Below are positions 1 through 28,884 of a DNA stretch of 28,884 bases, one piece after another (the first letter of the stretch is position 1; each line of letters opens with the position of its first letter). Source of the DNA: Feifaniaceae bacterium (GTDB taxonomy: Bacteria > Bacillota > Clostridia > Oscillospirales > Feifaniaceae); NCBI GenBank assembly GCA_045602805.1, contig JAZSCG010000083.1, positions 1 to 28,884 on the forward strand. Reading direction: 5' to 3'. The notes beneath the pieces are model-generated. The model saw only the letters and a program-made list of their open reading frames with translations. It did no database searches and was not told the DNA's origin. A program made the position numbers and the translations under genes.

Positions 1-1467
1 TAATGCAAGAGCTGTAAGTGCGGCTGAGCCTATGGCAAAACCTTTGCCGGTTGCGGCAGTTGTGTTTCCGAGAGAGTCAAGAGCATCCGTTCTCTGACGG
101 ACTGTTTCATCAAGACCTGCCATTTGAGCAATACCGCCGGCATTGTCGGCAACAGGGCCGTAAGCGTCGGTTGCAAGGGTGATACCCAGAGTTGAAAGCA
201 TACCGACAGCAGAAATCGCAACACCGTAAAGACCCAGAGAAGCATTGGTTGCACCACCTGATATGTAAAAACTTACAAGCACGGAAACAGCAATTATTAC
301 TACGGGAATAGCCGTTGAAAGCATACCAAGTGCCATTCCGTCAATAATAACGGTTGCACTGCCTGTTTTTGCGGATCCTGAAAGTTTTTGTGTGGGCTTA
401 TAATTATCTGATGTATAATATTCAGTGAAGAAACCGATAAGCACACCGGCAAGCAGACCTGAAAGTACACAACCAAAAACACCTTTGTTTTCAGGAAGTA
501 AAGTGAAAATAAGAATTGCCGAAGAAATTGCTGAAATAACAGAACTTATATATGTTCCTCTTCTAAGTGAACCGAGAAGATTTTTCTGAGACGCACCTTC
601 TTTTGTGTTCACAAAAAAAGTGCCTGTAATTGAAGAAATGATGCCGATACCGGCTATCAAAAGGGGAAGAATAACACCCTTAAAGTTAAGACCGGCAGCA
701 ATTGCAAGTGCTCCGCAGGAAAGTATTGAACCGACATATGATTCGTACAAATCTGCACCCATGCCTGCAACATCACCGACATTATCACCGACATTGTCCG
801 CAATACAAGCGGGGTTTCTGGGATCATCTTCGGGAATACCTGCCTCAACTTTGCCAACCAGGTCTGCGCCGACATCTGCGGCTTTAGTAAATATACCGCC
901 GCCTACTCTTGCAAAAAGAGCCATTGTACTTGCACCCATACCAAATGTCAGCATAGCGCTCATCATTGATTCAAGGGGAAGCTTAAATACAAATTTTAAA
1001 ATAATAAACCAGACGCTTATGTCCAAAAGACCAAGTCCTACAACAGTAAGTCCCATAACAGAGCCTGAGGCAAATGCAATTTTCAATCCTTTGTTCAGAC
1101 TTTCTCTTGCACCGTTTGCGGTTCTTGTATTTGCGTATGTTGCAATTTTCATTCCGATAAAACCCGAAAGGGCAGAGAAAAAACCACCTGTTACAAAAGC
1201 GAAAGGTACAAATTTTGAGATTAGTTTGCCGTTTGTCGCAAATGAAAGTGTAAACAGGAGTATAAACACAACAGCAAAAAATATGCTTACCGTTTTATAC
1301 TGTCTTATCAGATAAGCCATTGCTCCTTGTCTGATTTTGACACCGATACTTTTTATTTGATCCGTGCCTTCATCTTTTCTCTTTACTGAACGGAAGAGAA
1401 AAAGCGAATAAGACAGAGCCAAAAGTGCACAAAATAAAATGATAAAAGGTGATATTCTCTCGAACAT
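1..1467 (-). CDS. hppA: Membrane-integral K+-dependent pyrophosphatase (Na+- or Na+/H+-translocating), 3' part outside the window
   Basis: I translated the minus strand by hand from ATG 1467 (SD GGAGG upstream); the frame stays open to position 1. Motifs: [84 protein letters not shown]. It is absent from the ORF track because it runs off the edge. Confidence 0.96.
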
Positions 1468-1500
1468 TTGTAATCCTCCACGAAATATAGTTGTAAGACC

Positions 1501-1529
1501 ATTCTAACTTAATAATATTAAATTATCAA
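1501..1529 (-). promoter_or_regulatory. Sigma-A-type promoter of hppA
   Basis: On the minus strand: TTGATA-17 nt-TAGAAT, upstream of the GGAGG SD. Confidence 0.6.
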
Positions 1530-1662
1530 GCAGAAAATTGAATTTAGTTAAGAAAAAGATGATTTTTTTTAATTTAATTAGCTGCAGTAGATAATTCTAT
1601 CATGTGTAAAAACTGAAAAAAGTCGAAAATAAATAAAAACAGATATAATATTAATAAAATGC

Positions 1663-1691
1663 TTGCATTTTTTTGTAGTCTGTGGTAATAT
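1663..1691 (+). promoter_or_regulatory. Sigma-A-type promoter of rpsB-tsf
   Basis: TTGCAT (1663-1668), 17 nt spacer, extended -10 TGgTAATAT (1683-1691). Confidence 0.65.
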
Positions 1692-1710
1692 TTATAGGCA
1701 AATTTGAAAT

Positions 1711-1776
1711 ACACACACTGAGCGATTTCGGGTCGGTGCTGTCAAACAGTTGGTCTGAAGAAAAACTTGGTGGAGG
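1711..1776 (+). ncRNA. t44/S2-type rpsB leader (autogenous ribosomal-protein control element)
   Basis: The ACACAC...GGTGC...TGGAGG pattern sits upstream of rpsB. Nested helices CACTGAG/CTTGGTG, TTCGGGTC/GGTCTGAA and GCTGT/ACAGT can form (with G-U pairs). Confidence 0.75.
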
Positions 1777-1799
1777 AAAAACTAAAGGAGGAATTTAAA

Positions 1800-2534
1800 A
1801 TGTCAGTTATTTCAATGAAGCAGTTACTTGAAGCAGGTGTTCACTTTGGACATCAGACAAGAAGATGGAACCCGAAAATGGCGGAGTACATCTACACAGA
1901 AAGAAATGGTATTTATATCATCGACCTTCAGAAAACCGTTAAGAAGCTTGAGGAAGCTTATATGTTCGTTCGTGATATTGCAGCAAACGGCGGCGATATC
2001 CTTTTCGTAGGAACAAAGAAGCAGGCTCAGGATTCAATCAAGGAAGAAGCTGAAAGAGTAGGTATGTACTACGTTAACGCAAGATGGCTTGGCGGCATGC
2101 TTACCAACTTCAAGACTATCCAGGGTAGAATTCAGCGTCTTAAGCAGCTTCGCAAGATGCAGGAAGACGGTACTTTCGATGTGCTTCCCAAGAAGGAAGT
2201 TACAAAACTTCTCGGTGAAATAGAGAAGCTCGAAAAGTTCCTTGGCGGTATCGAAGATATGCCTAAGATTCCTTCAGCACTTTTCATTGTTGACCCCAAG
2301 AAAGAAAAGATTGCTGTTGCTGAAGCAAAGAAACTCGGTATTCCGATAGTTGCTATTGTTGATACAAACTGTGATCCTGATGAAGTTGATTACGTTATCC
2401 CCGGTAACGATGATGCTATCCGTGCTGTAAAGCTTATTGCTGAAACAATGGCTAATGCTGTTCTTGAAGGCAAGCAGGGCGAACAGTTCGAAATGAAAGA
2501 AGAAACTGAAGCAGAAGCTTCAGATGCTGAATAA
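1800..2534 (+). CDS. rpsB: 30S ribosomal protein S2
   Basis: [27 protein letters not shown] and [14 protein letters not shown]; SD AAGGAGG before ATG 1800 (the ORF track starts 11 codons early). Confidence 0.99.
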
Positions 2535-2555
2535 TTTTTACGGAGGTAATTTATT

Positions 2556-3464
2556 ATGGCATTTACAGCTAAAGATGTTGCCGCACTTCGTGAGAGGACA
2601 GGTTGCGGTATGATGGATTGTAAGAAAGCTCTTACAGAAACAAACGGTGACGCTGACAAGGCTATTGAATATCTTAGAGAAAAAGGTCTTGCTGCTGCAC
2701 AGAAGAAAGCAAGCCGTATCGCTGCTGAAGGTGTTGTTGCAGCATATGTTGACGGTAACACAGGCGTTGTAATCGAAGTTAACTCTGAGTCTGACTTTGT
2801 TGCAAACAATGAAAAATTCCAGGAATTTGTTACAGGCTGTGCTAAGACAGTGGCAGAAACAAAGCCCGCTGATGTTGAAGAACTTCTTACAAAGAACTTC
2901 GCAGGTACAACAGATACCGTAGAAGCAGTTCGTCAGGAAAAGGTTCTTACAATCGGAGAAAACCTCAGCATCAGAAGATTTGCTATATTTGAAGGTGTTC
3001 TTGAAACATACATTCATATGGGTGGTAAGATCGGTGTTATGCTTCTTCTTGATACAGATGAAGCTACAGCTGCAAAGCCCGAATTCAAGGCTATGGCAAA
3101 GAATGTCTGCATGCAGATTGCTGCTATGAATCCCGGTTACTGCAAGAAGGACGAAGTTCCTGAGGAAGTAATCGAAAACGAAAAGAAGATTCTTAAAGTT
3201 CAGGCTATGGAAGAAGGTAAACCCGAAGCAATTGCTGAAAAGATGGTTATGGGACGTATTCAGAAGTTCTATAAGGAAAACTGTCTTGTTGAACAGGAAT
3301 ATGTTATTGATAACAAGATGAACGTTGCTCAGTATGTAGAATCAGTTGCTAAGGAACTTGGTTCAAAGATTGAAGTTGTTAAGTTCGTTCGTTTTGAAAA
3401 AGGTGAAGGCCTTCAGAAGAAGGAAGATAACTTTGCAGACGAAGTTGCTTCAATGATGAAGTAA
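2556..3464 (+). CDS. tsf: Translation elongation factor Ts
   Basis: LRERTGCGMMDCKKAL, EVNSESDFVA, VRFEKGEG; follows rpsB; SD GGAGG. Confidence 0.99.
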   Translation: MAFTAKDVAALRERTGCGMMDCKKALTETNGDADKAIEYLREKGLAAAQKKASRIAAEGVVAAYVDGNTGVVIEVNSESDFVANNEKFQEFVTGCAKTVAETKPADVEELLTKNFAGTTDTVEAVRQEKVLTIGENLSIRRFAIFEGVLETYIHMGGKIGVMLLLDTDEATAAKPEFKAMAKNVCMQIAAMNPGYCKKDEVPEEVIENEKKILKVQAMEEGKPEAIAEKMVMGRIQKFYKENCLVEQEYVIDNKMNVAQYVESVAKELGSKIEVVKFVRFEKGEGLQKKEDNFADEVASMMK

Positions 3465-3476
3465 ATTTAAATCAGG

Positions 3477-3508
3477 GTGCCCCGTATATTTCGATATACG
3501 GGGCACTT
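3477..3508 (+). terminator. Hairpin ending rpsB-tsf
   Basis: Perfect 13-bp stem GTGCCCCGTATAT-TTCG-ATATACGGGGCAC; the U-tract is short. Confidence 0.8.
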
Positions 3509-3553
3509 AGTCTATTTGTCGGTATGTTTAAATCAATTTGATAAATTGAATGG

Positions 3554-3582
3554 TTGCTTTTTTTTGGTATATAAGTTAAAAT
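3554..3582 (+). promoter_or_regulatory. Sigma-A-type promoter of the pyrH operon
   Basis: TTGCTT-17 nt-TAAAAT upstream of SD AGGAGG. Confidence 0.5.
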
Positions 3583-3600
3583 ATTTAGGAGGTGAATTAT

Positions 3601-4314
3601 GTGAATAATTTGAAATATAAAAGAGTTTTAATAAAAATCAGCGGTGAAGCTCTTGCCGGAGATAAGTCAATGGGCTTTGATGATAATGCTCTCACTCAAG
3701 TTGCTTCTATTATAAAAGAAGCGGTTGATATGGGTGTTGAGGTTGCGATAGTTGTCGGAGGCGGTAATTTCTGGCGCGGAAGGCAGGGCAAAGATATGAA
3801 TCGTACAAGAGCCGATCATATGGGTATGCTTGCTACGATGATAAACTCACTGGCACTTCAGGATGAACTTGAAACAATTGGAGTTAAGTCTAAAGTTCTT
3901 TCAGGAATTGAAATGCGTACAGTGGCAGAACAGTTTACAGCAAGAGATGCTGACAGATATCTCTCGGAAGGGCAGGTTGTGATATTTGGCGGTGGAATAG
4001 GCGCACCTTTCTTTACGACAGACACAGCTGCTGCCCTCAGAGCTTCCGAAATAGAAGCGGATGCACTTTTACTCGCAAAGAATGTCGGTTACATATATTC
4101 GGCAGATCCTAAAAAAGACCCGACGGCAGTACCGTATGATGAAATAACATTCAGTGAAATGATAAATAAGAGACTTACGGTTATCGACTATACGGCAACT
4201 ACATTTTGTATGGATAAGGGTATACCTGTTCTGCTCTTTGGAATGGATGACCCGTATAACATAATAAAAGCAATTAAAGGCGAACGTATCGGTACAATAA
4301 TTAAGGAGGATTAA
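3601..4314 (+). CDS. pyrH: UMP kinase
   Basis: [45 protein letters not shown] 3601 is 8 nt from SD AGGAGG; the exact start is uncertain. Confidence 0.97.
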
Positions 4315-4316
4315 AT

Positions 4317-4871
4317 ATGAAAATCGCAAGACCTGAAATTGAAGCAAAAATGGATAAGGCCATAAAGGCACTTGAAAATGAATACGCGACTATAAGAGCA
4401 GGCAGAGCAAATCCGTCAGTTCTTAACAAAGTTACAGTTGATTATTACGGTGTTCCCACACCTGTTCAGCAGATGGCTGCTGTTGCTGTTACCGACGCAA
4501 GAACTATTACTATTACTCCGTGGGACCCTTCTACTCTCACTGCTATTGAAAAAGCAATACTTGCATCTGATGTCGGTATTACTCCGACTAACGACGGTAA
4601 GAGTGTACGTCTTAATTTCCCTCCGCTTACGGAAGAGAGAAGAAAAGAACTTGTAAAAGAAGTTAAAAAATTGGCGGAGAATTCAAAGGTTGCTATCAGA
4701 AATATAAGACGTGATGCAATAGAAGATTTCAAAAAGAAAGAAAAAGCAAACGAAATCACTGAAGACGATCTTAAAATTGCTGAAAGTGATGTTCAGGAGC
4801 TTACAGACAAGTTTGTAAAGAATATTGATAAAGTTGCAGAAGCTAAGGAAAAGGAAATCCTTGAAATATGA
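4317..4871 (+). CDS. frr: Ribosome recycling factor
   Basis: [29 protein letters not shown]. Confidence 0.99.
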
Positions 4872-5581
4872 TTTTCAAAAAGAAACGTCTTGATAAAGAT
4901 ATACCTCTTCCGAGGCATATCGGCATCATTATGGACGGAAACGGAAGATGGGCAAGAAAAAGGGGATTGCCAAGACATGCGGGTCATTCTGTAGGGGCAG
5001 AGACTTTCAGAACCATTTCTACATATTGTAAGAATATAGGAATAAAGTATCTTACTGTCTATGCATTTTCTACCGAAAACTGGAAAAGACCGGCTGAAGA
5101 AGTTGAAGCCATCAACGGACTTTTGAAGAAGTATCTTCTTGAAGCGAGGGAAAAACTTGTAAATGAAGATATAGTCCTCAATTTTCTTGGTGATACATCT
5201 GTTTACAGTGATGAACTCAAAGAACTCATAAACGAGACATCACAGATGAATAACGACCACTGCAAGCTTATCTGTAATATAGCAATAAATTACGGAGGCA
5301 GGGCAGAAATTGTCCATGCAGTAAATAAACTTATCAAACAAGGTGCAGAGTCAGTTACGGAAGATGATATATCGGGGTCACTTTACACTGCAGGTCAGCC
5401 TGAACCTGATCTGATTATAAGAACAGGCGGTGAATACCGCACTTCAAACTTTCTTATGTGGCAGGGTGCTTATTCTGAGTTGTATTTTACACCTACACTC
5501 TGGCCTGATTTTAAAACAACGGATATAGATAAGGCTATAGAAGATTTTAATAAAAGAAACAGACGATACGGAGGAGTATAA
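4868..5581 (+). CDS. uppS: Isoprenyl transferase (undecaprenyl diphosphate synthase)
   Basis: [57 protein letters not shown]. Confidence 0.97.
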
Positions 5582-5582
5582 T

Positions 5583-6377
5583 TTGCTCAAGTCATTTTTT
5601 GTACGCTTACTGTCAGGTATTGTTATCCTGGTGATGTATGTGTTGATGTATTGTTTCAGGTCGACTCTCGGATTAAATATATTGATTTCACTTATTGCTT
5701 TTGGGGCAGTATTTGAATTCTGCAAATTTACGGGAAAGATCGAACATGAATCTGAAATGCTTTTGCCGTTTGCGTGTGCATATGCAGTTGTTACACCGTT
5801 ATTTAATATACCGCTTATTACAACTGTTATATTTACTATCTGTGTATTTGGAATACTAATTTTTAAGTTTACGCAGGTAGATATAAGTAAGCTGTTTTTT
5901 GCAGGATTTGTATCGGTAATAATAACCTTGTCGATGACTTGTATAACTTCGCTGCAAAATTATGACAGCATTGATTATCTGCTTCCGCTATGCTTTGGTT
6001 CAGCGGTTACAGATGTTTTTGCATATCTTACCGGAATACTTATAGGCAAGCATAAGCTAAGCCCTGTGGTAAGTCCTAAAAAGAGCGTTGAGGGCGCTAT
6101 CGGCGGCACTTTGTTTACGGCGGCTGCATTTGCCTTATATGCGGTTTTTGCCAATAGTTATTTTAATACCGATTTCACGGTTGTTCAGGCAATTGTTGCA
6201 GGGCTGATATTTGCAGTTTTTGCGCAGATTGGTGATTTGACGGAATCTGCAATAAAGAGAAAATATAATGTAAAGGATTCGGGCAATCTTATTCCCGGTC
6301 ACGGCGGTATCTACGACAGATTTGACAGTTGGATAACAACTGCACCGCTCGTTCTGGTGATTGCCACATTATTGTAA
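5583..6377 (+). CDS. cdsA: Phosphatidate cytidylyltransferase
   Basis: Hydrophobic protein with SPKKSVEG, GDLTESAIKR, KDSGNLIPGHGGIYDRFD; TTG start after SD GGAG. Confidence 0.96.
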   Translation: MLKSFFVRLLSGIVILVMYVLMYCFRSTLGLNILISLIAFGAVFEFCKFTGKIEHESEMLLPFACAYAVVTPLFNIPLITTVIFTICVFGILIFKFTQVDISKLFFAGFVSVIITLSMTCITSLQNYDSIDYLLPLCFGSAVTDVFAYLTGILIGKHKLSPVVSPKKSVEGAIGGTLFTAAAFALYAVFANSYFNTDFTVVQAIVAGLIFAVFAQIGDLTESAIKRKYNVKDSGNLIPGHGGIYDRFDSWITTAPLVLVIATLL

Positions 6378-6378
6378 T

Positions 6379-7527
6379 ATGCAAAGGATAATTTCATTAC
6401 TTGGGTCTACGGGCTCTATAGGAACGCAGACTTTGAAAGTTGCAAAGCGATTCGGTTTTAAAATTGAAGCTCTTGCAGCACATTCCAATATTGATTTAAT
6501 CGAAAAGCAGGCGAGGGAATTCTCGCCTGCTCTTGTCGCTTTGTTTGACGAAGATGCCGCAAAGGTGCTTAAAGACAGGTTATCTGACACACAAATACAG
6601 GTACTTTCAGGTATACAAGGTGTTTGTGAATGTGCTAAGGCTGAAAACGCAAACATTGTTGTCGGCGCTATGAGCGGAATGATCGGACTTTTGCCCACGC
6701 TTGAGGCAATAAATGCAGGTAAGGATTTCGCTCTTGCCAATAAAGAAACTTTAGTTACGGCAGGCGGTCTTGTGACAGAACTTGCTGCGAAAAAAGGTGT
6801 TGCACTTTTACCTGTTGACAGCGAGCATAATGCAATCTCACAATGCTTAAGGGCAGGGGAGCACGGTGAAATAAAGAGACTTTTACTTACATGTTCGGGC
6901 GGTCCGTTTTTCGGTTATGATAAAGAAAAATTGAATAGGGTGACGGCTGCCGATGCATTAAAGCATCCCACATGGTCAATGGGAAGCAAGATAACAATTG
7001 ACTGTGCAACACTTATGAATAAAGGCCTTGAAGTCATTGAAGCAATGTGGCTTTTCGGTCTGCCTGCAGATAAGATAGATGTGGTGATACACCGTGAAAG
7101 TGTAATACATTCAATGGTGGAATATAACGACGGCGCAGTAATCGCAGAACTGGCAAAAACGGATATGTGTTTACCAATACAGTACGCACTGACATACCCT
7201 CAGCGTGTCGAAGGTACGGTAGAAAGTCTTGATTTTACAAAACTTTCATCGCTTACATTCCACAAACCGGACACGGATACGTTTGGTTGTTTAAGACTTG
7301 CTTATGAGTCTGCCCGTATGGGTGGTAGTGCACCTGTTGTTTTAAACGCTGCCAATGAAGTTGCGGTTGCTTTATTTCTGGAAAATAAAATCCGCTTTAC
7401 TGACATAGAATACATTGTAAGTAAAGAACTTGATATGCACAAAGTAATTAAAAATCCGAGTCTTGAAGATATCATGTACGTTGATAAAATTGTCAGAGAA
7501 AGAGTTTTCACAAAATACGGAGGTTGA
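6379..7527 (+). CDS. dxr: 1-deoxy-D-xylulose 5-phosphate reductoisomerase
   Basis: LLGSTGSIGTQT, LANKETLV, PVDSEH, HPTWSMGSKIT, NKGLEVIEA. Confidence 0.98.
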   Translation: MQRIISLLGSTGSIGTQTLKVAKRFGFKIEALAAHSNIDLIEKQAREFSPALVALFDEDAAKVLKDRLSDTQIQVLSGIQGVCECAKAENANIVVGAMSGMIGLLPTLEAINAGKDFALANKETLVTAGGLVTELAAKKGVALLPVDSEHNAISQCLRAGEHGEIKRLLLTCSGGPFFGYDKEKLNRVTAADALKHPTWSMGSKITIDCATLMNKGLEVIEAMWLFGLPADKIDVVIHRESVIHSMVEYNDGAVIAELAKTDMCLPIQYALTYPQRVEGTVESLDFTKLSSLTFHKPDTDTFGCLRLAYESARMGGSAPVVLNAANEVAVALFLENKIRFTDIEYIVSKELDMHKVIKNPSLEDIMYVDKIVRERVFTKYGG

Positions 7528-8558
7528 TCTGTATCAGCACATTCTTAACATTGCTTGCGGCAATATTTATATTTGGTATTTTAATATTTGTTCACGAAAT
7601 GGGGCATTTTATTGCCGCTAAGGCTACGCATACCGGCGTTAATGAGTTTTCAATAGGTATGGGGCCGAAAATATTATATTTTCAAGGGAAAAATACACTC
7701 TATTCACTAAGGGCTTTCCCTGTAGGTGGATTTGTACGATTAAAGTCGCTTGAAGAAAACCCTGAAGCAACAGATGCTTTTGAACAAAAAAATGCACTTG
7801 TAAGGATTTTTATACTTTTCTCAGGTGCGTTGATGAATATTTTGTTTGCATTACTGATATCTGTTATTATGACTTCGAGTGAACCGTATCTTATAAAGAA
7901 TGTGGTATCGGATTTTCATGAAACAAATGTGTCTTCTTCATACGGTCTTGAAGTTGGCGATGAAATATTGCAAATAAATGGCAAAAAGATATATTCATCC
8001 TCCGATATTGTATATTCGCTATCTTACAGTGGAGGTAAACCTGTAGATGTTACGGTTAGACGTAACGGTGAAACGACTGTACTTGAGGATGTTTCTTTTG
8101 TGGACTTTGAGGAAGAGGGGATTAAAGGTTTTACCCCCGATTTTTATCTTACAGCTCAAAATAAAACGTTTACAGGTGTTATAAAACAGGGTGTATTTGA
8201 ATGTTATGCCGCCTGCAGAAGCGTCTGGGATACTTTTGCATTGCTTTTTGGCGGTGAAATCGGTATGAGTGCTATGTCCGGACCGATAGGAACTACGGCT
8301 GCAATTTCTTCAGCGGTGTCTTACGGCATACGGTCAGCGCTCTATATCACCATGCTTCTTGGCGTTAATCTTGGCATTGTTAATCTTTTTCCGCTTCCCG
8401 TGCTTGACGGCGGTAAGATTGTTATAACTCTTATTGAAGCGGTTATCAGAAGAAAAATTAATCCCAAAATAGAAAATGCAATATCTTTAATAAGTATTGC
8501 AATATTATTGTTTATTATGATTTTTGTCAGCTTCAATGACATTATGAGGTTTAGATGA
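7524..8558 (+). CDS. rseP: RseP/RasP site-2 intramembrane zinc metalloprotease with PDZ domain
   Basis: HEMGH (HExxH), GGFV, NLFPLPVLDGG; TTGA overlap with the dxr stop. Confidence 0.93.
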   Translation: MICISTFLTLLAAIFIFGILIFVHEMGHFIAAKATHTGVNEFSIGMGPKILYFQGKNTLYSLRAFPVGGFVRLKSLEENPEATDAFEQKNALVRIFILFSGALMNILFALLISVIMTSSEPYLIKNVVSDFHETNVSSSYGLEVGDEILQINGKKIYSSSDIVYSLSYSGGKPVDVTVRRNGETTVLEDVSFVDFEEEGIKGFTPDFYLTAQNKTFTGVIKQGVFECYAACRSVWDTFALLFGGEIGMSAMSGPIGTTAAISSAVSYGIRSALYITMLLGVNLGIVNLFPLPVLDGGKIVITLIEAVIRRKINPKIENAISLISIAILLFIMIFVSFNDIMRFR

Positions 8559-9616
8559 ACAGAAAAATAACAAAGACGATTAAAGTCGGAAATATGATAA
8601 TTGGCGGAGGAAACAGAATTTCCGTACAATCCATGCTTAACACAAAAACGACTGATGTTGATGCTTGTGTTAAGCAGATTAACAAGCTAAAAGATGCAGG
8701 ATGTGATATCGTGCGTCTTACTGTTATGGATAGAGATTCTGTGGCGAGTTTTGCTAAAATTAAGGAACTGACGGATATGCCGCTCGTTGCAGATATTCAT
8801 TTTGATTATAAACTTGCAGTAGAAGTTGCATATGCGGGAGCGGATAAAATCAGAATAAACCCCGGAAATATCGGGTCTGATGATGGCGTGAAAGCAGTTG
8901 TCGATGCCTGCAGAGAAAATAATATTCCGATAAGAATCGGTGTTAACGGCGGTTCGCTTGAAAGACATATACTTGCAAAGTTCGGGCATCCGACACCGCA
9001 GGCACTCTTAGAAAGCGCAAAATATCATATTGATTTACTTCATAAATATGATTTTGACTCTTTTGCAGTTTCGATGAAATCATCCGATGTCACTACGTGC
9101 GTGGATGCATACAGACTTATTTCGGCGCAATATGATTGTCCGCTTCACATCGGTATCACAGAGACGGGGCATAGAGACATGGGTATTGTTAAATCTGCTG
9201 TCGGACTCGGAACATTGCTTCTTGAGGGTATAGGCGATACTATGAGAGTCTCATTAACCGATGACCCTGTGAATGAAGTTAAAACAGCTTATGATATACT
9301 TGCCGCTGCGGGATTGCATAAAAACAGACCGGAGATAATTTCTTGCCCGACATGTGGAAGAACACAGATTGATCTCATAGGACTTGTTGAGCAGGTAAAT
9401 GAACTTGTGAAAAACATAGACAAGCCTATAAAAATTGCTGTTATGGGATGTGTTGTAAACGGGCCAGGTGAGGCCAGAGAGGCTGATATCGGAATTGCTG
9501 GAGGCAAGGACGAAGGACTTTTGTTCAGACACGGAAAGATAGTAAAGAAAGTACCGTCTACGGAACTTCTTTCTGAACTTTCGAATGAAATTAACAAAAT
9601 TATTTTGGAGAAATAA
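8555..9616 (+). CDS. ispG: HMBPP synthase (flavodoxin/ferredoxin)
   Basis: ADIHFD, KIRINPGNIG, PLHIGITE, SCPTCGRT, MGCVVNGPGEA. Confidence 0.98.
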   Translation: MNRKITKTIKVGNMIIGGGNRISVQSMLNTKTTDVDACVKQINKLKDAGCDIVRLTVMDRDSVASFAKIKELTDMPLVADIHFDYKLAVEVAYAGADKIRINPGNIGSDDGVKAVVDACRENNIPIRIGVNGGSLERHILAKFGHPTPQALLESAKYHIDLLHKYDFDSFAVSMKSSDVTTCVDAYRLISAQYDCPLHIGITETGHRDMGIVKSAVGLGTLLLEGIGDTMRVSLTDDPVNEVKTAYDILAAAGLHKNRPEIISCPTCGRTQIDLIGLVEQVNELVKNIDKPIKIAVMGCVVNGPGEAREADIGIAGGKDEGLLFRHGKIVKKVPSTELLSELSNEINKIILEK

Positions 9617-12600
9617 TGAAAACATTAACAGATTTGTTTCCAAAACTTGATATACATAACACTCTTCTGGAAAAACTGTCAAACACAGAAATTAAAAACG
9701 CATATGCGAAAAAATCTACACGTGAGATTGGTTTTACATTGTGCGGACAGTTTGATGACGGGGAACTGAATGAAATAAAAAATGCTATTATAAACAAATG
9801 TAATGCCTCTGGCGTTATTATTGAACTTGAAATCAAAGAAAACGGCGCTATAACTGAAATATCATCACAAGTTATAGAAAGATTAGCATGTGATATTTCA
9901 CCTGTTGCAAAGGGATTTTTGACCGATTGCAAGGTGACGTGCAGCGATGATGAACTTCTTATTGAACTTGCGCATGGCGGACTTGCATTTCTTGAAGAAA
10001 TGAATGTGGCAAAGCAGTTACAAAATGCTCTTTTAAAAAAGTTCTCAAAGCTATATAAATGTACTTTTAAAGGTATAACTGAGATTGATGCTGATAGTGA
10101 TGAATATAAAACTTCACATGTGGATGAAGGACCTGTCATAAAAAAACAGGTAAGTGAAGAAAATCAAGTCATTTACGGAAAGGCTATAAAAAAGCCGGTT
10201 ATATCAATAAATACACTTTCGGAAGAGACGGGAAGTGCTGCAGTCAGGGGCAGAGTATTTGCTTTTGACAGACGAATTACAAAAGACGGAAGTAAAATGA
10301 TAGCTTCATTCGGCATTTCTGATGGCACTTCTTCGATAAAAGTTAAATTTGTTCCATTACCGACGGTTGATGAAGGAAACCGTCTTATGGATAAAATAGA
10401 AAAAGCGGGATATGTAGTAATTCAGGGTGAAATAAGTTACGATAAGTATGACAGAGATATATTCTTAAATCCTCGTAATATAGTGAGTGATAAAGAAGAA
10501 GAAAGAACTGACAATGCTCCCGTAAAGAGAGTGGAACTTCATCTTCATACCACCATGAGCATGAAGGATGCTGTTACAACCCCGGATAAATACATAAAAA
10601 GGGCAAAAAAATGGGGTCTTGATGCGATTGCGATAACAGATCACGGTGTAATTCAAGCTTTCCCGAGTGCTTATCTCACTGCTCAGAAAATCGGTTATGA
10701 GGGTAAAATAATATACGGTGTGGAAGACTATTTTGTCAACGACACACATCCCGTTATGTTCGGAAGCTGTAATGATTCTTTTGATGATACCATTGTTTGT
10801 TTTGATCTTGAGACTACCGGTTTTAGCGCAGTCAACGACAGAATCATAGAAATCGGTGCGGTTAAAATACAAAATGGAATCATAACAGACAAACTCAATT
10901 TGTTTGTATATCCCGGAAAGCCCATACCTGCAAAAGTGATTGAACTTACGGGCATAAATGATTCTATGGTTGCCGATGCTCCGTCGCAGGAAGATTCGGT
11001 AAGAAAGTTTATTGATTTTGCAGGTAATGCAATGCTTGTTGCGCATAATGCATCATTTGATATGTCATTTATCAATGCGGCATGTGAAAGATATGATATT
11101 TCATACAGACCGGCTTACCTGGATACGCTTGCACTTAGCCGTAAGATGTACAGAGGACTCAAAAATTATAAGCTTAATACACTTGCAGAACATTTTGAAG
11201 TTGGTGATTTTAATCATCACAGGGCTTCTGATGATGCCGCAATTCTTGCTAAGATACTGCTCTGTATGCTTGCTGATTTGAAAAAGGAGCAGGGACTGTC
11301 TTCATTTGAGAATTTTAATAATGAGATAAATCGTAATTATGAGGGTACAGATCTCTCGAAACTAAAACCCAATCATCAGACAATTCTTGTAAAGAACAGG
11401 GCAGGACTCAGAAACTTGTTTATAATGATATCTGAGTCACATCTGAAATACTATAACAGGCGTCCTATTATCCCAAAAAGTCTGCTTATGCAGTACAGGG
11501 ATGGTTTGATCATCGGAAGTGCCTGTGAAGCCGGAGAACTTTACACAGCATTTGTTGAGAACCGTTCACAAAAAGATATAGAGGAGATAGCATCTTTTTA
11601 TGATTATCTCGAAATTCAGCCTCTTTGCAACAATATGTTCCTTGTAGAAAAAGGAATAGTTTCTGATGTGAATGAACTCAAGAACATAAATAAGAGGATA
11701 TGTGAATTGGGCGATAAGCTCGGAAAGCCTGTTGTAGCAACATGTGACGTACATTTTCTTGATCCCGAAGATGAGCAGTTCAGAAAGGTGCTTCTTATTG
11801 CTCAGGAGTTTTCTGACGGCGGTAAGCCTATGCCGCTTTATCTGCGTACAACGGATGAAATGCTTGCTGAATTCTCATATCTTGGCGAGGAACTTGCAAG
11901 AAAAGTGGTAATAGACAATACTCGTCTTATTGCAGATATGTGCGAAAGTTTTTCTCCGTTACCACCAAATAAACTTTTTAAACCGACTATCGAAGGTGCC
12001 GAAGAGGAGCTTTATGATAAGTCGTTTGAAAAGGCAAAAAGCATATACGGTGAAGAATTACCTGAATGGATCAGTGAAAGGTTAAAAACTGAACTTACAG
12101 CTATCATTGAAAACGGATATGCGGTTACATACATTATTGCAAAAAGGCTTGTTGAAGAGTCAAATCGTAACGGTTATCTTGTTGGTTCAAGAGGTTCAGT
12201 CGGATCATCGATTGCAGCATTTATGTCAGGCATTACAGAAGTTAACGGTTTGCCGCCTCACTATGTGTGTTCGAAATGCAGATATCTCGAACAAAATACA
12301 ATTCCGGGCATTGACTGCGGTGTGGATATGCCGGATAAGGATTGTCCTGTCTGCGGTACAAAACTTACAAAGGCAGGTTTTGACATTCCTTTCCAGACAT
12401 TCCTTGGATTTGAAGCTGATAAGGTGCCCGATATAGACTTGAATTTTGCAAGTGCATATCAGTCGCAGATGCATAAATACGTTGAACAGTTGCTCGGAAG
12501 CAGAAATATATTCAGAGCAGGTACAATTAACGGTCTTCAGGAAAAGAATGCCATTGGCTATGTTAAAAAGTATGCCGAAAGAATAGGGGTACAACTGTCC

Positions 12601-13851
12601 AATCTGGAAACGCTCAGGCTTGCACAGGGGTTGGTCGGAGTCAAGATGACTACGGGACAGCATCCCGGCGGCGTTATGGTTGTTCCTCAGGAAATGGATA
12701 TCTATGATTTTTGTCCAATTCAGCATCCGGCAGACGATTCCGATAAAGGTACTGTAACTACGCATTTTGAGTATAAGTATATTCACGATAATTTGCTTAA
12801 GCTGGACATGCTTGGACATGACGATCCGACTATGCTGAAAATGCTTCAGGATATTACGGGAATAGATGGCAGGGAAATTCCTCTTGATGATAAAGATGTT
12901 ATGGAGATATTCTTGTCAAACAAGACTCTTAATCTTACAAAAGAAAATCCATACTCAAATGTCGGAACAATAGCAATATCCGAGTTTGGAACACGTTTTG
13001 TAAGAGGAATGCTTGAAAAAACAAAGCCTACTACATTCTCAGAACTTGTTAAGATATCGGGTCTTTCGCACGGAACTGATGTTTGGCTTGGCAATGCGGA
13101 ATCTATCATAGATGAAGGCACTGCTACTCTTAAAGAAGTTATCTGTACACGTGATGATATTATGCTGTATCTTATCGGCAAGGAAATGGATAAAAAACTC
13201 AGCTTTACAATAATGGAAGCGGTTCGTAAGGGTAAACATCTGAAGCCTGAGTGGGAAGTAGAGATGCGCGCACACGACGTGCCTGAATGGTATATTGAAT
13301 CGTGTAATAAAATCGCATATATGTTTCCTAAGGCACACGCTGTTGCATATGTAATGATGGCCTTCAGAATAGCGTGGTTTAAAGTTCACAAACCGCTTGC
13401 ATTTTATGCTGCATACTTTTCTATTCGGGCTGATCTCTTCAATGCAGAGACTATGATATACGGAATTGAACGGGTAGAGGATAAAATTAAGGAACTTGAA
13501 GCACTTCCTAAAATGAATGCAAGAGAAAAAAGTGAACTTACCATTTATGAAGTTGTCTATGAATATTATCTGAGAGGGTATTCTTTTTCAAATGTTGATA
13601 TAGAAAAATCACATTCAACTGAATTTATTGTATGTGAAGAAGAGAATAAACTTATTCCTCCGTTTAATACTATTGCGCATCTTGGTGATACGGCAGCAGA
13701 ATCAGTTGTTGCGGAAAGACAAAAAGGTAAATTTGAATCGATTGAAGAACTGTTAGCGCGGACAAGTTTAAACACGACAAATGTTGAAGATATGAAAAAA
13801 TTGGGCATTTTGAACGATTTGCCGGACTCATCCCAGATAACTTTCTTTTAA
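9616..13851 (+). CDS. polC: DNA polymerase III, PolC-type
   Basis: OB fold; PHP domain (HLHTTMS, AITDHG, CDVH); inserted exonuclease (DLETTG, AHNASFD, HHRASDDA); Zn finger (CSKC...CPVC); RGSVGSS, PDIDLNF, KLDMLGHD, YMFPKAHA. Confidence 0.99.
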   Translation: MKTLTDLFPKLDIHNTLLEKLSNTEIKNAYAKKSTREIGFTLCGQFDDGELNEIKNAIINKCNASGVIIELEIKENGAITEISSQVIERLACDISPVAKGFLTDCKVTCSDDELLIELAHGGLAFLEEMNVAKQLQNALLKKFSKLYKCTFKGITEIDADSDEYKTSHVDEGPVIKKQVSEENQVIYGKAIKKPVISINTLSEETGSAAVRGRVFAFDRRITKDGSKMIASFGISDGTSSIKVKFVPLPTVDEGNRLMDKIEKAGYVVIQGEISYDKYDRDIFLNPRNIVSDKEEERTDNAPVKRVELHLHTTMSMKDAVTTPDKYIKRAKKWGLDAIAITDHGVIQAFPSAYLTAQKIGYEGKIIYGVEDYFVNDTHPVMFGSCNDSFDDTIVCFDLETTGFSAVNDRIIEIGAVKIQNGIITDKLNLFVYPGKPIPAKVIELTGINDSMVADAPSQEDSVRKFIDFAGNAMLVAHNASFDMSFINAACERYDISYRPAYLDTLALSRKMYRGLKNYKLNTLAEHFEVGDFNHHRASDDAAILAKILLCMLADLKKEQGLSSFENFNNEINRNYEGTDLSKLKPNHQTILVKNRAGLRNLFIMISESHLKYYNRRPIIPKSLLMQYRDGLIIGSACEAGELYTAFVENRSQKDIEEIASFYDYLEIQPLCNNMFLVEKGIVSDVNELKNINKRICELGDKLGKPVVATCDVHFLDPEDEQFRKVLLIAQEFSDGGKPMPLYLRTTDEMLAEFSYLGEELARKVVIDNTRLIADMCESFSPLPPNKLFKPTIEGAEEELYDKSFEKAKSIYGEELPEWISERLKTELTAIIENGYAVTYIIAKRLVEESNRNGYLVGSRGSVGSSIAAFMSGITEVNGLPPHYVCSKCRYLEQNTIPGIDCGVDMPDKDCPVCGTKLTKAGFDIPFQTFLGFEADKVPDIDLNFASAYQSQMHKYVEQLLGSRNIFRAGTINGLQEKNAIGYVKKYAERIGVQLSNLETLRLAQGLVGVKMTTGQHPGGVMVVPQEMDIYDFCPIQHPADDSDKGTVTTHFEYKYIHDNLLKLDMLGHDDPTMLKMLQDITGIDGREIPLDDKDVMEIFLSNKTLNLTKENPYSNVGTIAISEFGTRFVRGMLEKTKPTTFSELVKISGLSHGTDVWLGNAESIIDEGTATLKEVICTRDDIMLYLIGKEMDKKLSFTIMEAVRKGKHLKPEWEVEMRAHDVPEWYIESCNKIAYMFPKAHAVAYVMMAFRIAWFKVHKPLAFYAAYFSIRADLFNAETMIYGIERVEDKIKELEALPKMNAREKSELTIYEVVYEYYLRGYSFSNVDIEKSHSTEFIVCEEENKLIPPFNTIAHLGDTAAESVVAERQKGKFESIEELLARTSLNTTNVEDMKKLGILNDLPDSSQITFF

Positions 13852-13867
13852 AATATACAATAAAATG

Positions 13868-13896
13868 TTGACAAATTATGAATACTTGTTTATAAT
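13868..13896 (+). promoter_or_regulatory. Consensus sigma-A promoter of the sigH-like gene
   Basis: TTGACA-17 nt-TATAAT. Confidence 0.85.
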
Positions 13897-13919
13897 CTAT
13901 AGTGTTGAGGAGTGACTAT

Positions 13920-14483
13920 TTGAAAAACGACGATGAAAAGGCATTACTTTCATTAGCGAAACAGGGTGACAGTGATGCTGTATCACAACTCATCAAGCGG
14001 TATTATCAAAGGGCATCAGGCATATCGAGACGTTTTTACATATCGGGTGCGGATACCAATGATTTATTGCAGGAAGCGTTGATAGCACTGTTTGCGGCTA
14101 TAAACTCATACGATGAAAACAAAAGTGACAGTTTTGAAGCTTTTGCATCGATGTGTATGAAAAACAGGCTTCTGTCCTGTGTAAAATCATCTAACAGAAA
14201 AAAGAATGAACCGCTTAATTACTTCATTTCTTTGGACGATGCGGAGATAGAGGTTGATGACCCTTCTCAAAAGGTTATTGATTTTGAAACTCTCGAAGAG
14301 TACAAAAAACAAATCGGTGTCAAATTAACACAAAAAGAGAAGACGGTACTGTCGTACTATCTTTCCGGTTATTCGTATGCTTTTATTGCACGAAAGCTCG
14401 GGCTTTCCAAGAAGACCGTTGATAACATGATTTACAGAGTGAAGAAGAAATTGAAAAACGAAGCACCTAAAGGTGACGTTTAA
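13920..14483 (+). CDS. sigH: SigH (Spo0H)-like sigma-70 family factor
   Basis: FYISGADTNDLLQEALIALF and SFEAFASMCMKNRLLSCVKSSNRKKNEPLNYFISLD resemble SigH region 2; C-terminal HTH GYSYAFIARKLGLSKKTVDNMIYRVKKKL. TTG 13920 is 7 nt after SD GAGGAG. Confidence 0.75.
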   Translation: MKNDDEKALLSLAKQGDSDAVSQLIKRYYQRASGISRRFYISGADTNDLLQEALIALFAAINSYDENKSDSFEAFASMCMKNRLLSCVKSSNRKKNEPLNYFISLDDAEIEVDDPSQKVIDFETLEEYKKQIGVKLTQKEKTVLSYYLSGYSYAFIARKLGLSKKTVDNMIYRVKKKLKNEAPKGDV

Positions 14484-14516
14484 ATATCATTAAAATGCCA
14501 AAAGCGAGGGAAAGAC

Positions 14517-14798
14517 ATGTACGAAGACAAGACATTAACCTGCAAAGAATGCGGAGCAGAATTTGTATTCACTGCAGGTGAACAGGAGTTCTATGCTGAA
14601 AGAGGTTTCCAGAATGAGCCTCAGAGATGCAAGGCTTGCAGAGATGCAAAGAAAAACGCTATGAGAGCAAACAGAGAAATGTATGATGCAGTATGCGCAT
14701 CATGCGGCGGTCCTGCTAAGGTTCCTTTTGAACCCAGAAACGACAGACCTGTTTATTGCAGCGAGTGTTTTGCTAAGATGAGAGAAGAAGATAAATAA
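14517..14798 (+). CDS. Zinc-ribbon protein (zf-trcl plus CxxC-x17-CxxC type)
   Basis: LTCKECGAEFVFTAGEQEFY...PQRCKAC, then CASCG...VYCSEC. Confidence 0.85.
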   Translation: MYEDKTLTCKECGAEFVFTAGEQEFYAERGFQNEPQRCKACRDAKKNAMRANREMYDAVCASCGGPAKVPFEPRNDRPVYCSECFAKMREEDK

Positions 14799-14816
14799 AT
14801 TATTTATTAGATTCAG

Positions 14817-14854
14817 TAAGAAAGGGCGTATTTATATATGCTCTTTCTTATTTT
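14817..14854 (+). terminator. Intrinsic terminator after the zinc-ribbon gene
   Basis: 14-bp stem TAAGAAAGGGCGTA / TATGCTCTTTCTTA followed by TTTT. Confidence 0.75.
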
Positions 14855-14858
14855 ATAC

Positions 14859-14887
14859 TTGAAAGCAGAGATAATATATATTATAAT
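14859..14887 (+). promoter_or_regulatory. Sigma-A promoter of the DUF1858 gene
   Basis: TTGAAA-17 nt-TATAAT; SD GGAGG downstream. Confidence 0.7.
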
Positions 14888-14913
14888 AACACAAGGACTG
14901 GAGGTAATAAATT

Positions 14914-15117
14914 ATGAGAGAAATTACTAAAGAAACAATTGTAGGAGATATTCTTGATGCTGATGAAGGTACAGCACAGTTCTTTTTTGCTATCGGTATG
15001 CACTGTCTTGGTTGCCCTTGTTCAAGAGGCGAAACTATAGAAGATGCTTGTGCAGTTCACGGGGCTGATGCTGATGCACTTGTTGATACTATCAATAAAT
15101 ATCTTGCAGAAAAGTAA
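14914..15117 (+). CDS. DUF1858 (hybrid-cluster-protein-associated redox disulfide domain) protein
   Basis: ITKETIVGDIL...FFAIGMHCLGCPCSRGETIEDACAVHG. Confidence 0.85.
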   Translation: MREITKETIVGDILDADEGTAQFFFAIGMHCLGCPCSRGETIEDACAVHGADADALVDTINKYLAEK

Positions 15118-15121
15118 GGAA

Positions 15122-15144
15122 TGAGCCGGCTATATGTCGGCTCA
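15122..15144 (+). other. Stem-loop between DUF1858 and trmK
   Basis: TGAGCCGGC-TATAT-GTCGGCTCA, 9 bp, with no U-tract. Confidence 0.6.
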
Positions 15145-15156
15145 AGTTATATAAAT

Positions 15157-15828
15157 ATGAAATTACAATCAGAACGTTTGAATACAATAGCTTCACTTGT
15201 GAAGCAGAATCATATTTTTGCGGATGTAGGGACTGATCATGCGCACATTCCGTCATATCTGATATTAAACGGTGTCTCACCCTACGGGTATGCGGGTGAT
15301 ATAAAAAGCGGTCCGCTTGCAGTTGCAAGAAAAAATCTGTCTCAGCACGGAATAGAAGACAAGGTAGAACTTATTTTATGTGATGGACTTTGTACTTTTC
15401 CTCTGGATAAAATAGATGATATTATTATCGCAGGAATGGGCGGTGATACTATTATCGGTATCATTGATGTTTGTAAGGAAATAACCCCAAGACACAGATT
15501 TATTTTACAGCCTATGACAAATGTTCCTAAGGTCAGAAGTTATCTTTTTGAGAATGGGTATGAAATTACCGAGGAAAAAATTGTGTCTGAAGACCTTAAA
15601 ATATATAATGTACTTGTTGCGGTTAAATCGGATGTGACAGCAAAACCGTCTCTTAAAGATATATATTTTGGGGTAAATATCAGTTCACCTGAGCTTGTGC
15701 TACCTTACATAAATTATCTGAAAAACAAACATAAAAAGCATTATAACGGTCTTATAAAAGCAAAAATACAGAATGTCGAAGATATTGCACTTGAAAAAAG
15801 GGTTGTCAAAATGTTGGAGGAACTTTGA
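15157..15828 (+). CDS. trmK: tRNA (adenine22-N1) methyltransferase
   Basis: SERLNTIASLV, ADVGTDHAHIP, LCDGL, IAGMGGDTI, ILQP. The start (15157 vs 15121) is uncertain. Confidence 0.88.
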   Translation: MKLQSERLNTIASLVKQNHIFADVGTDHAHIPSYLILNGVSPYGYAGDIKSGPLAVARKNLSQHGIEDKVELILCDGLCTFPLDKIDDIIIAGMGGDTIIGIIDVCKEITPRHRFILQPMTNVPKVRSYLFENGYEITEEKIVSEDLKIYNVLVAVKSDVTAKPSLKDIYFGVNISSPELVLPYINYLKNKHKKHYNGLIKAKIQNVEDIALEKRVVKMLEEL

Positions 15829-16601
15829 TGATTACGGTTAGAGATATAGAAAAATTAATGGCCCAAAAAATACCTTTTGATCTTGCTTGGGAATGGGACA
15901 ATATTGGTTTTTTAGTCGGTGATCCGGACTCGGAATTAACCAATATTATGTTTGCGGTAGACATCACCGAAAGCGTTATAGATGAAGCTAAAGCAAATAA
16001 TTGCTCGCTTATTATCAGCCATCACCCGGTTATATTTAACGGCATAGAACACATAAGAAAAGACGACTATGCAACATCAAAAATATACTCATTAATCGAA
16101 AATAAAATCTCTGCAATATGCCTTCATACCAATCTTGATAATGCGGAAAACGGAATGTCGGACTCGCTGTGTAAAGCTTGCAAAATAACTGTAGATAAGA
16201 TTATTGAAATTGAGGGAAAACCCTGTCTGAGAGTTGGTGGGATTAACCGCGAATTGTCGGTAACTGATTTTGCTGAAAGTGTTAAAAACAGTATATCAGC
16301 AAGCGGTGTTATGTTTTTTGACTGTGGTAAAAAGGTTAAAAAAATTGCTGTTGTGACGGGCAGCGGCGGAAGTTGTATACATGATGCTTATCTTGAAGGC
16401 TGCGATACCTTACTCACCGGTGAACTCAAGCACAATAATTTTATTGATGCTAAAGAAATGGGGCTTAATCTCATTTGTGCAGGCCACTATTTTACTGAAA
16501 AATGTGGACTGGAACTTGTAAAATCCGTTATTAATGAAAAGTATCCGTCTCTTAACCTGATTGATGCGAGATCACTTGATAATCTGTATAGTTTTATTTA
16601 G
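15828..16601 (+). CDS. Nif3-like dinuclear metal-centre protein (short form)
   Basis: AWEWDNIGFLVG, ISHHPVIF, CLHTNLD, VTGSGG, GELKH, AGHYFTE. Confidence 0.92.
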   Translation: MITVRDIEKLMAQKIPFDLAWEWDNIGFLVGDPDSELTNIMFAVDITESVIDEAKANNCSLIISHHPVIFNGIEHIRKDDYATSKIYSLIENKISAICLHTNLDNAENGMSDSLCKACKITVDKIIEIEGKPCLRVGGINRELSVTDFAESVKNSISASGVMFFDCGKKVKKIAVVTGSGGSCIHDAYLEGCDTLLTGELKHNNFIDAKEMGLNLICAGHYFTEKCGLELVKSVINEKYPSLNLIDARSLDNLYSFI

Positions 16602-16610
16602 GAGTAATAA

Positions 16611-18329
16611 ATGCCATTTGATGCTGTTTTCTTGAAATCAATGATGCTTGAGATAAACAAAGTTTGTCTCGGAGGTAAAGTCGATAAGATAAATATGCCT
16701 GAACGTGACAGAGTTGTCATAACGGTGAGAACTCTTGGCAAAAATGAAAGGCTTTTATTATGCGCGAACGCAAATCATCCCAGAGTTCAGATGACTGAAG
16801 TGTCATATGCAAATCCCGATGTGCCGCCTATGTTTTGTATGTTGCTGAGAAAGCATCTGACAGGCGGAAAGATTACGGAGATTACTCAGCTTTCTTTTGA
16901 AAGAGCAATAAAATTTTCTTTTTTGGTAACAAATGAATTTCTTGAAAAAGAAACAAAATCTCTCGTTCTTGAAATTCTGGGCAGACAAAGCAATATAATT
17001 TTGCTTGACTCGGATGACAGAATAATAGATAGCCTGAAAAAAGTTTCATATAATGAAAATGCAACACGTCAGGTTATGCCGGGTGCGAAATATAAATTGC
17101 CTGACAGTATGAATAAGCTTGATCCTTTCCTTAATGAAATTACAATAAGGGATAAGATTATTTCGGACAAGTCGTCGTTAACTGCAGATAAATTGTTAAT
17201 GGCTTACGTGATGGGACTTTCACCTTTGATTTCCAGAGAGATTGCGCACAGAAGCGGAGTTTCGGACGTTACATCTTTTGAAATGTCTGAGAGTCAAAAA
17301 GAGAATCTTCTGAACACACTTTTTTCGTTTTTAAATGCCGAAAAAAATGCCACTATATTGCTCGGAGATAAAGAACCTAAAGTCTATTCTGTTTGTGAAA
17401 TAAAGCAGTATGGAGACAAATACACTAATAAGAAATACGATGATTTTTCAACACTTCTCGATGAATATTTTTCAGCAACTGATAGGAGAGAAATATTAAA
17501 AAGCAAGAGTGCTGAAATTGCAAGATATATTAACTCTACTGTTGACAAGATTAGTAAAAAACTCATAAATCAACATGAAGAACTTGCAGAAAGTAAAGAC
17601 AGGGAAAAATATAAGATATATGGAGAACTTATAACTGCAAATATTCATATGATTGAGAAAGGTGCATCAAAGTGTAATCTTGTTAATTATTACGACGAAA
17701 ATCTAGCTATGACTGAGGTTCCGCTTGATCCTAAAATTTCAGCGGCAAGGAATGCACAAAAGTATTTTAAAAAGTATCAGAAATTAAAAACTGCCGAGGA
17801 AATGCTCGGCAGTCAGATAGAAAACGGAAAAGCAGAACTTGAATATTTTGAAAAGCTTTCTGCTCAGCTTACTCTTGCGGAAACTCCCGAAGAAATAGAG
17901 GACATTAAGAATGAACTCGTTGAACTCGGATATTTAAAGCGACCGTCAGGTATCAAGAAAAAACAAAAGCCGTCACAACCGCATCACTTCGTGACAAGAA
18001 ACGGTTTTGATATTTATATCGGACGAAATAATCTTCAAAATGATTATCTGACGCATAAATTTGCCTCTAAAAACGATTATTGGCTTCATGCTTTAAATTT
18101 AACGGGTTCTCATGTAATACTTGTCACAAACGGGAAAGAAGTGCCTGATGACGATATTGTTGAAGCGGCAGAATATGCTGCATATTACAGCAGTGGCAGG
18201 GGAGAAGAAAAGGTTCCCATAACCTATACTCCCGTAAAATTTGTTAAGAAGCCTAACGGTGCTAAACCGGGATTTGCAATTTATTCCACATCCTATACCG
18301 TTTATGTTTCGGGAAATGCAAAAAATTAA
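16611..18329 (+). CDS. rqcH: Ribosome quality-control factor RqcH/Rqc2 (FbpA, NFACT family)
   Basis: MPFDAVFL, GKVDKINMP, PPMFCMLLRKHL, FERAI, NAQKYFKKYQKLK, IGRNNLQNDYLT, DYWLH, GSHV, KKPNGAKPG. Confidence 0.93.
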   Translation: MPFDAVFLKSMMLEINKVCLGGKVDKINMPERDRVVITVRTLGKNERLLLCANANHPRVQMTEVSYANPDVPPMFCMLLRKHLTGGKITEITQLSFERAIKFSFLVTNEFLEKETKSLVLEILGRQSNIILLDSDDRIIDSLKKVSYNENATRQVMPGAKYKLPDSMNKLDPFLNEITIRDKIISDKSSLTADKLLMAYVMGLSPLISREIAHRSGVSDVTSFEMSESQKENLLNTLFSFLNAEKNATILLGDKEPKVYSVCEIKQYGDKYTNKKYDDFSTLLDEYFSATDRREILKSKSAEIARYINSTVDKISKKLINQHEELAESKDREKYKIYGELITANIHMIEKGASKCNLVNYYDENLAMTEVPLDPKISAARNAQKYFKKYQKLKTAEEMLGSQIENGKAELEYFEKLSAQLTLAETPEEIEDIKNELVELGYLKRPSGIKKKQKPSQPHHFVTRNGFDIYIGRNNLQNDYLTHKFASKNDYWLHALNLTGSHVILVTNGKEVPDDDIVEAAEYAAYYSSGRGEEKVPITYTPVKFVKKPNGAKPGFAIYSTSYTVYVSGNAKN

Positions 18330-18988
18330 ATAACGTAAAAGAATATTGAAAAGAAATGCAGAACGCTTCCGATGATAACAAATATATGCCATACGGAGTG
18401 GATGTATTTCTTTTTAGCACCTACTGCATAAAACACAGCACCGAGTGAGTAGGCGATGCCGCCTGCCAAAAGAAGGATAAGGCCGCCTTTTTCTACCGAT
18501 GCAAGTATCGGTTTAATAGCCATTACAACGGCCCATCCCATTACCAGATAACAACCAAAAGATATTTTTGAAAATTTTTCTAAATCTATTGCGTTGAAAA
18601 CAATTCCTAATATTGCCATTCCCCATATTATACCAAACATTGACCAACCAAGTGGACCTCGGAAGGATACTAAGGTATATGGTGTATATGTTCCGGCAAT
18701 GAGTAGGAAGATACTGCAGTGATCTATTATTCTGAAAACTCGTTTAGCTTTGTTTCGTGCAAGAGAATGATAAATCGTGGACATAAGATACAGAACAACA
18801 AGAGTGGAACCGTATATGGCGGACGAAACAATCGCCCATGCATCCCTATGTATCGCAGATCTGACAATACATAAAACCAATGCCGCAATACTCAACATAG
18901 CGCCTACGCCGTGTGTGATTGAATTTGTAATTTCTTCACCGAGTGTATAATCGGGAAGTGGAATCTTGTTTTTTAATGACTTTTTCAT
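18326..18988 (-). CDS. Hemolysin III / PAQR family membrane protein
   Basis: EEITNSITHG, STIYH, FRIIDHCSIFLLIAGTYTP, HSVWHIFV; SD GAGGTG. Confidence 0.92.
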   Translation of the reverse strand: MKKSLKNKIPLPDYTLGEEITNSITHGVGAMLSIAALVLCIVRSAIHRDAWAIVSSAIYGSTLVVLYLMSTIYHSLARNKAKRVFRIIDHCSIFLLIAGTYTPYTLVSFRGPLGWSMFGIIWGMAILGIVFNAIDLEKFSKISFGCYLVMGWAVVMAIKPILASVEKGGLILLLAGGIAYSLGAVFYAVGAKKKYIHSVWHIFVIIGSVLHFFSIFFYVI

Positions 18989-19016
18989 AAAACACCTCAC
19001 GTGGTTATTGAAACTA

Positions 19017-19045
19017 TATTATCACTTTTTCGGTTTTATTGCAAT
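19017..19045 (-). promoter_or_regulatory. Sigma-A promoter of the hemolysin III gene
   Basis: On the minus strand: TTGCAA-17 nt-TAATAT, with TG just upstream of the -10. Confidence 0.55.
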
Positions 19046-19085
19046 ATTGCAATTGTTAAATTAATTTAAATAAATCCTAGATTTA

Positions 19086-19114
19086 TTGACAATGTTTTAC
19101 TATAAAACTATAAT
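19086..19114 (+). promoter_or_regulatory. Consensus sigma-A promoter of the orphan membrane protein gene
   Basis: TTGACA-17 nt-TATAAT. Confidence 0.85.
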
Positions 19115-19150
19115 TTCAAATATACATATTTTATATTAAGGATAACAGTG

Positions 19151-19786
19151 ATGAAGAACAAATATTGGAGTCAACTTAACAGAAAACAGAAAATCGATTA
19201 TTATTTTCAGTATTATTTTTCCTGGACTTTAGCTGCGATTGCTGTAATAGCATTTGTGGCATTTTACGCATATCAGGTTTTATCAAAAATCCCACCGGAT
19301 ATCTCTGTTATAACTGTGGGGGAAATGCCTGCTGATCATGATACACAGACAGCACTTGTCGATTACATAACTGATAACGTTAATGATATCATACCCGATG
19401 AAGAAAAATATGTAGAATATAATCCTATATCGTATAATCTTGCTCATAAAAACGAGCAGAATATGATGCATATGAGTAAATACATGGCACTTTTGGGAGA
19501 AGGAGACCCAAAACTGCTGATTATGGATAAGACACACTATGAATCTTCATTGGTAGATGAGCAGTTCGACGGTTTTCTTACGGATTTATCCGATTTATCA
19601 GACAATCATTATAAAAAGTTTGCTATTCCCGTATCGGAAACAACTCTTTTTGATGAGGAAAATCTTGATTTTTTTGATGAATATTATATTGTTCTTACAC
19701 AGATTGGCGGCGGAAAAAAAGAAAGCGGGAAAAATCTTGACAGATATGACGGAGCAAAACAGTTTATTAATGACATATTAAAATAA
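19151..19786 (+). CDS. Hypothetical protein: single N-terminal membrane anchor and an acidic C-terminal domain
   Basis: Long ORF with its own promoter, SD AAGGA and terminator; hydrophobic stretch WTLAAIAVIAFVAFYAYQVL after a basic N-terminus. The function is not recognised. Confidence 0.8.
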   Translation: MKNKYWSQLNRKQKIDYYFQYYFSWTLAAIAVIAFVAFYAYQVLSKIPPDISVITVGEMPADHDTQTALVDYITDNVNDIIPDEEKYVEYNPISYNLAHKNEQNMMHMSKYMALLGEGDPKLLIMDKTHYESSLVDEQFDGFLTDLSDLSDNHYKKFAIPVSETTLFDEENLDFFDEYYIVLTQIGGGKKESGKNLDRYDGAKQFINDILK

Positions 19787-19810
19787 AAGACGGGCAATGC
19801 CCGTCTTTTT
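19785..19810. terminator. Bidirectional intrinsic terminator
   Basis: AAAAGACGGGC-AAT-GCCCGTCTTTT, between convergent genes. Confidence 0.9.
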
Positions 19811-20363
19811 AGTTGTCTGTATTCTTTTTTGCCAAATCACCAATGAATAACTCTATTATAGAAGAATAATACTTCTGGGGGTCTTTTTCAAAACTCTCAG
19901 CAATACTCTGTGCCTGCATTTTGTTTGCAACACCTAATGTGAGTTTGAGCATCGGTTCATCTTCTTCGAGGATGTTACACGTAACAGTATATCCCTTTTC
20001 TGTATGAGCAGTGTCGGCATATACCTGTGATTTAAAGCGGAGCTTTGAAGTTATTTTCATAGCACCTTTTGCGGTTTTTTCCCTGATAGAATAGGGAATA
20101 CGCTTTTCCAGTGTTTCAAGCGTATCTTCACCTATTGGGGTTATACATACAACCTTGATACCGTTGTTTACGAATGAGTCGATATGACCTGATGCAATAA
20201 GTGCATCAAAATCATTGACAAAGTCAAAATAGTTGATTTCGTCACTGACAATCATCAGTTCTACCAGACTGTCGTAAGGTATAAGCTGACCGAGTGATTT
20301 AAGCCCGTACAGAATTAGCAGACGAGCCCTTTCTTGATCTGTAATACTTCCTTGTTGAAACAT
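19809..20363 (-). CDS. DUF4364-family protein (probable)
   Basis: LLILYGLKSL...INYFDFVNDFDALIASGHI...ITPIGEDTLETLEKRIPYSIR resembles this ~180-aa clostridial family. SD GGAGA; own promoter TTGAAA-17-TAAAAT on the minus strand. Confidence 0.7.
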   Translation of the reverse strand: MFQQGSITDQERARLLILYGLKSLGQLIPYDSLVELMIVSDEINYFDFVNDFDALIASGHIDSFVNNGIKVVCITPIGEDTLETLEKRIPYSIREKTAKGAMKITSKLRFKSQVYADTAHTEKGYTVTCNILEEDEPMLKLTLGVANKMQAQSIAESFEKDPQKYYSSIIELFIGDLAKKNTDN

Positions 20364-20421
20364 ATTATCTCCATAAATTTAATATATTGATTTTAACAGA
20401 TTTGAGGTGGTATTTCAAATA

Positions 20422-21372
20422 TCAAAATGACCTGAAAATTTCCGGAAGCTGAATTTCAAAGACCTTTCCGTTTAAGTATGAAAGAATGTCACTTTCAGTT
20501 TTAAAATTAAATTTAAGTTTATATGAACAGAGCGCCTGCGATTTTAGAGCATAATGCTTATTTGCTGCATTTGTACCGTATTTCCCGTCTCCAAGTAAAG
20601 GATGTCCTACAGATGCAAAATGCGCTCTTATCTGATGTGTTCGACCCGTTTCAAGCTTAACTTCGACTAATGAAAGACCGTCCTTTTCTTTTAATACGGA
20701 GTAACCTGTGATGATAGACAAAGCACCGGGTACTTTGCTTTTATAGACTTTAATCTCTTTTTTTACTGAATCCTTGGTAAGATATCCTTTTAAAATTCCG
20801 CTTTTTTCCTTGAAATAGCCATGTGCTATGCATATATAGTATTTATCAATTTCTCTGTTTTTGATTTTCTCGTTCATTATTCTCAAAGATGCAGCATTTT
20901 TTGCTGCAATAACAATGCCTTGAGTATTTCTGTCAATCCTATTGCACAGAGAGGGGACAAAACTGTTTTCATCCTGAGGGATATATTCATTTTTATGATA
21001 CAAATATGCTTTTATATGATTGGCAAGTGTGTTAAATGATTCTTTATCATCGTCATGACACAGCATCCCTTTCGGTTTGTTTATGAGAATAATATTTTCG
21101 TCTTCATACACTATATCAAGTGATGTTTTGAGTTTGACAAAATCATTCTCGTTTTGATACTTAGCTTTGAAAAATTCATCATTGATATAGAGCTGGACTG
21201 TATCGCCTTCTGTAAGACGGTAATCCTTCTGTGACCTTTTGTTGTTTACTTTGATACGTTTTGTTCTGATATATTTTTGCATAAGAGACAAAGGCAGTCT
21301 CGGAACTGCTTTTGTAATAAATTTATCAAGACGCTGTGTCGCATCGTTTTTACTTATTATAAATTCTTTCAT
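20422..21372 (-). CDS. RluA-family pseudouridine synthase with N-terminal S4 domain
   Basis: QRLDKFI, INKPKG, CNRIDRNTQG, LETGRTHQIRAH, GHPLLGDGKYG. Confidence 0.95.
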   Translation of the reverse strand: MKEFIISKNDATQRLDKFITKAVPRLPLSLMQKYIRTKRIKVNNKRSQKDYRLTEGDTVQLYINDEFFKAKYQNENDFVKLKTSLDIVYEDENIILINKPKGMLCHDDDKESFNTLANHIKAYLYHKNEYIPQDENSFVPSLCNRIDRNTQGIVIAAKNAASLRIMNEKIKNREIDKYYICIAHGYFKEKSGILKGYLTKDSVKKEIKVYKSKVPGALSIITGYSVLKEKDGLSLVEVKLETGRTHQIRAHFASVGHPLLGDGKYGTNAANKHYALKSQALCSYKLKFNFKTESDILSYLNGKVFEIQLPEIFRSF

Positions 21373-21415
21373 ATTCATATAATAACACTTTTAGTGCATT
21401 TTTTAAATATATATT

Positions 21416-21443
21416 TTGACTTATTGAAAAAATGTTGTATAAT
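21416..21443 (+). promoter_or_regulatory. Sigma-A promoter of radC
   Basis: TTGACT-16 nt-TATAAT. Confidence 0.65.
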
Positions 21444-21465
21444 GTTGCGAGAGGTGTGAAAATAC

Positions 21466-22146
21466 ATGCATGAAGGGCACAGAGAAAGACTAAAACAACA
21501 ATTTAAAAATGATAACTACTCGATAGATAAATGGCAGGAGCACAACATTCTTGAACTTCTTTTGTTTTATTCTGTTCCCAGAGTTGATACGAATGAAACT
21601 GCCCACAGACTACTGGATAGATTCGGTTCACTTGCGGGTGTACTTGACGCATCTCCGGATTCTTTGCTATCTGTAGATGGCGTGGGAAATAACAGTGCAG
21701 TTTTTTTAAAATTGCTGCCACAAATATTTTCTCTTTATCTTGAGCAGAAACATAAAGAAGATAAGTCAAAAAATGACATGACTGATATTGACTCAAGAAA
21801 GAGTTTCTTTATTCCTAAATTTTTTGGATATTCTTATGAGGCGGTATTTGTCGCCTGTCTTGACAACAAAAACAGAATAACTGCTTGTGATAAACTTTTT
21901 TCGGGTAGCGTAAATGTATCACAAGTCAATCTTCGTCTTATAATTGAATTTGCCATCCGAAATTCAGCTGCAGGGATAATTATTGCACACAATCATCCTA
22001 AAGGAACATCAGCACCGTCCTATCAGGATGTTTTGTTAACTAAACAACTAAATGAAGCACTGTTTCCGGTTAATATCAAATTACTTGATCATATTGTCGT
22101 TGCAGAAAATGATGCATCTTCTTTAAGGGAACTGGGCCAGTTTTAG
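21466..22146 (+). CDS. radC: RadC-family JAB/MPN domain protein
   Basis: HEGHRERLK, LELLLFYSVPR, HhH motif VDGVG, AHNHPKG..PSYQD, LLDHIVV. Confidence 0.93.
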   Translation: MHEGHRERLKQQFKNDNYSIDKWQEHNILELLLFYSVPRVDTNETAHRLLDRFGSLAGVLDASPDSLLSVDGVGNNSAVFLKLLPQIFSLYLEQKHKEDKSKNDMTDIDSRKSFFIPKFFGYSYEAVFVACLDNKNRITACDKLFSGSVNVSQVNLRLIIEFAIRNSAAGIIIAHNHPKGTSAPSYQDVLLTKQLNEALFPVNIKLLDHIVVAENDASSLRELGQF

Positions 22147-22163
22147 AATAAATGAGGTAATCT

Positions 22164-23006
22164 ATGTACGAAATCGCAAATAAAAAAATTTTAAATCCAA
22201 CCGTTACTATGATGGATATTGCGGCTCCGCTTGTTGCAAAAAAAGCACAGGCGGGTCAATTTATTATTCTACGCACTGATGATAACGGTGAAAGAATACC
22301 ACTCACAGTTGCAGGAACAGATAAGGAAAACGGAACCGTTAAAATTATATTCCAGACTGTCGGCGCAACAACAGAAAAACTCTCACATATGAATGTGGGG
22401 GATAGTCTTGCTGATTTTGCAGGCCCTCTGGGTTGCCCTACTCAGACAAATGGTGTAAAAAAAGCCTGCATAGTAGGCGGTGGCGTAGGCTGTGCCATAG
22501 CACTTCCCGTTGCACAAAAACTTCACAACGAAGGTTGTGAGGTACATTCGATAATAGGCTTCAGAAGTAAGGAACTTCTTATTCTTGAAGAAGAATTCAA
22601 GAATGCTTCTGACAAACTTACTATTATGACAGATGACGGCTCATACGGTGAAAAAGGTCTTGTTACAGAGCCTCTCAGGAAGATGCTTGAAGATGGCGAG
22701 ACGTTTGATGAAATTTTCGTTATCGGACCTTTGATAATGATGAAATTCGTTGTTGAAACAGTAAGGCCTTATAACATTAAAACTACAGTTTCAATGAATC
22801 CTGTTATGATAGATGGTACCGGAATGTGTGGCGGTTGCCGTCTCACTGTCGGCGGAAAGGTTAAATTTGCCTGTGTAGACGGTCCTGATTTCAATGGTTT
22901 TGAAGTGGATTTTGACGAGGCAATTATGAGAAACACTACTTATTTTGAGTTTGAGCGACATGCTCATGAAGAAACATGCAATCTCTTTAATAAGGAGGTG
23001 CAGTAA
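22164..23006 (+). CDS. nfnA: NfnA/SudB-type FAD/[2Fe-2S] subunit of electron-bifurcating transhydrogenase
   Basis: AQAGQFIILR, GERIPLT, VGGGVG, DGSYGEKG, IGPLIMM, DGTGMCGGCR...CVDGPDF. Confidence 0.9.
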   Translation: MYEIANKKILNPTVTMMDIAAPLVAKKAQAGQFIILRTDDNGERIPLTVAGTDKENGTVKIIFQTVGATTEKLSHMNVGDSLADFAGPLGCPTQTNGVKKACIVGGGVGCAIALPVAQKLHNEGCEVHSIIGFRSKELLILEEEFKNASDKLTIMTDDGSYGEKGLVTEPLRKMLEDGETFDEIFVIGPLIMMKFVVETVRPYNIKTTVSMNPVMIDGTGMCGGCRLTVGGKVKFACVDGPDFNGFEVDFDEAIMRNTTYFEFERHAHEETCNLFNKEVQ

Positions 23007-23007
23007 T

Positions 23008-24420
23008 ATGCCTAATATGAGACTTGATAAAAATCCTATGCCCTCTCAGGAAGCATCCGTTCGTGCAAAAAACTTCCTTGAGGTTACATTGGGTTATACT
23101 CAGGAAGCGGCACTTGATGAAGCAGCTCGCTGTCTCGGTTGTAAGAATATGCCTTGTGTTTCGGGTTGTCCCGTAAATATTCATATTCCGGAGTTTATCA
23201 AAAAAATAAATGAGCTTGATTTTGAGGGAGCATATCAGGTTATTGCTAAATCGTCAAATCTGCCTGCAGTATGCGGAAGAGTATGTCCTCAAGAATCGCA
23301 GTGTGAAGCGAAGTGTGTCCGTGGAATAAAGGGAGAACCCGTAGGAATCGGAAGGCTTGAAAGATTTGTTGCTGACTGGCATAACGAGAATTGTACAGAT
23401 GAGGTTGTTAAACCTTTGTCTAACGGACATAAAGTTGCTGTTGTCGGCTCCGGTCCTTCCGGTCTTACATGTGCAGGTGATCTCGCTAAAAAGGGATACG
23501 AAGTAACAATTTTTGAAGCACTTCATAAGGCAGGGGGAGTTCTTGTATACGGCATACCTGAATTCAGACTTCCTAAATCTATTGTTCAAAAAGAAATTGA
23601 TAACTTAAAAAAACTTGGCGTCAATATTCAGACAAATGTCATTATTGGAAAAACAATCACTGTAGATGAGCTCTTTGATGACGGTTATGAAGCAGTTTAT
23701 ATCGGTTCAGGTGCCGGTCTGCCTAATTTTATGGGTATTCCCGGTGAATCCTTTAAGGGTGTTTTTTCTGCAAATGAATTTCTTACAAGAAACAATCTCA
23801 TGAAAGCATATGAAAACAACTCGGATACTCCTGTGATGAAAGGCAGAACGGTTGCTGTAGTAGGTGGCGGAAATGTTGCAATGGATGCAGCAAGAACAGC
23901 AAAACGTCTCGGCGCTGAAAATGTCTATGTGATTTATCGTCGTTCTATGGAGGAACTTCCTGCAAGAGCTGAGGAAGTGGAGCATGCTCAGGAAGAGGGT
24001 ATTATTTTCAAGGTGTTGACTAATCCTACAAAAATTTTGGGCTATAACAATCCTGATGACAGACGTGATCCCAAGAACGGTTTTGTAACGGGAATAGAAT
24101 GTCTTAAAATGGAACTTGGCGAACCTGACGAACGTGGCAGAAGAAGGCCTGTTGAAATAAAAGGTTCTGAATTTGTTATAGATCTTGATGTTGTGATTAT
24201 GTCGATAGGAACATGTCCTAATCCGCTTATTAAAGACACTACGGAAGGTCTTGAAGTAAATGGGCGTGGCGGAATAATTGTTGATGACGGTTGCAAGACT
24301 TCGAAAGAAGCAGTTTATGCAGGCGGAGATGCTGTGACAGGTGCGGCAACGGTAATTCTTGCTATGGGTGCAGGTAAGACAGCTGCAAAGTCAATAGATG
24401 AGTATTTGATGAATAAATAA
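23008..24420 (+). CDS. nfnB: NfnB/SudA-type FAD/[4Fe-4S] subunit (often annotated as glutamate synthase beta-like)
   Basis: RCLGCKNMPCVSGCPV, CGRVCPQESQCEAKC, GSGPSG, GGGNVAMDAAR, YRRS, GGDAVTGAATVILAMGAG; adjacent to nfnA. Confidence 0.9.
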   Translation: MPNMRLDKNPMPSQEASVRAKNFLEVTLGYTQEAALDEAARCLGCKNMPCVSGCPVNIHIPEFIKKINELDFEGAYQVIAKSSNLPAVCGRVCPQESQCEAKCVRGIKGEPVGIGRLERFVADWHNENCTDEVVKPLSNGHKVAVVGSGPSGLTCAGDLAKKGYEVTIFEALHKAGGVLVYGIPEFRLPKSIVQKEIDNLKKLGVNIQTNVIIGKTITVDELFDDGYEAVYIGSGAGLPNFMGIPGESFKGVFSANEFLTRNNLMKAYENNSDTPVMKGRTVAVVGGGNVAMDAARTAKRLGAENVYVIYRRSMEELPARAEEVEHAQEEGIIFKVLTNPTKILGYNNPDDRRDPKNGFVTGIECLKMELGEPDERGRRRPVEIKGSEFVIDLDVVIMSIGTCPNPLIKDTTEGLEVNGRGGIIVDDGCKTSKEAVYAGGDAVTGAATVILAMGAGKTAAKSIDEYLMNK

Positions 24421-24426
24421 TTGATA

Positions 24427-24455
24427 AAGGGGAGATATTAGCTGTATCTTCCCTT
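24427..24455 (+). terminator. Hairpin after nfnB
   Basis: 11-bp stem AAGGGGAGATA / TATCTTCCCTT; weak U-tract. Confidence 0.65.
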
Positions 24456-24462
24456 ATTCTCA

Positions 24463-24491
24463 TTGACAAATTTTCGTAATAATGGTATAAT
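24463..24491 (+). promoter_or_regulatory. Consensus sigma-A promoter of the leader-metNIQ transcript
   Basis: TTGACA-17 nt-TATAAT with extended TG; predicted start near 24498. Confidence 0.88.
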
Positions 24492-24524
24492 CCGTAAAAA
24501 CAAATCCCGGAAGGAGGCATAGAA

Positions 24525-24638
24525 ATGAACATTTATTTTTGTAGTCTTTTGCGTGAAAATTTCCGCTGCGGTCGAATGCTTGGCTCCCGAGTAAATTATT
24601 CGAGAGTTTTTGATGCTATGCCTGCTTATAGGATATAG
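24525..24638 (+). CDS. Candidate 37-aa leader peptide MNIYFCSLLRENFRCGRMLGSRVNYSRVFDAMPAYRI
   Basis: SD AAGGAGG (24511-24517) lies 7 nt before ATG; the frame is open to TAG 24636-24638. It is too short for the ORF track. Confidence 0.6.
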   Translation: MNIYFCSLLRENFRCGRMLGSRVNYSRVFDAMPAYRI

Positions 24639-24663
24639 CATTGTTATTTTCGTATAATTTGTT

Positions 24664-24697
24664 CGGGAGTTGTCATATCTTGATGACCCCGTTTTTT
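24664..24697 (+). terminator. Conditional (attenuator) terminator before metN
   Basis: CGGG-[AGTT bulge]-GTCAT-ATCTTG-ATGAC-CCCG-TTTTTT; its 5' arm overlaps a 25-bp alternative helix. Confidence 0.7.
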
Positions 24698-24712
24698 ATT
24701 AAGGAGCTTAAT

Positions 24713-25714
24713 ATGATCCAACTTCAACATGTAACCAAAATATTCAACACCAAAGACAGAAGTGTTGAAGCTGTAAAAGACATCTCGTTGGATATTGAAA
24801 AAGGTGACATATTTGGTATCATCGGTCTTTCGGGTGCAGGCAAATCCACACTTGTAAGATGTATCAATTTTCTTGAGAAGCCAACGAGTGGCAGTGTTAT
24901 TTTTGAGGGCGTAGACCTTGCTTCATTAAATCACTCGGCGTTGCTTGAAAAGAGACGTTCTATGTCAATGATATTTCAGGGATTTAATCTGCTGTCCCAG
25001 AGAACTGCTCTCAAAAATGTATGCTTTCCTCTGGAAATTGCCGGTGTGCCAAAGAAAACTGCAACAGAAAAGGCGAGAAGTTTGCTTAAACTTGTCGGCC
25101 TTGAGGACAGAGAAAATGCATATCCCTCGCAGTTGTCGGGTGGGCAGAAACAGAGGGTCGCTATCGCCAGAGCATTGGCATCCGATCCGCAAGTTTTACT
25201 CTGTGATGAAGCTACAAGTGCCCTGGACCCCACAACAACTACGGCAATCCTTGAACTTTTAAAGAGAATTAACCGTGATTTAGGTGTCACGATAATAGTA
25301 ATAACACACGAAATGAAGGTCGTTGAACAAATCTGTAATAAGGTTGCGGTCCTTGACAACGGTGAGCTTGTTGAAACGGGCTATGTGAAAGATGTATTTA
25401 CTTCACCCAAAACCGCAAAAGCAAAAGAACTGATTTTACCCAAGGGAAAATCAGTTAAAAAGATGCAGGGCGGAAAAGTTATAAGAATTGTTTTTGACGG
25501 ACAGTCGGCAAGTGAACCTGTTATTTCAAATCTTACGATAGAATGTCAGACTGCCGTAAATATTCTTCAGGCTGATACAAAAGCAATAGAAGAAAAAGCA
25601 TACGGTGAAATGCTTATTGAACTTCCGTTGGACGAAACTTCATCAGCAAGAGTGCTGGGATATCTAAAAGACAGAAAAATACATTTTGAGGAGGTAACCG
25701 AAGATGTTAAATAA
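24713..25714 (+). CDS. metN: Methionine ABC transporter ATP-binding subunit
   Basis: GLSGAGKS, LSGGQKQRVAIARAL, LLCDEATSALDP, ITHEM, C-terminal NIL domain; SD AAGGAG. Confidence 0.95.
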   Translation: MIQLQHVTKIFNTKDRSVEAVKDISLDIEKGDIFGIIGLSGAGKSTLVRCINFLEKPTSGSVIFEGVDLASLNHSALLEKRRSMSMIFQGFNLLSQRTALKNVCFPLEIAGVPKKTATEKARSLLKLVGLEDRENAYPSQLSGGQKQRVAIARALASDPQVLLCDEATSALDPTTTTAILELLKRINRDLGVTIIVITHEMKVVEQICNKVAVLDNGELVETGYVKDVFTSPKTAKAKELILPKGKSVKKMQGGKVIRIVFDGQSASEPVISNLTIECQTAVNILQADTKAIEEKAYGEMLIELPLDETSSARVLGYLKDRKIHFEEVTEDVK

Positions 25715-26369
25715 TGCACTTGTGGATATGCTTATTAACGGCATCATTGAGACGCTTTATATGGTACTTCTTTCTACAGGAATTTCATATGCGATAGGTA
25801 TTCCAGTCGGTGTATTGCTTTATATAACAGATGATAACGGTATATGTAAGAATAAACCTGTAAATCTCGTACTTGGTTTCGTTGTTAATTTGTTAAGATC
25901 AATACCTTTTATTATACTTCTTGTCGCAATAATTCCGTTTACACGTTTTGTGGTAGGTACTTCCATAGGCTCAACGGCAACAATTGTTCCGCTTGTTGTA
26001 TCAGCTGCACCATTTGTTGCAAGAATGGTAGAATCATCATTAAAAGAAGTTGATTTTGGTGTGATTGAAGCTGCAGAATCAATGGGGGCTACACCGTGGG
26101 AGATCATTACAAAAGTTCTTTTGCCGGAATCAAAGCCTTCTCTCATTGTAGGAAGTGCTATAGCTATAACAACTATCCTTGGCTACTCTGCTATGGCAGG
26201 TTTCGTCGGCGGCGGCGGCCTTGGTACAATTGCCATAAACTACGGTTATTACAGATATGATGACAGAATAATGCTCATAACAGTTGTTTTACTTGTTATT
26301 GTTGTTCAGCTGTTCCAGATGATTGGTATGAAAATTGCATCAAAAACAGACAAACGTATTAAAAACTAA
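25704..26369 (+). CDS. metI: Methionine ABC transporter permease
   Basis: ETLYMV, RSIPFIIL, APFVARMVE, GVIEAAESMGA, GGGGLG, YGYYRY. Confidence 0.95.
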   Translation: MLNNALVDMLINGIIETLYMVLLSTGISYAIGIPVGVLLYITDDNGICKNKPVNLVLGFVVNLLRSIPFIILLVAIIPFTRFVVGTSIGSTATIVPLVVSAAPFVARMVESSLKEVDFGVIEAAESMGATPWEIITKVLLPESKPSLIVGSAIAITTILGYSAMAGFVGGGGLGTIAINYGYYRYDDRIMLITVVLLVIVVQLFQMIGMKIASKTDKRIKN

Positions 26370-26392
26370 TTTTTATAAAGGAGAAAACCATC

Positions 26393-27199
26393 ATGAAAAA
26401 ACTTATTTCAATCCTTCTCGCACTTACTATTGTATTTTCATTTGCTGCTTGTGGCAGCAACGAAAATGCCGACAATGTAATCAAAGTAGGTGCAAGCATT
26501 ACACCCCATGCAGAGATACTTGCCGTAATCAAGGATGAACTTGCTGCCCAGGGATACACACTTGAAGTTGTAGAGTACAACGACTATGTACTTCCCAACA
26601 CAGCAACAGAAAGCGGCGATCTTGACGCTAACTACTTCCAGCATACACCTTATCTTGATGATTTTAATGCGAATAACGGAACTCACCTTGTTCCCGTTGC
26701 ATCGGTTCATTACGAGCCTTTCGGCATCTATGCAGGTAAAACTGCTGCTATAACTGACCTTAAGGAAGGTGCAGTTGTTGCCGTTCCCAACGATACAACA
26801 AATGAAGCAAGAGCACTTCTTCTTCTTGAAGCACAGGGACTTATCACACTCAAAGAGGGTGCAGGTCTTACAGCAACTAAGGTAGATATCGTCGAAAATC
26901 CCTTAAATCTTGATATCAAAGAAATCGAAGCTGCACAGCTTGCTCGTTCACTTGCTGATGTAGACATTGCAGTTATCAACGGTAACTATGCGATTGAAGG
27001 CGGTCTTAAGGTAAGCGATGCTATAGCCGTTGAAGCGGCTGATTCAGAAGCTGCACAGACCTATGCAAATATCCTTGTTGTAAAAGAAGGCAACGAAGAA
27101 CAGGAAAAGATTAAGGCGCTCGTTAATGCTCTTACAAGTGAAACTGTAAAAACTTATATTGACAGCACTTATGACGGTGCAGTTGTTGCAATGTTCTAA
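26393..27199 (+). CDS. metQ: MetQ/NlpA lipoprotein substrate-binding subunit
   Basis: Lipobox FAAC, TPHAEIL, DYVLPN, DANYFQHTPYL, PNDTTNEARAL, INGNYA. Confidence 0.94.
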   Translation: MKKLISILLALTIVFSFAACGSNENADNVIKVGASITPHAEILAVIKDELAAQGYTLEVVEYNDYVLPNTATESGDLDANYFQHTPYLDDFNANNGTHLVPVASVHYEPFGIYAGKTAAITDLKEGAVVAVPNDTTNEARALLLLEAQGLITLKEGAGLTATKVDIVENPLNLDIKEIEAAQLARSLADVDIAVINGNYAIEGGLKVSDAIAVEAADSEAAQTYANILVVKEGNEEQEKIKALVNALTSETVKTYIDSTYDGAVVAMF

Positions 27200-27203
27200 A
27201 TTT

Positions 27204-27235
27204 ACGGACCGGAAATATTTTTCCGGTCCGTTTTT
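27204..27235 (+). terminator. Intrinsic terminator after metQ
   Basis: ACGGACCGGAAA-TATT-TTTCCGGTCCGT followed by TTTT. Confidence 0.9.
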
Positions 27236-27236
27236 G

Positions 27237-27265
27237 TTGTAAACATATGTATTTTTTTGTATAAT
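27237..27265 (+). promoter_or_regulatory. Sigma-A promoter of uvrB
   Basis: TTGTAA-17 nt-TATAAT; SD GGAGA downstream. Confidence 0.65.
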
Positions 27266-27294
27266 AAAATAAGAATAATTGTATCGGAGAAAAA

Positions 27295-28884
27295 ATGGAT
27301 CATTTCGTTTTACATTCTGAATATAAGCCTTCGGGTGATCAGCCGCAGGCAATAGAACAACTTGCAAAGGGTGTGCTTGATGGTAACAGAGAGCAGACTC
27401 TTCTCGGTGTTACTGGAAGCGGAAAAACATTTACTATGGCAAATATTATCCAAAAGGTAAACAAGCCGACACTCATTCTTGCACATAATAAAACACTTGC
27501 CGCACAGCTTTGCTCGGAGTTTCGTGAGTTTTTTCCCGAAAATGCGGTGGAGTATTTTGTTTCCTATTATGACTACTATCAGCCTGAATCATACGTTCCG
27601 CAGACTGATCTGTATATTGAAAAAGACTCGTCGATAAACGATGATATAGATAAACTGCGCCACTGTGCTACGTCTTCGCTTTTGGATCGCCGAGACGTCA
27701 TTGTCGTATCAAGTGTATCTTGTATTTATACACTTGGTGATCCCGAAGAATACAGAAATCTCGTTCTCATATTAACTGAGGGTATGCAAAAAGACCGTGA
27801 TGACGTCATAAAACGTCTTGTGGACATCCAATATGAGAGAAACGACATAAACTTTGTGAGAAATAAATTCCGTGTCAGGGGCGATGTTTTAGAGATATTC
27901 CCGGCAGGCTCTACCGAAGAAATATACAGAATAGAATTTTTCGGTGATGAAATAGACAGGATAACAAAACTTAACGTTCTAACGGGAGAAGTGATTTCAA
28001 GGGAAAAATTTATAGAAATTTATCCTGCATCCCACTACGTTGTTGCTCACGATAAGATGGAAAAAGCCATAGCGGAAATCGAAAGGGAACTTGAGGAAAG
28101 AATAAAATTTTTCAAGGATAACGAAAAACCTCTGGAAGCACAGAGAATAGAACAGAGAACAAGATATGATATAGAGATGCTGCGTGAAATCGGTTTTTGC
28201 AGCGGTATTGAGAATTATTCAAGAATAATATCGGGCAGGAAACCCGGATCAACGCCGTATACATTACTTGACTTCTTTCCCGATGATTTTCTTTTATTTG
28301 TTGATGAATCACATGTAACACTTCCTCAGGTGAGAGGAATGTACGGAGGTGACCATTCAAGAAAGAAAAATCTTATAGACTACGGATTCAGATTACCTTC
28401 AGCGTATGATAACAGACCTCTGAATTTTGGTGAGTTTGAGAAAAAAATAAATCAGGTTATCTATGTAAGTGCCACACCGGGTGAATATGAGCAGGGAAGA
28501 AGCAGTGTAGTCGCTGAACAGGTTATACGTCCTACAGGATTGCTTGATCCGATTGTTGAAGTACGTAAAACAGACGGTCAGATAGATGACCTGATGAATG
28601 AAATCCGCATAAGAATAAGCAAAGGTGAAAGAGTGCTCGTTACAACACTTACCAAAAAGATGGCGGAGAACCTTACAGCATATTTTGAAAATGCCGATAT
28701 AAATGTACGTTATATGCATCACGATGTTGATACTATGGAGAGAATGGAGATAGTTCGCGATCTCAGACTCGGAAAAACAGATGTTCTTATCGGAATTAAT
28801 CTTCTCCGTGAAGGACTCGATATACCAGAAGTTTCACTTGTTGCAATTTTAGATGCTGATAAGGAAGGTTTTTTACGTTCTTCG
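27295..28884 (+). CDS. uvrB: Excinuclease ABC subunit B, 3' part outside the window
   Basis: Translated by hand: [98 protein letters not shown]; runs off the edge. Confidence 0.98.

Follow-up and report, generated by a model that had tools for sequence, protein, structure and literature searches.

Organization of the leader of the metNIQ operon

In the window, the whole stretch of 28,884 nucleotides that was analysed, a leader of 290 nt lies between the gene of a GltD-like oxidoreductase (end at 24420) and metN (ATG at 24713). The operon behind it encodes proteins with the domains ABC_tran and NIL (MetN), BPD_transp_1 (MetI) and NlpA lipoprotein (MetQ). The leader is a single copy in its genome (1.14 Mb, 91% complete), which ruled out a repeat or mobile element. 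Upstream, an overlapping gene pair (22164-24420) encodes a DHODB_Fe-S_bind/NAD_binding_1 protein and a Fer4_20/Pyr_redox_2 protein (GltD- or NfnB-like), and has its own terminator-like hairpin at 24427-24455; at the other end, a uvrB-like gene (27295-28884; UvrB_inter and helicase domains) extends beyond the window. Among RNA runs, a single one contained as much as 4% of the words sampled for the window.

We confirmed the consensus promoter, the strong Shine-Dalgarno (SD) sequence and the upstream open reading frame (uORF) with three Met and two Cys codons that the first-pass annotation had described (Table 1), and found the promoter arrangement in same-genus leaders too. The Met codons are numbers 1, 18 and 32, and the Cys codons are 6 and 15. 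The minimum-energy fold of 24495-24715 (-70.5 kcal/mol, z = -5.8; 0 of 200 shuffles equally stable) is dominated by a long hairpin, in which segments A and B pair as the antiterminator proposed earlier (helix 2:3) and enclose an apical hairpin with the uORF stop codon, as had also been read from the sequence. This apical hairpin and the U-rich stretch after it are possibly an RNA polymerase pause site. The terminator claimed just before the metN SD (helix 3:4) was found as well, with its stem, CGGG-A-GUUGUC / GAUGAC-CCCG, at 24665-24692 and U6 at 24693-98; a U-G pair of this stem is U-A in relatives. Segment B overlaps the terminator 5' arm at 24665-71, and the antiterminator A:B competes with the intrinsic terminator B:C for it.

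Table 1. Features of the metNIQ leader and operon in window coordinates
Feature	Position	Strand	Details
Promoter, sigma-70 type	24463-24491	+	TTGACA-17 nt-TATAAT, TG ahead of -10; 12/12 matches
uORF Shine-Dalgarno GGAAGGAGG	24509-24517	+	7 nt upstream of ATG 24525
Leader uORF, 37 codons	24525-24638	+	TAG stop 24636-38
Family motif LLRENFRCGRM, codons 8-18	24546-24578	+	match to NFRxGR-M family; Cys15 24567-69, Arg17 (CGA) 24573-75, Met18 24576-78
Antiterminator 5' strand (segment A)	24582-24606	+	fold and covariation
Apical hairpin with uORF stop codon, U-rich stretch after	24612-24642	+	fold; ends approximate
Antiterminator 3' strand (segment B)	24647-24671	+	fold and covariation
Intrinsic terminator	24665-24698	+	10-bp stem, one bulged A, 7-nt loop, U6
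Regulated operon metNIQ	24713-27199	+	metN 24713-25714, metI 25704-26369, metQ 26393-27199

Conservation and covariation of the RNA helices

For the analysis of covariation, 42 window-type leaders were aligned. The results showed that 91% of the cells of the A:B core helix are paired and that five pairs are changed on both sides. The covariation of A:B was 0.266, compared to 0.188±0.011 in shuffles (0 of 500 as high), and slid-partner controls in the same 42 leaders were paired to at most 53%. Cognate A:B duplexes were on average 7 kcal/mol better than swapped duplexes, and the additional hairpin within the A:B loop was paired to 91% in the 42 leaders. The distance from Met18 to the start of segment A is 8 nt in all relatives examined; in the window its core, CUCCCGAG (24584-91), begins 8 nt after the A of AUG18. 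In contrast to A:B, the helix 1:2 suggested in the first-pass annotation (24572-24583 with 24587-24603) can be drawn in the window sequence but is not conserved, as its pairing (54.1% of cells) is no higher than the mean of the shuffles, 267 of 500 of which pair at least as well.

Among the matches listed, a terminator was found in 144 of 182 distinct leaders. In the window the automatic terminator finder chose the apical hairpin, and the true terminator was set by hand for the masked folds described below. We also folded the RNA as it is before the terminator 3' arm exists, for 133 leaders among the matches listed; in 72-76% of them the terminator 5' arm paired with positions +10 to +14 after the AUG18 A.

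The uORF encodes a member of a conserved peptide family

Two same-genus genomes carry the leader at 82-83% identity. Their uORFs have kept 37 codons, the first 23 of which differ by about seven synonymous third-base changes, and out of the non-start Met and Cys codons of the window uORF only Cys15 and Met18 are kept within the genus. Using a DNA pattern for ENFRCGRM, we found the same peptide core in other Clostridia families of very different base composition, with LL[R/H] in front, inside a short ORF and before metY or metN; four matches to this first pattern (L015 and L017-L019) lie inside long ORFs and were rejected as chance. A wider DNA pattern returned at least 119 genome loci and at least 120 metagenome loci, and the two scans gave at least 182 distinct copies of the family pattern M-x6-LL[R/H]xN[F/Y]R[C/F/N]GR-M. 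The window uORF fits this pattern, with its start 7 codons before LL and LL[RH]xN[FY]R[CFN]GRM at codons 8-18.

Among the matches listed, the start codon (ATG, GTG or TTG) lies exactly 7 codons ahead of LL in 242 of 244, an SD is present in 181 of the 182 distinct members, and all synonymous forms are used at codons 8-10 and 12-16 of the distinct copies. Residue 5 of the family copies among these matches is Phe, Trp or Leu, and residue 19 is variable. The synonymous changes, the fixed start register and the SD indicate that the uORF is evidently translated. Positions 8, 9, 12 and 14-18 were fixed by the search pattern, which makes their invariance in that set partly circular. Profile searches without fixed positions found relatives with Phe or Asn at position 15 and Val at position 9, and CGA-AUG was kept; three of the profile-search matches (L280, L285 and L286) lie inside long ORFs and are due to chance. 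We rejected Cys15 as a universal sensor, because the relatives L282, L283 and L284 have Phe or Asn there and retain CGA-AUG.

Only about 30 family proteins have already been called in databases, none of them named, and searches of Pfam and NCBIfam with the peptide gave no match and no model for the family; its uORFs are mostly absent from annotation. Its hosts include Faecalibacterium, Gemmiger formicilis ATCC 27749, Anaerotruncus colihominis DSM 17241, Oscillibacter valericigenes, Dysosmobacter, Agathobaculum, Butyricicoccus and Acutalibacteraceae, and several MAGs carry two copies each.

A CGA-AUG codon pair and Cys/Met-rich tails

In the window, Arg17 is encoded by CGA directly before AUG18 (CGAATG at 24573-78). 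We found CGA at this position in all 8 true matches to a pattern allowing CGN, and in all 13 matches to a pattern allowing MGN in 401 genomes of the window's order. Many uORFs carry extra Arg-Met pairs, above all those of the Faecalibacterium type, which end with RMCxRM-stop. Among the matches listed, the Arg codons before these later Met codons, which the pattern does not fix, are CGA in 126 cases, CGC in two and CGT in one, and the other Arg codons of the family uORFs are CGC (71), CGG (57), CGT (50), AGA (35), CGA (20) and AGG (19). In the window's genome CGA accounts for 4.7% of Arg codons, and the Arg-Met pairs of long genes mostly use AGA or CGT. A total of 29 tRNA genes were detected in this genome, with no tRNA-Arg reading CGA (ACG or UCG anticodon), an absence that in an incomplete MAG says nothing yet on CGA decoding.

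The uORF tails contain 9% Cys and 7% Met (family copies among the matches listed). In Faecalibacterium-type leaders, Cys and Met codons make up at most 2% at codons 20-29, and then codon 30 is Cys in 81%, codon 38 Met in 81%, codon 39 Cys in 76% and codon 42 Met in 76%; the window uORF has no Cys or Met codon at codons 19-29. In three Faecalibacterium-type leaders (L021, L022 and L011), the conserved codons for Leu-Pro-Ser, UGCCCUCC, which lie about 32 codons from the uORF start, are complementary to the SD region of the same uORF, GGAGGGCA. This complementarity could shut off further initiation, and it stands outside the models proposed below.

The leaders form a sulfur-amino-acid regulon

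We analyzed the genes downstream of 159 distinct leaders among the matches listed: a Cys/Met PLP enzyme (metY-like) follows 126 of them, and metNIQ follows 8. The remaining contexts are MTHFR with MetH (metF-metH), SBP_bac_11, NMT1-type and SBP_bac_3 ABC transporters, DUF1847, a PF03601 transporter and an M20 peptidase. These results indicate that the NFRxGR-M family leaders are a sulfur-amino-acid regulon, and together with the conservation of the uORF they support the earlier suggestion of a leader-peptide attenuator for sulfur amino acids. One family member with a lengthened uORF of 53 codons lies before cbiD, a gene of cobalamin synthesis (L168:2150-3343); it may have decayed, or it may connect the family with the B12-dependent MetH.

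Short members of 18-25 codons have no terminator before metY (the short terminator-less members are L042, L073, L120, L129, L040, L059, L112, L115, L236 and L282-L284). Some of them stop directly after Met18, mostly with UGA, and others have Cys-rich tails such as CSCCPCC. Anti-SD pairing in these members was rejected, as the duplexes were no better than shuffles (z from -2.4 to +1.4).

In metatranscriptome contigs from animal guts, the leader copy of Anaerotruncus colihominis and its metY are transcribed. In one run the depth of a leader-only contig was 4.7 compared to 2.6 in the gene, a comparison in which contigs cannot show 3' ends.

Known riboswitches and the T-box of sister genera

The first-pass annotation had placed the attenuator where an S-box or T-box would be expected. 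No match to Rfam was found in the whole window at the gathering score, and a search of the leader with E up to 10 gave no SAM or T-box match, only chance microRNA-type matches to the long hairpin. The same Rfam tools detected an S-box before metK and T-boxes in sister genera. The former is the only SAM-I riboswitch of the genome (72.4 bits; L257:1501-1599(-), which is G000:C150:13684-13782) and is directly downstream of a sigma-70 gene. The latter precede metN in three sister-genus genomes of the same family (75.5-87.6 bits, E 2e-18 to 3e-15; L273:1849-2134(-), L275:854-1121(+) and L276:649-920(+)) and fall just below the Rfam gathering score for T-boxes, 93 bits, so that default annotation would miss them. 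Their specifier, read by eye, looks like AUG.

Judged from these sequences, the metNIQ leader appears to stand in function for the Met T-box that sister genera have before metN. The Met T-box (RF00230) and SAM-I (RF00162) resemble it in being terminator/antiterminator switches at the same metNIQ position and with the same job. However, they sense tRNA or SAM bound to the RNA, whereas sensing in the metNIQ leader would use the translating ribosome, and the leader matches neither covariance model.

Modelled ribosome position and the choice between antiterminator and terminator

To model the ribosome, we masked 25 nt around each P-site codon and refolded the RNA. In the window the terminator formed only with the P site on codons 17/18-28, with a fraction of 0.64 at codon 17, 0.91 at codon 18 and 1.0 at codons 21-28, and the antiterminator won with the P site at codon 16 or before, at codon 29 or after, at the stop codon, or with no ribosome. 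In 68 window-type leaders the terminator fraction was about 0.33 up to codon 16, 0.55 at codon 17, 0.76 at codon 18, about 0.88 at codons 19-27 and 0.51 at the stop. Because the masked folds flip there, the CGA17-AUG18 step directly before A is the decisive ribosome location in this model. In Faecalibacterium-type leaders the terminator was favoured at every ribosome position, and equilibrium folds do not decide in which direction the switch is regulated.

The uORF runs 20 codons beyond A, and its stop (24636) lies about 45 nt past the core of segment A, so that a terminating ribosome would leave A unmasked. The trp/his-type 1:2/2:3/3:4 layout that had been proposed is not supported: helices 2:3 and 3:4 stood, but the 1:2 helix did not, the Met and Cys codons do not form a run, a ribosome at the stop does not mask A, and it is the peptide sequence that is conserved.

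Proposed mechanism and alternative readings

We propose, with a probability of roughly 0.6, that the metNIQ leader is a translation-dependent transcription attenuator, most likely triggered by a shortage of Met-tRNA (and, at codon 15, of Cys-tRNA), in which the position of the ribosome on the uORF would decide whether A pairs with B. For the starvation trigger taken by itself, Met-tRNA shortage plus Cys-tRNA at codon 15, we put the odds at about even. When Met-tRNA is short, the ribosome would be held at CGA17-AUG18, where its A site, on AUG, stays empty. From this place immediately before A it would allow A:B to form, and metNIQ would be transcribed. With ample Met, ribosomes would advance onto A and the terminator would form. 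The invariant nascent peptide and the rare CGA in the P site are predicted to slow the decoding of AUG18, which would make this step sensitive to the supply of Met-tRNA.

Starvation stalling is in line with the repetition of CGA-AUG, with tails rich in Cys and Met and with a T-box as the device replaced. It also agrees with codon placement: in the Faecalibacterium type, Cys and Met are scarce at codons 20-29, positions at which a stalled ribosome would cover A, and frequent from codon 30 on, and the window uORF has neither at codons 19-29. Several observations are in tension with it. With AUG18 in the A site, the front edge of the ribosome is at about +9 to +12, so part of the A core (+8 to +14) may be covered, and the masked folds are intermediate at that step (terminator 0.55-0.64). 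In the window both the free RNA and a ribosome at the stop favour the antiterminator; for transcription to terminate in cells replete with Met, a ribosome must therefore occupy codons 18-28 with exact timing. Moreover, starvation sensing in its classical form leaves the strong conservation of the peptide unexplained, and the short terminator-less members lack significant anti-SD pairing.

The conservation of the peptide leads to a reading that we consider unlikely but worth setting out, namely metabolite-dependent arrest. With an abundance of Met, SAM or a related compound, the nascent chain of 18 residues would arrest the ribosome once Met18 is in the P site. Parked there, the ribosome would cover A, so that the terminator forms and metNIQ is off; without the ligand it would run on and A:B would form. 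As with TnaC or SpeFL, it is the amino-acid sequence of the peptide that is conserved, and its N-terminal part has a fixed length. Position 19 is variable, and some members have a TnaC-like layout in which a stop codon, mostly UGA, directly follows Met18. The masked folds yield the terminator solely when a ribosome occupies codons 18-28, and RNA without a ribosome reads through, which makes a persistent block on A the simplest route to termination. However, the terminator-less members would then need a stall that represses, whereas the leader-ORF stalls without terminators known to us induce. The CGA-AUG pair also recurs in tails that lack the remaining motif, the tails rich in Cys and Met codons resemble codon sensing, the device replaced, a T-box, is a sensor of tRNA charging, and the genome already has a SAM-sensing S-box. 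It is doubtful that the nascent 18-residue peptide is a bacterial Met or SAM sensor in the ribosome exit tunnel that represses transcription; if true, it would reverse the logic of TnaC and SpeFL and be a bacterial counterpart of the plant CGS1 arrest.

Arrest could also be constitutive and be combined with hungry codons upstream, which we regard as improbable. Once finished, the motif would in every case leave the ribosome standing on A, Met18 being in the P site, and any fully translated leader would terminate. A shortage of Cys-tRNA (codon 15), Met-tRNA (codon 18) or initiator Met-tRNA would keep ribosomes short of this point and A free. The conserved peptide, its Met codon and the physiological sign would then share one explanation, which agrees with the masked folds of the window, which switch from antiterminator with the P site on codon 16 to terminator on codon 18. 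On the other hand, Cys15 is Phe or Asn in some relatives (L282, L283 and L284), the on and off states would differ by a single codon of ribosome position, and the Cys and Met codons far downstream in the tails get no role.

A switch without ribosome sensing, with a small molecule or an RNA-binding protein as the factor acting on the leader RNA (at CGAAUG repeats, for example) and with a uORF that is incidental or encodes a small protein acting elsewhere, would suit the recurrence of CGAAUG(UG) as an RNA word and the highly structured leader, but is very improbable given the synonymous variation of the motif codons, the exact start register (242 of 244) and SD (181 of 182) among the matches listed, and a motif region without conserved pairing or an Rfam family.

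Relation to known leader-peptide systems and biological meaning

Leader-peptide attenuation is considered rare in Firmicutes. As a translation-dependent attenuator, the metNIQ leader resembles the classical attenuators of Proteobacteria (trpL, hisL, pheL, thrL, leuL and ilvL) in its short translated leader ORF, in a terminator with an overlapping antiterminator where the ribosome position chooses the helix, and in the control of genes for the amino acid whose codons sit in the leader. Unlike these attenuators, which have tandem regulatory codons, it has no codon run, with only one Cys and one Met conserved; its own peptide sequence is conserved, and the sensor looks like the CGA-AUG pair. The classical systems also have a conserved 1:2 helix and a ribosome at the stop that masks segment 2, and the metNIQ leader has neither.

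Among nascent peptides, TnaC senses tryptophan and SpeFL ornithine, and both act via Rho and induce their operons; in plants the MTO1 region of CGS1 senses S-adenosylmethionine, giving negative feedback on methionine synthesis. The NFRxGR-M peptide, whose arrest is putative, shares with them a conserved nascent chain with an invariant core near the peptidyl-transferase end, and some members end at the motif followed by UGA as in TnaC, but there is no sequence similarity to TnaC, SpeFL or CGS1.

In mycobacteria, leaderless polycysteine sORFs (the Cys 'ribulon') precede sulfur-metabolism operons (bioRxiv 10.1101/834739). There too, amino-acid supply is reported by ribosome stalling and many copies make up a ribosome-directed regulon, but these sORFs are leaderless, carry runs of Cys codons, unmask a ribosome-binding site and have no conserved motif (10.1101/834739), whereas the metNIQ leader has an SD, a fixed peptide motif, Met after CGA and an intrinsic terminator. 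In the Firmicutes arrest-peptide leaders MsrDL and MefAL, which are macrolide sensors, a ribosome stalled on a short leader peptide likewise decides the fate of a Rho-independent terminator, and it does so by obstructing the terminator itself (PMC10314930). In the metNIQ leader the ribosome would instead meet the antiterminator strand, and the proposed signal is nutritional. Literature searches that covered the motif and methionine leader or arrest peptides gave no description of the NFRxGR-M family, nor any published methionine leader-peptide attenuator.

The family is widespread in gut genera of human and animal origin (Faecalibacterium, Gemmiger, Oscillibacter, Dysosmobacter, Agathobaculum and Anaerotruncus), and the cultured carriers Anaerotruncus colihominis DSM 17241 and Gemmiger formicilis ATCC 27749 permit direct tests. 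An invariant peptide together with a rare-codon pair, CGA-AUG, that is likewise invariant suggests a way of sensing that textbook attenuators do not have, either a codon made 'hungry' by its context or a metabolite-sensing arrest peptide. In these bacteria the family appears to coordinate methionine synthesis, methionine uptake and sulfur transport.
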